From Candidatus Altimarinota bacterium (lineage in GTDB: Bacteria; Patescibacteriota; Gracilibacteria; UBA1369; GCA-2718715): 64,000 bases of DNA. Where the stretch lies: NCBI GenBank assembly GCA_041242255.1, contig JBESAV010000001.1, positions 928,001 to 992,000 on the forward strand. Direction: 5' to 3'. Every line of letters starts with the position of its first letter. The first letter of the stretch is position 1. A model generated the notes under the pieces. The model worked only from the letters and a program-made list of their open reading frames with translations. It searched no databases and had not been told where the DNA came from. This document shows positions 1-64,000 of this stretch, piece after piece. The position numbers and the translations under genes were made by a program.

Positions 1-577
1 ACTCAACAGCAGGAAAAGCCTCCACTGAATCAGTTCCAGTTCTTCGTACAGGAGTTTTTGGTTTGTTTTCATTTCTTCTCATAAATTCAGACCATATTGA
101 ACTTGAAGCTCTTCTAGCTCTTCGAGGAGCTGATCTATCAACTCTTCTAGTTCCGACTACAGTACCAGATTTAGCATCATAACTATCTTTATCAGCACTA
201 CTATATAAACCTTCTTGTGTAGTATAATAAACAGCATCATCCGCTTCACTTATTACTGTTGTCCCGGCATTACCACTCAATGCTGCTTGTTGAGCAATCT
301 CTCTTAATTCATTTAATCTAGAGGCACGCTCTTTCTTTTTTTCTATCTTCTCAAAGTATTCATTTCTAATAGCGATATTTTCATCACTCAAATCAGCTAA
401 TACACTATCTACTTTTTTACTAAAAGCACCTCTAAGACTATTCACTAAACTAGAAGCTTTCTCAGAAACTCTCTCAAATAGACCTTTCTTCTCCTCTACG
501 GTATCTACACTCCCTTGAAGGTTCTCTTGTTCATTATCAACTGAACCAAGTCCTAACAAATTTTTAAATAATCCCAT
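1..577 (-). CDS. Hypothetical protein, N-terminal part (runs off the left edge)
   Basis: ATG at 577 opens MGLFKNLLGLGSVDNEQENLQGSVDTVEEKKGLFERVSEK... with no stop before position 1; consensus promoter upstream. Confidence 0.75.
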   Translation of the reverse strand, partial: MGLFKNLLGLGSVDNEQENLQGSVDTVEEKKGLFERVSEKASSLVNSLRGAFSKKVDSVLADLSDENIAIRNEYFEKIEKKKERASRLNELREIAQQAALSGNAGTTVISEADDAVYYTTQEGLYSSADKDSYDAKSGTVVGTRRVDRSAPRRARRASSSIWSEFMRRNENKPKTPVRRTGTDSVEAFPAVE

Positions 578-602
578 GTTTGTAAGGTTATTGTTGTTCT
601 AG

Positions 603-630
603 ATTCTACCATTGATGAGTAAATTGTCAA
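603..630 (-). promoter_or_regulatory. Sigma70-type promoter TTGACA-N16-TAGAAT
   Basis: Reverse complement reads TTGACA atttactcatcaatgg TAGAAT, about 26 nt before the ATG at 577. Confidence 0.65.
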
Positions 631-704
631 CACGAATACCACTATAAAACCCACAGACATCAATTCTATACTATAATGCGACTGAAATTAGTTAACTTTG
701 GCCT

Positions 705-1433
705 ATGGATAATACAAATCCTAATTCTTCTGTAGAAAATACAACTACAAAGAATCAAAGCACTGAACCTTCCAGTTCACCAATAAAAACTGAAGGTATC
801 AACACAAAAGATATCGATACTGACTCAATCATGAGTTTTATTAAAGAAATCTTTTCAAAATCAATTAAGACATTCCAAGATAGCAAAACTATGACACCTC
901 TTTTATTAGCGGGGTTAGTTAGCTGGATAATTGTTTTAATACCAATGCTAGGATTCTTTAGCTTGAGTCTGATCACATTGCTTTTAACTGCCTCAGCAAT
1001 CGCAAGCATAATTTTTTCATTCTCAGTAGCAAACATTGCTCTTAAATCAGCTAAAGGAGAAGTTGCAAAAATGGAAGATGCAACTAAACCTCTTTCAAGA
1101 ATAGTAGATTACATCATTACTTATATTCAAATCCTAATTCAATTTATAATCAGATTATTCCAACCACCTTTTATTATCCCAGGTTTCAAATACCTAATAG
1201 GATCTGCTCTTTTCCTTATGGAAAACCTAGATAATGACACTCCAAACGACAAAGCAGTTAAAAAGAGTTTGGAACTGACAAAAGGAAACGTACTAAACAT
1301 TTTCTGTCTTGGAATTGCAATAGCTTTACTTTCAATCGTTCTTGGACTTATACCATTTGCAATTGGAACAATCTTTACAACACCATTCGGAGCCCTATGT
1401 CTAGCTCACGTTTACTTAAAATTAAAAAAATAA
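705..1433 (+). CDS. Integral membrane protein (DUF975/YciC-like 4-5 TM family)
   Basis: Several hydrophobic helices; 'AVKKSLELTKGN' motif typical of the family; paralogous to the next ORF. Confidence 0.6.
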   Translation: MDNTNPNSSVENTTTKNQSTEPSSSPIKTEGINTKDIDTDSIMSFIKEIFSKSIKTFQDSKTMTPLLLAGLVSWIIVLIPMLGFFSLSLITLLLTASAIASIIFSFSVANIALKSAKGEVAKMEDATKPLSRIVDYIITYIQILIQFIIRLFQPPFIIPGFKYLIGSALFLMENLDNDTPNDKAVKKSLELTKGNVLNIFCLGIAIALLSIVLGLIPFAIGTIFTTPFGALCLAHVYLKLKK

Positions 1434-1451
1434 ACATTTAACAATATAAAA

Positions 1452-2360
1452 ATGCACACTTTCAATTTTAGTGAAGCAATCTCTGGAGGACTTAAAGCCT
1501 TTGGTAAAAAAGCTCTTCCACTTATACTTATCACCTTAGTAGGAGGAATCCTTTCAGTAGGAGTACAATTCCTATTCATGGGAGGTTCAATGATGCAATC
1601 ATCAATGCAGGGATCTGAAAGCAGATATGCTAATGAAGTAGAATCAAGCTTCGGAAACCTAATGAACGTTATCGAAAACGCTGAGAATTATGACAACGAA
1701 GAAGAAATGTCTAGAGACATAGCAGAATCATTTGGAATGAACTACGACGATGTAATGGAAATTACAGAAGATGGTGAAGTTTCAAACATGGAAGCTTTAA
1801 GCGTTTACAATAGCTCTACCATGAATCCTTTCGGAGAAGTTAGCTTTGGTAAACTCGCTCTAGGATTCTTACTATCAGTAATTATTGGTGCAATATTCGG
1901 AATCGCTCTAGCAACAGCTGCTCTTGATGCAGTATTCGACAGAAAATTTGCAGTAGAAAACATTACTAAAAACTTCTCAAGGCTTCCTAGTCTAATACTA
2001 TTTGCAATCCTTATGGGACTACTTTCACTGATTAACATTATCCCATTACTTGGATTTATCATTTACATGGTAGTTTACTATATGGTTATACAAGCACCAT
2101 TTGTAATCCTTGAAGAAAAAAAAGGTGCAATTGATGCAATCAAAAGATCAAACGAACTTATGAAAGGAAACAAACTTAGAATGTTTGGACTAACAATCGT
2201 TATAGCTATCGTTGGTGCTATTTTATCAGTGGTTACTCTAGGTATCGGTATGCTAGTTGTAGCTCCTGCCGTTGCTTGTATTATGGCACACATCTACAAA
2301 CAACTTACTCAAGGACCAGTTGCAACTGCTGCTAAAAAAGTAAAAGAAGCCGTTAGCTAA
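1452..2360 (+). CDS. Integral membrane protein (DUF975/YciC-like) with an acidic inserted loop
   Basis: 'APFVILEEKKGAIDAIKRSNELMKGNK' motif, multiple TM segments, acidic loop after TM1. Confidence 0.65.
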   Translation: MHTFNFSEAISGGLKAFGKKALPLILITLVGGILSVGVQFLFMGGSMMQSSMQGSESRYANEVESSFGNLMNVIENAENYDNEEEMSRDIAESFGMNYDDVMEITEDGEVSNMEALSVYNSSTMNPFGEVSFGKLALGFLLSVIIGAIFGIALATAALDAVFDRKFAVENITKNFSRLPSLILFAILMGLLSLINIIPLLGFIIYMVVYYMVIQAPFVILEEKKGAIDAIKRSNELMKGNKLRMFGLTIVIAIVGAILSVVTLGIGMLVVAPAVACIMAHIYKQLTQGPVATAAKKVKEAVS

Positions 2361-2380
2361 TTCTACTTATCTTGAACTCC

Positions 2381-2411
2381 AACACACCTCAATCTAGAGG
2401 TGTGTTTTTTT
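2381..2411 (+). terminator. Rho-independent terminator
   Basis: AACACACCTC-aatcta-GAGGTGTGTT followed by a T run. Confidence 0.85.
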
Positions 2412-2464
2412 ATATGACAACTTACATTTCACGACACTCACAAAATTTACAGTAAAATGTAAAT

Positions 2465-3640
2465 ATGAAAAATTTTCAAGAAATAGAAAACAGCAAAGTC
2501 ATTCTAAGAGTTGATTACAACGTTCCAGTCAAAGACGGCCAAATCACAGACTTCACTCGTATTCAAAAAAGCATACCAACTATCCAAACCCTTCTATCCA
2601 ACAACAATCAAGTAGTACTCTGCAGCCACTTAGGCAGGCCCAATCTAGATGAACCTCTAGACTCCCCGCATAATTCTAAATTATCTTTTCAAAACTACAT
2701 TTCTCAAATCCAATCAGCTTTAGATACAGAAATAAAGTTCGTAAAAAACTACCCAACCACAGACCTACAACTAGACATCCAAAACCTCCAATCAAACCAA
2801 TTAATTCTCCTAGAAAATACTAGATTCTTTCCAGAAGAAAAATCCAACGACCCCAAATTCTCAAAAAACTTAGCACAATATTTTGATTATTTTGTCTTTG
2901 ACGCATTTGGAACCGCCCACCGCAAACACGCCACAACTTACGGCCTCACCCAACATCTACCATCCTGCTTTGGACAATTAGTTGAAACCGAAATACAAGA
3001 GCTAGACCTCTCCATAAACAACCCCCAAGAACCTCTTATCCTCATCCTTGGTGGAGCCAAAATTAAAACCAAAATAGGAATAATCGAAACCTTCCTTTCA
3101 AAAGCATCTCACATCTGCATAGGTGGAGCTTTAGCCAACACATTCCTATACGCAGTTGGATACGAACTAGGACAATCCCTAGTTGAAAAAGATGAACTAG
3201 ATACAGCCATCAAACTAATAAACAAAGCCAAAAATTCCAAAGCTGAACTTATCCTGCCGATCGACCTAGTCACAAACAACGGTGAAGAAAAAAGCCTCAT
3301 GAACTTCACCAAAAACGATAACGGACTAGACATAGGCCCATTAACCAACGCTAGATTCCTAAATCTCATCAAAAAAGGAAAGACAATCATCTTCAATGGC
3401 CCAATGGGAGTCTACCAAGACAACCTCTACTCAAACGGTACAGAATCAGTCCTCAAAACAATCAGCCAACTAGACCAAATATCCATCTTAGGTGGAGGTG
3501 ACACATTGGATGCCATTAGAAAATTCGCTATTGATCCATCTACATTCACACATGTATCAACTGGAGGCGGAGCAATGCTAAAATACCTAGAAACAGAAGG
3601 GAAACTCCCTGTTCTAGAAGCTATTCAAAATCAGTCCTGA
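2465..3640 (+). CDS. pgk: Phosphoglycerate kinase
   Basis: RVDYNVP, SHLGRP, LLENTRF, DAFGTAHR, GGAK, NGPMG and STGGGA motifs. Confidence 0.97.
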   Translation: MKNFQEIENSKVILRVDYNVPVKDGQITDFTRIQKSIPTIQTLLSNNNQVVLCSHLGRPNLDEPLDSPHNSKLSFQNYISQIQSALDTEIKFVKNYPTTDLQLDIQNLQSNQLILLENTRFFPEEKSNDPKFSKNLAQYFDYFVFDAFGTAHRKHATTYGLTQHLPSCFGQLVETEIQELDLSINNPQEPLILILGGAKIKTKIGIIETFLSKASHICIGGALANTFLYAVGYELGQSLVEKDELDTAIKLINKAKNSKAELILPIDLVTNNGEEKSLMNFTKNDNGLDIGPLTNARFLNLIKKGKTIIFNGPMGVYQDNLYSNGTESVLKTISQLDQISILGGGDTLDAIRKFAIDPSTFTHVSTGGGAMLKYLETEGKLPVLEAIQNQS

Positions 3641-5520
3641 TTCTTCACAAACCTTCCAATCTTCTCTTCAACTTTGCTTTTATCAGTTGTATATCTATCT
3701 CGAACTGCTCTTAGAATTTTTTCAATCTCAGCTTTATTCTCATGCAGCTCAAAAGGCTCCTTACAGTATAAAGTAAATACAGGAGCAACCTCCCCATCTA
3801 CTAGAGTCTTAACCAAAGCCTTAAACTTAGGCATATCAAGTAGATTATCCACATGAACATTTCCACCCAAATATTTTGAAATCAACTCAGCATCTTTCAA
3901 ACCAAGTCTGAAACTCAAAAGCGTTCCCACATTACCAAGCAAAGCTTCTCTTGTAGTTTCTTCCAACTGACTTAAGAACTGATTTGCAACCACAAGTCCT
4001 AAACCATATTTACGAGCTTCAGACAGTAACACTTCAAAAGACGAAGTCGCAAAATTCTGAAACTCATCCACATAAAGATAAAAATCTCTACGATCTTCCA
4101 TCTCAATACTTTGTCTTCGCATAACTTGCAACTGCAAGAAAGTCAGCATCATAGCACCTAGCAAAGTAGCGTTTTCTTCTCCTAGTTGGCCTTTTGGAAG
4201 TTTAATCAAAACAACTTTACCTTTGTTCATCATCCAAAAGAAATCCACCTTAGACTTAACCTGCCCAAGAATATTCCTTATGTAAGAAACCGACATAAAC
4301 TGACCAATCTTATTCAAAATCGGAGCAACATATTCTTTCTTAGCTCTATTATCTAATTTACCGAACTCCTCATCCCAAAACTTCCTAACCACAGGATCTT
4401 TAACTTGTTTCACAATCTGTCCACGATAAGCATCTTCAACCAAAAACCTTTGAAGACTAAGCAGAGTCTGCCCCTGCACCTCAACTAAAGCCATCAAAGC
4501 ATTTCTCATTATGTACTCCATCCGTGGCCCCCAACTATGTCCATAAAGCTTTTTAAACACATCAATCACCCCTGCCACAACTAAATCTTTAGAATCATCC
4601 AATGAATTATCTAAGATATTAAAAGCAAACGGGAAAGTAGAATCAGTAGGATCAAGTATCACCAGATCATTCACACGGTTTCTTGGAAAATTCTTCAAAA
4701 TCTGCTCAACCAGATCCCCATGCGGATCAACCACACAACACCCCTTACCATCCAAAACGTCCTGCATAAACATGTTGTACATCAAAGTAGACTTCCCCAC
4801 CCCGGTTTTACCAAGAATGTACATATGCCTCATCCTATCCTTCTCAGATATCTTCATTGAGGCAACATCACCCAAATAATCAGTTCTAACATTCCCAAGT
4901 TCAAGACCTTTCTCTTTACGGTATTTCATATCATAAAACCACACCTTATCTTCAACTAAACCAAGTTCAGTTTTATCAAACATAGGCCATGGCAATGCAT
5001 TCGACTCAACCAAAACTTCCTTTTCAATCTTTTTAGCTAGTACAAATTTGAAACTAGACTTTTCAAAAGCCACATTCCAGAAACTCTTCAACCATCTCTT
5101 ATTTCTTAAACTAGACCTAAGAACTAATTTGCCTGAGAAAAATGGCTTTTTTAAACTTATCCAAGCACCTACTCGCCCAAACTTAGCCATCATATCTATC
5201 AATGTATTCCAATCACACATTTGTCCTTCCACGTGCTCACCAACCTCAATTTTCCATGAGAGAATATCAGTTGGACTGCTTTCCATTTTGTAATCCATCA
5301 AAAACAAATCATCAAAATTACTCTTAATCAACGACTCAAGCAACGACTTATTCCCAGCAGAAACACCAATAATCACATCTACCTTTCTTTTGTTATTCAG
5401 TTTCAATACATACTCAAAACTCATCCCAGCACCAAGCAGAGTCTTCCACCAATTTTTAACATCATCCGATTCAATATTATAGCCTTTCACAACACCTACT
5501 CGAAGCCAAACTTTTCCCAT
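3631..5520 (-). CDS. VirB4/TraG-TraD/HerA-like P-loop ATPase (CPR type IV secretion-associated family)
   Basis: RHMYILGKTGVGKS (Walker A), VVDPHGDL, YVDEFQNF (Walker B), SEARKYGL, ANQ. Confidence 0.85.
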   Translation of the reverse strand: MGKVWLRVGVVKGYNIESDDVKNWWKTLLGAGMSFEYVLKLNNKRKVDVIIGVSAGNKSLLESLIKSNFDDLFLMDYKMESSPTDILSWKIEVGEHVEGQMCDWNTLIDMMAKFGRVGAWISLKKPFFSGKLVLRSSLRNKRWLKSFWNVAFEKSSFKFVLAKKIEKEVLVESNALPWPMFDKTELGLVEDKVWFYDMKYRKEKGLELGNVRTDYLGDVASMKISEKDRMRHMYILGKTGVGKSTLMYNMFMQDVLDGKGCCVVDPHGDLVEQILKNFPRNRVNDLVILDPTDSTFPFAFNILDNSLDDSKDLVVAGVIDVFKKLYGHSWGPRMEYIMRNALMALVEVQGQTLLSLQRFLVEDAYRGQIVKQVKDPVVRKFWDEEFGKLDNRAKKEYVAPILNKIGQFMSVSYIRNILGQVKSKVDFFWMMNKGKVVLIKLPKGQLGEENATLLGAMMLTFLQLQVMRRQSIEMEDRRDFYLYVDEFQNFATSSFEVLLSEARKYGLGLVVANQFLSQLEETTREALLGNVGTLLSFRLGLKDAELISKYLGGNVHVDNLLDMPKFKALVKTLVDGEVAPVFTLYCKEPFELHENKAEIEKILRAVRDRYTTDKSKVEEKIGRFVKNQD

Positions 5521-5641
5521 CTACATCTATTTATTCTCTATATATTATAACACTTATTCTACTACCATTCAATTTCATAAATTAAAAATCCTTTTAAACA
5601 AGACTTCATGAAATGTAAAATCCTATTAGTTAAAACTTCAA

Positions 5642-5923
5642 ATGGAAAAATTCAATTGGGAAACTCTAAAAATTGTTACTAGACAAGGAGATATTAGTTA
5701 CATATCAACTGAACAATACAAGGATCAAAAAATTCGACTAAAAATCGCCAATCAATTCAACTCATTACAAGAATTCTACTGTTTATCCTTAATCTACGAA
5801 AATCCATCCATCTTTATATTTCTTGCCTACGATAACTTAACCGAACAGTACTGCCACCATATCATCCCAAAAGAAAGATCAATATACAAAAAACAAATCT
5901 TAAATTCAATTCACCTAAGCTAA
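5642..5923 (+). CDS. Hypothetical protein (93 aa)
   Basis: ATG ORF after an AT-rich leader with TGTAAAAT; coupled to the next ORF through TAATG. Confidence 0.55.
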   Translation: MEKFNWETLKIVTRQGDISYISTEQYKDQKIRLKIANQFNSLQEFYCLSLIYENPSIFIFLAYDNLTEQYCHHIIPKERSIYKKQILNSIHLS

Positions 5924-6135
5924 TGGAATTTTCTGATATATGGACCAGCAAAGAAATCATCAAAAAAGTCCATCCCGAATTGGGTGAAATGCATGTTGCT
6001 ATAAAAATGATAAAACTTCAAATCTACACATTAACTATCGTTGCAACTAAACACATAAAAACAGACTACATAGACGTAGATTATTTCATGATAGAACTAG
6101 ACCATGTCACCCACTTAGAGTTTGAAACAAACTAA
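5923..6135 (+). CDS. Hypothetical protein (70 aa)
   Basis: TAATG overlap with the upstream ORF; fills the gap to the convergent ATPase gene. Confidence 0.5.
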   Translation: MEFSDIWTSKEIIKKVHPELGEMHVAIKMIKLQIYTLTIVATKHIKTDYIDVDYFMIELDHVTHLEFETN

Positions 6136-8660
6136 AAATCGAACCCAATTCTAAATCCAATCTCTTTCTCAACAAATTCTCTTTTACGACCATAACGCAA
6201 TTTCGCAATCTGCTTAATCTTAGCAGCCAATTCTTCATTTGCTCTAGAAGTATCATACAAGGTCTGCAATGAGAAAGGTCTTGAAGTTGTATTGTTTATA
6301 TTCAATTTCAAGTAAGCCTTGTAGTTAGCAATATTTATCACATCTTGCTCACTCAAAACAGGAGCATACTCTTTTGCAAGATACTCAGCATCCTCAGCAC
6401 CAACCTTGAAAGACATCATCGATCCCACATTACCAAACACGGCATCTTTGATGGCACTACTCGTATTTCCAAATTTAGAAACCGTCAACTGATTGATATA
6501 CTGATGGGCCATGATCAAATTCAAACGATACTTCCTTGCCTCAGACAAAATAGTCGCAAACGAATCCGTAGCAAAATTCTGAAACTCATCCACATATAGA
6601 TAGAAATCCTTCCTTTGATCTTTAGGCATATCCGCCCTACTCATAGCCGCCATCTGAATCTGCGCCACAATAATCAACCCTAAAAGCTGCGTGTTCAGAT
6701 CACCAATCTTACCTTTAGATAAATTAATCAAAAGAATCTTTTGATTATCCATTATCTCACGAACATTGAACCCAGACTTAGCCTGCCCAATAGTATTACG
6801 CATTATAGAATTCGTAATAAACGGACCAAATTTACTCGAGAAGTAAGGAATCATTTCCTGCCTTTCCCTCTCACCCGTATTCGCATATTCATGTTCCCAG
6901 AAAGACTTCACTACAGGATTTTTAATCTTCTTGATTTTAGATTTCAGGAAAGCCTCATCCGTAAATATCCTTGGCACATCAATAAGCGTCGCCCCATCTT
7001 CTGGACTTTCCATCAGAGTCAAACAAGCATTCCTAAAGTAATGCTGAATCCTCGGACCAAAAATCTCATCTCCAAACAACTTAATGAAAATCTCAGTAGC
7101 CTGTGAAGAAGCCATATCCATCTGTGTTGGATCAGTTGCCTCCAAGATATTTAGTCCAACTGGTCTTGTCTGATCAGCTGGATCAAAGAGAACTACATCT
7201 TTTGCTCTCTCTTTTGGAACATAAGTCAAAACATCTTCAATCAAATCCCCATGAGGATCAATCACACATACTCCATCTCCATTCCACACATCCTGACGAG
7301 CCATAAAAGTCAAAAACACCGATTTACCTGCACCAGATTTCCCGATTATATAGAAATGCCTCGTACGATCATCTCTCAACATATGAACTTTTGTCTTATC
7401 CCCACGGTAGATATTATCCCCAAGGTAAAGCCCCTCTTTTGGAGTATCAGGCGGAGCTGGAAGAACTTTATATTTAAGCCATTTTATCGAGGGAGTAAAA
7501 TTATAAATACTATCCGGGAAATGAATCACATTGGCCAACTCATCCGGCACAAGCAAAGACTCTTTCTCCCCAAACTTGAAAAACTTATTCACATAACTAT
7601 TCACCATCAACTTATTATTGATGAAATCCAAAGGAACAATCCTTCTCATCTGAAACCAATTCGAATTAGCCGCTTTCAAGGAGTTAAATGCAACAAAAAT
7701 ACTATTCAAAATCTGCACAGTTCGATCCTTAGTAGGAGTCGTCGCAAAAATCCTTATCACAGTATTGAAACCAACCTGAGCCGCCTTCGTACCCACACTC
7801 TTCGCCAACTCCTCGTCAGTCTGAAGCATCCTTACATACGAGTCACCTGATGAAGCTCCAGGAGCATTTGTATCAACAGGCTTCACTTTGTCAGGACCAA
7901 AAATCAATCCAACAAAGATACTATTCAAATATCCAAGAATGGGGATTTTCCTCATGAAACCACCCATTGGCTTCTTACCTTTAAACAACTGGTTACCAAA
8001 AGCATTTGCTTCATTTTGCCAACGATTCGAAGCAGGTTGAATAGACATATGAATCGAAGCAGTTTCATCCTCCTTCAGCTTTGACAAAGCATTGGTTATA
8101 ACGTTCAAAGGATCATTCTCAATCTCTTTATACATCTTGATTGGGTACCAATTTGTCTTATTTAAATAAGCAAAATACCCTCTTGTATGATAACCCTTCT
8201 TTCTCATATCTTTTGGTTCATACACATCAATCGAAGCTGATGGATAATAAGAAGTTATCTGCTTCTCCAATAAATCTTGATATTCCTTATAAGTACAAAC
8301 TCTAAACTCAATCAAAGAATTCTCACAATAAATCTCAAAATGCAAAGTATCCAATTGAAACAACCAAACTCTAATCCTATTCCCCAAATTCAACTCAGAC
8401 ACCTCGTGCAAAGACCTAAAGAATTGAGACATTATCCCAATTTTCTCCTTAAAATCCTTCTCAACTTCTTCCTGCCTATCTTTCTGAGAGTCATTTCTAG
8501 GAAGCTCAATCTTCAAGTAAACTAGATCCTTGGTAGAAGTCTTCTCCATCACATGATGCAAAACCCACCTCAACACTTTCAAAGCATAGAAGAAACCTAT
8601 CCCAAACAAAATCAGTAAAACCCATTGATTTGTAAGTATTGCTCGCAAAGTATCCATCAA
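6132..8660 (-). CDS. Membrane-anchored VirB4/TraG-TraD-like ATPase (CPR type IV secretion-associated family)
   Basis: N-terminal TM helix; RHFYIIGKSGAGKS, VIDPHGDL, YVDEFQNF, SEARKYRL, AHQY. Confidence 0.88.
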   Translation of the reverse strand: MMDTLRAILTNQWVLLILFGIGFFYALKVLRWVLHHVMEKTSTKDLVYLKIELPRNDSQKDRQEEVEKDFKEKIGIMSQFFRSLHEVSELNLGNRIRVWLFQLDTLHFEIYCENSLIEFRVCTYKEYQDLLEKQITSYYPSASIDVYEPKDMRKKGYHTRGYFAYLNKTNWYPIKMYKEIENDPLNVITNALSKLKEDETASIHMSIQPASNRWQNEANAFGNQLFKGKKPMGGFMRKIPILGYLNSIFVGLIFGPDKVKPVDTNAPGASSGDSYVRMLQTDEELAKSVGTKAAQVGFNTVIRIFATTPTKDRTVQILNSIFVAFNSLKAANSNWFQMRRIVPLDFINNKLMVNSYVNKFFKFGEKESLLVPDELANVIHFPDSIYNFTPSIKWLKYKVLPAPPDTPKEGLYLGDNIYRGDKTKVHMLRDDRTRHFYIIGKSGAGKSVFLTFMARQDVWNGDGVCVIDPHGDLIEDVLTYVPKERAKDVVLFDPADQTRPVGLNILEATDPTQMDMASSQATEIFIKLFGDEIFGPRIQHYFRNACLTLMESPEDGATLIDVPRIFTDEAFLKSKIKKIKNPVVKSFWEHEYANTGERERQEMIPYFSSKFGPFITNSIMRNTIGQAKSGFNVREIMDNQKILLINLSKGKIGDLNTQLLGLIIVAQIQMAAMSRADMPKDQRKDFYLYVDEFQNFATDSFATILSEARKYRLNLIMAHQYINQLTVSKFGNTSSAIKDAVFGNVGSMMSFKVGAEDAEYLAKEYAPVLSEQDVINIANYKAYLKLNINNTTSRPFSLQTLYDTSRANEELAAKIKQIAKLRYGRKREFVEKEIGFRIGFDF

Positions 8661-8699
8661 ATAATTTTATTCTCTTAATTTTAACACATTATACTGTCT

Positions 8700-8760
8700 T
8701 TCTCTATCTATTCACCTGATTCCCCTTTACAGGCCTGGCAGGATTACCTACAGCTATCTT
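8700..8760 (-). ncRNA. Candidate SRP-RNA domain IV-like hairpin (divergent)
   Basis: Minus strand reads AATCCTGCCAGG-CCT-GTAA-AGG-GGAATCAGGTGAA: GNRA loop and a CAGG internal loop, but GGAA where SRP RNA has AGCA. Confidence 0.3.
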
Positions 8761-8840
8761 TTCAAAAAAATTACTTAACTAGTCAATATTCGACAAAATA
8801 CTACACCCTTGATATATTCCTCACAAACAAACCAACTCAA

Positions 8841-9461
8841 ATGGACTTCTCAAAAATCGTACAAAATCGCCGTGCCTGCCACTATTTCCAACCCGGAGTA
8901 AAAATCCCTCAAAAAGATTGGGAACAAATCTTTCAAGAAACCTCCCTCTCACCTTCCGGCTACAACTTACAACCATGGGAATTCATCCTGATTCAAGAAA
9001 CCAAAAACATCCAAAAAATCTCAGAAATAGCCTACAACCAAAGACATGTGCAAGATGCCTCAGCTATAATAATTGCTCTTGCTGACACCAAAATAGACCG
9101 TCACGCCGACCGCATTACCCAACAATGGCTAGACCACAACTACCTAACCCCAAAGAAAGCTGACAGCTTCAAAGCTTCCCTCACTAAAGAAAGACCTCAA
9201 GAAAAAAACGAAATCATGGCTCTGCGCAGCACATTACTTGCCTGCATGACCCTAATATACTCAGCTGAAAACCTAGGCTACGCCACCTGCCCAATGATGG
9301 GCTTCCGCCAACTCCAAATGAAAAAACATCTAGAAATACCCGACGACAGAAAAATAGCTTTAATGATCGCCATCGGAAAACGAGCCAAAGAACCGCTTCC
9401 AAGATTACCTAGAAAAACCTTTGAGGAATTAATTCACTTAGAGAAGTTTAAAGAGAAATAG
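8841..9461 (+). CDS. Nitroreductase family protein
   Basis: NRRACHYF, SPSGYNLQPWEF, GYATCPMMGF and RLPRK motifs. Confidence 0.92.
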   Translation: MDFSKIVQNRRACHYFQPGVKIPQKDWEQIFQETSLSPSGYNLQPWEFILIQETKNIQKISEIAYNQRHVQDASAIIIALADTKIDRHADRITQQWLDHNYLTPKKADSFKASLTKERPQEKNEIMALRSTLLACMTLIYSAENLGYATCPMMGFRQLQMKKHLEIPDDRKIALMIAIGKRAKEPLPRLPRKTFEELIHLEKFKEK

Positions 9462-10077
9462 TATTATCTCTCAAAACCAGCCCCAGTCTCCCACTAATAT
9501 CCTCCTTTATCGACTTCAAAATCTCTCCTACCTCCAAGCTTCCATCCACTTCCACTACTCTACCGGACTCAAAGCTTTCTTCCATAAACTCCTCATACTC
9601 ATCAAAGTATTGAAGAATGTTATTTCTTCTGAACTCAGCTTTCCAGTTTCTTTCACCGTTTAACCTTTCTAGCAAAGTATCACGATCAACCCTCAAAAAA
9701 TAAACTACATCAGGCAAAAATGGTCTCTCAACATTCATACCAGTAAACCTTTCACTGAAAAACTCATTCGACAAATAACATCTATCCATAAGCATAACTC
9801 TATTTCCAAACAATAAATCAAACTCATACAATTCTTCATTTATTGTTGAAAAAGCCTGACTCCAATCTTCTGATCTAGTCAGCCTATCTTTACTGAACTT
9901 TCTCCAATATTCACTGTAAGGATCATAATAATCAGTGTTCTCAACACCTTTTCCTGATCTACAAGCAGCCCCACGCACAATAACTGGCTCAAGCTTTTGA
10001 GTCTCAAACCAGTCTTTCAGTAATGCCAATTGAGTGCCTTTTCCTGACCTATGCATTCCTTCTAAAGCTACTCTCAT
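9448..10077 (-). CDS. tmk: Thymidylate kinase-like nucleotide monophosphate kinase
   Basis: LEGMHRSGKGTQ P-loop, MDRCYLS (DR motif), PDVVYFLRV, VDGS. Confidence 0.75.
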   Translation of the reverse strand: MRVALEGMHRSGKGTQLALLKDWFETQKLEPVIVRGAACRSGKGVENTDYYDPYSEYWRKFSKDRLTRSEDWSQAFSTINEELYEFDLLFGNRVMLMDRCYLSNEFFSERFTGMNVERPFLPDVVYFLRVDRDTLLERLNGERNWKAEFRRNNILQYFDEYEEFMEESFESGRVVEVDGSLEVGEILKSIKEDISGRLGLVLRDNTISL

Positions 10078-10133
10078 TTTTCAGTTCTTATTATTTACAA
10101 ATCTAATCTACCTAATATAAACCAACATTGAAA

Positions 10134-11588
10134 CTATCTTTTTCTACCACCACGATTACGGCCACCTCCACCTCTTCTTCGCCTTCTTCTACCACCTGAT
10201 CTTCCTCTTCTACGAGATCTACCACTTCTACCTCCACCTTTTCTGTCTAGATCTTTTATAAATCTTGAAAGTTTTTCTCCATATACTCCAATCTTATCTG
10301 GACCATCAACGCTAAATTCATCACTAACCAGATTCAAACTAACCAACTTCATAAACATTTCTTCCAAGTCCATCTCTTTTCCAAACTGCTTTGCAAATTC
10401 AACAGCTTCCTTACTTATCTTTTGATTTCTCAAAGATTCCATCAAACTATCCAGTTTCCCTGAAGCCAATGAACCTTTCGAAGGAAGTTCGACGTAAGAC
10501 ATTCTTTCACCCACATCTTTTCTAATCTTTCTAAGATCTCTATTTTCTCTTGGTGTAACCAAAGTAATGGCTTTCCCAGATTTACCTGCACGACCAGTTC
10601 TACCAATCCTGTGTACATAACTATCTGAATCAAAAGGAATATGGAAATTAATTACATGAGTAATCTCCTCCACATCCATACCACGAGCAGCAACATCAGT
10701 TGCCACTAAAACTTCTACATCTTTATTTTTAAAACTATCTAAAACTTTTTCCCTATTTCTTTGGTCAATATCTCCATGCAAAGCCTTAGCCACATAACCA
10801 CGTCCCATCATCAAAGATGAAAGACGATCTACTTCTCTTTTAGTTCTACAGAAAATCACAACTTTATCAAAATCTTCCGCATCTAAAAGTCTGAAAACAG
10901 CATCATCACGCTCATTTTCTTCAATCACACAATAAAGCTCTTCAATACTATCATTAACTCTACGAGCATCATTATCTACCAAAGAAATATGCTCTGGATC
11001 AAACAAAATATTTCTACTCAAATTTTTAATCTTATCAGACATAGTCGCAGAAAAAAGCAGTGTCTGCCTTTTCTTAGGAGTAAAACTAATTATCTCATGA
11101 ATATCATCCGAAAACCCCATATCCAACATCTCATCTGCCTCATCCAATATCACCACTGATGGTGCAAAATCTTTAATTTTCTTACCCTTAAGAAGATCAA
11201 GCATTCTCCCCGGAGTGGCAACAACAACTTGTGCTCCTCTTCGAATATGATCAATCTGTCTTTTATAAGAACTTCCACCATAAACAGTAACAGTCTTGAT
11301 ACCAAGATTCTTACCAAAATTATACAATTCATCACTAACCTGATTTGCAAGCTCTCTCGTTGGAGTCATCACCAACACCTGCACTTCTTTTTTAGTTGAT
11401 AAATTATTTAGCACAGGCAAACCAAAAGCAGCTGTTTTACCAGTACCAGTATGTGCTTGTGCAATTAAATCTTTCCCAGCCAAAACAACCGGAATAGCTT
11501 TTTCTTGAATAGGACTCGGCTCTTTAAAGCCCATCTTATCAATACTTTCTAAAATTTCTTTTTTTAAACCTAAATTTTTAAAACTCAT
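10134..11588 (-). CDS. DEAD-box RNA helicase (DeaD/CshA-like)
   Basis: AHTGTGKT, PTRELA, TPGR, DEAD, SAT and HRIGRTGR motifs; Arg/Gly-rich C-tail. Confidence 0.95.
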   Translation of the reverse strand: MSFKNLGLKKEILESIDKMGFKEPSPIQEKAIPVVLAGKDLIAQAHTGTGKTAAFGLPVLNNLSTKKEVQVLVMTPTRELANQVSDELYNFGKNLGIKTVTVYGGSSYKRQIDHIRRGAQVVVATPGRMLDLLKGKKIKDFAPSVVILDEADEMLDMGFSDDIHEIISFTPKKRQTLLFSATMSDKIKNLSRNILFDPEHISLVDNDARRVNDSIEELYCVIEENERDDAVFRLLDAEDFDKVVIFCRTKREVDRLSSLMMGRGYVAKALHGDIDQRNREKVLDSFKNKDVEVLVATDVAARGMDVEEITHVINFHIPFDSDSYVHRIGRTGRAGKSGKAITLVTPRENRDLRKIRKDVGERMSYVELPSKGSLASGKLDSLMESLRNQKISKEAVEFAKQFGKEMDLEEMFMKLVSLNLVSDEFSVDGPDKIGVYGEKLSRFIKDLDRKGGGRSGRSRRRGRSGGRRRRRRGGGGRNRGGRKR

Positions 11589-11595
11589 ATTTTTT

Positions 11596-11685
11596 ATTAA
11601 TCGAATAGTTTTATCAACTACTCAGCATTCTTCCAGTCTAATCCTCAAGCTATCCTTTCAACAAGAATGCGATAATCCGACTAAT
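11596..11685 (-). promoter_or_regulatory. Structured 5' leader of the DEAD-box helicase gene
   Basis: Nested stems ATTAGTCGGAT/ATTCGATTAAT, TTATC/GATAA and GCATTCTT/AAGAATGC, ending 7 nt before the ATG. Confidence 0.5.
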
Positions 11686-11814
11686 TTTCTCCTTTCATTG
11701 ATTTTACGAAGCACACAGTAACACCCTTAACCATAAAACACAATAAAATTAAAATATTGCAAACAAAATAAATCCCACATGAAACTAACCTAAAGGTTTA
11801 TAGACCTTAATTTA

Positions 11815-13500
11815 CTAAAGCCCGCCACCTCTTACACTTGGCTCTCTGAATGAAAGCTCATAACTATAAGTATAATCAGGCCTTTCCTCAGCTGTATACT
11901 GACTATTTAAATATCTATTAATAGCTCTTTCAATCTCACTATCAACTATCACATTATCGGAGATTTGTTCTTTAGCTGACTCTGGCAAAGACAACCATAT
12001 ATTAAGATCATACAAGTCCTCACCTTCTACATCCAATCTCCTTACATCAGACCTAATAACATACCAACCTTGTGCAAGCTGGGACTCTAAAAACTCTCTA
12101 ACATCTTCTTCCATAGACTCAGCATCTTCATCAACTTCAGCTACATAATTCAAAGGCACCCAGCTCAACTGAAACCGAACCTCTTCAAACTCATCAAATA
12201 AATCATCTAACAACTCTTCCTTTTCAGCATCACTAAAATCTTCGTTATCCTCCAAAGCATACACAAGCCTCAACCTTACATTATCTTCTTCCCTCAAACT
12301 TTCATAATTAACCAAAACCTTTCCATCATACTCTGCAAAAGTTTTCCTTACAAAATCACCAATCATTCCCTCTAATTCCTGATTATCATCAATTTGCTTA
12401 TTCAAAGTAGCTGTTCTAATAATATCTAAATTCAAATTAACCTCCCTATCTAGTCCTGTAGAAACCAAATCAATAAATCTCTGCAAATCAGTCTCAAACA
12501 AAGTAACTTCCTCAGGCACCCTCAAGTCCAATCCAATCTCAATCTCATTTGGACTACCATTTACTTCAAGCTCACTTATCTCACCAGAAGGAATCACAAC
12601 CGCTAAAGAATTATCCAACTGATCCTCTACTGTATTATATAAGCTAATCCGAGACTGCTGAGCCTGTATACTCGCCACCAAAGGAACCGAAAGTCCAACA
12701 GTTACAACAAGTAAAAACATTCCCCTAGCAATCACACTATATGACTTTTCTTTATGCGGATGAAAACCATACAAGATAAACATTAAAACTCCCACCAAAA
12801 TAATCGCTACAATATTTGTTGTATACAAAAGCGTAGCCCCTAATGCTTTTTCAATATTTCCAAAACCAATCTGAATTCCAATTACCCCAAGCGGAGGCAT
12901 CAAGGAAGCAGCCATCGCCACCCCTGCAACACTTTGAGATAACCTCTTATAAACTAAAGCAAGTAATGCTATTACCGCAGAAAAAGCAGCTATAAACAAA
13001 TCATATATATTCGGACTCACTCTCGCCAAAATCTCTGAAGTCTCTACCTGCAAAGGCACCAGTAAAACAACAAACATAGCAATACCAACCGACAAAATAG
13101 AACTAGCCACAATCACACCCAAAGCCCTCCAAAACAAAGAACTTTTCCCTTCTGTTATAGCAAAAGCAAGAGCCTGCAAAGGTATAAATAAAGGCGCCAA
13201 AAGCATCGCTCCAATTACTACAGCAACGGAATTTTGTAGAAGCCCCAAAGTCGCAATCAAAGCTGACAATACAATCTGAGACCAATACAAAAGATCAACC
13301 TTTGAATCTTCCACCACAGTCCTAGAAATCTCTTCTTTTCCTTCATTACTTTGATCCATTAATGCAATCTTCTCAAAAGCATATGCTAATCTCTCATTCC
13401 ACTTATCCCAAAAATCTTTCCCTTTCTCATCAATGGTTTTATCTAGATCCCCCAAAACTTTATCCTCTTTTTTATCAGTATTCATATATTTTGTTATCAC
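11815..13500 (-). CDS. TIGR00341/DUF389 family membrane protein with a long C-terminal domain
   Basis: GLLQNSVAVVIGAMLLAP, EILARVSPNIYDL, GVAMAASLMPPL; the start may be the ATG at 13485. Confidence 0.88.
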   Translation of the reverse strand: MITKYMNTDKKEDKVLGDLDKTIDEKGKDFWDKWNERLAYAFEKIALMDQSNEGKEEISRTVVEDSKVDLLYWSQIVLSALIATLGLLQNSVAVVIGAMLLAPLFIPLQALAFAITEGKSSLFWRALGVIVASSILSVGIAMFVVLLVPLQVETSEILARVSPNIYDLFIAAFSAVIALLALVYKRLSQSVAGVAMAASLMPPLGVIGIQIGFGNIEKALGATLLYTTNIVAIILVGVLMFILYGFHPHKEKSYSVIARGMFLLVVTVGLSVPLVASIQAQQSRISLYNTVEDQLDNSLAVVIPSGEISELEVNGSPNEIEIGLDLRVPEEVTLFETDLQRFIDLVSTGLDREVNLNLDIIRTATLNKQIDDNQELEGMIGDFVRKTFAEYDGKVLVNYESLREEDNVRLRLVYALEDNEDFSDAEKEELLDDLFDEFEEVRFQLSWVPLNYVAEVDEDAESMEEDVREFLESQLAQGWYVIRSDVRRLDVEGEDLYDLNIWLSLPESAKEQISDNVIVDSEIERAINRYLNSQYTAEERPDYTYSYELSFREPSVRGGGL

Positions 13501-13509
13501 ATTATTATA

Positions 13510-13983
13510 TCACATTCCTTCCCATACTAAAAGAACCTCCTTTAGTTTCAAATCATAAAAATACCCACCTAGTTTCCCACCAGAAGCTACAACTCTATGA
13601 CAAGGAATTACAAATGCAAAAGGGTTTCTAGAGCATGCATTTGCTACAGCCCTGAAAGACCTAGGCCTACCAATCTCTTCAGCAACCTCCCCATAACTCC
13701 AAGCCTCACCGCGTGGTATTACACATATTTTCTTCCAAACACTTTCCTGAAACTCAGTTCCACTCCAGTTAAATCTATCTAAATGCTCAGCTACTTCTGT
13801 CTTACCTTCTACACAATCTTCTAAAAACCCTAAGTCATTCTCAGATAACTCATCACCTATCCAAACAAATTCAACCTCAGGCTTACCAGTTATTTCAAAC
13901 TTATCTAAATATATTTTCTCATATTTACCCCCAACTTTTCTAACCATCACCCAGATTCTCATTGTTGTAAAGTTAACTTTCAA
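13510..13983 (-). CDS. ogt: Methylated-DNA--protein-cysteine methyltransferase
   Basis: GTEFQESVW, IPRG, SYGEVA, RAVANAC and the active-site IPCHRVV. Confidence 0.92.
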   Translation of the reverse strand: MKVNFTTMRIWVMVRKVGGKYEKIYLDKFEITGKPEVEFVWIGDELSENDLGFLEDCVEGKTEVAEHLDRFNWSGTEFQESVWKKICVIPRGEAWSYGEVAEEIGRPRSFRAVANACSRNPFAFVIPCHRVVASGGKLGGYFYDLKLKEVLLVWEGM

Positions 13984-14042
13984 AACCTATGGTGACTATA
14001 CTCTCACCTCAATATATAATCAATTCAAACTAATTTACAAAA

Positions 14043-15293
14043 ATGAATTCTAACCTCCAAAGCCAGATCAAGTGTCCTCATTGCCAAAACCAGATAAGCT
14101 TAGACCAAGCACTCCAAGGACAACTCCAAGAACACATGCAACAAGCTATCAAAGACCAAGAAAAAGAATACAAAGCTTCCATACAAGAGCTCAACAAAAA
14201 ACTTGAATCCCAACAACAAAACCTCCAAAAAAAACATCAAGAAGAACTTCAAAAGAAAGAAAATCAGATCAAAAAAGAACTATGGGAAAAAGCTCAACTT
14301 GAAGCCAAAAAGAAACAAGACCTACAAGTAAAAACCCTCCAAGATCAAACCAAAGAGCAAGAAGAACTAATCCAAAAACTCTCCAAAGAACAATCCGAAT
14401 TACTCAAACAACAACGCCAACTTCAACAAAAAGAAAAACAACTCGAATTAGACTTACAAAAAAGACTAAACCAAGAAACCGAAAAAATACAAAAAGAACT
14501 CACCAAAAACCTCCAAGAGGAACAAGCTCTCAAAATCAAAGAAAAAGACCAACAAATGGAGCAACTTCGAAAAACAATCGAAGAACTTAAAAGGAAATCA
14601 GAACAAGGATCTCAACAAACCCAAGGTGACGCCTTAGAAAACGACATTAAAGAGATTCTTCAAAGAGAATTCTTCCAGGACAATATCGAAGATGTACCAA
14701 CCGGAATAAAAGGAGCAGACCTAATCCACAAGATCAATAACTCTCTAGGCCAACACAGCGGTACTATTCTGTGGGAGATCAAAAACACTAAAGCCTGGAA
14801 TCAAGATTGGATCAAAAAACTCAAAGACGACCAAGCCAAATCACAATCAGATCTGTGTATCATCGTATCCAGAACATTACCAGATGACATAGAAAACTTC
14901 GCCTTCCAAGATGGAGTTTGGATAACTCACACACGTTACGCTCTTGAAGTAGCTAGATTAACTCGGAAATACATTCTAGACCTATCCAATGCTAAAGAAT
15001 CACAAGCTAACAAAGGCTCCAAAATGGAACTCCTCTACGACTACCTATCATCCAAGCAATTTAAAAACAGAATTGAAAATATCGTTTCAGCATTCGACAC
15101 AATGCGTACAGATTTAGAAAAAGAAAGAAGAGCCATGGAAAGAATTTGGGCTAAAAGATCAAAAGAAATTGATCGTGTAATTCTAAACACCTCAGGTATG
15201 CACGGCGACTTCCAAGGAATAATTGGAAACTCACTCGACCACATCAACCTTCTTCAACTTGAAGAAGATGTATCGCTAGATGATATTGCTTGA
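14043..15293 (+). CDS. DUF2130 family coiled-coil protein
   Basis: N-terminal CPHC, long Q/E/K coiled coil, GSQQTQG, GADL, ILWEIKNTKAW, WIKKLKDDQ. Confidence 0.85.
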   Translation: MNSNLQSQIKCPHCQNQISLDQALQGQLQEHMQQAIKDQEKEYKASIQELNKKLESQQQNLQKKHQEELQKKENQIKKELWEKAQLEAKKKQDLQVKTLQDQTKEQEELIQKLSKEQSELLKQQRQLQQKEKQLELDLQKRLNQETEKIQKELTKNLQEEQALKIKEKDQQMEQLRKTIEELKRKSEQGSQQTQGDALENDIKEILQREFFQDNIEDVPTGIKGADLIHKINNSLGQHSGTILWEIKNTKAWNQDWIKKLKDDQAKSQSDLCIIVSRTLPDDIENFAFQDGVWITHTRYALEVARLTRKYILDLSNAKESQANKGSKMELLYDYLSSKQFKNRIENIVSAFDTMRTDLEKERRAMERIWAKRSKEIDRVILNTSGMHGDFQGIIGNSLDHINLLQLEEDVSLDDIA

Positions 15294-16681
15294 TTCTTTC
15301 TCCATACATAAGCACTCAATAGCAAAATCATCACCAAGACATATAAAGACACTAGCAAACCTCTATCTAAACCATCCAACTCTACCACTAAAAACTCCCA
15401 TCTACTCACAAGCTCAACAATCACAAAGAAAACTCTTCCTAAAATTTCAATTATAAAAACGACCAGCCACGTAAATACACCAAATGGAAAAATAAACTCC
15501 CCAAGAAAAACTAAAACTCCTAAAAACATTAAAACCGGTAAAAAAGGGGCCACCAAAACATTTGCCACCGGAGAAACCAAAGAAAAATAATCAAACTTCA
15601 AAAGTATCAAAGGAGTAGTAAAAACTTGAGCAAACATAGTCATCAAAAAAGCTTCTTTTAAACCAAGGAAGTCTTTTTCCGGATCAAAATCAATAATTTT
15701 ACCACCCATTACTACACCAATTGTAGCTAAAACAGATAAATGAAATGATGCATCGAAATACAAATAGGCAGGATTCCAAAACCCCATCATCAAAACACAT
15801 ACCAATAAAATCCTCCAAAAATTTCTCACATTACCAGACCTCACACCCCACAGTGTCAAAACACCCATTATACAAGCTCTCAAAACACTTGCAGATAACC
15901 CTGTTAAGAACGCAAATCCAACCAAACTTAAAACCTCAATATAAAATCTAGACCTCCTTGGCACCCACCAAAACAACTTTTCAATAACCAACAAAACTAA
16001 AGCCACATTATATCCAGAAACCGCAATAATATGAGTCAAACCAGTTCTGGCAAAATCATCCATTATATCCTCAGCAAAACCTCTCCTTGAACCCAAAATA
16101 ATACCATTCATCAAACTACTAACCGGCTCCAAAAGAACATCATCAAAATAACCAATAGTATAATTCTTAAAGCGTAAGATACTTTTCCTCAAATCAAAAC
16201 CACCTCTCACAAATTCAATCAATTCTCCTACACACAACCCTTCAACCTTAAAAATCCTCAAATAATTTTTATACGAAAAACCATCCTCCTCAAAAGGCTC
16301 CTCTAAAACACAATTCAAAACAACTTCATCTCCTATCTCAAACATATTCTCCAAATCATCCTTCCACAAAATCCGAGTATCAAACTCATCACTACACACC
16401 ACATACCTAACGTCATTTCGCCTAATATCAGGCTCCAAACAAATTTCACCAGAAACTATGACCACATCACCATTATCCAATACACCATCCAATTCCCCTA
16501 CTCCCATAAAACTAAAAACTCTCAAAATCACAAAACCAACTAACAACAAATACCACCAACTCAAGCTATACCCCTTACATAAAGTCAATAATAAACATAA
16601 CCCTAAAACACTCCACCAGAAAGGCACATAAAAAATTAAATAAAAACATCCAACCAAAAATACTAAAAATGTTAATTCCAA
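15254..16681 (-). CDS. comEC: ComEC/Rec2 competence protein (no metallo-beta-lactamase domain)
   Basis: GLTHIIAVSGYNV, SASVLRA, DASFHLSVLAT; multiple TM helices. Confidence 0.9.
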   Translation of the reverse strand: MELTFLVFLVGCFYLIFYVPFWWSVLGLCLLLTLCKGYSLSWWYLLLVGFVILRVFSFMGVGELDGVLDNGDVVIVSGEICLEPDIRRNDVRYVVCSDEFDTRILWKDDLENMFEIGDEVVLNCVLEEPFEEDGFSYKNYLRIFKVEGLCVGELIEFVRGGFDLRKSILRFKNYTIGYFDDVLLEPVSSLMNGIILGSRRGFAEDIMDDFARTGLTHIIAVSGYNVALVLLVIEKLFWWVPRRSRFYIEVLSLVGFAFLTGLSASVLRACIMGVLTLWGVRSGNVRNFWRILLVCVLMMGFWNPAYLYFDASFHLSVLATIGVVMGGKIIDFDPEKDFLGLKEAFLMTMFAQVFTTPLILLKFDYFSLVSPVANVLVAPFLPVLMFLGVLVFLGEFIFPFGVFTWLVVFIIEILGRVFFVIVELVSRWEFLVVELDGLDRGLLVSLYVLVMILLLSAYVWRKNQAISSSDTSSSS

Positions 16682-16820
16682 TAATTCAAACTTAGTAACA
16701 ACTCAATTTTAAATCTCACAATTTACCAAAACTTTAAAACCAAGCCACAAAAACCTAAAAAAACAAATTCTTTTTCCTAAAAGTTTGCTAGAATACACTC
16801 ACATTCTCGTAATTCAATTT

Positions 16821-18404
16821 ATGAATTTTCAAAGTCATAAAGTTCCCAAAAACAAACTTAGCAAAGAAGATAAACCTAAAAGAAAGATAAGATACAAACT
16901 GATATTGATACTTTTAATACTAATATCAGGTACCACATTTGCCTTAAAATCCGAACTACCACAAAAGGTCATTAAAGATGCAGTCGTAAACAACATAGCC
17001 AAAGAACTCAAACAAGATGAACTCGGCTACACAAACTTCCTACTCATGGGAACCGGAGGAGAAGGCCATGACGGAAGCGACCTAACAGATACTCTAATTA
17101 TAGCTTCAGTAAATCCATCAACCTCATCAAGCATCCTTACTTCAGTACCACGTGATTTATACGTATCCCATCCAGAGATTATCTCCCAAAGAATAAATAG
17201 CGTATACGCAAACCAAAAATATCAATCTTCACACCAAGAAGCAGCTCTAGTTCTCGAAGAAGTTTTAGAAGATCTTACCAATATCGATATTCACTATAAT
17301 ATAAAAATAGACTTCCAGGCCCTCGTAGAAATAGTCGACGAACTAGGTGGAGTTACAGTCGAGAACCAAGAAGCTATTTATGATCCTGAATATCCAGGAC
17401 CAAATCACACCTATCAAACCTTCTCACTACCAAAAGGTATTCAAGAACTTGATGGAGCAACAGCACTTAAATTTGCTAGAAGTAGAAAATCCACAAGTGA
17501 TTTCGACAGATCCAGACGTCAACAACAACTTATCTACGCAATGAAGGATAAAGCAATCAAAAGTAACCTAACTTCAAATCCAACCTTATTAACCAACATT
17601 TACCGAAGTGTATCCGAACATATTGAAACAAACTTAGAGCTCAGAGAAATTCTTACTTTAGCCAAACTTGCTCAAGAATTCCCAGTTGAAGGATTAGTCA
17701 ACCTACCAGTACACGATGACCCAAACCAAAAAGGAGGATTCTTATACAATCCACCAAGATCAGAATACTCCAATGCCTACGTACTTATCCCAGCAGACAC
17801 AACAAATAGCCAAATACACACCTACTTCAGCCTACATCGTAAGTACCCATTCTCAATGGAATCAAATGCAGAAATCAATCTATTCAACGGAACAGACATT
17901 AACGGCTTTGCTGGATCAGTTAAACAAAACCTAAAACGCTTTGGATTCACTGTTAACCGCACAGCCAACGCAGACAATGACCAATACGAACTTTCTCAAA
18001 TCGAAATCATTGGTCAAAATGAACTATTAGCTCAACAAGTAACAGAAAGTATAAATCAACTACTTGAAATACCAACATCTCAAATCACCTACACTCCCAT
18101 AGAACTAGATGAAAACCAAACACCTGTCCAAGAATCAGATATACTAACTGATCAAGTTACAATCAATATAACTCTAGGACAAGACCTCAAAGAAATAACT
18201 CAAAAACTCGATGTTTACTCTTCTCTAAACAGTCGAATTCAACAAGCAATCCAAGAAAACCGAGAAGCTCAAAACCCAACCGAAAGCGAAGAAGAAACAG
18301 ACGAAGAATCAACAGAACCTCAAGAAGAATCATCTGACTCAAGTGACGAAAATCAAGAAAACCCAGAAAGTACTTCTGAAACAGAAGATAATCCAACTAC
18401 ATGA
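16821..18404 (+). CDS. LCP (LytR-CpsA-Psr) family protein with a LytR C-terminal domain and acidic tail
   Basis: LTDTLI, SVPRDLYV, RINSVY, FARSRK, DFDRSRRQQ, NGTDINGFAG; ATG at 16821 preferred over TTG at 16785. Confidence 0.92.
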   Translation: MNFQSHKVPKNKLSKEDKPKRKIRYKLILILLILISGTTFALKSELPQKVIKDAVVNNIAKELKQDELGYTNFLLMGTGGEGHDGSDLTDTLIIASVNPSTSSSILTSVPRDLYVSHPEIISQRINSVYANQKYQSSHQEAALVLEEVLEDLTNIDIHYNIKIDFQALVEIVDELGGVTVENQEAIYDPEYPGPNHTYQTFSLPKGIQELDGATALKFARSRKSTSDFDRSRRQQQLIYAMKDKAIKSNLTSNPTLLTNIYRSVSEHIETNLELREILTLAKLAQEFPVEGLVNLPVHDDPNQKGGFLYNPPRSEYSNAYVLIPADTTNSQIHTYFSLHRKYPFSMESNAEINLFNGTDINGFAGSVKQNLKRFGFTVNRTANADNDQYELSQIEIIGQNELLAQQVTESINQLLEIPTSQITYTPIELDENQTPVQESDILTDQVTINITLGQDLKEITQKLDVYSSLNSRIQQAIQENREAQNPTESEEETDEESTEPQEESSDSSDENQENPESTSETEDNPTT

Positions 18405-19246
18405 TAGAAATCATATTATCCATATTTATCAATTTATTGTTCAACCCACACTCAGCTGATCTACAAGCAACTCAAGCTGAACAAATCACTCAACCAACTT
18501 TCATCTCTAGCGAAAGACCAGTTTTAACTGCTAAAAGTTATCTACTATTCGATCAAAACTCAAATTCAGTACTAATTTCCGAAAACCCTAATCAGAAACT
18601 ACCAATTGCCAGCCTAACTAAACTCATCACAGCTCACATCATTTCTCAAGAAAACGACCTTCAAGAAGTTGTAACCGTACCACTCGAAGCTACTCGAGTT
18701 GGTGGATCAACTATGTATTTAAGAGCAGGAGAAAGAATCACTATTGAAAATCTACTTAAAGGTCTTCTAATAAACTCAGCTAATGATGCAGCCATAACAC
18801 TAGCCGTTCACAACGCAGGAAGCACAGAAGAATTTGTCCAAAAAATGAACCAGTATGCTCTTGATTTAAACATGAACGATTCACACTTCAGCAATCCAAT
18901 GGGGTATGACTCACCTGAAAATTACTCAACCGCAAGCGACCTTCTTAATATAACACTACAAGTTATCCAAAACCCAAACCTCACAAACTTCGCTAATATC
19001 CAATCAACCACAGTAACCTCATCTAACGGACTCATTTCACATAATCTCAGAAATACAAATAAAGAACTACAAAACTTCCAACAAATCAACGGTCTTAAAA
19101 CTGGTACAACCAACACAGCCGGACAATGCCTAATCTCTACAACCAATCAATCCAACCCTCAAATATCCATAATTATAGGTAGCAACAGTCGTTTCCAAGA
19201 CACAAAAACTATGCTAGATTGGGCCAAAAATAACATTAAGTACTAG
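18401..19246 (+). CDS. D-alanyl-D-alanine carboxypeptidase (peptidase S11)
   Basis: SxxK (ASLTKL), SxN (SAND) and KTG motifs; ATGA overlap with the LCP gene. Confidence 0.92.
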   Translation: MIEIILSIFINLLFNPHSADLQATQAEQITQPTFISSERPVLTAKSYLLFDQNSNSVLISENPNQKLPIASLTKLITAHIISQENDLQEVVTVPLEATRVGGSTMYLRAGERITIENLLKGLLINSANDAAITLAVHNAGSTEEFVQKMNQYALDLNMNDSHFSNPMGYDSPENYSTASDLLNITLQVIQNPNLTNFANIQSTTVTSSNGLISHNLRNTNKELQNFQQINGLKTGTTNTAGQCLISTTNQSNPQISIIIGSNSRFQDTKTMLDWAKNNIKY

Positions 19247-19248
19247 TT

Positions 19249-20307
19249 ATGAACTCACAAATTTTTAACGAACTCTCTACAAACTTAACCCTAATTCTAG
19301 GATCGTCAGCATTTACTTTCCTTTTAGTTACAACTCTAACTGGACCATTCACCAGAATTTTAAAAAAATTCCAATTCGGCCAACAAATCCGTGAAGAAGC
19401 CATGGACGGAAAAGATGCAAAACTTTTTAAAGATCTTCACAAACACAAAAAAAACACCCCAACAATGGGAGGATTACTCATATGGGGGTCAATCCTAGTT
19501 TTATCAATCGTGACATTCATTCTACAAGAACTAGATATCATCCAGTACGGACTAATCAACAGAAGAGAAACATACCTTCCTTTATTTACACTTTTCTCAT
19601 TTGGACTTCTTGGACTTGTAGACGACATTTTCAATGTAAAAAAAATCGGAACAGTCAAAGGAATAAGATCTCTTCCCAAACTAACCTGGATGTTACTTCT
19701 CAGTGGATTAGGAGCTTGGTGGTTCAATACGAAACTTGGTTACAGCAGCATCGACCTACTAGGAATGAACCTAGAGCTAGGTGTATTCTACATACCTCTT
19801 TTCATTCTTTTTGTAACTGGATTTGCCAACGCTGTAAATTTTACTGATGGACTAGACGGCCTTGCAGCAGGACTATCAATCATGTCATTTGCCTCACTTG
19901 GTTTCATAGCCTTCCTGAACAGCCAATGGATACTATTCACCTTCTGTGCCAGCCTCTGCGGAGCAATAGCAGGGTTTCTATGGAACAACATACCACCAGC
20001 CAAATTCTTTATGGGTGACACCGGAGCTCTCAGCCTTGGAGCAACCATGGCCGTCACAGCTTTCATGATAGATGAAGTCCTTTTATTACTTTTCATTGGA
20101 TTTATTTTCATCATCGAGACTCTATCAGTTATCATCCAACTAACTTCAAAAAAATTACGTAATAAAAAAGTATTCCACATTGCACCACTACATCATCATT
20201 TTGAATATCTTGGATGGCCAGAGTTTCGTGTAACGATGCGTTTCTGGACCATAAGTATGTTCTCATGCATGCTTGGACTGATCCTAACTCTAGCCAACAT
20301 CATCTAA
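19249..20307 (+). CDS. mraY: Phospho-N-acetylmuramoyl-pentapeptide transferase
   Basis: KKNTPTMGG, GLVDD, NAVNFTDGLDGL, FMGDTG, APLHHHFE. Confidence 0.96.
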   Translation: MNSQIFNELSTNLTLILGSSAFTFLLVTTLTGPFTRILKKFQFGQQIREEAMDGKDAKLFKDLHKHKKNTPTMGGLLIWGSILVLSIVTFILQELDIIQYGLINRRETYLPLFTLFSFGLLGLVDDIFNVKKIGTVKGIRSLPKLTWMLLLSGLGAWWFNTKLGYSSIDLLGMNLELGVFYIPLFILFVTGFANAVNFTDGLDGLAAGLSIMSFASLGFIAFLNSQWILFTFCASLCGAIAGFLWNNIPPAKFFMGDTGALSLGATMAVTAFMIDEVLLLLFIGFIFIIETLSVIIQLTSKKLRNKKVFHIAPLHHHFEYLGWPEFRVTMRFWTISMFSCMLGLILTLANII

Positions 20308-20311
20308 AACT

Positions 20312-20345
20312 AAAAAGCCCTCTCCAATAAAGAAAGGGCTTTTTT
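20312..20345. terminator. Bidirectional terminator
   Basis: AAAAAGCCCT...AGGGCTTTTTT between convergent genes. Confidence 0.8.
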
Positions 20346-20360
20346 CATCTATAAACTATT

Positions 20361-22193
20361 TTAATTTTCTTCTCTACTAGGAATAATAACTTCCTCTACT
20401 TCAGGCACTTCAACATTTTCTTCACCATCTAGCTCAGCTTCTTCTTCCTCTGAGCTATTTTCAGTTTCAGTCACAACTTCATTCTCCAACTCATCCAATT
20501 CTATTTTAGTCTTGATAACATCTTCCTCCACAATCTCACTCTCTTCAGAAACTTCTTCATCAATCTCAATTCCAATTTCCTTAATCTTATCTTTAAGCAC
20601 TGGAGCCTCATCTTCATCAACTAACTCACTCAAATCAATAACTCTCTCCTGAATCAACTTAGACAAATCCTCATCCAACTCTTCTCCACTCATCTGAGCT
20701 TCTTTTAGTGTTTCCGTAAAATCTACCACAACTTTATTTACCTTTTCTTTTTGTTGCTCAATTGTATTATCATCTACAACAAGATCAGTATCCACACTGG
20801 TAATCTTATCAATTTCCTCATCCAACTGTTTCAACTTAACTTTAACCTTTTCACCTGAAGCCTCAGCTACTTTAAGCTCTGTATTCAATAAAGCCTCTTT
20901 AATATCATCTTCTTTATCCTCAGCCAAGATTTCTCTCTTATGATTTTCCACAAGCACTTTAGCATCATTCTTAAGTTTAGCTGACCCTTCAACATCTTTC
21001 TTATCTGTCTCAACTTTTGAAGCAATATCCAACACATTACCTAAGTTTTTCTGATAAGCATCAATAGTCTTTTTCGCTAAATCTTTTTTACCTTCTACAG
21101 AAAGTATTCTAGCTTCATGAAGCTTCTCATCAGCAATCTCCAACTCAACCTCAGCCTTCCTAACCGGATCAACAGTTAAAGCCAACTTAGCGGCTCTCTG
21201 AGCTTCCTTTAATGGATACCACAAACTATCAGGAGTCACTTTCACCTTATCTTTACTAGCCAATATACTTGTCTCCACTAAAGACTCCTCATAAAGTCTA
21301 TCTTTCTTCATATTATCCAAATACCAAGTTCTTTGATTAATCTTCAAGTCATCCGCCATAAGTACGGTATCTACTACAGATATTGAGTCTTGCTCTTTTT
21401 TAACTTTAATCAAATCCCCTTTTCTCAAAACCGAAGTTTGAAACTGACCTTTATTCTTGTAATTAACCTCAGCACTCTCTCCAAAAACAGCAACCTGACC
21501 AAATAAATCATTAACTTCTAAATTAATCACAGAATCATCATCAACTTCAATCAGCATCTCAGCCGTCTTAAAATTATACTCAGACAAACGGTCTGCCCCT
21601 CCAAAAGCATTAAACCAGAGACTTCCTCTCTTAACAGTCATAGATGAATCTGTCTTTCCAGAAAAGTTATCCACATCATCAATAACTATCTCGGAATTAC
21701 TATCTAGTCTCATTATAGATTTATCTGCAAAAATCATTTCCACAAACCCTCCATCAGTCATAATCCTATCACTAGGGTTGACATTAAAGCCAGGATAAGC
21801 CAAAAGCTCTTTCCCCAATCGGATAACCTTAACTTCACCGCTCACAGCAGATATAGAAATAGGAGAACTCGCATTCGCAGTCTCAATACCATCTCCATAG
21901 TCAAAAACAGACGTAAAGACTAGGGCCAATGCCATAAAACCAGCAGCAAAAGTCTGCATATAAGATTTCCACCCTAAAGCATTCTCTTTGATATTCATTA
22001 TTGTATAAAGCTTCTCTTTCAAAAGAACCTTATCTCTTAAACTCATTGTAGGTTCATTAAAAGCCTTACTCAAACTATTAACTTCAGAAATTTTCTCATC
22101 AACCAAAAAAGATCTAAAATCCCCAGTTTTCTGGTATTTTTTAGACTTAAAAGTCTGATCCAAATCTGATAAAAATTTCTTATTTATATTCAT
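20361..22193 (-). CDS. Putative anti-sigma factor: TM helix, FecR domain, DUF5667-like domain and acidic tail
   Basis: TM at about aa 80-98; FecR-like 'VSGEVKV...DRIMTDGGFVEMIFADKSIMRLDSNSEI'; 'TPDSLWYPLKE' DUF5667-like; directly downstream of an ECF sigma. Confidence 0.7.
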   Translation of the reverse strand: MNINKKFLSDLDQTFKSKKYQKTGDFRSFLVDEKISEVNSLSKAFNEPTMSLRDKVLLKEKLYTIMNIKENALGWKSYMQTFAAGFMALALVFTSVFDYGDGIETANASSPISISAVSGEVKVIRLGKELLAYPGFNVNPSDRIMTDGGFVEMIFADKSIMRLDSNSEIVIDDVDNFSGKTDSSMTVKRGSLWFNAFGGADRLSEYNFKTAEMLIEVDDDSVINLEVNDLFGQVAVFGESAEVNYKNKGQFQTSVLRKGDLIKVKKEQDSISVVDTVLMADDLKINQRTWYLDNMKKDRLYEESLVETSILASKDKVKVTPDSLWYPLKEAQRAAKLALTVDPVRKAEVELEIADEKLHEARILSVEGKKDLAKKTIDAYQKNLGNVLDIASKVETDKKDVEGSAKLKNDAKVLVENHKREILAEDKEDDIKEALLNTELKVAEASGEKVKVKLKQLDEEIDKITSVDTDLVVDDNTIEQQKEKVNKVVVDFTETLKEAQMSGEELDEDLSKLIQERVIDLSELVDEDEAPVLKDKIKEIGIEIDEEVSEESEIVEEDVIKTKIELDELENEVVTETENSSEEEEAELDGEENVEVPEVEEVIIPSREEN

Positions 22194-22216
22194 ATTTTTC
22201 TTACTTCACACAATTG

Positions 22217-22241
22217 TACGAAAGTTTTACAAAAATGTTAC
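22217..22241 (-). promoter_or_regulatory. ECF-type promoter GTAAC-N16-CGTA
   Basis: Minus strand reads GTAAC atttttgtaaaacttt CGTAC between the sigma and anti-sigma genes; matches the AAC/CGT ECF consensus. Confidence 0.5.
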
Positions 22242-22248
22242 TTATTAT

Positions 22249-22824
22249 TTAAAAATCCTCATAGTCAAACCCCATTTCAGTCAAAACATCCTTCAACTCA
22301 TTCAAAGCTCTATACTGCATTACCCTTACAGTCCCCTCTTTCTTTTTTAATATTTTAGAAACCTCTGTATAAGATAATTCCTCCACAAATCTGAAAATAA
22401 CTAATTCTTTATTATTTTCAGAAATCTTATCCAAAGCTTCTTTCAAAACATCAGAGTTCAAAGTACCATCAACTTTATCCTTAATGTCTCCACCATCAGT
22501 TTCAGAATGACTAACAGGAATCTCCACGGTCTCTTTTTTTGTCCTGTAAAAGTCAATCACCGTATTCCTAGCAATATTATAAAGCCAAGTCCCAAACGAA
22601 CTCTTCTTAGGGTTAAAGCTATCTTTACTTTCAAATACCTTCAAGAAAGCAATCTCAACCAGGTCCTCCACGTCTTTTTCATCTTTAACTTTGTAATAAA
22701 TAAAACGATATAGATTATCAATATAATAATCATATAGCTCACCAAAAGCCTCATTCTCTCCTTTCAACCATCTAGTAACTAACTTTTGGATATCCTTCTC
22801 GCTCTTCTTTTTGGGTGTATCCAT
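22249..22824 (-). CDS. ECF RNA polymerase sigma factor
   Basis: AFGELYDYY, VEDLVEIAFLK, SFGTWLYNIARNTVIDFYR; region 4 LSYTEVS...GTVRVMQYRA. Confidence 0.93.
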   Translation of the reverse strand: MDTPKKKSEKDIQKLVTRWLKGENEAFGELYDYYIDNLYRFIYYKVKDEKDVEDLVEIAFLKVFESKDSFNPKKSSFGTWLYNIARNTVIDFYRTKKETVEIPVSHSETDGGDIKDKVDGTLNSDVLKEALDKISENNKELVIFRFVEELSYTEVSKILKKKEGTVRVMQYRALNELKDVLTEMGFDYEDF

Positions 22825-22897
22825 TCAAACTTTTATACACCCAATTAATAGATTATTTATCCACTCTTGTCAATCAAGACAAGCCCTTATTCACAAG

Positions 22898-23812
22898 CTA
22901 ACTACTCAATATATCCTGTAGTTTCTTAGCTAAACTTAAAGCATTATCCATTTCTCTTTTCCACATATTCCGCCCATAAATCAACCCAAATGCCCCAGCC
23001 TCCTTTGCATATTTTGTATTTTCAATAACTTCTTTTTCATCTTTCTTTCCACCTCCACTAAAAAGAACTGGAATACCAGCCGCAGCCTCCACCACTCTCT
23101 TTGTTCTGATCAACTTCCTCTCATGTTCGGTCTTTTTCATCATTTCCTTTTCAAAATCCCTAAACTCTTTCGGAATCAACTTATTTTCTATAAAACTATC
23201 TTCAGGATCAGATGGAATATTTGATTTCACAACGGTAGCACCCATTTCAACTGCCAATCTAGCCGCACTTTCCAAGGCATAACTAGTTTTAGTTCCACCT
23301 TTAGCATCCATAGCTTCTCCTCTCGGATAAGCCCAAACTATTAAAGGAAGATCATACTTCTCACACTCCTGACGTACTCTCGCCAACTGAGGAAGATCTT
23401 CATCTTGTCTATCAGAACCGTAGTACAGTGTATAACCTATACCAGAAGCTCCTAACTCATAAGCATCTTTCACAAAGCTAGTGTGTGTACTTAATGCATG
23501 ATCTTGTGATGGAATGGAAGTCTTACCATTTACCTTTACCACAAGTGGAATCTTCTTATTCCATTTTTTCCAAAATCTTTTTGCAACACCATAATGCACA
23601 GCAACTGCGTTAAAACCACCTTTCACCGCTAGCTCCATAATAAAATCAGGGTCATTAGCTCTCTTATGTGCAAAACTATGTCTGTTATCATGCTCCACAA
23701 ACTGATCATAAGGAAGCATCATACAATGACCACTATCCATAACCATCTTCATCATATTTTTCTTTTCTCCTTTACTAAACCAAGCTTTTTCGAAAAATTT
23801 CATTCTACTCAT
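22898..23812 (-). CDS. Class I fructose-bisphosphate aldolase (DhnA/archaeal type)
   Basis: LPYDQFVEH, VKVNGKT, PLIVWAYPRG, Schiff-base VVKS, SGG, GRNMW. Confidence 0.88.
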   Translation of the reverse strand: MSRMKFFEKAWFSKGEKKNMMKMVMDSGHCMMLPYDQFVEHDNRHSFAHKRANDPDFIMELAVKGGFNAVAVHYGVAKRFWKKWNKKIPLVVKVNGKTSIPSQDHALSTHTSFVKDAYELGASGIGYTLYYGSDRQDEDLPQLARVRQECEKYDLPLIVWAYPRGEAMDAKGGTKTSYALESAARLAVEMGATVVKSNIPSDPEDSFIENKLIPKEFRDFEKEMMKKTEHERKLIRTKRVVEAAAGIPVLFSGGGKKDEKEVIENTKYAKEAGAFGLIYGRNMWKREMDNALSLAKKLQDILSS

Positions 23813-23838
23813 AACAAATATTTAAATATCTATTTATT

Positions 23839-24159
23839 CTACCACAAAAACTCAATATTTTCAGGCTCAACCATCCCCTCCCCTCCTTTCACTCCATCTA
23901 AAGATTGAAGGTCAGATAACCTTTGCTGTTCATCCTGCCTATTCTCCATCAACTGAGATCTTTCGTATTTAAGTTTATAACTCTCTTTCTCAAAATCAGA
24001 TTGAACATGAAAAGTCATCACATAACCAACAAACAAAACTCCAATAAAAATCAACCACATACTTACCAAAGAAAATCTCCCCATATAAAAAGAATAGAGA
24101 AGCCCATAAGACTTCCCTATTTTTCCATGACCCAATATCTGAGGCGTTTCTTTTTTCAA
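23839..24159 (-). CDS. FtsL-like bitopic coiled-coil protein
   Basis: One TM helix followed by a coiled coil, immediately downstream of rsmH. Confidence 0.55.
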   Translation of the reverse strand: MKKETPQILGHGKIGKSYGLLYSFYMGRFSLVSMWLIFIGVLFVGYVMTFHVQSDFEKESYKLKYERSQLMENRQDEQQRLSDLQSLDGVKGGEGMVEPENIEFLW

Positions 24160-24168
24160 ATTTCTAAC

Positions 24169-25113
24169 TTAGAGCTTTTCAATTACTCTCATTTTAGCAC
24201 TTCTAGCTCTTGGATTTTCTTCAATCTCCTTGTCTGAAGGAACAATTATTTTTCTATTTACCAATTTTATTAGTGGTTCACCATGTACCGATTTAAGTGC
24301 TTCCATTTCATTCTTAGGCTCAGGCTTCAAAAGTTCGTTGAAATACTGCTTCACTATTCTATCCTCCAATGAATGATAACTAATCACAGCCATTCTTCCA
24401 CCTGGATTCATTAGCTCAAACATTTTTCTAATACCTTTGTAAACTTTATTAAGCTCATCATTTACAGAAATTCTCAACGCTTGGAAAATACAAGCTAATC
24501 TCTTCGATCTATGCTTTACTGGTAAATAATCATCAATTCTCTCCACAAAGTCCAATGTATACTTAAATGGAGCTTTTTCCCTTTCTTCTACAATAATAGT
24601 TGCTAGCTTAGGAGCCGCAGGTAATTCACCATAATTTCTAAACAACTCAGTCAATTTCTCATGACTAAGGTTATTCAGAATCATTGCAGCTGTGATGTTT
24701 TCATTTTGATTATATCTCATATCTAAAGGCCCATTGTGCTTGTATGAAAACCCATTTTCAGCATTATCCAAATGCGGTGAAGACAACCCAAGATCAAGCA
24801 ATATTTTATCCAAACCATCCAACTTCATAACCTTAGAATAATGATCAACTCTATCAAAACTATCGTTTATATATGCAATTTTACCCTCAAACTTCTTCAA
24901 ATTTTGACGAGCTTTTTGCATATTTCTTCTATCCAAATCAAAAGCATACAATTTACCACCATCAATAAGTTTAACCATCTCTTTCGTGTGACCACCAAGT
25001 CCAAGAGTTCCATCAACTACAATATCATTTGGCTGAATATCAAGCCTTTTCAAAACCTCATCTAAAAGGACAGGTACATGCTTCATAGATAGTCCCACTT
25101 CATCAAAATACAT
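24169..25113 (-). CDS. rsmH: 16S rRNA m4C1402 methyltransferase
   Basis: HVPVLL, DGTLGLGGH, DLGLSS, GPLDMR, FQALRISVN, SYHSLEDRIVK, NPRARSAK; the start may be 25086. Confidence 0.96.
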   Translation of the reverse strand: MYFDEVGLSMKHVPVLLDEVLKRLDIQPNDIVVDGTLGLGGHTKEMVKLIDGGKLYAFDLDRRNMQKARQNLKKFEGKIAYINDSFDRVDHYSKVMKLDGLDKILLDLGLSSPHLDNAENGFSYKHNGPLDMRYNQNENITAAMILNNLSHEKLTELFRNYGELPAAPKLATIIVEEREKAPFKYTLDFVERIDDYLPVKHRSKRLACIFQALRISVNDELNKVYKGIRKMFELMNPGGRMAVISYHSLEDRIVKQYFNELLKPEPKNEMEALKSVHGEPLIKLVNRKIIVPSDKEIEENPRARSAKMRVIEKL

Positions 25114-25226
25114 ATGTTAATTCAAAATTATAGTGTGCAATTTATAACATCAAACCCACCCCAAAGTCAAATTATCGCAGCACCAAAACAATCAGAATCA
25201 GGCTTTTTATAAAGCAATACTCAAAT

Positions 25227-25898
25227 CTAATTTTCTTTCAACTTATACCTTCCAACTAGCTCATCCGATACTCTACCAGACCTCAAAACGGATATAACAT
25301 TATCATCAACCTTCACCACAGAAGAAGGAGCCTCATATTCAAGTACACCTGCATCAACAATCAGATCGATCTCCAAAAAGCTATCTCCCATCTGCTCCTG
25401 CAACTCATGCAACGAGTAACAACTAGGCTTACCATGCACATTCGCAGAAGTCGTAAACAATGGCTTTCCAAGCTTCCTAGATAGTTTCGTCATCAAATTA
25501 TGTTCAGGTAAACGAACCCCAACAAACTTCCCCTCCTTCATATTCTCATATTCTAAACACCCATCATCAAAATCCAAATCATTATCTTTGTTACCTCTCG
25601 CCACTATCGTCAAAAACCCAGGTAAATACTCCTCTACCAGTTCAGCTGTCACAAGATCCAAATCCAAGAAATCAACCAGCATTGCCTTATCTCCCATACA
25701 CAAACTTATCATTTTATCCTCAGGCATCTGTTTTAACTTCCGGATCTTGTCCCTAACCTCATAGTTACTTGAGTCACCCGTAAAACCATAACAAGTATCT
25801 GCCGCCATAAGAACAACCTTTCCTGATTCTATGTACTGATAGATCTCATCAAATATTTTCTCAAAATCAAATTTACCCTCAAGTTTCAAATGCCTCAT
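25227..25898 (-). CDS. tsaC: L-threonylcarbamoyladenylate synthase (TsaC/Sua5/YrdC)
   Basis: DTCYG, LPGFLT, VGVRLP, TTSANVHG, PSSVV, LRSG. Confidence 0.82.
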   Translation of the reverse strand: MRHLKLEGKFDFEKIFDEIYQYIESGKVVLMAADTCYGFTGDSSNYEVRDKIRKLKQMPEDKMISLCMGDKAMLVDFLDLDLVTAELVEEYLPGFLTIVARGNKDNDLDFDDGCLEYENMKEGKFVGVRLPEHNLMTKLSRKLGKPLFTTSANVHGKPSCYSLHELQEQMGDSFLEIDLIVDAGVLEYEAPSSVVKVDDNVISVLRSGRVSDELVGRYKLKEN

Positions 25899-25956
25899 GC
25901 TCTATAAATTAGATCAATAATAAGTTATAATTAGTACAATAATTTAACAAAATTTT

Positions 25957-26973
25957 ATGACTCCTGTCAAAGTTGCCATAAACGGATTCGGAAGAATCGG
26001 TCGACTTAGCTTCCGCGCCCATCTTAAACATAAAAAAATAAACATAGTAGCCATCAATGACCTTGCACCTATCGAACAAGCTACCCACCTACTAAAATGG
26101 GATTCTATCTACGGTCAGATTGGTCATGAAATATCCCACGACGAAGAAAACATATATATAGACGGTAATCCAGTAAAATACACTCAGATCAAAGACCCGG
26201 CTGAATTACCATGGAAAGAGAACCAAATTGACATTGTATTAGAGTGCACAGGAATCTTTAAAACCAAAGAACTTGCCTCCAAACATCTAGAAGCTGGAGC
26301 TAAAACCGTAATCCTATCAGCTCCAGGAAAAGGAGAAATCCCAACCTTCTGCTACGGTATCAACCACCAAAAGTACAACCCAGATCGCCAAACCATAATC
26401 TCAAATGCTTCATGTACAACTAACTGTATTGCCCCAGTAGCTAAAGTCATCGATGAAAACTTCCAAATCATCAACGGGTTCATGACCACAGTTCATTCCT
26501 ATACAAACAGCCAAGTTCTCGCCGACAGCTTCCACAAAAAAGACAACCGCCGTGCTAGAGCCGCTGCTCTATCTATTATCCCTACCTCAACAGGTGCAGC
26601 AAAAGCGTTAAGCTTAGTTCTACCAAACCTCAAAGATAAAATAAGCGGATCTGCGCTAAGAGTACCAACACCAACAGTTTCTATGATCGAGTTAATCTGT
26701 AACGTAAAAACTCCAACCACAGTTGAAGACATAAATTACGTTCTAGAAAAAGCTTCAGAAGGAACTCTTAAAGGGGTACTATCTGTTTCGCACGAACCAT
26801 TAGTTTCAACAGACTACACAGGTAACCCACACTCCTCAATCGTCGACGCAGAACTGACAGAATGTTTAGAAAAACACACCTTAAAAGTTGTAGCCTGGTA
26901 CGACAACGAATGGGGTTATTCCGAAAGACTGATCAACATGGCCGAATACGTTGCTGATCAAATGAACGCATAA
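25957..26973 (+). CDS. gap: Type I glyceraldehyde-3-phosphate dehydrogenase
   Basis: INGFGRIGR, ASCTTNC, IPTSTGAA, RVPTP, WYDNEWGY. Confidence 0.97.
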   Translation: MTPVKVAINGFGRIGRLSFRAHLKHKKINIVAINDLAPIEQATHLLKWDSIYGQIGHEISHDEENIYIDGNPVKYTQIKDPAELPWKENQIDIVLECTGIFKTKELASKHLEAGAKTVILSAPGKGEIPTFCYGINHQKYNPDRQTIISNASCTTNCIAPVAKVIDENFQIINGFMTTVHSYTNSQVLADSFHKKDNRRARAAALSIIPTSTGAAKALSLVLPNLKDKISGSALRVPTPTVSMIELICNVKTPTTVEDINYVLEKASEGTLKGVLSVSHEPLVSTDYTGNPHSSIVDAELTECLEKHTLKVVAWYDNEWGYSERLINMAEYVADQMNA

Positions 26974-26994
26974 AAAAAGCCCCCACAGGGGCTT
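26972..26994 (-). terminator. Terminator between gap and the small basic ORF
   Basis: AAGCCCC-caca-GGGGCTT preceded by an A run, which gives a U tail on the minus strand. Confidence 0.7.
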
Positions 26995-27015
26995 CATTCA
27001 AACTAGAAAAAGAAG

Positions 27016-27219
27016 TTATGCTTTTGCAGCCTCTTTTTTCTTTGTTGTTTTCTTAGCAGTAGTTTTTTTAGCTACTTTTTTCTTATCTTTCTTTGCATCT
27101 TTTGCTTCTTCCTCTCTTCTTTTTCTAGCTAAGAATTTGTTTCTTCTTTTTCTCTTTTTTGCTTTAGGAAAACTTTTCCCTACAAAACAATGTTGTTTTG
27201 ATGATGATCTATTACTCAT
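27016..27219 (-). CDS. Small, highly basic protein with an H1-like AKKTT tail
   Basis: 67 aa K/R-rich ORF with its own promoter (TTGATT-N17-TATATT, 27276-27248) and terminator. Confidence 0.75.
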   Translation of the reverse strand: MSNRSSSKQHCFVGKSFPKAKKRKRRNKFLARKRREEEAKDAKKDKKKVAKKTTAKKTTKKKEAAKA

Positions 27220-27258
27220 TTCAAATGATTTACTTATTAGTGCCGCAAATATACAGAT

Positions 27259-27287
27259 TTGCCAAACCTAAATCAAGTAATTATAAT
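27259..27287 (+). promoter_or_regulatory. Sigma70 promoter of hrcA-grpE, TTGCCA-N17-TATAAT
   Basis: Near-consensus hexamers about 30 nt before the hrcA ATG. Confidence 0.7.
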
Positions 27288-27318
27288 TTCGACACAATTC
27301 AAAACTGATTTATAAATA

Positions 27319-28035
27319 ATGCGCGAAAGACAACAAAAAATACTCAAAGCCATAATTCAAGAATTCATTAAGTCAGCTCAACCTGTTGGATCAAAAACCA
27401 TCATGGTTGGCTACAACTTTCAAGTAAGCCCTGCCACTATTCGTAGCGATATGGCCTCTCTAGAAAAAGAAGGCTTAGTTATTCAGCCACATACTTCAGC
27501 TGGAAGAATTCCTACAGACCTAGGGTACAGAGTTTTTGTTAACGACCTCCTCGACCTAGAAGAAGCAAGAAAAATTGCCAAACCACTACTTCAAGATGTA
27601 CGTCAAAAATTCCTGAAAGAACAAGTCAAAAAACGTATCCAAGATGCTGTATCAGTTCTATCAGAATCAACTCAAAACATCAGTTTTGCCACATTTCCAG
27701 ATTCAAGAGCCTTTTACTTAGGACTTAGTAACGTTCTAAAGAAACCAGAATTTTTCCAAGACCCACTTCAAGCCAGTCAAGTTATAGAAGTTTTTGAACA
27801 CAACGACAACTTCCTAAAAACAATCGACTCATTAGAGATAAGCCCAAACAAATCAGAAATATTCATCGGACAAGAAAATATTATCCCCGAAATCCAAAGT
27901 TGTAGTATGATCATATCCAAATACGCCCACCAAGACATCCAAGGTTATATCGGAATACTTGGGCCAACTAGAATGAATTACGCTACAAACTCTGTAATTC
28001 TCGAAGAAATAACTAAACTAATCAATCATGAATAA
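27319..28035 (+). CDS. hrcA: Heat-inducible transcription repressor (short form)
   Basis: RQQKILKAII, PVGSK, SPATIRSDM, QPHTSAGRIPT, GILGPTRMNY. Confidence 0.95.
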   Translation: MRERQQKILKAIIQEFIKSAQPVGSKTIMVGYNFQVSPATIRSDMASLEKEGLVIQPHTSAGRIPTDLGYRVFVNDLLDLEEARKIAKPLLQDVRQKFLKEQVKKRIQDAVSVLSESTQNISFATFPDSRAFYLGLSNVLKKPEFFQDPLQASQVIEVFEHNDNFLKTIDSLEISPNKSEIFIGQENIIPEIQSCSMIISKYAHQDIQGYIGILGPTRMNYATNSVILEEITKLINHE

Positions 28036-28510
28036 AGACGACAAAAAAACTGAAACTACAGAACAAGATATTCAAACTCTTCAAGCAGATCTAGAAAATA
28101 TGACTAACACTGCCAAAAGAGCCTTAGCAGATCTTCAAAACTTCAAAAGACACGCCGAAGAACAACGCTCAACTCTTATGAACATGGGGCAAATCGACAT
28201 TATTACCAAAATAATGCCAATCTACGACAACCTTCAAAGAGCCATCTCACAAACCCCAGAAGAAATAAAAGATAACGACTGGGTAAAAGGAGTTCATAGT
28301 ATCCAAGAACAATTCCTCAAACTCCTCCAAAACTCAGGCCTAGAACTTCTTCCTGGAACCGGAAAACAAGCTGACCCAAACCACCACGAAATCATCACAG
28401 CAGTTCCAGGAGCACCTCAAAACCAAATCATAGAAACCCTAGAGCAAGGCTTCACATTTAACGACAAATTAATCAAACCATCAAAAGTAGTTGTAGGTTC
28501 AGATCAATAA
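28028..28510 (+). CDS. grpE: Nucleotide exchange factor GrpE
   Basis: RALADLQNFKR, DNLQRA, DPNHHE, GF...LIKPSKVVV. Confidence 0.93.
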   Translation: MNKDDKKTETTEQDIQTLQADLENMTNTAKRALADLQNFKRHAEEQRSTLMNMGQIDIITKIMPIYDNLQRAISQTPEEIKDNDWVKGVHSIQEQFLKLLQNSGLELLPGTGKQADPNHHEIITAVPGAPQNQIIETLEQGFTFNDKLIKPSKVVVGSDQ

Positions 28511-28532
28511 AAAGCCTCTTCAGAGGCTTTTT
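28509..28532. terminator. Bidirectional terminator
   Basis: AAAAAGCCTC-ttca-GAGGCTTTTT. Confidence 0.85.
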
Positions 28533-28534
28533 CT

Positions 28535-29497
28535 TTACCTTCTTGGTGGCCTACCACCAGGTAACTCACCACCTGCCCCTCCAGGTGCTGCTTCTACAAA
28601 CTCTCCCTTCAAACATCGAGGAACATATGGATATTCATTTGTAATGAAGTATACATATTCATCACCTACAAAACCTCCATTACACTCATCCAAATCACCA
28701 CTACCTTCCACATAATTCCAATCAGACGTAAATGTTCCAGCTGGTGAGTTTTCATCAACAGATACTACATTTCCACCACCAGGGGTTGTATAACTACAAT
28801 TTACACCACTTCTATCATTTCCATCTAAAAAATAACTAGACTCATAAGCACCCGATTTCGAATAAACCATTAAATGTCCATCAGATGCAAACCCCACATG
28901 AACTATATCGTCATTCGAATCAAAGGCTGAAACAAGCATCTCCGAAACTCCATGATAATGATAAGCTCCACTTGGTTGAACATGGGCATTATTAAAGTCC
29001 AAACCAAGATCAGTCACATCTTGCAAAGCTTCAATTCTATACTGCACACCGTTATCACAATAAGCAACTTCAGCAGTTCCAGGCTCAAACTTAACACCAT
29101 TTAAAGCAACTCCTGGAGTCCTTGCCTCTTTACTAACTCCAGTATAAACAGGATTCAAAGCAAACTCATATCTATCACTTTGCTCTTGAATAGTATTTGG
29201 ATTTCCAGAATTCGGAAAAGCACCAGTCTCATGATTTGGCAATGCATTAGAAGTCATTACTCTTTTATCCCCAACCAACTCTACTCGAACTTGAGTGCCT
29301 GTTGCTTGATTGTCAATCCCATAATCACCAAGAAAATCACTTTCAAAAGCACTTTGTACAACATTTTCTTCTACCAAAGCCTCATCAGCCAGCTCAATCT
29401 CAACTGGAGCAACAGAAGGCTCCATACTCAATACATATATCCCACCTACCAAAACAACCACACCTCCTAACACTGATATAAAAGTATTCATTTTCAT
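28535..29497 (-). CDS. YHYH domain protein (secreted or membrane-anchored)
   Basis: N-terminal TM, GVALNGV, DFNNAHVQPSGAYHYHG, GFASDG, GDLDECNG, YPY.PRC. Confidence 0.88.
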   Translation of the reverse strand: MKMNTFISVLGGVVVLVGGIYVLSMEPSVAPVEIELADEALVEENVVQSAFESDFLGDYGIDNQATGTQVRVELVGDKRVMTSNALPNHETGAFPNSGNPNTIQEQSDRYEFALNPVYTGVSKEARTPGVALNGVKFEPGTAEVAYCDNGVQYRIEALQDVTDLGLDFNNAHVQPSGAYHYHGVSEMLVSAFDSNDDIVHVGFASDGHLMVYSKSGAYESSYFLDGNDRSGVNCSYTTPGGGNVVSVDENSPAGTFTSDWNYVEGSGDLDECNGGFVGDEYVYFITNEYPYVPRCLKGEFVEAAPGGAGGELPGGRPPRR

Positions 29498-29501
29498 AAA
29501 C

Positions 29502-29960
29502 TTAAATTAAACCACTCGTAGCTAAAAAATATCCGACCCCAGCAGCAAAACAAGCAATCCATACCAACTTCCAAATATTCATCTCAAAATTATTTGGCAT
29601 TCTCTGAATAGCACCATCTCTAACAGGATTTAAACTAACATCAGTTTTTTTGCTATTAACTAAGTTCATACTCCCTTTCACATCTGGCTCAACCGTATCT
29701 TGATTAGAACCTAAATACTTCACTCTAACATTAGATTCATCAAATTCATCCGTTTCAATACTATCAAAAAAACCACTAGGCTTACGATTTTCAAACACAT
29801 CTAGTTTACCATCTCCATCACTATCTAAAAATCTTCTAAACTCTTCTGGAACATCCTCCAAAGAGGTGTACTCCTTGTCTCCAACTCTATAAACCGTATT
29901 ATCAGTAAACAAAGAACCAAACTCAACCTTTAGTTTTTTCATAAATAGAATTAATTTCAT
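29502..29960 (-). CDS. Hypothetical protein with a C-terminal TM anchor and an EF-hand-like DxDGDG loop
   Basis: EYTSLEDVPEEFRRFLDSDGDGKLD; C-terminal hydrophobic helix. Confidence 0.6.
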   Translation of the reverse strand: MKLILFMKKLKVEFGSLFTDNTVYRVGDKEYTSLEDVPEEFRRFLDSDGDGKLDVFENRKPSGFFDSIETDEFDESNVRVKYLGSNQDTVEPDVKGSMNLVNSKKTDVSLNPVRDGAIQRMPNNFEMNIWKLVWIACFAAGVGYFLATSGLI

Positions 29961-29991
29961 CTATTCTACATCATTTTAAATCTCAATCTAC

Positions 29992-30019
29992 TTGACATAT
30001 TGTAAATCTAAAATAAAAT
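29992..30019 (+). promoter_or_regulatory. Sigma70 promoter TTGACA-N16-TAAAAT of small-ORF unit 1
   Basis: Consensus -35 and near-consensus -10. Confidence 0.6.
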
Positions 30020-30076
30020 AACCAAGTACTTATTAGTCAGGATTGGCCTGTGCTAATACTTCAATTGGAGGACAAA

Positions 30077-30211
30077 ATGTCTGAGTACGAAAGTAAGGCT
30101 GCCATCGACCATGAATATGTATGGCTCAACGAGAAAATCAAAACTGAAGATCAAAAACGAGAAAAAAAAGATAAGCCTAAACCAAAAGATATAGACCCTC
30201 ACATCAAGTGA
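30077..30211 (+). CDS. Small charged protein, 44 aa (MSEYESKAAIDHEYVWLNEK...DIDPHIK)
   Basis: Not in the ORF track; GGAGG 5 nt upstream, own promoter and strong terminator. Confidence 0.6.
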   Translation: MSEYESKAAIDHEYVWLNEKIKTEDQKREKKDKPKPKDIDPHIK

Positions 30212-30227
30212 GACTTGTACTCCACCC

Positions 30228-30257
30228 AACCGCCGTCATATGACGGCGGTTTTCTTT
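30228..30257 (+). terminator. Rho-independent terminator
   Basis: AACCGCCGTC-atat-GACGGCGGTT followed by TTCTTT. Confidence 0.88.
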
Positions 30258-30300
30258 AATATCCAATTTAAAATTTAAACAAACCATTCTATCCTAAAGC

Positions 30301-30441
30301 TTATACTTGCACTGCATTGATAATCAAATCATAGACCTGAACTTGAATCTTCCTAAGTAAAATAAAACTAGCATCCAAAAGTCCTCCTCTTTCATCCCGC
30401 AACTTATCAACTATTTCTTCAGCTAATTTTTCTAAATTCAT
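30301..30441 (-). CDS. Possible small protein, 46 aa (MNLEKLAEEIVDKLRDERGG...)
   Basis: Open frame with G/T-rich codons like other minus-strand genes, lying between the two plus-strand micro-units. Confidence 0.35.
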   Translation of the reverse strand: MNLEKLAEEIVDKLRDERGGLLDASFILLRKIQVQVYDLIINAVQV

Positions 30442-30507
30442 GTCTTCAATCACATCAACCTTTCCATTTCCAAACTTTCACACCTAATGCAATAAATCTA
30501 TTTAAAA

Positions 30508-30536
30508 TTGACAAAATTAAATTCCTAAAATAAATT
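30508..30536 (+). promoter_or_regulatory. Sigma70 promoter TTGACA-N17-TAAATT of small-ORF unit 2
   Basis: Consensus -35 with a 17-bp spacer. Confidence 0.6.
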
Positions 30537-30599
30537 CACGAATATCTTTCTCAGAAGATCAAGCATTCCGCTTGCGTCACGAGAAGATAAGGGGAAATC

Positions 30600-30773
30600 A
30601 TGGAAGACTTCGAGGAACTTAGAAGACAACAAGAACTACAAGAAGACGCTGAAGACCTGAAATGGTCTCCACAAAAGAACAAACACCATAAACGCAGAGA
30701 ACAAAAACCTCATAACCACCACCTCGACCCACCAACTAAAATTAACTTCAACGAGGACCTACCATTCAAATAA
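30600..30773 (+). CDS. Small charged protein, 57 aa, ending FNEDLPFK
   Basis: Not in the ORF track; AAGGGG SD-like motif, own promoter and terminator. Confidence 0.6.
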   Translation: MEDFEELRRQQELQEDAEDLKWSPQKNKHHKRREQKPHNHHLDPPTKINFNEDLPFK

Positions 30774-30786
30774 AACTTCCCCACTC

Positions 30787-30812
30787 AAACCGACCCTCAA
30801 AAGTCGGTTTTT
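30787..30812 (+). terminator. Rho-independent terminator
   Basis: AAACCGAC-cctcaaaa-GTCGGTTT followed by TT. Confidence 0.8.
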
Positions 30813-30841
30813 CCTTGAATTATAAATTCATAAAATTTAAA

Positions 30842-30868
30842 CTAGCACTCTCTAAAAATGAGTGCTAA
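30842..30868 (+). promoter_or_regulatory. CIRCE operator (HrcA site) at the dnaK promoter
   Basis: CTAGCACTC-N9-GAGTGCTAA against consensus TTAGCACTC-N9-GAGTGCTAA; overlaps TTGAAT-N17-TAAACT (30815-30843). Confidence 0.95.
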
Positions 30869-30904
30869 TATCAAGTTACAAATTAAAATTTAATCACTAA
30901 TTAA

Positions 30905-32800
30905 ATGGGAAGAATTATAGGTATCGATCTAGGTACAACTAATTCATGTTTCGCAATCATGCAAGGTGGTGAAGCAACAGTTATCAACAACCAAGAAGGT
31001 AACCGTACTACTCCATCCATGGTTGCCATGAAAGATGAAGAAAGATTAGTAGGTACACCTGCCAAAAGACAAGCAGTTGTAAATCCACTAAACACTATTT
31101 TCTCAGCTAAAAGATTAATTGGTCACAAGTTCGACGAGATCAAAGACATCGTCGACAAACTTCCATATGAAGTAAAAAAAGGACCAAAAGGTGAATGTCT
31201 TATCATCATGAATGGTAAAGAATACAGACCAGCTGAAATCTCAGCAATGGTACTCCAAAAAATCAAATCAGACGCCGAAGCCTACCTAGGAGAACCAGTA
31301 ACTGATGCAGTTATAACTGTTCCAGCTTACTTCGACGACTCTCAAAGAAAAGCAACCAAAGACGCAGGAAAAATCGCTGGGCTAAACGTACAAAGAATTA
31401 TCAACGAACCAACAGCTGCTTCCCTAGCCTACGGTATCGACAAAGAAGGCGGAGACAAAAAAGTAGCAGTTTACGATTTAGGTGGAGGTACATTCGACGT
31501 ATCCATCCTTGAGATCGCCGACATAGACGGCGAAAAACAAATCGAAGTACTAGCCACAAACGGTAACACACAATTAGGTGGAGATGACTTCGACAACGTT
31601 ATAACTCAACACATTTTAGACGAATTCAAAAAAGACCAAGGTATTGATCTTTCTAAAGACAAAGCAGCACTTCAACGTATCAACGAAGCTGCTGAAAAAG
31701 CTAAGATCGAGTTATCTTCAGCTCAAGAAACTGAAGTAAATCTTCCATTCCTTACCGCCGACGCATCAGGTCCAAAACATCTAAATCTCAAAGTAACAAG
31801 AGCCAAACTTGAAGAATTAGTAGATGAACTTCTAGAAAAGACAGTGGAACCATGCAGAACAGCTATCAAAGATGCTAAAATCTATGAATCGGACATCGAC
31901 GAAGTAATCCTAGTTGGAGGAATGACTCGTATGCCAAAAGTAGCAGAAAAAGTTAAATCAATCTTTGGTAAAGAACCACACAAAGGTCTAAACCCTGACG
32001 AAGTTGTAGCCCTAGGTGCTGCTATCCAAGGTGGAGTCCTTCAAGGAGATGTTAAAGATGTACTTCTTCTAGATGTAATTCCTCTTACACTTAGTATCGA
32101 AACAATGGGAGGAGTTGCTACACCACTTATCGAAAAAAATACAACAATCCCAACTTCAAAATCACAAGTATTCTCAACAGCAGCTGACAACCAACCAGCA
32201 GTACAAATCCACGTACTACAAGGTGAACGTTCAATGGCAGCTGACAACAAATCCCTCGGAACATTCACTCTAGATGGTATTCCACCAGCTCCAAGAGGAG
32301 TTCCTCAGATCGAAGTTAGTTTCGACGTTGATGCCAATGGTATCGTAAAAGTTACTGCCAAAGACAAGGGAACAGGTAAAGAGCAACACATTACCATCAC
32401 AGGAAGCTCTGGAATGTCAGATGATGAGATCAAACAAATGCAAGAAGAAGCTGAAAAATACGCCGAAGAAGACAAAAAGAAAAAAGAACAAATTGAAACA
32501 ATCAACCAAGCAGAATCAACAGTCTTCCAAACTGAAAAAATTCTAAAAGAAAACGAAGACAAAATCCCAGCCGAAGTAAAAGAATCAGTTCAACCAAAAG
32601 TTGATGAGATCAAAAAGATCCTCGAAGACAAAGAAAATATCAATCACGATGATCTAAAAACTAAACTAGAAGAACTCAACCAAGAAGTTCAAAAAATCGG
32701 ATCATCAATGTATCAAGAACAACCACAACCAGACCAGTCTGAACCAGAACAAAACAAATCTGATGCAGACATAGAAGGAGAAGTAGTTGATGAAGAATAA
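30905..32800 (+). CDS. dnaK: Chaperone DnaK
   Basis: [39 protein letters not shown]. Confidence 0.99.
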
Positions 32801-32810
32801 AACAATCTAT

Positions 32811-32840
32811 AAAATCCCAAGTAAAACACTTGGGATTTTT
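32811..32840 (+). terminator. dnaK terminator
   Basis: AAAATCCCAAGT-aaaac-ACTTGGGATTTT followed by T. Confidence 0.85.
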
Positions 32841-32852
32841 AATTAAACACAA

Positions 32853-33380
32853 ATGAAGAACATAGCATACATAGATGGCGCCAACCTCCAAAAATCCCTA
32901 CCCAAAGTAGACTACCAAAAACTTCAAGATTACTTATCCAAAAAACACAAGATAACCCATACCTACATTTTTCTAGGTTATCTAAAATCCCAAGAAAAAT
33001 TCTACAAACAACTCAAAAAATCCGGATATAAAATCATATTCAAAGAAGCAGTTAGAGGCAGAGATGGTAAAACCAAAGCTAACATCGACGTCGAACTAAC
33101 TATCCAAGCTACCCAAGATTATTACGAACACAACCCCAAACAAACCATACTCATTAGTGGAGATGGTGATTTCTCAAGCTTGGTCGATTTCTGGAAAGAC
33201 AAAAAAGTAAAAGCCAAAATTCTCGCCCCAGATGAAAAGTCATGCTCGTACCTTCTCAAAAAAAGAAAAATCTGGATAACCTACCTCAAACAACCAAAGA
33301 TCTACAACCAAATCAAAAAATCCAAACCAAAAAGATTTTCAATCTTGGCAATCCTCAAAAAACTGTTCAGAAGATCCTAA
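32853..33380 (+). CDS. NYN (LabA/DUF88, PIN-like) domain protein
   Basis: YIDGANL, KANIDVEL, ISGDGDF. Confidence 0.9.
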   Translation: MKNIAYIDGANLQKSLPKVDYQKLQDYLSKKHKITHTYIFLGYLKSQEKFYKQLKKSGYKIIFKEAVRGRDGKTKANIDVELTIQATQDYYEHNPKQTILISGDGDFSSLVDFWKDKKVKAKILAPDEKSCSYLLKKRKIWITYLKQPKIYNQIKKSKPKRFSILAILKKLFRRS

Positions 33381-33382
33381 AA

Positions 33383-34087
33383 CTATTTATAAATTTCACT
33401 CAATTCATCAACACTCTTCAACCCCAACCAATAGGTTGTTTTTATATACATATTCCTCCAGTGCTGAGTATAAATCCCATTCTTCAAAAACCTATGAGCT
33501 GAAGTCACAACCTTCACAGATTTATCCAAAACAGGCTTTAGCCCCAAGGCTCGAAGCTTTTTTGAAAACTCCACATCCTCCATCAAATCCATTTCTGGAA
33601 AACCACCAACTTCTTTTACATACTTAGACTGAACCAAATTACACTGATCCAAGTATATCGCTCCTCCCAATCCAGGTCTCAAGTAGGTAGAAAGAAATGC
33701 CACAACCCACTTCAGAAACCAATGCTGATAGTCAAAACTCAATGGAAAATAAAACCATTCAGACTCCCCTCTCTCACAAATCTCTAAAACCCGCTCATAA
33801 TCAGACAAACAACTTCTTGCATGATTAAACAACACGTACTCTCCACTCACAAATTCCAAAGCATAATTAATCTGCTTCGCAGTTCCGCCTTCAGGACATT
33901 TAAGAAGCTTCACAAAATCATACTTCCTAACCAACTCCTCTAACCCATCCTCACTTTCAAAATCAACCACTAAAACTTCTAACCTCCTCTTATCTTCTAA
34001 CTCAGAAATATTTTCAAAAATCTCCTTTAACTTACCAGTCTTCATTACATTTCTTGTAGGAATTACTACCGAAAGAACAGTACTCAT
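33383..34087 (-). CDS. Family 2 glycosyltransferase (TIGR04283-like)
   Basis: SVVIPTRN, VVDFESED, YLDQ, VGGFPEMDLMEDVEFS, TSAHRF. Confidence 0.8.
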   Translation of the reverse strand: MSTVLSVVIPTRNVMKTGKLKEIFENISELEDKRRLEVLVVDFESEDGLEELVRKYDFVKLLKCPEGGTAKQINYALEFVSGEYVLFNHARSCLSDYERVLEICERGESEWFYFPLSFDYQHWFLKWVVAFLSTYLRPGLGGAIYLDQCNLVQSKYVKEVGGFPEMDLMEDVEFSKKLRALGLKPVLDKSVKVVTSAHRFLKNGIYTQHWRNMYIKTTYWLGLKSVDELSEIYK

Positions 34088-34722
34088 AAATACTTCTTTA
34101 ATTTCACAATTCTCCCAGCCACATCCTCCAAATCTTCATAATAATCCACATCCACCAATTCCTTCAGCAAAGCATATTTAAGTCCTATCTCATCACACCG
34201 TTTCAAACTCTCCTCCAAAACCTTATCAGTACTCCATTCAAATCCCTCAAACAGACCTTTGTATGAATCATCAAAATCTTTTCCAAAACCAACCAAGTAA
34301 TACCCACCATCATTTGCTGGTCCATACACTACATCTTTAGACTTCAAAGTACTAAATCCTTCCCTCAATACATTTTCATCCATCTCAGGACAATCAGTCC
34401 CAACCAACAAAATTTTTTGATACCCCATACCATAAACTGAACTAAATGCCTCAAACATACGCACACCTAAATCTTCATCAACCTGCAACCTCCACTCAGC
34501 TTTCTCCCATATTTTAAAAGTTTCAGATTCTTCACCTGGCAATTCCCCAGCAAAATAAACAAAAACATCACACCCAACACCAAACACAGACTCAGCTACA
34601 ATCTTCATACTATCCACAAAAAAATCCATAGCCCTCTGATCCCCAATATTTTTAGCTAACCTAGTCTTACAAAAACCCAACTTAGGATTCTTAGCAAAAA
34701 CAATCACCGCATTAGTATTCAT
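34084..34722 (-). CDS. TIGR04282/DUF2064 CofC-like transferase
   Basis: FAKNP.LG.CKTRL, QVDEDLGVRM, VGTDCP, GPANDGGYYLVG, WST, DVD. Confidence 0.88.
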   Translation of the reverse strand: MNTNAVIVFAKNPKLGFCKTRLAKNIGDQRAMDFFVDSMKIVAESVFGVGCDVFVYFAGELPGEESETFKIWEKAEWRLQVDEDLGVRMFEAFSSVYGMGYQKILLVGTDCPEMDENVLREGFSTLKSKDVVYGPANDGGYYLVGFGKDFDDSYKGLFEGFEWSTDKVLEESLKRCDEIGLKYALLKELVDVDYYEDLEDVAGRIVKLKKYL

Positions 34723-34832
34723 ACAAAAAATTAATTACCTCCAAATTACCTGAGATATAGTTAATTGACAAAATCGAATAGTTTGACACTACCAACAAAA
34801 CCTTTAATATAAAAGTAATGTAATTCACAAAC

Positions 34833-34991
34833 ATGAACGCAAACAGACCAAGCAGTAATTCAGACAGATTAAGAGAAATCGAAGAAGCTCTAAGAGAGCA
34901 AATCCAAAGATCAAAAAACTCTGAATCTAGCGAGTACTTAAAAAAAACAACTCTTTCAACAAACGATAAACTTAATGGACTACTAGGTTAA
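34833..34991 (+). CDS. Possible small protein, 52 aa (MNANRPSSNSDRLREIEEALREQ...)
   Basis: Not in the ORF track; preceded by TTGACA-N16-TAATAT (34783-34810). Confidence 0.45.
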   Translation: MNANRPSSNSDRLREIEEALREQIQRSKNSESSEYLKKTTLSTNDKLNGLLG

Positions 34992-35882
34992 TCCCCTACT
35001 ATTCTTAATAAGTTTATGTCCGATGAAACTATTCTCACGCAGCTCCGCTGCGTGTTTTAATAATACAAGAAAAACCTGTAGAAAAGAAAAAGGCCCAATC
35101 ACATCAAATATAGAAACCTCCACACCTAACCTCTCTACTTTTCGGTATTCAGCAATGAATTTATTCAGACTATCTTCATAATTCACATAAACCGCACCCA
35201 TTCTAGCCAAACTTTTTCGATTCTCACCAAAGAACTGCTCAAAATAATGATCATATTCCAAAGCTAAACCATCAGCCGCCATCGCTACATTCGTACCATC
35301 ACCATAAAAGAAACTTTCTCCCTCAACTTGAAAAGGAAAGTTACTAACCCCAGCTCCAGGATTTAAATCATTAAAGTCATGTACAACCATCCTTAATTTT
35401 TCTAACTCTTGGTTTACATCTGCAAATACATTTTTATTTATTTCCATATCCAACCCATATATGTTTCTTGGAAAATCAAAAGTAACAGAAATCTGATGGA
35501 AAACATCAAACATATTCCTAGACTGAAGATATAGACTATGTGAGACACTAACCAATTCATTCAAACCATAACTATATCCATCAAAGTACAAACCTTGTAT
35601 CCTATCCCCCACTCCAAGCAAACCTTTAAAATCCTCACACTTATTCTCCAAATGATCAAAAAGCTCACGCCTTAAATCATAGTTAAACCTATGTCTGTAT
35701 GAATCAACACCAAACAAATCATCAAAAAAACCTCTACCTGGACCTGGTAAATTTCCCGTTCGCCGAACATTACCCACAACATTTACGTATCTATCTGCTA
35801 CATATTCAAAGTTAGTCCTGTATTGTTCATCGCTCAAGAAATGCCTTCTCGAACCATCTTGATACTCCCCTAAACGATCCAT
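34983..35882 (-). CDS. Hypothetical protein
   Basis: 299 aa ORF with strand-typical composition; no motif recognised. Confidence 0.6.
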   Translation of the reverse strand: MDRLGEYQDGSRRHFLSDEQYRTNFEYVADRYVNVVGNVRRTGNLPGPGRGFFDDLFGVDSYRHRFNYDLRRELFDHLENKCEDFKGLLGVGDRIQGLYFDGYSYGLNELVSVSHSLYLQSRNMFDVFHQISVTFDFPRNIYGLDMEINKNVFADVNQELEKLRMVVHDFNDLNPGAGVSNFPFQVEGESFFYGDGTNVAMAADGLALEYDHYFEQFFGENRKSLARMGAVYVNYEDSLNKFIAEYRKVERLGVEVSIFDVIGPFSFLQVFLVLLKHAAELRENSFIGHKLIKNSRGLT

Positions 35883-36067
35883 TGAAAAATTTTAATTACC
35901 AAAATCTTAGCAAACTCAAGCCTATTTAACAGATTATAAAATCTCAAACACATAAATTTCATTTACAACTTGCTAAAATATCCCATCTTCACATTTAAAA
36001 CTATTTTTCTTGATGTAAAGCTCACAAACCCCTACAATCAAAGCAATAAATAACACTTATACTACCA

Positions 36068-37351
36068 ATGTTAGATATTAAATACATCCGAGAAAACCCT
36101 GAACTTATCAAAGAAAATTGCAAGAAAAGGCATGTTCAAGTTGATATTGATACTCTTCTTCAAACAGACGAAGAAAGAAGAGAAATCCAACAAAACCTAA
36201 ATCAACTCCAACAAGAAAGAAACCAAGGATCAAAACTCAAAGGAAAACCCTCCCCAGAACACATCGAAAAAATGAAAAAAATCGGAGCTGAGATTAAACA
36301 ACTCGAAGAATCTTACAACCAAAAAGAAGAGCTTCTACACGAACTACTTTTACAAGTACCAAACTTAACTCACCCAGAAACTCCAATTGGTCACGAACAT
36401 GAATTTAAAACTCTTTACACAAACCAAGAACCTGAACTAAAAGATTTCCAAACAAAAGATCACGAAGAACTTCTACTCAAACACGACCTTCTTGATTTCG
36501 AAAGAGGTGCCAAAGTTGTAGGATCAAAGTTTTTCTACACTAAAGGAAAACTAGTCGAACTTAACCGTGCTCTAACAAATTACGGAATCGACATCTGTCA
36601 AAAACACGGATTCCAACTAATCGAAACTCCAGATCTAGCCCACAAAAAAATCCTAGAAGGAGCAGGCTTCAACCCACGAGGTGAAGAAACTCAAATATAC
36701 AACATAGAAAATCAAGACCTATCACTCGTAGGAACGGCCGAAATCACTGTACTTGGTTATCATGCTGATGAGGTTATAGATCTTGAAGATGGACCAATCA
36801 AATACGTAGCCCTTTCCCACTGTTTCAGAACAGAAGCCGGTTCATACGGTCGAACATCAAAGGGTCTATACCGAGTTCACCAGTTCACAAAACTAGAAAT
36901 GTTTGTATTCTGTAAACCAAACCAATCAGATCAAATCCATCAAGACCTCTTAGCCATAGAGCAAGAAATAGTTGATGGTCTAGAGCTCCCATACCGAGTG
37001 ATCGACATAGCTTCTTCCGACCTAGGAGGACCAGCTTACCGAAAATTCGATATAGAAGCCTACATGACAATGCTAGGTGACCCAGACGAAAAAGATAAAA
37101 TTCATCAACAAGGTAATTACGGAGAGATAACATCTACAAGTAACTGTCTAGATTATCAAGCCAGAAGAATGAACATAAAGTTTCACAACAAAGAAACAAA
37201 TCAAAAAGAATTTGTACACACACTAAATGGAACCGCAGTCGTTCTTAGTCGCTTCCCTATAGCATTAGTAGAAAATCATCAACTACCAGATGGATCAATC
37301 AAAATACCAAAAGCGCTTCACCCATACTTAAACTTCAAAGAAATTAAATAA
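36068..37351 (+). CDS. serS: Seryl-tRNA synthetase
   Basis: MLDIKYIREN, GTAEI, CFRTEAG, GLYRVHQF.K.E, STSNCLDYQARR, HTLNGT. Confidence 0.97.
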   Translation: MLDIKYIRENPELIKENCKKRHVQVDIDTLLQTDEERREIQQNLNQLQQERNQGSKLKGKPSPEHIEKMKKIGAEIKQLEESYNQKEELLHELLLQVPNLTHPETPIGHEHEFKTLYTNQEPELKDFQTKDHEELLLKHDLLDFERGAKVVGSKFFYTKGKLVELNRALTNYGIDICQKHGFQLIETPDLAHKKILEGAGFNPRGEETQIYNIENQDLSLVGTAEITVLGYHADEVIDLEDGPIKYVALSHCFRTEAGSYGRTSKGLYRVHQFTKLEMFVFCKPNQSDQIHQDLLAIEQEIVDGLELPYRVIDIASSDLGGPAYRKFDIEAYMTMLGDPDEKDKIHQQGNYGEITSTSNCLDYQARRMNIKFHNKETNQKEFVHTLNGTAVVLSRFPIALVENHQLPDGSIKIPKALHPYLNFKEIK

Positions 37352-37356
37352 TCATC

Positions 37357-38394
37357 ATGGATAAAGTATCATACAACAAAATTTCGCAATCCAGACAAGA
37401 AGCTTTACTCATAGCTGAAAACCTTGAAAAATTATATGATACTTTTTTACAAGATCCATTCAATCCAGGCGAATACTTAACTCTTCTAAATTGGTTAATA
37501 TCTATTGAAGGTAATCAAACTGAGGCCTCACAAGAGGTTTCAGCACTTATCGATTCAACTAAAGATCAAATAACACTCTTAACTGAAACTCCAGAAACTG
37601 ACCTAAGTAGACCAAGCGCCAAAAGAATGCTTCGCAAACATTTAACTACAGATAAGCTCAAAAATATCTCAACTTTCACTCAAACCATAAATCCAGAAAC
37701 AAACACAAATCAAGACTTCACATTAGGTATCCTCCAAGAAATACATGAAGAATTTTCAAATACTTCTCATACTGAAACAACCAGACAATTCATTGCCTCA
37801 GTCCTCTCAGCAATCGTCGACCCATCAAAAGAACTAACCGAAAAAGACAAACCACTATCTCATCAAAACATTTTTAACTTAACTATGATTGAGTATCTTT
37901 ATTCTATCCAAGACAGTCCAACCACACGTATAGTATTAGATTCGAGCATACAAACCAGTATTGCTTGGATACTAGATCCCAGCAAATTTCAATGTGCTAA
38001 ACTTGAATTCGACAGTTTCGTTAGCCAAACACTAGACGGACACGAACCTTATAAGCCAGAAAAAACTACTCAAGAAAAGCCAGAAGAGTTAACTGATCTT
38101 TATGAATTATCTGAAATCAGCTCTCCCACAAACCGCATTGATCCTATCAGCCTACTACTTGAAACTTCTGAACCACAACCAGAACCATCCACAGACTCAT
38201 TTGTTGAAACCATCAACGAAACACCACCTCAAATAAACTTCCACAGCGAACCAACCAGAGTTGGACAGATTGAAGAAATCCAAGTTAACAATGATTTCAA
38301 AGCTCCTAACTCAGAAAACTTTATCCCAAAATCTAAAAAACAACCAAAAAATAAACGACAAGCTGTTCATGATTTATTTGATTCAGAAATATAA
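37357..38394 (+). CDS. Hypothetical protein
   Basis: 345 aa ORF 5 nt after serS; P/E/T-rich C-terminal part. Confidence 0.6.
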   Translation: MDKVSYNKISQSRQEALLIAENLEKLYDTFLQDPFNPGEYLTLLNWLISIEGNQTEASQEVSALIDSTKDQITLLTETPETDLSRPSAKRMLRKHLTTDKLKNISTFTQTINPETNTNQDFTLGILQEIHEEFSNTSHTETTRQFIASVLSAIVDPSKELTEKDKPLSHQNIFNLTMIEYLYSIQDSPTTRIVLDSSIQTSIAWILDPSKFQCAKLEFDSFVSQTLDGHEPYKPEKTTQEKPEELTDLYELSEISSPTNRIDPISLLLETSEPQPEPSTDSFVETINETPPQINFHSEPTRVGQIEEIQVNNDFKAPNSENFIPKSKKQPKNKRQAVHDLFDSEI

Positions 38395-38400
38395 TTACTG

Positions 38401-38553
38401 TTGACCAAAACCACTGAATAATCTAAGATTCAAGCAATAAATCGCGCGCACCAAAACAGAGTTTAGTTGGTCCCGGTCGCAAAGATAATGTTCCATAGCA
38501 CATTACTTGCGATTTTATTTTGTTTAGACCTAAAGCATAACGCTTAAGTCTAG
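38401..38553 (+). promoter_or_regulatory. rpoBC promoter (TTGACC-N17-TAAGAT) and structured, attenuator-like leader
   Basis: Hairpins ACCAA/TTGGT, GGTCGCAA..TAATGT/ACATTA..TTGCGATT followed by a U-rich tract, and TAGAC..AAGC/GCTT..GTCTA. Confidence 0.55.
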
Positions 38554-38583
38554 CTTATTATTATCTAACCAAGAAACCTCAAT

Positions 38584-41500
38584 ATGGCTTCAAAAAAAGC
38601 ACAAATCAAAGGAGGAACTAAGTACACTCCTTATTCTTCAGGTCTTGGTGAAAGGTACTATTTCACCGATAATGACTTGGACAAGTTCCCTCTTCCAAAT
38701 CTAATCAAGCCTCAACTCGACAGCTTTGATTGGTTTTTAGGAGAAGGAATTCAAGAACTTCTTGACGAAGTTAATCCTATTCAGGACTTCTCAGGGAAAA
38801 AAATGGAACTTCACTTCTTAAATTACGAATTAGAAGAACCAAAACACGATCCAGAATATTGCCGTAAGAAAAACCTTACATACGAAGCACGTATCAAATC
38901 TCACGTTCAACTAGTAAATAAAGAAACAGGTGAGATCAAGGAGCAAGATGTATCTCTTGGCTCTATCCCATTGATGACTACCAAAGGTAGTTTCATCGTA
39001 AACGGAATTGAAAGAGTAGTAGTAAACCAAATCGTAAGAGCTCCAGGTGTATTCTTCTCTGATAACAAAAAGAATCAATACGGTTCTGCCAAAATTATCC
39101 CTAAAAGAGGTGCTTGGCTAGAAGTAGAAACAAGTAAAAGAGGAATCATCAATGTTAAAATTGATAGAAAACGTAAAATTCCAGTAACAGCTTTACTAAA
39201 AGTATTCGGATATGACACAGATGATAAAATCCTAGATCTTTTCAAAGATGATATCAAAGACCTTGAAAACGATTTCATCACTAAAACTCTTGAAAAAGAT
39301 CCATCAAACAACGTAGAGGAAGCTTACCAGTTGATCTACAAAAAGCTTCGTCCAGGTGATCTAGCAACTGCTGAAAATGCAAAAGCTATGGTTAATGACC
39401 TTTTCTTTGATAGAAAGAAGTACGATATGGGGAAAGTTGCAAGATACAAAATGAACAAAAGGTTCGGACTTAAAACAGGAAACAAACCAGACGACCTTGT
39501 TTTCCAAGTTGAAGATTTTGTACACATCATGAAACACCTTATCGCACTAAATAATGAAGAAGTTAAAGCTGACGACATCGACGATCTTTCAAACAGACGT
39601 ATTAGAGGTGTAGGTGAACTTATCCAAGCCAAATTCCGTGTTGGTGTCCTCAGAACAGAAAGAATCGCCAAAGATAGAATGACAGTAATGGATCTTGAAA
39701 CAGTAACTCCAACCCAATTAGTAAACTCAAGACCTATCACTGCGGCACTAAGAGAATTCTTTGCTAATTCTCAACTTTCTCAATTCATGGATCAAACCAA
39801 TCCTCTTTCTGAGTTATCTCATAAAAGACGTATCTCAGCTATGGGTCCAGGTGGTCTATCAAGAGAAAGAGCATCATTCGATGTAAGGGATGTACATCCT
39901 ACTCACTATGGAAGAATCTGTCCTATTGCAACTCCAGAGGGACCAAATATTGGTCTTGTAGTTCATATGGCTTCTCATTCTAAAATCAATGAATTCGGAT
40001 TCCTACAATCTCCTTACAGAATTGTTAAAAACACTGTTCCAAACAAAGCAAAACATCTAGAAGGAAGAATCGTACGTGAAGAGATCTTAGACGGTAAAAA
40101 AGTTGTTGCTGAGTCAGACACAGTAATAGACAAAAAATTAGCAACCAAACTTACTAAAATCAAAGACCTGAAAGAAGTTCCTGTTAGACCTTATGTTACT
40201 GATGAAATCGAGTACTTAGATTCTGACGAAGAAAGAAACACAGTAGTTGCCCAAGCAAGTTCTGAACTAGATGAGCTTGGACAATTCACTTTAAAAAGAG
40301 TTTCAGCCCGTAAACATTACGAAGCAACTCTAGCCCATGTAAATGACCTTACACATATTGATGTATCTCCAAAACAGATCATCTCTATCTCAACCGCACT
40401 TATCCCATTCTTAGAAAATGACGATAATACTCGTGCATTGATGGGTACAAACATGCATAGACAGGCAGTACCACTTGTCACTCCACAAAGACCAGTAGTA
40501 GGTACAGGTATGGAAGCTATCGCCGCTCAGAACAGTGGTCACGTTATCCTTGCCGAAGGTAAAGGAGAGGTAACTTACGTAGACGGATCAATGATTACAG
40601 TAATGTACTCAAACGGTAAAAAAGTTGAATACAAACTACAAAATTTCATTCGATCAAACCAAGGTACAGCTCTTCACCAAAGGCCTACTGTCTCTAAAGG
40701 TGACAAAGTTAAAAAAGGAGATCTACTTGCTGATGGTTCATCTATCGATCAAGGAGAACTAGCTCTTGGAGCAAATCTTCTAACAGCTTACCTACCATGG
40801 GAAGGATACAACTTTGAGGATGCGGTAGTTATATCAGAAAAACTTGTAAGAGAAGGAACTTTCGACTCTGTACATATTGAGAACTACACAATAGACATCC
40901 GTGATACAAAACTAGGACCAGAAGAAATCACAAAAGACATCCCAAATGTAGCTGAAAACAAACTAAAAGATCTTCAAGATAACGGAATCATCCGTATCGG
41001 AGCTTCAGTTCAAGAAGGAGATATCTTAGTTGGGAAAATCACTCCAAAAGGAGAAACTGAACTAACCGCTGAAGAAAGACTTCTAAGAGCAATCTTCGGA
41101 GACAAAGCAAAAGACACAAAAGATACATCTCTAAGAATGCCTGGAGGGTCAGGAGGTAAAGTTGTAGACATTCAAATCTTCGACAGAGCCCAAGGTGATG
41201 AACTTCAAACTGGAGTTATCCAACAAATCCAAGTATCAGTTGCTCAAACTAGAAAAATCTCAGTTGGAGATAAAATCGCAGGGCATCACGGTAACAAAGG
41301 GGTAATCTCAAAAATCGTTCCAGAAGAAGACATGCCTTACCTACCAGATGGAACTCCAGTAGATATCGTATTAAATCCACTCGGGGTAATCTCTCGTATG
41401 AACATCGGACAACTACAAGAAAACCATCTTGGTGCAGCTGCTAAAAAACTTGGAATCAAAGTAGCAACTCAACCACTAGACGGTGTACCAAATGAAACTA

Positions 41501-42150
41501 TCCACAATCTTCTCGAAGAAGCTGGATTAGACACTGACGGTAAAGTACAACTTTACGATGGTAAAACCGGAGAACCATTTGCTCATAGAACTACAGTAGG
41601 TATCTCTTACATTCTTAAGCTTTACCACTTAGTTGAAGATAAAATCCATGCACGTTCTGTAGGACCATACTCTCTAGTAACTCAACAACCACTTGGAGGT
41701 AAAGCTCAACATGGTGGACAAAGATTTGGTGAGATGGAGGTATGGGCGCTTGAAGCTTACGGTGCATCGCACACTCTTCAAGAAATGCTTACAATCAAAT
41801 CTGATGATGTATACGGAAGATCAAAAGCTTACGAATCAATCATCAAAAACGAATCAATCAAAAAACCAAGAACACCTGAATCATTCAATGTATTGGTAAA
41901 AGAACTACAAGGTCTAGGTCTATACGTAGAGCTAATCAACGACCTAACTTACGTAGATGAAAATCCAAAAGAATTTATCTCAGGTGATCCTGAATCACAT
42001 GAAGGAATTGACCCAGAAGTTGCTGAAGAAATTGAAAAAGAATCAGAAAATACAGCTGACACTGAAGAAATTCCTGAACTAAATGTTTCAACCGGACTAG
42101 ACACTTCTGATGAAAACGAGTCTGAAGAAGCTGAAACAGAACAAGCATAA
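38584..42150 (+). CDS. rpoB: RNA polymerase beta subunit
   Basis: SQLSQFMDQTNPL, HYGRICP, TPEGPNIG, GYNFEDA, GGQRFGEMEVWALEAYG. Confidence 0.99.
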   Translation: MASKKAQIKGGTKYTPYSSGLGERYYFTDNDLDKFPLPNLIKPQLDSFDWFLGEGIQELLDEVNPIQDFSGKKMELHFLNYELEEPKHDPEYCRKKNLTYEARIKSHVQLVNKETGEIKEQDVSLGSIPLMTTKGSFIVNGIERVVVNQIVRAPGVFFSDNKKNQYGSAKIIPKRGAWLEVETSKRGIINVKIDRKRKIPVTALLKVFGYDTDDKILDLFKDDIKDLENDFITKTLEKDPSNNVEEAYQLIYKKLRPGDLATAENAKAMVNDLFFDRKKYDMGKVARYKMNKRFGLKTGNKPDDLVFQVEDFVHIMKHLIALNNEEVKADDIDDLSNRRIRGVGELIQAKFRVGVLRTERIAKDRMTVMDLETVTPTQLVNSRPITAALREFFANSQLSQFMDQTNPLSELSHKRRISAMGPGGLSRERASFDVRDVHPTHYGRICPIATPEGPNIGLVVHMASHSKINEFGFLQSPYRIVKNTVPNKAKHLEGRIVREEILDGKKVVAESDTVIDKKLATKLTKIKDLKEVPVRPYVTDEIEYLDSDEERNTVVAQASSELDELGQFTLKRVSARKHYEATLAHVNDLTHIDVSPKQIISISTALIPFLENDDNTRALMGTNMHRQAVPLVTPQRPVVGTGMEAIAAQNSGHVILAEGKGEVTYVDGSMITVMYSNGKKVEYKLQNFIRSNQGTALHQRPTVSKGDKVKKGDLLADGSSIDQGELALGANLLTAYLPWEGYNFEDAVVISEKLVREGTFDSVHIENYTIDIRDTKLGPEEITKDIPNVAENKLKDLQDNGIIRIGASVQEGDILVGKITPKGETELTAEERLLRAIFGDKAKDTKDTSLRMPGGSGGKVVDIQIFDRAQGDELQTGVIQQIQVSVAQTRKISVGDKIAGHHGNKGVISKIVPEEDMPYLPDGTPVDIVLNPLGVISRMNIGQLQENHLGAAAKKLGIKVATQPLDGVPNETIHNLLEEAGLDTDGKVQLYDGKTGEPFAHRTTVGISYILKLYHLVEDKIHARSVGPYSLVTQQPLGGKAQHGGQRFGEMEVWALEAYGASHTLQEMLTIKSDDVYGRSKAYESIIKNESIKKPRTPESFNVLVKELQGLGLYVELINDLTYVDENPKEFISGDPESHEGIDPEVAEEIEKESENTADTEEIPELNVSTGLDTSDENESEEAETEQA

Positions 42151-42172
42151 AATTTAAAACCAAGTAAAAATT

Positions 42173-45100
42173 ATGGCATTTAATCAAAATCAAGCTTACC
42201 AAAACTTCGATGCGATAGCTTTGTCAGTTGCTTCTCCAGAACAAATCCTGTCTTGGTCTCATGGTGAAGTTAAAAAACCTGAAACAATCAACTATCGTAC
42301 CCAAAAACCAGAAAGAGACGGACTCTTCTGTGAAAGAATTTTTGGACCAACCAAAAATTACGAATGTTACTGTGGTAAGTACAAAAAAATCCGTTATAAA
42401 GGTGTTATCTGTGAAAAATGTGGTGTAGAAGTAACTCATTCTTCAGTTAGAAGACAAAGAATGGGACACATCAAGCTAGCAGTTCCTGTTACTCACATTT
42501 GGTACCTTAGATCTACTCCAAGTAGATTGGGTCTTCTACTAAACCTACCAGTTAAAACAATCGAACAAGTTGTTTACTTTGCAGCTTACATTGTTACATC
42601 AGTAGATCATGACTCTAAAGCTCAAACTAAAGAGCAACTTACTCAAGAGTTTAAAGCTTACAAAAAGAAACTAATTTCTGAATACGAAGCTGAACAAAAA
42701 ACTCTTGCTGAAGCTAAAGGTACTACCAAAAAAGCTGAAGAAGAGCTAGAAAAAGAATTTGCAAGAAAACTTGAAGTTCTTACAACCCAACACAACCAAG
42801 CTAAATCAGATATCGACAACCTTGAAGTTGGTAGCGTTCTAACTGAAATAGATTTCCGAGACATGTCTATGAAGTTCGGTCACATCTTCACTGCTGGAAC
42901 TGGTGCTGAATCTATCGATCAAATCATCCGTGAGAAAGATCTAGAAAAAGAACTAGAAGAACTAGAAAAAGAAATCATCGGAGCATCTGGTCAAAAGAAA
43001 AAGAAACTTATCAAACGTATTAAACTTCTAGGAAGCCTTATCCAATCTGAAATCAAACCAGAGTGGATGGTCCTGAAAGCTCTTCCAGTTATTCCGCCAG
43101 AGCTAAGACCAATGGTACAACTAGACGGAGGTAGATTTGCTGCTTCAGATCTAAATGATCTATACAGAAGAGTAATCAACAGAAACAACCGTCTGAAAAA
43201 ACTTCTTTCAATCGGGGCGCCAGAAGTAATCTCTCGTAATGAAAAACGTATGCTTCAAGAAGCAGTTGATACACTTCTAAACATGAGTGCTAGACAATCA
43301 CGTGCTTCATTTACAACAGGAAGAAGAAAACTTAAATCTCTTTCTGACATGCTAAAAGGTAAACAAGGTCGTTTCAGACAAAACTTACTTGGTAAGCGTG
43401 TAGACTACTCTGGTCGTTCTGTAATCGTAGTAGGTCCTACTCTTGAACTAAATGAATGTGGTCTTCCAAAACAAATGGCTCTGACACTATTCAAACCATT
43501 CGTTATCTCAAAACTAATTGAGTACGGATACGCCCACAACATTAAAAGTGCAGAAAAACTTTTATCTCAAGGAGAAAAAGAAGTATGGGATCTTCTAGAA
43601 GAAGTAATCAAAGACAAATACGTTCTACTAAATCGTGCCCCTACACTTCACAGACTTGGTATTCAGGCTTTCCAACCAAGACTTATCGAAGGTAAAGCTA
43701 TTCAATTACATCCATTAGTATGTTCTGCCTTCAATGCCGATTTCGATGGGGATCAAATGGCGGTACATGTACCACTATCTGAAGCTGCACAGAAAGAAGC
43801 TAAAGAACTTATTCAGTCATCTAGAAATCTTCTTAAACCAGCTGCTGGAGACCCAACAATTACTCCATCTCAAGACATGGTATTAGGAATCTACTTCCTA
43901 ACTAAAATGACTCCAGGTAAGAAAGGGGAAGGAATGGTATTCGCAGACAAAGAAGAAGCTATAGCTGTTCTTGACCTAGGTAAATTATTCCTACAAGCAC
44001 CAATCAAAGTAATGATCGATGGTGAAATAGTAGAAACTACTGCCGGAAGAATCATCTTCAATGAAATTCTTCCAGAAAAACTACAATTCCTTAACAAAGT
44101 TGTAGATAAGAAAACTCTTTCAAACATAATCTCAGAAGCAATCGACGAGTATGATCAAGACACAGTTGCTGAAATGTCAGATAACATTAAAGATCTCGGA
44201 TTCAAATACGCAACTCAATCAGGTCTAACAATTGCAACTGCCGACATGCACATTCCAGATGAAAAATTTGGACTTCTAGATGAAGCTACTGAAGAGGTTA
44301 AAGAAATCTCAAACCTATACTGGAAAGGTATAATCACTGATGAAGAAAGAAAACAACACACCATTAAAGTATGGTCTAAAGCCAAAGACGCTGTACAGGA
44401 CCAACTTATCGGTAAATTCGATGATGAGAGTGACATCCATTACATGGTAACTTCTGGAGCGAGAGGTAAATGGGGACAAGTTACACAGATCAGTGGGATG
44501 AAAGGTCTTGTAGCAAATCCATCTGGGGAAACAATTGAACTTCCAATTAAATCGTCCCTAAAAGAAGGATTCTCTATCCTAGAGTACTTCATCGCAACAC
44601 ATGGTGGACGTAAAGGTAAGTCAGATACAGCCTTAAAAACAGCCGAAGCTGGTTACTTAACTCGTAAACTAGTGGACTCTGTACAAGATGTAATCATCCG
44701 TGAAGAGGAATGTGGTACAAAAGATTTCCATTCAATCACAAAAGAAGAAAGTGAAAAACTTGGTGTAGAATTTGGAACCAGAATTTACGCAAGATTCGCT
44801 GGTGAAGACATTGTAGATCCTGATTCAGGAGAAATTCTTGTACAAGCCAACGAAGCTATCAAAAGAACAGTAGCTGACAAAATAGCAATGAACGATAATA
44901 TTTCTGAAGTAATAGTTAGATCACCTCTAACATGTAAAACTATCGGTGGTGTATGTCAGAAATGTTACGGTAAAGATCTAGGTAACAACAAACCAGTCGA
45001 TGTAGGTGCTCCTGTTGGTATTATCGCCGCTCAAAGTATCGGTGAACCAGGTACACAGCTGACAATGCGTACGTTCCACATGGGAGGTATTGCCCAAGAA

Positions 45101-46003
45101 TCAGACATCACACAAGGTCTTACACGTGTATCAGAAGTATTCGAAGCTAGAAACCCTAAGTCCCCTGCTATCCTTTCAGCAATTGATGGGACAGTAGCAA
45201 TCAGCTCTAAAGGTTCTAAAACAGAAATTGAAGTAACTTCTGATGGTCCAATTGAGTATGAATTCGAAGTTGAAGAAAACTTCATGCCTGCAGTTGAAGT
45301 AGGAGATGAAGTTGAAAAGAAACAAACAATTGCAAAATCTCAAGTAAACAGCCGAACTACTAAAACAAAAGTTGCAGGTAAAGTAACTCACGCCGACAAC
45401 TACTCAATCAAGATTGAGACAAACGGACCTGTTACACAAAAGTATACAATTCCAAAAGGTAAAAACATCAAAGTGGTGAAAGGTGACAAAGTTGTCAAAG
45501 GTCAACCAATGACATCTGGGTCTATCAACTTAAGAGACTTAACTAAGCTTACAAGCGCTTATACAACTCTTAGATACATCATTTCTGAAATCCAAGGAAT
45601 CTACGCATCTCAAGGTCAAACAATCCATGAGAAACATCTAGAGATCATTGCTAGACAAATGCTATCTAAAGGTAGAATCCTTGACCAAGGTGACTCACCA
45701 TTCTTGGTTGGAGAGGTTAAAGATAAACTTGAAATCGACAAAGAAAATGAACGTCTTGAAGCAACAGGTAAACAACCAGCTAAATACGAACATCTTCTAC
45801 TCGGTCTAACAAGAATCTCCCTCAACACTGATTCATGGTTATCATCTGCATCTTTCCAAGAAACTATCAGAGTTCTTGTAGAAGCAGCTACAACCAAACA
45901 AATCGACCACCTGGAAGGTCTAAAAGAAAATGTAATCATCGGTAAACTAATCCCAGTCGGTGAAACATTCAGAAAAATGAAAGAACTAAACGAAGACGCA
46001 TAA
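42173..46003 (+). CDS. rpoC: RNA polymerase beta' subunit
   Basis: Zn finger CYCGKYK, GRFRQNLLGKRVDYSGRSV, NADFDGDQMAVH, GEPGTQLTMRTFH. Confidence 0.99.
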   Translation: MAFNQNQAYQNFDAIALSVASPEQILSWSHGEVKKPETINYRTQKPERDGLFCERIFGPTKNYECYCGKYKKIRYKGVICEKCGVEVTHSSVRRQRMGHIKLAVPVTHIWYLRSTPSRLGLLLNLPVKTIEQVVYFAAYIVTSVDHDSKAQTKEQLTQEFKAYKKKLISEYEAEQKTLAEAKGTTKKAEEELEKEFARKLEVLTTQHNQAKSDIDNLEVGSVLTEIDFRDMSMKFGHIFTAGTGAESIDQIIREKDLEKELEELEKEIIGASGQKKKKLIKRIKLLGSLIQSEIKPEWMVLKALPVIPPELRPMVQLDGGRFAASDLNDLYRRVINRNNRLKKLLSIGAPEVISRNEKRMLQEAVDTLLNMSARQSRASFTTGRRKLKSLSDMLKGKQGRFRQNLLGKRVDYSGRSVIVVGPTLELNECGLPKQMALTLFKPFVISKLIEYGYAHNIKSAEKLLSQGEKEVWDLLEEVIKDKYVLLNRAPTLHRLGIQAFQPRLIEGKAIQLHPLVCSAFNADFDGDQMAVHVPLSEAAQKEAKELIQSSRNLLKPAAGDPTITPSQDMVLGIYFLTKMTPGKKGEGMVFADKEEAIAVLDLGKLFLQAPIKVMIDGEIVETTAGRIIFNEILPEKLQFLNKVVDKKTLSNIISEAIDEYDQDTVAEMSDNIKDLGFKYATQSGLTIATADMHIPDEKFGLLDEATEEVKEISNLYWKGIITDEERKQHTIKVWSKAKDAVQDQLIGKFDDESDIHYMVTSGARGKWGQVTQISGMKGLVANPSGETIELPIKSSLKEGFSILEYFIATHGGRKGKSDTALKTAEAGYLTRKLVDSVQDVIIREEECGTKDFHSITKEESEKLGVEFGTRIYARFAGEDIVDPDSGEILVQANEAIKRTVADKIAMNDNISEVIVRSPLTCKTIGGVCQKCYGKDLGNNKPVDVGAPVGIIAAQSIGEPGTQLTMRTFHMGGIAQESDITQGLTRVSEVFEARNPKSPAILSAIDGTVAISSKGSKTEIEVTSDGPIEYEFEVEENFMPAVEVGDEVEKKQTIAKSQVNSRTTKTKVAGKVTHADNYSIKIETNGPVTQKYTIPKGKNIKVVKGDKVVKGQPMTSGSINLRDLTKLTSAYTTLRYIISEIQGIYASQGQTIHEKHLEIIARQMLSKGRILDQGDSPFLVGEVKDKLEIDKENERLEATGKQPAKYEHLLLGLTRISLNTDSWLSSASFQETIRVLVEAATTKQIDHLEGLKENVIIGKLIPVGETFRKMKELNEDA

Positions 46004-46027
46004 TAAGTCTCTCATAGTTCAATCCAC

Positions 46028-46057
46028 AAAACCCCGTTTCAAAAAGACGGGGTTTTT
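46028..46057 (+). terminator. rpoBC terminator
   Basis: AAAACCCCGTTT...AGACGGGGTTTTT. Confidence 0.85.
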
Positions 46058-46135
46058 ATAATTAAAAGGTACATAATTGACAAAAAGCATCAAAGTGTTA
46101 AAATGCCAAAAATTAGGATATAATTCATAAATGAT

Positions 46136-47287
46136 ATGTCATTTGAATACTTCAGATTCAACCCAGGTTGTTCTCAAACACCTAAACTCAATTCTATAGA
46201 ACCATCTCATAGAAATCCTATAAACGTAGCTATGATTGAGCATGAATTGTATCATGGACCGTATGAAGGAATCTTGGATTCTGAAACCGAAGAAACCGAA
46301 GAAATATACACACCAGAAAATACAATTAATGTCATTCCAAAAATAAATATTCGTTTATTTTTAGAGGTGTTGAAATTAAAAGTAAAACAAAAGGTTACCA
46401 GCGAAACCCAAAGTCTCACTAACGAAATCAAACAAAAAGTTAGCGACACACTACCTGAGATACAAGAGAATACATCTAGATCAATACCTGCACATTTCTA
46501 CGAAGAAAATCAAACAACTAAAGAAGAAGTTAGTTTAATCTTAGAAAGAATTGAAGATCTTATTAAACGTCCAGTCTTCGGTTTATGGATAAAATCTTTA
46601 CAAAAAATGCTGAAAGACTCACGTATGACTGGATGGCATTATTCCAAATATTACTCTGATAAAGAAGTAAACAGGTTCTATAATAAACTTAATAAACACA
46701 AAGCTTTTAATTCTCTCGGACTAGATGGATACGATAGAGATGATTTAGAATCAAATATTTTCTATATTGTTAAATACCTTAGTGAAATCAGTGAGTTCAT
46801 AACTCTTGATCAATATGTTCCAGAATCAAAAAGAAAATTAGAAATAAAAAACAAAACATTACTTACAGATGCAAAAAGGTACATTGCAGCACATGATATT
46901 CTTTTTATTGATTTACTGATGCTAAATCATGTTGAACTTACAAAAGTAAAAATCAACGGTAAAGGACTAATTACATTAGGTAAAAATTTAGGAATAGAAG
47001 AACCACATTTAATAAACTCAATCTATAGTTTACTTCAATGTATCTTCGAAACTACAGTTTCAGATGAAATAAATAGATTCACCTCCCGTTTTAGTACATA
47101 TTTACATGAAAATAATATCGATAGCTTTATAAAATTCAAAGATCATGACTTTACACAATTCCACCCAACCTTAAATAAGATTATGAAGATAAAGAGCTGT
47201 TTTGAAGGAACTGAAAATTCTAAGTTAAGCCTTAACGCCTTATGGAGGTTGATTGTTCAAAATCAATTAGCTCCTTATAAAGGTTAA
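46136..47287 (+). CDS. Hypothetical protein
   Basis: 383 aa AT-rich ORF; promoter TTGACA-N16-TAAAAT at 46077-46104. Confidence 0.6.
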   Translation: MSFEYFRFNPGCSQTPKLNSIEPSHRNPINVAMIEHELYHGPYEGILDSETEETEEIYTPENTINVIPKINIRLFLEVLKLKVKQKVTSETQSLTNEIKQKVSDTLPEIQENTSRSIPAHFYEENQTTKEEVSLILERIEDLIKRPVFGLWIKSLQKMLKDSRMTGWHYSKYYSDKEVNRFYNKLNKHKAFNSLGLDGYDRDDLESNIFYIVKYLSEISEFITLDQYVPESKRKLEIKNKTLLTDAKRYIAAHDILFIDLLMLNHVELTKVKINGKGLITLGKNLGIEEPHLINSIYSLLQCIFETTVSDEINRFTSRFSTYLHENNIDSFIKFKDHDFTQFHPTLNKIMKIKSCFEGTENSKLSLNALWRLIVQNQLAPYKG

Positions 47288-47348
47288 ATCATTATCATTG
47301 TACTTACAAAAAACCAACCACTAAAATAAACTAAATTAAACAATCCTA

Positions 47349-48896
47349 ATGAAAAAACTAACACTATCACTATTTATTCTTACCCTGGTATTTAATGTAA
47401 ATATCACCTCAGCTCAAACAGACGGACCATATATGTACACTTTTGTAGATTCAAAAGAAGGCAAAGGTAGTTACACCTTAGTTGAAAATGAAGAAAACAT
47501 CTTTATGGAAGTAATACTTAAATCTTCTAAAAACAATCCTCACAATTTAGACATACAAGATCTAACAATTTCTTGTACAGAGGACCTTATTTGGGATACG
47601 AGTGTAGAAATCGAGAATCAAACTTTCCAAGGTCAACACATCAATTCAGGTAAACATAAATTCAATATAAACCAAGAATTCCCAATCAACGAATCTATAG
47701 AATTTAAATTTTCAGGGACAGCTCTAGATATAAAAGATACCACTCTTACAATTTGTGATATAGATAGTATCAGTTTTACTCCAGACCATGGCGCTCAGTA
47801 CCAATGGGAAAGTGGTTTCCGTGGAGTTGTCAGACCAGTTGAACTTACTAGAGATTACACTGGGATAGTAAATACTTTAAGTATTAACCCTAAATCTCCA
47901 TATCCCTACCCATATTACATCGAGTATTTATATAATTCTGAAGAAACCTTTACTACAGATAGACCACCTTTTAAAACACCATTATTATACAATTTCAGAG
48001 TGATTGATGATCAAGTAAAACTAAATGAAACATACGTCGGTTGTGCCGGAGCAACTCCAGTAGAAAGCGTTATCCTAAACATAAATGGAGAGAAATATGA
48101 AATGAACCTCGATAAATCTTTCTTAAATCAAAAATACACATCTCCTCAATACATATCTGCTTTTTCATTCGATTTTGATGGACTTCAACTACCAAACAAC
48201 CCAAATCTAGTCGCACAAAACAATTATGTATCTATGATAGTAGAACCATCTTCTGTTTTGTTCAGTGATGACTCAGTTTGGTGTTCTTTTACTAAAATCA
48301 ATTATGATTCATTGTTTCTAGAAAATCCTACTGCAGAAAGCGATAGTGTAAGAATTACTCGTGCTAAGGAATATGCTGATTCAAAATTAACAGATTTAGA
48401 TTTTTTTGACCCCTCTTACACATATCAAAGTTACCTAATAAATCTAGGTATTATCAAGGGTTACCCAGACAAAACATTCAGAGCAGATAATCCAATCAAC
48501 CGTGCTGAATTAGCCGCCATCATTAATCGAACCTTTATAGATAACTCCATGTCATATGAAGCGCCATACAATCAAAATTGCTTTAGTGATCTAGAAGAAA
48601 ACTCTTGGTACATAGCAGATGTATGCAGACTCAACGCCCAAACCTGGTTAACAGGTGATGACTTATCTAAAACCTTCAGACCTGCAGATAACATCAATAT
48701 GGTAGAAGCTCTAAAAGTTGTACTAAAAGCAATTGAGCAAGATCAATCCTTGACTGAAGGTCCACAATGGTACAGCAAATACCTTACACGAGGTAATGAG
48801 CTAAATATAATTTCAAGTACATACTTCAACAATCCAGGTAAAGACATAACCAGAGGCGAACTAGCTGAACTTATATACAAAGCTATCTACCAATAG
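47349..48896 (+). CDS. Secreted protein with C-terminal S-layer homology (SLH) domains
   Basis: Signal peptide; GIIKGYPDKTFRADNPINRAELA, FRPADNINMVEA, ITRGELA. Confidence 0.85.
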   Translation: MKKLTLSLFILTLVFNVNITSAQTDGPYMYTFVDSKEGKGSYTLVENEENIFMEVILKSSKNNPHNLDIQDLTISCTEDLIWDTSVEIENQTFQGQHINSGKHKFNINQEFPINESIEFKFSGTALDIKDTTLTICDIDSISFTPDHGAQYQWESGFRGVVRPVELTRDYTGIVNTLSINPKSPYPYPYYIEYLYNSEETFTTDRPPFKTPLLYNFRVIDDQVKLNETYVGCAGATPVESVILNINGEKYEMNLDKSFLNQKYTSPQYISAFSFDFDGLQLPNNPNLVAQNNYVSMIVEPSSVLFSDDSVWCSFTKINYDSLFLENPTAESDSVRITRAKEYADSKLTDLDFFDPSYTYQSYLINLGIIKGYPDKTFRADNPINRAELAAIINRTFIDNSMSYEAPYNQNCFSDLEENSWYIADVCRLNAQTWLTGDDLSKTFRPADNINMVEALKVVLKAIEQDQSLTEGPQWYSKYLTRGNELNIISSTYFNNPGKDITRGELAELIYKAIYQ

Positions 48897-48915
48897 CACA
48901 AATCAAAAATAAACC

Positions 48916-48949
48916 AAAAGCTCTCTTAGTTTTCATCTGAGAGCTTTTT
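48916..48949. terminator. Bidirectional terminator
   Basis: AAAAGCTCTC...GAGAGCTTTTT between convergent genes. Confidence 0.8.
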
Positions 48950-48964
48950 AGTATTCCCTTAATA

Positions 48965-50254
48965 TCACCCCATAAAATCCCTGACTCTCTCATCCAAAAT
49001 TATATCCTTCATCTGGATCGGACGAGCTAGTCTTAATCCTCCAAAAGACCTACACCTACTCAAGGCCACGTAAGTCTGACCATGAGCAAAACTCCCCCAT
49101 CCCATATCTACAACAACATTCTCAAAAGTTTTACCCTGAGATTTATGAATAGTTATAGCCCAAGCTAAGCGCAAAGGAAATTGCTCCATTGATGCAACAG
49201 CTTTTGATTCCAGTTCACCTCCATCATTCATACCATACTTGAAAACTTCCCAAGTATGCCTTTTCACAGTAACTAGTTTTCGATTATCAACAAGTCTCAC
49301 TTTTATCTCCATTTTAAACTCATCAATACTCTCAATTCTACCAATCGATCCATTCACCCACCTTCCGACTGGATCATTGTTCAAGAACATAACCTGAGCC
49401 CCTTCCTTCAAGCTTAAAACATCCTCCACTGCTCTTTGCATAGCAGAATCAACATTCCCATTCACCTTAGTCTCAAACTCAATACTATCTCCATAGAGCT
49501 CCTCCAAACGGGCCTTATTTATTATATCCACCTTCTTATTCGTTGTAGCAAGATAAACCATTCCATCCTCCTCAAGATCGATCTCCTCTACCCTACTATT
49601 AAGTCTCTCCAAATCTTCCATCTCAACATTCTTCTCACGAACACCATTCAATATCCTCACAAAATCGACCTCATCCTGCCTGTGTATTTTTCTCAACTCT
49701 ACCTTTTTCAACTCAACCTTATTCATAACATTCGCCGAAAAGAAATAAGGCGACCGATACATCATCTTAAAGTTGTCTTCTTCATTTCTAGTCAAAACCG
49801 GAGGCAACTGATACAGATCACCAACAAATGCCATTTGTAATCCTCCAAAAGCATCCCAACTACCTCGGACCAACCTCAAGAATTTATCAATATAATCCAA
49901 CAAATCCGCCCTCAACATCGACACCTCATCAATCACAATCATATCAATCTTTTGCATCAATTCTCTTTTTTCCTTAGAAGTTTTCTTAAAAATCCTCTCA
50001 ATCATCTCATCATTCACCCCAGGCTTAAACCCAAAAAAAGAATGAATTGTCTCACCCTTCACATTAAGAGCAGCCACCCCTGTTGGAGCCAAAACCACCA
50101 CCGACTTTTTGGTATTATCCAAAAACAACTTAAGCAAAGTCGACTTACCTGTCCCGGCTTTTCCAGTCAAAAACAAAGAATGATCAGTAAGCTCCATAAT
50201 ATCCAAAGCATCCTTCCACTCTCTAGTAAATTTTAATTCTTTCATAATACTCAC
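48965..50254 (-). CDS. PIF1-family (SF1B) helicase
   Basis: GKAGTGKS, APTGVAA, IDEVSM, GDLYQLPP, QFPLRLAWAITIHKSQG, YVALSR. Confidence 0.92.
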   Translation of the reverse strand: MSIMKELKFTREWKDALDIMELTDHSLFLTGKAGTGKSTLLKLFLDNTKKSVVVLAPTGVAALNVKGETIHSFFGFKPGVNDEMIERIFKKTSKEKRELMQKIDMIVIDEVSMLRADLLDYIDKFLRLVRGSWDAFGGLQMAFVGDLYQLPPVLTRNEEDNFKMMYRSPYFFSANVMNKVELKKVELRKIHRQDEVDFVRILNGVREKNVEMEDLERLNSRVEEIDLEEDGMVYLATTNKKVDIINKARLEELYGDSIEFETKVNGNVDSAMQRAVEDVLSLKEGAQVMFLNNDPVGRWVNGSIGRIESIDEFKMEIKVRLVDNRKLVTVKRHTWEVFKYGMNDGGELESKAVASMEQFPLRLAWAITIHKSQGKTFENVVVDMGWGSFAHGQTYVALSRCRSFGGLRLARPIQMKDIILDERVRDFMG

Positions 50255-50347
50255 ACCCTAACTCACTTCAGTAAGTTTTAGAAGCAAAACCCAGGCTTGA
50301 CATAACCAAGCTAAATAGTAAAATGCAAAACAATCCAAATACAATAT

Positions 50348-50851
50348 ATGAAACCACAAGGATTAGAAGACATACACAAAAGAATAATTAAAGACGAAAC
50401 TCTAAATGATAGAGAGAAAGGTCTCGCAACTTTTCTAATTTGCAGAGAAATATATCTCTTATTGGATAATTCCTCAAGATTCACAACTGATGAAAAAGAA
50501 ACACTTCTAGAAATAAGTGAATATATATACGAAGCAGCTTTACCCATTATAAATGATATTAATCATTTAACTTACGATAAGTTAAGAGGTATACATAAAG
50601 CACTCATCAAAGGAGAAATCAAAAGCATATCTCAATTAACTACTATAACTAAAGCATTTTATAAAGCAGCTCACATTCACCTAACCTTAGATGACCAAAA
50701 CAACTCGTACGAAAAATTCTACCAGTTAATATCCGACAATAAACTACAAGGTCATATCCACCTAGCAACACCAGACAGGATAATTACACTTATAGTTAAA
50801 ATCATCAAACAGATCCAAACAACTATAAACCAAGTAAACTCTCAAGATTAA
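50348..50851 (+). CDS. Hypothetical protein
   Basis: 167 aa ORF with promoter TTGACA-N16-TAAAAT (50297-50324). Confidence 0.6.
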   Translation: MKPQGLEDIHKRIIKDETLNDREKGLATFLICREIYLLLDNSSRFTTDEKETLLEISEYIYEAALPIINDINHLTYDKLRGIHKALIKGEIKSISQLTTITKAFYKAAHIHLTLDDQNNSYEKFYQLISDNKLQGHIHLATPDRIITLIVKIIKQIQTTINQVNSQD

Positions 50852-50877
50852 ACCAGCACTTTAACCAAAACCTCCCC

Positions 50878-51103
50878 TTGCAAAAACGCAATAAACCCGT
50901 ATACTGCCAACGACAAAACTAGAAAACATGAAGTGAAAACACTAAGTAACTTCCCCACTCGACCAAAATATGGTCGCTTAACTTGATTAGTAAATAAGTC
51001 AGAAAGCCCTCAAAAGGCATAGACAAAAACTCATCAAATAAACTCTAGCAAGTCACAGTCGCAAAAACGACACGCATAAAATTAATAATATTTAATAGCA
51101 ATT
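50878..51103 (+). promoter_or_regulatory. str operon promoter (TTGCAA-N16-TATACT) and about 190-nt multi-hairpin leader
   Basis: Hairpins CGACCA/TGGTCG, GCC/GGC and GTCG/CGAC before rpsL. Confidence 0.5.
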
Positions 51104-51517
51104 ATGCCTACTATCAATCAACTAGTACGCAAAGGACGAAAGTCTAAGTCTAAAAAAGACAAATCTATTGCCTTGAGTCATACAATTGATACTCAAAAAA
51201 ACAATAGAAAGACTTACCAGTTCGCTCCTCAAAAAAGAGGTGTATGTACTAAGGTGTTTACAATGACACCAAAAAAACCTAATTCGGCCCTACGTAAAGT
51301 TGCCAGAGTTAGACTAACCAATGGTATGGAGGTTAACGCCTACATCGGTGGTGAAGGACACAACCTACAAGAGCACAGTGTGGTTCTAGTAAGAGGTGGA
51401 AGAGTAAAAGATCTTCCGGGTGTACGTTATCACATCGTTCGTGGTTCACTTGATCTACAAGGAGTAGAAGGTCGTGGACAAGGACGTTCAAAATACGGTA
51501 CAAAGAAACCAAAATAA
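51104..51517 (+). CDS. rpsL: 30S ribosomal protein uS12
   Basis: [32 protein letters not shown]. Confidence 0.99.
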
Positions 51518-51549
51518 TACCGTCAATTAATCTGTAATTACTTAAAAAT

Positions 51550-52005
51550 ATGAGTAGATCAAAAGTAAACTTCATAGCCAAAGGTAACACTGAGCTATTG
51601 GAGAAATTTATCAACTACATCATGAAAGACGGTAAAAAAACCGTAGCACGTCGTAACTTAACCGACGCTTTCGCGATCATCAAAAAGAAAACTGGAGAAA
51701 ACCCACAAGAAGTTTTCGACAAAGCAATGTCAGAAGCTAAACCTTCAATGGAAGTTAGACCAAAAAGAATCGGAGGATCTGTTTACCAAATCCCTATGGA
51801 AGTTAAACCATTCCGCCAATTCCAATTAGCTTCAAGATGGATTCTAGCAGCTGTAAGATCACAAAAAGGTTCTGCATTCTCTCAAAGACTTGCAAACATC
51901 ATCATGCAAACTGCCAATGGTGAAGGACCAGTGATTAAGAAGAAAGAAGACACGCACAGAATGGCACAAGCCAACAAAGCATTCGCTCATTTTGCACGTT
52001 ACTAA
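51550..52005 (+). CDS. rpsG: 30S ribosomal protein uS7
   Basis: MKDGKK, RIGGSVYQIP, HRMAQANKAFAH. Confidence 0.97.
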   Translation: MSRSKVNFIAKGNTELLEKFINYIMKDGKKTVARRNLTDAFAIIKKKTGENPQEVFDKAMSEAKPSMEVRPKRIGGSVYQIPMEVKPFRQFQLASRWILAAVRSQKGSAFSQRLANIIMQTANGEGPVIKKKEDTHRMAQANKAFAHFARY

Positions 52006-52066
52006 TTCTTCCATCGTAACCCACCAGGGTTACCAATATAAAAATCACATAAACTAAATATTTCAA

Positions 52067-54145
52067 ATGAGTGACTTAAAAAAACTAAGAAATATCGGGA
52101 TCTTCGCCCACATCGATGCCGGTAAAACAACAACAACAGAACGTATTCTTTTCTACACGGGTGTAAACCACAAAATCGGTGAAACTCATGAAGGAGAGTC
52201 TACTATGGACTGGATGGAACAAGAAAAAGAAAGAGGTATCACAATTACTTCTGCTGCTACAACTTGTCAGTGGAAAGACATCCGTATCAACATCATCGAT
52301 ACTCCAGGTCACGTGGACTTCACTATTGAAGTTGAACGTGCACTACGTGTACTTGATGGTGGTATCGCTGTATTTGATGGTTCTCAGGGTGTAGAGCCTC
52401 AATCTGAAACAGTTTGGAGACAAGCTGAAAGATACAATGTTCCAAGAATCGCTTTCGTAAACAAAATGGATAAAACAGGTGCTGATTTCTTCATGTCACT
52501 TGAGTCAATCCACAAAAGACTTTCTCCAAACGCAGTTGCAATTCAATACCCAATGGGTGCTGAATCAGACTTCCAAGGAGTTATCGATCTTGTAGAAATG
52601 AAAGCTTTCGAATTCGAAGGAGACATGGGTGAAAAAGTTATCGAAAAAGAAATTCCAGCTGAACATTTAGAAGCAGCTAAAGAATGGAGAGCTAAAATGA
52701 TCGAAAAGATTTCAGAAAACGACGATGCTCTTATGGAAAAATTCTTCGAAGGTACTGAACTTTCAGAAGAAGAAATCAAAGCTGCAATCAGAAAACAAAC
52801 AATCACTGAACAAATCTTCCCAGTTCTATGTGGTACTGCCTTACAAAACAAAGGTGTACAAAGAGCTCTAGATGCAGTTCGTGACTACCTACCATCTCCA
52901 GTTGATATTGGAACAGTTGAAGGTCAAGAACCAGACACTGGTGAACCAATGAGCAGAAAACTAACAACAGACGAAAAAATGTCTGGTCTAGTATTCAAAA
53001 TTGCAACTGATCCATTCGTAGGTAAACTATCATTTATCCGTGTTTACTCAGGAGTACTTAAATCAGGAAGCTACGTATACAACCCAGTATCAGGACAAAA
53101 AGAAAGAATCGGTCGTATCGTACAAATGCATGCTGACTCTAGAGAAGAGATCAAAGAGATCAAAGCTGGAGACATCGCTGCACTTATTGGTCTAAAAGCT
53201 ACAAAAACTGGGGAAACTTTATGTGATGAGAATGCTCCAATCGTCCTTGAATCAATGGAGTTCCCAGAACCAGTAATCTCGATCGCAATTGAACCAAAAA
53301 CAAAAGCCGATCAAGAAAAAATGGGTATGGCTCTTGCAAAACTTGCAGAGGAAGATCCATCATTCAGAGTTTCAACTGACGAAGAAACAGGACAAACAAT
53401 CATCGCAGGTATGGGTGAGCTTCATCTAGATATCATCGTTGATCGTATGAAACGTGAGTTCAAAGTTGAAGCCAACACAGGTCAACCACAAGTTGCCTAC
53501 AGAGAAACTATCCAACAACCAGTTGATCACGAAGTTAAATACTCTAAACAATCAGGTGGTAGAGGTCAGTTCGGTCATGTACTTATTAAGTTCTCTCCAC
53601 TCGAACAAGTTGAAGGTGAAGAAAACAAAGAGTACGAATTCGTTGACTCAGTAGTTGGAGGTAAAATCCCTAAAGAATACATCCCATCAGTAGATAAAGG
53701 TATCCAACAAGCAATGAGCAGAGGTATCGTTGCAGGTTACCCACTAGTTGGTGTAAGAGCTGAACTATACGAAGGTTCTTACCATGACGTAGATTCGTCT
53801 GGTTTCGCCTTTGAAATGGCAGGAAGTATGTGTTTCCGTGAAGCAGCTCAAAAAGCTAAACCAGTTCTACTTGAACCAATTATGGATGTAGAAATCACAA
53901 CTCCAGAAGAATACTTTGGAGATGTAATGGGTAACGTTTCATCTAAACGTGGACAAATCAGAGACTCTGAAGAAAGAGGAACTGCTAAACTAGTTAGATG
54001 TTACATACCTCTATCAGAAATGTTCGGATACGCAACTGAACTAAGATCCCTTACTCAAGGTAGAGCATCTTACTCAATGCAATTCGACCACTACGAAAAA
54101 GTTCCTACAAATGTAGCTGAAGAAATCAAAGCTGCTCGAAGCTAA
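52067..54145 (+). CDS. fusA: Elongation factor G
   Basis: [33 protein letters not shown]. Confidence 0.99.
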
Positions 54146-54195
54146 CAATTCACTACAAAAATTAAACACAAGCAACTTTTTCCCAGAATAAAGTC

Positions 54196-54233
54196 TTGTC
54201 AGGCAGGAACTTATCAAGTAAAATCCTGCCTGA
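54196..54233 (+). promoter_or_regulatory. Internal tuf promoter (TTGTCA-N17-TAAAAT) overlapping a 10-bp inverted repeat
   Basis: TCAGGCAGGA (54199-54208) and TCCTGCCTGA (54224-54233) flank the spacer and -10. Confidence 0.55.
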
Positions 54234-54279
54234 AAAATCCTTTTCTAAAATAAAATAAAAAACAATTAACCAATAAATT

Positions 54280-55467
54280 ATGAACGCTACGTTCGACAGA
54301 TCAAAACCGCATGTTAATGTGGGTACCATTGGTCACGTTGACCACGGTAAAACAACTCTTTCTGCAGCTCTTACAGCTGTAGCAGCAGCTCACTTCGGTG
54401 GGAACAATGTTGCAAGAGCTTTCGACCAAATCGATAACGCTCCTGAAGAAAAAGAAAGAGGTATTACAATCGCTACTTCTCATCAAGAGTACGAAACAGA
54501 GGCAAGACATTACGGACACGTTGATTGTCCAGGACATGCTGATTACGTTAAAAACATGATTACAGGTGCTGCCCAAATGGATGGTGCAATCCTTGTAGTA
54601 TCAGCTGCTGATGGTCCTATGCCACAAACAAGAGAACACATCCTACTTGCTAGACAGGTAAACGTTCCTTACATCGTAGTATTCATGAACAAAATGGATA
54701 TTGCTGATCCAGAAATCGCTGAACTTTCAGAAATGGAAATCAGAGATCTTCTAAACAAATACGAATTCCCAGGAGATGATACTCCAATCATTAAAGGTTC
54801 AGCTCTTAAAGCCCTTGAAAATCCAAGTGGTGACGACGCTAAACCAGTAGTTGAACTTCTAGAAACTCTTGATTCTTACATCCCAACTCCAGAAAGAGAA
54901 CTAGACAAACCATTCCTACTTCCAGTAGAAGACATCTTCTCTATCAAAGGTAGAGGTACGGTTGCAACTGGTCGTATCGAACAAGGTGTAATCAACGTAA
55001 ATGACGAAGTTGAAATCGTTGGTGTAAAAGACACTAGAAAAGTAGTAGTTACTGGAGTAGAAATGTTCAGAAAACTACTAGACAGAGGTGAAGCTGGTGA
55101 TAACGTTGGTCTTCTTCTAAGAGGTATCGAAAGAGAAGAAATTGAAAGAGGTCAAGTATTGGCTAAACCAGGAACAATTACTCCTCATACTAAATTCGAA
55201 GCTGAGGTTTACGTTCTATCTAAAGACGAAGGTGGAAGACATACGCCATTCTTCAAAGGTTACAAACCACAATTCTACATCAGAACGACTGATGTAACTG
55301 GAGACATTGAGCTTCCAGATGGAGTTGAAATGGTAATGCCTGGTGATAACATCAAAATGACTGTTAACCTAGGAGTACCGATTGCAATCGAAGAAGGTCT
55401 AAGATTCGCTATCCGTGAAGGTGGTAGAACAGTTGGAGCTGGAGTTGTAGCAAAAATCATTGAATAA
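54280..55467 (+). CDS. tuf: Elongation factor Tu
   Basis: [34 protein letters not shown]. Confidence 0.99.
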
Positions 55468-55495
55468 TTCCTCCCAAGACTAGTAAAGAAATCCA

Positions 55496-55533
55496 AAGAA
55501 ACCCTGATCTCCAGATAGACTCAGGGTTTTCTT
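55496..55533 (+). terminator. tuf terminator
   Basis: AAGAAACCCTGA...TCAGGGTTTTCTT. Confidence 0.75.
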
Positions 55534-55556
55534 ACAAAATATAATCACACACAAAA

Positions 55557-57599
55557 ATGAAAAAGATCCTAAGCAGCTTACTGATTACACTTTTAATAAG
55601 TGGACAAGCTTTAGCAGAAACTCCCGCTTTGCCTCTTTACCAAGAACCAGACATTGATATGGAGTTTATGCTTGAAAACAATGACAACAGCATAGCAAAC
55701 CTAATTAACGCATTCATTGATACAAGTCTTGTATCTGAAGACTTTAATGAAAAAGAAACTCAGATCATAAGTCTCTTCAGAGAAGAATTAGCAGGAGAAA
55801 CTATCCTTCTTCAAGCCCAAAACTCTGGAGCAGTTCTAGTTTCAGAACAAACCTCAGTAGAGTTTAATGATTTCCTACAAGAAATTGAAGAAATCATTTC
55901 TCTAAGAACTGAAACTTCAGGCTTCATGTCTTACGAAATAAGATTTGGTGACCTCGCTTTTGCAAACTTCAATGACAAGCTAGTAATCTCAGACAGCAAT
56001 GAAACTATCTTCGCACTTAGTGAAGAAGTTCCATCAGAAGATTTAGTTCTAGAGGGTCAATCTATTCTCTCTATCGAAGGTACATATGATTCAAGCGAAT
56101 TTGATTACCTTGTTAGCGAAAACCCAGACGGAACTTTGATTTCATCAGCTGAAACTCAATTTGATTCTTCAATCAATACAGATGGATTCAACACAAACCA
56201 ACATCTTTACAACGACCTACCTTCAAACAATGCATTCTTTTACATAGAAGCAAACAAAATTTTAGACATGGTAGTTTCATTTCTTCCAGAAACAGAAAGA
56301 AATGAAGTGTTAGAAGAACTCGATTTTGAACTATCACAAGATCTTCCAAACTACGAAACATTGTTAAACAAACAAACTGCTTTCCTAGTAGATCTAAATG
56401 ATACTATTCTACCTCACCTTACTTTAGCTATGGCTGATATATCAGTAAGTGAAGCAGAACAACTTAATGGTTTCTTTGGACCAATGCTTTCAGCTGAACT
56501 TGAGTCATCTGATTTCACAACTCAAACAACAGAAGTAAACGCAAACCTAACTCAAGTAGTTTACACTGCAACAGAAACTAACGCTGAGGCAGATCTTCTG
56601 GATATTGATTCAATCACTGTAACTTACGGACTTCACGAAGGAAACTACATTCTTTCAAACAACCCAACTATCCTTACTGCTCAAGAAACATTAGGACAAG
56701 ACTCTACTTTTAGTAATAGTGTTGCAGCATCAAAAGCAAATGTTACGACTGTATCTTTCATCGACTTCAACACACTAGCAAACCAAGTAGATGTTTATGC
56801 AGCTGCATACAAAAAAATTGCTGAACCTATTGAAACTGAAACTCAAGAGTCTTTAGATACTATCGAAAACATCTTGAATGAAATGGAAGCATGGAGTGGT
56901 TACGGATACTTCGAAGGAAACACTTACCTTGAAAAAGGTGAAGTAAAGATACCTTCTCAAGAAATCCAAACTCTTCTAAATGAATTACCAAAATCTGACC
57001 TTTATCAAGACAATTACATATACACTCCATACGATGACGTAGCTTCTGGTAGCTGGTATGAAGAAGCAGTCTCACAAGCTTACTACGATGGAATTGTAGA
57101 TGCCTACGACCCTATCAGAGAAGAATACACTTATGAGTTCCAACCAGGACAAGATATAACTAGAGGTGAATTTGTAGACATGATAGTTAGAGCCTACGAT
57201 CTTCAATACGAAGATATTGACCAATACGGATCTGAAATCTTCTCAGACGTAGATTCAGTTTCATACTATGACTACTCTATCGGGATCGCATATCAATTTG
57301 GACTAGTTAGAGGTGATGATGGTGCAAACACTTTCAGACCAAACGATACTCTAAACAGAGCCGAAGCAGTTCAAATCCTATACAACGCAAGTCCCCTTCT
57401 AAACGGTAAAACAAGTTCTACAAACAACTTCAAAGATGTTCCAAACGGAGCTTGGTACCAAAACATTGTTTCAGTAGCAGTACAAGAAAAAATTGTAGAA
57501 GGAATCAACCCTGAAGAATTCGCTCCAGCTAAAAACCTAAACAAAGCTGAAGCAATCACTTTAGTAATCAGATTAGTAAACAACGAAGTAAGATTCTAA
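55557..57599 (+). CDS. Acidic secreted protein with three C-terminal SLH domains (S-layer-associated)
   Basis: Signal peptide; YDDVASGSWY..FQPGQDITRGEF, FRPNDTLNRAEA, FKDVPNGAWY..FAPAKNLNKAEA. Confidence 0.88.
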   Translation: MKKILSSLLITLLISGQALAETPALPLYQEPDIDMEFMLENNDNSIANLINAFIDTSLVSEDFNEKETQIISLFREELAGETILLQAQNSGAVLVSEQTSVEFNDFLQEIEEIISLRTETSGFMSYEIRFGDLAFANFNDKLVISDSNETIFALSEEVPSEDLVLEGQSILSIEGTYDSSEFDYLVSENPDGTLISSAETQFDSSINTDGFNTNQHLYNDLPSNNAFFYIEANKILDMVVSFLPETERNEVLEELDFELSQDLPNYETLLNKQTAFLVDLNDTILPHLTLAMADISVSEAEQLNGFFGPMLSAELESSDFTTQTTEVNANLTQVVYTATETNAEADLLDIDSITVTYGLHEGNYILSNNPTILTAQETLGQDSTFSNSVAASKANVTTVSFIDFNTLANQVDVYAAAYKKIAEPIETETQESLDTIENILNEMEAWSGYGYFEGNTYLEKGEVKIPSQEIQTLLNELPKSDLYQDNYIYTPYDDVASGSWYEEAVSQAYYDGIVDAYDPIREEYTYEFQPGQDITRGEFVDMIVRAYDLQYEDIDQYGSEIFSDVDSVSYYDYSIGIAYQFGLVRGDDGANTFRPNDTLNRAEAVQILYNASPLLNGKTSSTNNFKDVPNGAWYQNIVSVAVQEKIVEGINPEEFAPAKNLNKAEAITLVIRLVNNEVRF

Positions 57600-57620
57600 T
57601 CCCAACTTCATTACTAATCC

Positions 57621-57649
57621 AAAAAGTCTCCCACTCAGGGAGGCTTTTT
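57621..57649 (+). terminator. Terminator
   Basis: AAAAAGTCTCCC-actca-GGGAGGCTTTTT. Confidence 0.8.
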
Positions 57650-57670
57650 ATTTATTTTAAGAGTTTTATC

Positions 57671-57830
57671 TTGACCAACCCCCTACCTTAATATATAAAT
57701 TAACCACCTCAAATACTGCTCTTAGTATTTAAGGCTTCCCACCAGAAATGAAACCAAGGGAAACAACTCGAAATTCTGAAAATCCCTGAGTTGTTAAAAT
57801 ACAAAAGAGCACTCCGGGATTTTTTATTTC
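57671..57830 (+). promoter_or_regulatory. rpsJ promoter and leader with terminator/antiterminator architecture
   Basis: TTGACC-N17-TATAAA; mutually exclusive stems AACAACTC/GAGTTGTT and AAAATCCCTGAGT/ACTCCGGGATTTT, the latter followed by a U tract. Confidence 0.6.
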
Positions 57831-57894
57831 AAACTAAATCTCATTCAGCAACGGAAGCACCTTTAAATATCAATAAATTTAATCAAATACAATT

Positions 57895-58218
57895 ATGGCT
57901 GCTGGTCAAAAAATCCGCATCAAAGTACAAAGCTACGATCATAAAATCCTCGATGACGTATGCAAACTTATCATCCAAACTGCAATCGATTCTGGAGCAA
58001 TCATTGCTGGACCAATTCCACTTCCAACAAAAATCAAGAAGTACACAGTAAATAGATCTACCTTCAAACATAAAACTTCTAGAGAACAATTCGAAATGAG
58101 AACCCACAGAAGATTGATCGACATCAAAGAAACTTCAAATCACACAATCGACTCACTCACAAACCTTACAGTACCAGCCGGAGTTGATATCGAAATTAAA
58201 ATGATGATGGAAGCATAA
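57895..58218 (+). CDS. rpsJ: 30S ribosomal protein uS10 (NusE)
   Basis: KIRIKVQSYDH, GPIPLPT, REQFEMRTHRRLIDI, PAGVDIEI. Confidence 0.98.
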   Translation: MAAGQKIRIKVQSYDHKILDDVCKLIIQTAIDSGAIIAGPIPLPTKIKKYTVNRSTFKHKTSREQFEMRTHRRLIDIKETSNHTIDSLTNLTVPAGVDIEIKMMMEA

Positions 58219-58228
58219 TTCCAAAACT

Positions 58229-58255
58229 AAAGACCTCACTCAGAGGTCTTTTTTT
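58229..58255 (+). terminator. rpsJ terminator
   Basis: AAAGACCTC-actca-GAGGTCTTTTTTT. Confidence 0.88.
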
Positions 58256-58265
58256 ATATCCAAAA

Positions 58266-59762
58266 TTAAACTTTCAATTTCTTTACCTCTTTCACTTTCG
58301 AATAATTCTTATTGTGTTTCAAACAAATCCCTAACTCAAATCTATCTCCAAGCCCCTTCACACAACTCTCGTAAATATCTTCAGGCGTAAAAGTAAATAC
58401 TAACCCAGCCTTTGATTTTGCCACAAATCCCAACTTCTGCTCCCCTGTTTTCAGATCCGAATAGGCTTTATATACAAGTTCAGAACATATAAAAGACCCT
58501 TCACTCAAAAAATCCAAACCATAGTCATACTCTTTTTCCATATTCAACAAGGCATACTCCAATGCATCCAACCTATCAAACTCACCAATCTTAGGTTTAA
58601 AAACAACAATCGAATCAGACTTCAAACCTTTCATATACTCAGTAGCAGTCACTCCTTTTTCAACTGCCTCTAAAACGTATTTGCTATCTCCCAACCTCAA
58701 ATCATCCATAAGCTTCAAAACACTCTTTGAGTCTATACCAAAAAACTCACTAACCTGTTCTCTACTTCCAACATACAAAGCTGCATGAGTCCAATACCCT
58801 GGTATTACAACTGATGTCATTGTCAAAGCTCTTCTAACCAAAATAATATCTCCGGGCTCCAAAACATTAACTACCTTTTCTACATCTTTTTCATTCATTG
58901 CCATACCTCCCTCTCTGATCCTCCTTTTATCAATAAATAACAAAAACGACTTCAAAACAGGTACAAGCCTTTGCTGCTTAAAAAGACCAACCAAGCTAAA
59001 GTAATACTTCAAAGAAGACCAAAACGGAAACTGAGACACACCAACACTTCTCTTTATATCCCCAACAAAATTCTTCTTCAACTCCCCCACTTTCTTACTT
59101 CTAAAACTTAATCCATCCAAAACATACAAAGCCGATTTCAAAAAAACTTGTGTCGAAGGAAAAATCAAAGACCTCAATAAATTCTTAAACGTGGAACTCT
59201 CAATCGACAATAAATAAACCACAAAATTACTTGCCTCAGACAACCTACTACCAACATCATACAAAGCTATAAAAGAACTTGAATATATAAAGTAAATCAT
59301 CTTACCTTTTTCGGTTTTCAAATCAGCTCCACCAGAGTATTTCCAAAAAAACTCATTCACCTGTTCAACCTTTTCTTCCATTTCAAAATACAATTTATTC
59401 AAGTCTTCCTTTTGAAAAATTGGTGCATCCTTAGCTAACTTCAAAAGCCCTTTTTTCTCTAACTCATGTAACAATCCTCTTATCTCATCAATCAAACTCA
59501 AAACCTCAATCAATTCTTTTTTAACCTCCTTATCAGCAAAAGACTTCATCTCCTTACGATATAAAAAGAAATCATAAGAGAAAAACCTCTTCAACCTCCA
59601 ATCGTTCCAATCCATCAAAAGTAACAATCCCCCAACAACTCCTAAGCCTATGGCACCAATCTCAATTCCAACTCGCCATAATCCAATCATTACTACTAAC
59701 AAAACAAGATAAGCCACTCCCTTACTTATTACTGGTAATTTTTTCAAAATCATACTCTCCAC
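58266..59762 (-). CDS. Membrane-anchored permuted papain-like amidase (YiiX/YebB, NlpC/P60 C92)
   Basis: Two N-terminal TM helices; PGDIILVR, PGYWTHAALYVG, YDY, FICSELVY (His before Cys). Confidence 0.85.
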   Translation of the reverse strand: MESMILKKLPVISKGVAYLVLLVVMIGLWRVGIEIGAIGLGVVGGLLLLMDWNDWRLKRFFSYDFFLYRKEMKSFADKEVKKELIEVLSLIDEIRGLLHELEKKGLLKLAKDAPIFQKEDLNKLYFEMEEKVEQVNEFFWKYSGGADLKTEKGKMIYFIYSSSFIALYDVGSRLSEASNFVVYLLSIESSTFKNLLRSLIFPSTQVFLKSALYVLDGLSFRSKKVGELKKNFVGDIKRSVGVSQFPFWSSLKYYFSLVGLFKQQRLVPVLKSFLLFIDKRRIREGGMAMNEKDVEKVVNVLEPGDIILVRRALTMTSVVIPGYWTHAALYVGSREQVSEFFGIDSKSVLKLMDDLRLGDSKYVLEAVEKGVTATEYMKGLKSDSIVVFKPKIGEFDRLDALEYALLNMEKEYDYGLDFLSEGSFICSELVYKAYSDLKTGEQKLGFVAKSKAGLVFTFTPEDIYESCVKGLGDRFELGICLKHNKNYSKVKEVKKLKV

Positions 59763-59817
59763 TAAATATTTGTCTTAATCAATATATACAAACCACAGCT
59801 ACATCAGTAATTTCCCA

Positions 59818-59931
59818 TTGACAATTGGACCCAAAAGACCTTAAATTACACGAGCTTAAACATCGTTTTAAGTTTTAATGAGTTTTCGGGCTCCATTTCT
59901 CAGTAAGATGCCAAATTAATGAGACAATGGA
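59818..59931 (+). promoter_or_regulatory. rplC operon promoter and structured leader
   Basis: TTGACA...TAAATT; hairpins GAGCTTAAA/TTTAAGTTT, GAGTT-TTCG-GGCTC and TCCATTTCTCA/TGAGACAATGGA. Confidence 0.5.
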
Positions 59932-59979
59932 ATCGCCAAGTATAAGTCTGAAAACTTGCAAACCTCTAATAATATGTAT

Positions 59980-60555
59980 ATGCCAGGAATTTTAGGTAAA
60001 AAGGTTGGCATGACACGTATCATTGTAAATGGAAAAATGACTCCACTTACAGTAGTACAGTGCGAACCAAATACTATCGTTCAGTTAAAAACTGACGAAA
60101 AAGATGGATACAATGCCATCGTTGTTGGATTTGATAAATTAAACAAACCAACAAAAAACAAAACATACAGACATCTAAAAGAATTCAAAGTTGATAGTCT
60201 TGAAGACTACAAAGTTGGAGATCTAGTAGACGTTTCACAATTTGCAGAAGTTAAAAACTGCAAAGTAACTGCTTACTCAAAAGGTAAGGGGTTTCAAGGT
60301 GTAATAAAAAGACACAACTTCTCAAGAGGTCCTGAATCACATGGTTCAAGACATCATAGAGAACCAGGTTCAGTTGGAGCATGTGCTGCACCAGGTAGAG
60401 TAGCTAAAGGTAAAAAACTACCAGGTAGAACTGGTAACCAAAAAGTTACCCTAACTAAAGCACAAGTTGCATACATTGAGCCTGAATTAAATCTTATTGG
60501 AATCAAAGGACCTGTTCCAGGTGCCAAAAATAATTTAGTAGTACTATCCTTTTAA
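59980..60555 (+). CDS. rplC: 50S ribosomal protein uL3
   Basis: GILGKKVGMT, SKGKGFQGVIKRH, HREPGSVG, KGPVPG; ATG at 59980 preferred over TTG at 59956. Confidence 0.97.
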   Translation: MPGILGKKVGMTRIIVNGKMTPLTVVQCEPNTIVQLKTDEKDGYNAIVVGFDKLNKPTKNKTYRHLKEFKVDSLEDYKVGDLVDVSQFAEVKNCKVTAYSKGKGFQGVIKRHNFSRGPESHGSRHHREPGSVGACAAPGRVAKGKKLPGRTGNQKVTLTKAQVAYIEPELNLIGIKGPVPGAKNNLVVLSF

Positions 60556-60557
60556 TT

Positions 60558-61193
60558 ATGAAAATCAATATATATAACCAAAAAGGTGATGTCGCTAAAG
60601 AAACAAATCTTCCAAAAGAAGTATTTGGTTTAGATGTAAAGGAATCTGTTGTGCATAAAGCACTTATCAGACAACTTTCAAATTCTAGAAATCCAATAGC
60701 ACACACCCTAGAAAAAGGTGAAGTTAGAGGTGGTGGAGCAAAACCATACCGTCAAAAAGGTACAGGTAGAGCTCGTCAAGGTTCAATCAGAAATCCTCAC
60801 TTCGTAGGTGGTGGAGTTGCATTCGGACCTAGAAAAACTGCTAACTTCCAAAAACAAATGCCTAAAAAAGAAAGAAGAAAAGCTCTTCTTATGGCATTGT
60901 CAGCAAAAGCTAAAGATAAAAATATCTTCGGTCTAGACAAATACCAAGATAAAGATCTTAAGACTAAGAAATTTGCTGAACTTTTAGGAAAACTACCAGT
61001 TGAAAGAGATGTATTAGTAGTTGTAGCAGAAAACAATGAAGACTACACAAATCTGAAAAGAGTTACTGGAAACCTTCCAAACGTTAAAACTATTCTTGCA
61101 AGCTACCTGAACATCCAAGACTTGCAAAAATACGAATCACTATGTCTAGTAGGAGATTCCGTTAAAACAATACAAGAAACATTCACTGTATAA
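60558..61193 (+). CDS. rplD: 50S ribosomal protein uL4
   Basis: EVRGGGAKPYRQKGTGRARQGS.R.P..VGGG.AFGP. Confidence 0.98.
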   Translation: MKINIYNQKGDVAKETNLPKEVFGLDVKESVVHKALIRQLSNSRNPIAHTLEKGEVRGGGAKPYRQKGTGRARQGSIRNPHFVGGGVAFGPRKTANFQKQMPKKERRKALLMALSAKAKDKNIFGLDKYQDKDLKTKKFAELLGKLPVERDVLVVVAENNEDYTNLKRVTGNLPNVKTILASYLNIQDLQKYESLCLVGDSVKTIQETFTV

Positions 61194-61195
61194 AT

Positions 61196-61486
61196 ATGAC
61201 AAGAATAGAACCAATCATTACAGAAAAAAGTAATCTTCAAAGTCAAAACAAACAATTCACTTTCAAAGTTTCTGGAGACACAAATAAAATTGAAATTGCT
61301 AAGGAACTAAAAAAAGAAACAGGAGTTGATGTTCTTAGCGTTCGAGTTATGAACGTTGGAGCAAAAGAAAGACTAGTAGGAAGAGGTCGTGTAATGACTA
61401 AAAGAAAACCATTCAAAAAAGCAATTGTTACTTTCGCAGAAGCAATTGATTTGAATACATTCAATTCAAAAAAAACTAATAAGTAA
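61196..61486 (+). CDS. rplW: 50S ribosomal protein uL23
   Basis: PIITEK, NKIEI, KKAIVT; position in the S10 cluster. Confidence 0.93.
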
Positions 61487-61488
61487 CC

Positions 61489-62349
61489 ATGGCAATTAAA
61501 AAATACAAACCAACTACCAATGGACGTCGTGGGCAAACTACTATTGATTACAAAGCTAGTGGAATCACAACTGATAAACCACATAAACCGCTTCTAGTAT
61601 CAAAGAAAAGACAAGCAGGTAGAAATGCTCAAGGTAAAATTACCGTTCGTCACCAAGGTGGTGGTCACAAAAAGAAGTACAGATTGATTGACTTCAATAG
61701 AACCGAGAAAATCGGAATTGCTGGTAAGGTATCTACGATCGAATACGATCCAAATAGAAGTGCCTTTATCATGCTTGTCACTTACCAAGACGGAGACAAA
61801 AGGTACCACCTTGCTCCAGAAGGTATCAAAGTTGGAGACAGAGTTTACACTGCTGAAAAAACCAAAATTAAAGTTGGAAATAGAATGCAGTTAAAACACA
61901 TCCCAGTTGGATACAGCATCTTCAACATTGAAATGAACAACAACAAAGGTGGACAAATTATCAGGTCAGCTGGATCTAGTGCAAAAATCACTTCTCTAGA
62001 AGGACAAAAAGCACAAGTTGAACTTCCATCTGGTGAAATCAGACTTATCGAAAAAACTTGTTATGCAAGTATCGGTCAAGTTAGTAACCAAGACCACGGA
62101 AACGTAGTTATCGGTAAAGCCGGAAGAAAAAGATGGATGGGTAAAAAACCTCAAGTTAGAGGTAAAGCCATGAATCCAAATGACCATCCACATGGTGGTG
62201 GTGAAGGTGGATCTCCAATTGGTTTGAAAAACCCAAAGACTCCATGGGGAGCACCAGCACTTGGTAAAAAGACAAGAAGACGTAAGTATACTGACAAATT
62301 TATTGTTAGGTCTCGTCATCTTAAAAAGAATAAGAAGAAGAAAAAATAA
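61489..62349 (+). CDS. rplB: 50S ribosomal protein uL2
   Basis: [41 protein letters not shown]. Confidence 0.99.
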
Positions 62350-62365
62350 TAATTACTAATAACTT

Positions 62366-62638
62366 ATGGCAAGAAGTAGTAAAAAAGGACCATACGTTGA
62401 CCCTCGCCTGATGAAAAAGGTAGAACAAATGAATTCAGGTGGGAAAAAAAGTGTTATCAAAACATGGTCAAGATCATGCGATATCCATCCCCTATTTGTG
62501 GGACACACTTTCGCAGTTCACAACGGTAAAGAATTCATTCCAGTATTTGTAACTGAAAACATGGTAGGTCACAAACTCGGAGAATTTGCACCAACAAGAA
62601 AATTTAGAAGCCACGGCGGAAAACTAGCCAAAGCTTAA
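62366..62638 (+). CDS. rpsS: 30S ribosomal protein uS19
   Basis: [27 protein letters not shown]. Confidence 0.98.
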
Positions 62639-62669
62639 AACTATACTAATTAAGTATTAATAGACAAAT

Positions 62670-63161
62670 ATGAAAGCTACCCTTAGAAACGTAAGACTCG
62701 CTCCTAAAAAAGCGAACTTAGTAGCTGAACTAGTCAGAGGACAAAACGCAACTGCAGCACTCAGAACATTGAAATTCACTCCAAAAAAGGGAGCTAAAAT
62801 TCTTTATAAGCTGATTAACAGCGCTGTAGCAAACGCAGAAAATAACTTCGGACAAAACAAAAATAGTTTAGTTATAAAAGAAATTAAAGTATCAAAAGGT
62901 CTAAGACTTAAAAGATACATCCCAGTTTCAAGAGGACGTGCACATCCACTTCAAAAGGACAGTTCACACATCCATGTAATTCTTGGAACTGATGATGCAG
63001 TAACAAAAACTGCAAAACCAGCTAAAAAAGCTGAGACAAAAAAAACTACTAAAACAAGTAGCAAAAAGCCAGCAGCTAAAACTACAAAGAAAGCTACTGC
63101 AAAGAAAAGTACTGCTAAAAGCACTACTAAAAAAACAAGCAAAAAAACTAATAAAAATTAA
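62670..63161 (+). CDS. rplV: 50S ribosomal protein uL22 with a K/A/T-rich C-terminal extension
   Basis: R.APKK..LVA..VRG, SAVANAENN, RGRA..SHI, then about 55 aa of low-complexity tail. Confidence 0.96.
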   Translation: MKATLRNVRLAPKKANLVAELVRGQNATAALRTLKFTPKKGAKILYKLINSAVANAENNFGQNKNSLVIKEIKVSKGLRLKRYIPVSRGRAHPLQKDSSHIHVILGTDDAVTKTAKPAKKAETKKTTKTSSKKPAAKTTKKATAKKSTAKSTTKKTSKKTNKN

Positions 63162-63163
63162 CT

Positions 63164-63802
63164 ATGGGACAAAAAGTAAACCCTACAGGTATCCGTCTTG
63201 GTATCACTCATACATGGGACTCAAAATGGTTCCCATCGAAAGGTGACTACGCTAAGTTCTTGAAAAAAGATATTGCAATCAGAAAATATCTAAGAAATAA
63301 ATTTCAAGGAATGGGTGTCTCAAAAATCGAATTAGAAAATGCTTCAGGAGTTATCACTCTAACTCTTAACGCAGCTAAACCTGGATTGATCATTGGTCAA
63401 CAAGGATCAAAAATCGAAGAGCTTAAAGATGAACTTGAAAAGAAATTCAACGATAAATTCATCGTTAATGTTAAAGAGATCAACAAACCAGAACTAGACG
63501 CATATGTTGTTGCTGAAAATATTGCAAGACAAGTAGAAAGACGTATCTCTTACAGAAGAGCTGCTAAAGCTGCTATCGAAAAAGCAATGATGAATGGAGC
63601 AAAAGGAGCGAAAGTAAAAGTATCAGGACGTCTAAATGGTGTAGATATTGCTAGAACTGAATTCTTCACAGAAGGAAGAGTGCCTCTACAAACACTTAGA
63701 GCAGATATTGACTACTGCCATTACGAAGCTCATACAACATACGGAGTAATAGGAATCAAGGTATGGATCTATAAAGGAGATGTATTTGCACCTTCAAAAT
63801 AA
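63164..63802 (+). CDS. rpsC: 30S ribosomal protein uS3
   Basis: MGQKVNP.G.RLG, KPGLIIG, GRLNG.DIARTE, PLQTLRADIDY, GVIGIKVWI. Confidence 0.98.
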   Translation: MGQKVNPTGIRLGITHTWDSKWFPSKGDYAKFLKKDIAIRKYLRNKFQGMGVSKIELENASGVITLTLNAAKPGLIIGQQGSKIEELKDELEKKFNDKFIVNVKEINKPELDAYVVAENIARQVERRISYRRAAKAAIEKAMMNGAKGAKVKVSGRLNGVDIARTEFFTEGRVPLQTLRADIDYCHYEAHTTYGVIGIKVWIYKGDVFAPSK

Positions 63803-63840
63803 TAAACAAGACCATAAAAATTGATTTATTCAATTTAACC

Positions 63841-63868
63841 TTGATATAAAACACAAACTGAATATAAT
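63841..63868 (+). promoter_or_regulatory. Internal promoter before rplP, TTGATA-N16-TATAAT
   Basis: Near-consensus hexamers in the 86-nt rpsC-rplP gap. Confidence 0.55.
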
Positions 63869-63888
63869 CTACTAGCTAAAAAAACATC

Positions 63889-64000
63889 ATGTTAGTACCA
63901 AAGAAAACAAAATATAGAAAGAGCTTCCGCTTAAGAAATGCAAACAAAAAAAATCTTGCACAAAGAAATAATACGCTTGCATTTGGAAGCATTGGTCTAA
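63889..64000 (+). CDS. rplP: 50S ribosomal protein uL16, N-terminal part (runs off the right edge)
   Basis: MLVPKKTKYRKSFR...LAFGSIGL following rpsC. Confidence 0.92.
   Translation, partial: MLVPKKTKYRKSFRLRNANKKNLAQRNNTLAFGSIGL

Follow-up and report, generated by a model that had tools for sequence, protein, structure and literature searches.

Analysis of the window, a stretch of 64,000 nt from the genome (roughly 1 Mb) of a marine Candidatus Peregrinibacteria, indicated that the gap between grpE and dnaK carries two small putative transcription units on the + strand, here called unit 1 and unit 2, both of which adjoin the heat-shock gene dnaK. The two units follow a common plan in which a near-consensus promoter is followed by a 5' hairpin, an SD, an ATG, a hydrophilic ORF, a C-rich stretch and a terminator. 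In both units the SD is separated from the ATG by 5 nt, the C-rich stretch begins 4 nt past the stop codon and the 5' hairpin starts no more than about 6 nt from the predicted 5' end. The original prediction had described this layout as shared by the two units, and all of its elements were recovered in both.

The unit 1 promoter (29992-30019) consists of TTGACA at 29992-29997, a 16 nt spacer and TAAAAT at 30014-30019, and agrees with the consensus at 11 of 12 positions. It is followed by a hairpin (30031-30058) of 11 pairs with one bulged U at 30051, which is found in the lowest-energy and centroid folds, and by the SD region UGGAGGACAA (30066-30075), in which GGAGG at 30067-30071 lies ahead of the ATG at 30077. 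The ORF (30077-30211) encodes 44 aa and ends with TGA at 30209-30211; the tail element TTGTACTCCA occupies positions 30215-30224. The intrinsic terminator (30228-30258), 16 nt past the ORF, has a hairpin at 30228-30251 with 10 pairs, 7 of them G-C, and a 4 nt loop, and ends in a T-rich tail.

The unit 2 promoter (30508-30536) carries TTGACA at 30508-30513, a 17 nt spacer and TAAATT at 30531-30536, with 10 of 12 consensus positions. The 5' hairpin (30543-30589) begins at the predicted 5' end, stops 1 nt short of the SD and is present in the lowest-energy and centroid folds with pair probabilities of 0.87-0.99. The SD, GGGGAA (30591-30596), precedes an ORF (30600-30773) of 57 aa that starts with the ATG at 30600 and ends with TAA at 30771-30773, and the anti-SD UUCCCC (TTCCCC in the DNA, 30777-30782) spans +4 to +9 past the stop. 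The intrinsic terminator (30788-30813), located 14 nt after the ORF, has a hairpin at 30788-30809 with 7 pairs, 4 of them G-C, and an 8 nt loop, followed by a T run; it was missed by one terminator scan, listed by a second one and is present in the fold.

Both transcripts folded better than their shuffled versions, with z -3.43 for unit 1 (0 of 200 shuffles as good) and z -2.70 for unit 2 (2 of 200). In unit 2 the proposed pairing of GGGGAA with UUCCCC (6 of 6 positions) was confirmed as part of the dominant structure, being present in the lowest-energy and centroid folds with a probability of about 1.0 (0.81-1.00 per base of the SD). This helix was stable in the model from 4 to 55 C for four start sites, and in the model the SD would be about 50% unpaired without the tail. 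Of 16 foreign same-strand tails and 10 shuffled versions of the native tail, not one reached the native pairing value. With 6 bp closing a loop of about 180 nt, the helix may hold less firmly in vivo than the energy model predicts.

For unit 1 the pairing of UUGUACUCCA with UGGAGGACAA had been proposed; the complementarity stood at 9 of 10 positions, while its place in the dominant fold did not, since the helix had a per-base probability of only 0.33-0.43 at 37 C and was absent from the lowest-energy fold. In that fold the tail pairs in another register with GAGUACGA, at ORF positions +7 to +14 (codons 3-5). Pairing of the tail core anywhere in 30064-30092 had a probability of 0.79 at 37 C, 0.61 at 20 C and 0.32 at 10 C. 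The SD-tail pairing is predicted to be gone at 15 C and below, nearer sea temperature, and the unit 1 SD to be mostly paired locally even with the tail cut off; 2 of 16 foreign same-strand tails equalled the unit's own. A fold-back of the 3' end onto the start region is thus predicted for both units, robustly in unit 2 and more weakly and in a different register in unit 1. An RNA thermometer was also considered and rejected, since the modelled helix of unit 2 remained unmelted up to 55 C and the predicted SD pairing of unit 1 rises with temperature.

The statement of the original prediction that most other genes lack an SD proved true genome-wide: SD-like motifs were found upstream of 3.6% of 722 long ORFs and of 5.7% of random positions. 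The sequence CCUCC is still present at the 3' end of the 16S rRNA, and strong SDs were carried by 7 of 30 small genes versus 8 of the 722 long ORFs. Elsewhere in the genome the same layout was found at three other small genes (units C, E and G), the ORFs of which, of 56, 39 and 92 aa, respectively, are unrelated in sequence. In these three units the SD is paired in the predicted fold with a tail element at a probability of 0.8-1.0 per SD base, and none of 16 foreign tails matched the native value in any of them. The peptides of the five units include membrane as well as hydrophilic ones. Among 11 hand-listed SD-bearing small units, pairing of the start with the own tail exceeded the swapped pairings (permutation p 0.0003; p 0.004 minus units 1 and 2). 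None of the pattern of SD, small gene and fold-back was found in the same-family genome G004, which argues against a deep conservation of the design. What the computation shows directly are the elements in the sequence, the folds predicted for them, how specific these are relative to controls, and that the design is used repeatedly in this genome.

It could be argued that both units are ordinary small genes and that the complementarity between tail and SD is a by-product, with no regulatory role, of a + strand that is rich in C and poor in G (23% C and 13% G genome-wide), on which C-rich partners for any G-rich SD are readily available close to the terminator. The SD-tail duplex energies, -10.5 kcal/mol in unit 1 and -11.1 kcal/mol in unit 2, were reached by mononucleotide shuffles of the own tail at frequencies of 0.051 and 0.044, respectively, which indicates that base composition, rich in C in the tail and in G in the SD, accounts for a large part of the fit, and 5 of the 10 own-tail shuffles of unit 2 had a pairing probability of at least 0.5. 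The units were moreover chosen after the fact out of 64 kb, and an unbiased systematic test of the own-tail preference lost significance when units 1 and 2 were left out (n=28, p 0.082). On the other hand, these energies were matched by random same-strand genome segments at frequencies of only 0.019 (unit 1) and 0.004 (unit 2), and by 160 other pre-terminator tails at 0.019 and 0.000. Units E and G share the design although they lie on the G-rich strand, an own-tail preference was not detected among 74 long genes (p 0.72 and 0.63), and in the five units the anti-SD is confined to the interval from 5 nt before the end of the stop codon to 12 nt after it. We consider this explanation unlikely.

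The reading that we favour, with a probability of roughly 0.5, is that the two units are small-protein genes, independent of each other and specific to the lineage, in which a fold-back of the icaR or hok style would occlude the translation start. That the units are transcribed and translated, that the fold-back represses and that the helix is opened is what we infer. Its own sigma-70-type promoter would give each gene a compact message of about 230-270 nt, predicted to run from about 30026 to 30258 in unit 1 and from about 30543 to 30813 in unit 2, with the stem-loop at or near the 5' end and the intrinsic terminator closing the 3' end. In the finished transcript the post-stop element would pair with the translation start region, its partner being the SD in unit 2 and either the SD or codons 3-5 in unit 1. 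A message closed on itself in this way would hinder ribosome loading until the helix opens; it might be opened by a helicase, by a nuclease or by a terminating ribosome, the footprint of which takes in the element.

The original prediction had called this arrangement undescribed, a claim that does not hold, since occlusion of an SD by a 3' anti-SD is known, from passages of PMC3868564 and PMC8594479, for icaR and for type I toxin mRNAs, respectively. In the icaR mRNA of Staphylococcus aureus the 3' UTR motif UCCCCUG pairs with the SD UAGGGGG and initiation is blocked, according to the same part of PMC3868564. Similarly to icaR, the units would set a C-rich anti-SD in their own 3' UTR against a G-rich SD, intramolecularly and with no separate RNA. 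The icaR gene, as described there, encodes a full-size repressor and carries the motif 260 nt past the stop in a long 3' UTR, whereas the ORFs of units 1 and 2 have 44-57 aa, the motif lies 4 nt past the stop and just ahead of the terminator, and the pairing is known here in silico. The icaR duplex is described in PMC3868564 as a substrate of RNase III; an RNase III gene is present in this genome, but the predicted helices of only 6-10 bp are probably not such a substrate.

The pairing of the two ends could instead mainly stabilise the messages against RNase J and RNase Y rather than silence them, as in the hbs mRNA of Bacillus subtilis, in which pairing of the 5' and 3' UTRs protects against RNase Y according to a portion of the review PMC7821165. 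The genome encodes RNase J and two RNase Y-like proteins besides RNase III, and both 5' hairpins lie close to the predicted 5' end. Units 1 and 2 resemble hbs as portrayed in that portion of PMC7821165 in being short structured small-protein messages the ends of which pair, in organisms that possess both RNase Y and RNase J. In hbs, however, the pairing is described there as shielding a cleavage site and being coupled to active translation, while that of the units covers the SD itself. On the 5' side the pairing engages the SD or the earliest codons, the place where the ribosome binds, so that occlusion would be a direct consequence of pairing; stabilisation as the main role therefore appears quite improbable.

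The codon usage of the two ORFs is consistent with real genes. Unit 1 had a codon-usage score of 0.293, matched by 1.3% of 225 antisense ORFs of similar size, and unit 2 a score of 0.279, matched by 1.8% of 225; relative to chunks of real genes the scores fall at the 51st and 28th percentile, respectively. The two peptides are orphans, as no relative was found in nine other genomes of the family or in large protein sets; for the unit 2 peptide, sets of 5.8 billion and 1.84 billion proteins returned only the peptide itself. The ESM Atlas returned no usable match. Neither units 1 and 2 nor nine other small ORFs had a match above the cut-off in Pfam, PHROGs or NCBIfam, and in a DNA search of the genome (G000) and 40 relatives two chance matches, each of about 30 nt, were all that appeared. 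Both peptides are very hydrophilic, with GRAVY values of -1.69 (unit 1) and -1.98 (unit 2) and no hydrophobic window, the best hydropathy windows of 15 aa scoring -0.44 and -0.61, and they are probably disordered.

The variants seen were of strain level only and came from DNA contigs (runs X5 and X2). In X5 the unit 1 promoter carries A>T at 30017 with the -10 box still readable, and the terminator stem carries G>A at 30232; a variant T>C at 30051 in the unit 1 hairpin falls on the bulge. The unit 2 promoter of X5 shows five listed differences, all in the spacer at 30517-30524, and the anti-SD of unit 2 is unchanged, all four differences in 30717-30917 lying elsewhere. Within the unit 2 ORF, 30637-30716 (80 nt) are swapped in X5 for 77 unlike letters with the frame kept. 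The ORF middles of both units are replaced or unalignable in the sole strain variant seen; in the middle of the unit 1 ORF of this variant, a clean loss of the 77 nt at 30116-30192 would break the frame. A diverged contig of X2 matched unit 1 only at 30032-30063, and in the diverged X2 relative of unit 1 the hairpin, an AGGAG and the ATG are retained, with a difference of two whole codons.

These data bear on a further explanation, in which the units are non-coding small RNAs, the helix between the 5' and 3' ends is a closing stem and the ORFs are incidental. The lack of protein homologues in the searches above, a strain variant that keeps the promoter and the 5' and 3' parts while the ORF middles are replaced, and transcripts that fold better than shuffles speak for this explanation. 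Against it, an ATG follows the SD at the ideal spacing of 5 nt in both units of a nearly SD-free genome, the ORFs occupy the space up to 16 nt (unit 1) or 14 nt (unit 2) before the terminator, their codon scores are typical of real genes and lie in the top 1-2% relative to antisense ORFs, the length differences of the variants keep the frame and an Rfam match is absent. Small RNAs with incidental ORFs thus seem distinctly unlikely.

Tandem copies are typical of type I toxin-antitoxin loci. The units are nevertheless very improbable candidates for such modules, with toxin ORFs silenced by fold-back and a still undiscovered antisense RNA as antitoxin, because, although they stand in tandem and their message layout fits the toxin mRNA descriptors given in part of PMC8594479, the peptides have no membrane segment, a consensus scan of 30000-30830 revealed no minus-strand promoter at its cut-off of at least 9 of 12 positions, and the anti-SD lies upstream of the terminator hairpin, in the part that it protects, so that activation by a hok-like 3' trimming, which would first have to remove the terminator, is unlikely. 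The same hydrophilicity and the lack of an antisense promoter at that cut-off speak against the toxin-like character that the original prediction had proposed. On the minus strand of this interval weaker promoters may exist, and a single weak terminator-like site was found at 30671-30650.

In layout the units nevertheless come close to this class. The descriptors of type I toxin mRNAs (T1TAdb) include masking of the SD by an anti-SD, either locally or over a long 5'-3' distance, in the same part of PMC8594479. Like the hok and aapA1 mRNAs depicted there, the units have a 5' stem-loop ahead of a small ORF, the SD of which is masked by an anti-SD close to the 3' end, and then a terminator, and their full-length messages are predicted to be translationally inert, as those of the hok and aapA1 type are (PMC8594479). 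The ORFs of 44 and 57 aa fall within the usual size of type I ORFs (under 60 aa), and in silico the SD is sequestered with a probability of about 1.0 in unit 2 and of 0.34-0.43 in unit 1, where the value for the start region is 0.79. Unlike hok and aapA1, the peptides are hydrophilic and not membrane-active, and they have no sequence kinship to known toxin families.

The units had also been proposed to form a family, which the comparison of their sequences did not bear out: BLASTP between the two peptides gave E 0.51, and the units align no better than background. A MAFFT alignment hinted at similar 3' ends, but paralogy was rejected since the local alignment of the tails was ordinary among 162 terminator tails, 4396 of 13041 pairs scoring as high. 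Two short motifs common to both units are putative hints of kinship only: CYCCACYCAA has 12 copies in the genome and is followed by (A)CCG only in the copies of units 1 and 2, and TTGACA-N9-14-CTAAAATAAA occurs only at their promoters.

The CIRCE operator has the consensus TTAGCACTC, 9 nt, GAGTGCTAA. With up to three mismatches, the single site of the window lies ahead of dnaK at 30842-30868 and the units contain none; the unit 1 hairpin was considered as a degenerate CIRCE and rejected, as the pattern search gave no site there. The proposed relation to stress had its only basis in the neighbourhood of dnaK, and the analysis did not support a status of units 1 and 2 as a homologous family, toxins or stress genes. 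The gap between grpE and dnaK holds different inserts in relatives, comparable units were found neither at nine dnaK loci of the family nor at 15 hrcA loci at the order level, and a metagenome scan with the 152 aa neighbour protein recovered three distant fragments. A search with the covariance models of Rfam 15 gave 0 matches at the gathering score in the window and, at E up to 1 in 29900-30920, only a chance mir-223 match over the CIRCE site. The minus-strand ORF at 30301-30453 has a gene-like codon score of 0.30; it was rejected as part of the feature, since the X5 contigs turn unlike at 30266 and 30474 and give no cover between these positions.

Returning to the occlusion of the translation start by fold-back, a bolder version of it, which we regard as a long shot, is that SD-led initiation is reserved in this genome for stand-alone small genes, that the anti-SD lies within the footprint of the terminating ribosome and that each ribosome finishing the ORF would open the helix and make the SD accessible to the next, giving a self-reinforcing, translation-coupled on/off switch. 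Such a switch would need neither an antisense RNA nor a processing step.

Candidate Phyla Radiation bacteria are uncultured, and to our knowledge the post-transcriptional control of expression in them is largely unexplored. Silencing by fold-back is itself known; here it is predicted in an organism that hardly uses SDs. If the design fails, the case would be a warning that G-rich SDs and C-rich tails on a skewed strand pair readily in silico. If it works, a genome nearly free of SDs would keep SD initiation for a few small genes and couple it to a built-in mask, the 5'-3' occlusion of the icaR and hok type would extend beyond Firmicutes, Proteobacteria and toxins, and the combination of a strong SD, a small ORF, a post-stop anti-SD and a terminator would provide a signature with which gated small-protein genes may be sought in metagenomes.

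Every element listed in the original prediction for units 1 (29992-30258, plus strand; 44 aa ORF at 30077-30211) and 2 (30508-30813, plus strand; 57 aa ORF at 30600-30773) was found in place. The promoters matched the sigma-70 consensus at 11/12 (unit 1) and 10/12 (unit 2) positions and the hrcA promoter at 27259 scored likewise, while the loose promoter class overall showed no enrichment in the region (12 found vs 16.7 expected). Dinucleotide shuffles folded worse than the predicted transcripts (z -3.43 for unit 1 and -2.70 for unit 2).

The tail, the C-rich element between stop codon and terminator (30215-30224 in unit 1, 30777-30782 in unit 2), had been proposed to fold back onto the Shine-Dalgarno (SD) sequence of its own unit. 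This held for unit 2, where UUCCCC (30777-30782) paired with GGGGAA (30591-30596) in both the lowest-energy and the centroid structures with a probability of 0.81-1.00 per base. The predicted pairing was the same across 4 to 55 C and four alternative start sites, and in the predicted fold of a transcript cut short of the tail the SD was about 50% unpaired. For unit 1 the proposal held only in part, since the SD-tail helix had a probability of 0.33-0.43 at 37 C and about 0 at <=15 C and another register was preferred, the tail being paired to +7 to +14 of the ORF in the lowest-energy fold. The unit 1 tail core paired anywhere in the start region with a probability of 0.79 at 37 C, 0.61 at 20 C and 0.32 at 10 C, and the SD was predicted to be largely paired locally even without the tail.

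The energies of the SD-tail duplexes, -10.5 (unit 1) and -11.1 kcal/mol (unit 2), were equalled by 1.9% and 0.4% of random same-strand segments and by 1.9% and 0% of other pre-terminator tails (n=160), respectively. Mononucleotide shuffles of the own tail equalled them in 5.1% and 4.4% of cases, which indicated that composition accounts for much of the SD-tail fit. When whole transcripts were folded with foreign same-strand tails, none of 16 gave unit 2 a pairing probability as high as the native one and 2/16 did so for unit 1; 5 of the 10 shuffled own tails of unit 2 still paired at >=0.5.

The source genome, G000, carries 13 distinct promoter-terminator pairs 100-500 nt apart, about half with an SD before the longest ORF. 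A strong SD (scored at the first ATG; 16S-tail duplex energy of -8 kcal/mol or lower) was present at 7 of 30 small ORFs, i.e. those of 25-120 aa whose end closely precedes any of the 162 strict terminators, vs 8 of the 722 ORFs that measure 150 aa or more (odds ratio 27, Fisher p 4e-7). Strong SDs in G000 thus occur almost exclusively at small ORFs close to a terminator, and its 16S rRNA 3' end retains CCUCC.

In predicted folds the SD also pairs with a stop-proximal element in three other small units of contig C1, namely unit C (C1:471819-472091, plus strand; 56 aa, hydrophobic), unit E (C1:370771-370577, minus strand; 39 aa, hydrophobic) and unit G (C1:587279-586886, minus strand; 92 aa, hydrophilic). 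All have a strong SD, a post-stop anti-SD and a terminator; units C and G have a TTGACA-type promoter, which was looked for in unit E and not found. Their ORFs are unrelated. The paired element lies somewhere between 5 nt before the stop-codon end and 12 nt after it, the pairing probability in full-transcript folds was 0.8-1.0 per SD base, and foreign tails reached the native value in 0/16 cases for each. Units I and D showed little SD pairing in such folds, and notable complementarity was not found in units F, H, J and K. No small ORF of this pattern in G000 had a family match, and the unit G peptide was likewise an orphan in the homologue search. A second SD-led small ORF (G000:C1:370486, minus strand; 55 aa, hydrophilic), whose ATG lies 7 nt past a GGAGG, comes directly after unit E and stands in tandem with it, as units 1 and 2 do with each other. 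A third promoter-to-terminator micro-unit of the window (34783-35055, plus strand; TTGACA, 16 nt spacer, TAATAT) has a 52 aa hydrophilic ORF with a gene-like codon score (0.311); SD and start-tail complementarity are both absent.

Permutation of own vs swapped tails gave p 0.0003 for the hand-listed SD-bearing units (n=11) and p 0.004 without units 1 and 2 (n=9). For the systematic small set p was 0.0074 with SD-picked starts (n=34), 0.0006 with the first ATG and GTG or TTG as fallback (n=34), 0.013 with ATG starts only (n=30) and 0.082 when units 1 and 2 were left out of the latter (n=28); long genes (n=74) gave p 0.72 and 0.63. A class of self-masking small units in G000 is therefore suggestive, not proven. 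The pattern was not reproduced in 896,559 bases of G004, a genome of the same family, where strong SDs occurred at 0/12 small units and 2/626 long ORFs and the own-tail signal was absent (p 0.37).

Coding of both ORFs is favoured by an ATG placed 5 nt past the SD, by the short distance from ORF end to terminator stem (16 nt in unit 1, 14 nt in unit 2) and by codon-usage log-odds of 0.293 (unit 1) and 0.279 (unit 2). None of 71 off-frame ORFs scored as high as either unit; among antisense ORFs (n=225) the share that did was 1.3% for unit 1 and 1.8% for unit 2, and among intergenic ORFs of 40-60 aa (n=64) it was 7.8% and 9.4%. Against coding, neither peptide had a family match in Pfam, NCBIfam or PHROGs, each matched itself only in a 5.8 billion-cluster search, as did the unit 2 peptide among 1.84 billion representatives, and neither had a match in 9 other family genomes at E up to 10. 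We consider with moderate confidence that units 1 and 2 are real genes. A hydrophobic residue followed by Asp-Pro occurs near the C-terminus in unit 1 (DIDPHIK), unit 2 (HLDPPTK) and unit G (DFDPDVIN), which in three short sequences only may well be chance.

Comparative evidence on units 1 and 2 comes from contigs of X5, one metagenome run from another study. One contig showed 9 differences over 30474-30636, the five listed all in the unit 2 promoter spacer, and had 77 dissimilar letters where the window has 80 nt (30637-30716); over 30717-30917 there were 4 differences, none in the unit 2 ORF end or anti-SD. Another contig joined 30115 to 30193, positions that flank the middle of the unit 1 ORF in the window, and had G>A at 30232, inside the terminator stem. 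X5 contigs passed over to dissimilar sequence at 30266 and at 30474, on either side of a minus-strand ORF (30301-30453; 46-50 aa) between the units, whose codon score is gene-like (0.30). A short contig of run X2 had only the unit 1 hairpin in common (30032-30063), followed by AGGAG, ATG and a start two codons shorter than that of unit 1. Judged from these contigs and the differences listed for them, with 75 more beyond the listing, both ends of each unit are kept while the ORF middles drift, which fits an RNA-level constraint, a fast-evolving peptide, or both.

G000 is a single contig of 1,000,477 bases with 36.4% G+C, of which the window takes up C1:928001-992000; window DNA is present in marine metagenome runs, and HrcA relatives at 50-58% identity were all from Candidatus Peregrinibacteria, Peribacteria or Patescibacteria MAGs. 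The plus-strand GC skew is negative in 20/20 full 50 kb bins (-0.10 to -0.39) and never switches sign, only the final 477-base remnant being positive (+0.05); the 366 plus-strand and 431 minus-strand genes each follow the bias of their strand. It is unusual for a 1 Mb chromosome to be skewed in one direction along its entire length; G004 contig skews are only -0.18 to +0.13.

The gene order is hrcA (27319-28035), grpE (28028-28510), two minus-strand genes coding for a YHYH-domain protein (Pfam E 4.5e-43) and a 152 aa orphan, units 1 and 2, the HrcA heat-shock operator CIRCE (30842-30868; one mismatch, 37 nt upstream of dnaK) and dnaK (30905-32800). The CIRCE spacer in G000 is TCTAAAAAT; in 8/9 family loci CIRCE is present and TATAAT lies inside its spacer. 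Since grpE directly abuts CIRCE-dnaK in 3/9 family genomes and unrelated inserts occur in at least four others of the 9, the grpE-dnaK gap is a variable spot; adjacency to dnaK therefore does not make units 1 and 2 heat-shock genes, and the suggested stress link was not upheld. A 175 aa NYN-domain (PIN-like nuclease) protein (32853-33380, plus strand; Pfam E 3e-18) directly follows dnaK. Divergent from hrcA lies a very basic 67 aa ORF (MSNRSSSKQH..., about 27019-27219, minus strand; G000:C1:955219), a conserved small protein with 40-104 aa versions beside hrcA in five family loci.

A toxin-like reading found no support: classical type I toxins are membrane peptides, a feature that units 1 and 2 fail, and a consensus scan of 30000-30830 showed no minus-strand promoter at 9/12 or better for an antisense gene. 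Units C and E, with hydrophobic peptides, are better type I toxin candidates. Neither unit 1 nor unit 2 matched an RNA family, and the idea that they form one family lapsed as no sequence relationship between them was demonstrable.

The direct reading is that in the finished message the tail would occlude the start region. Occlusion of this kind has been shown experimentally for icaR, through pairing of a UCCCCUG in the 3' UTR with the UAGGGGG of the SD (PMC3868564), and it is encoded in type I toxin mRNA descriptors (PMC8594479). G000 encodes RNase J and RNase Y, and the 5' hairpins of units 1 and 2 are predicted to begin at the 5' end or close to it. A 5' stabiliser role of hairpins is known in Bacillus, and by extension these hairpins would fit that role in an organism with both RNases. 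Since the masking element starts 4 nt past the stop, it should be melted by a ribosome that terminates there, and translation-coupled opening of units 1 and 2 is our conjecture. By analogy, the units would work like the self-masking messages of icaR or hok type, and we class their predicted regulation as a variant of that known type in an unusual host.
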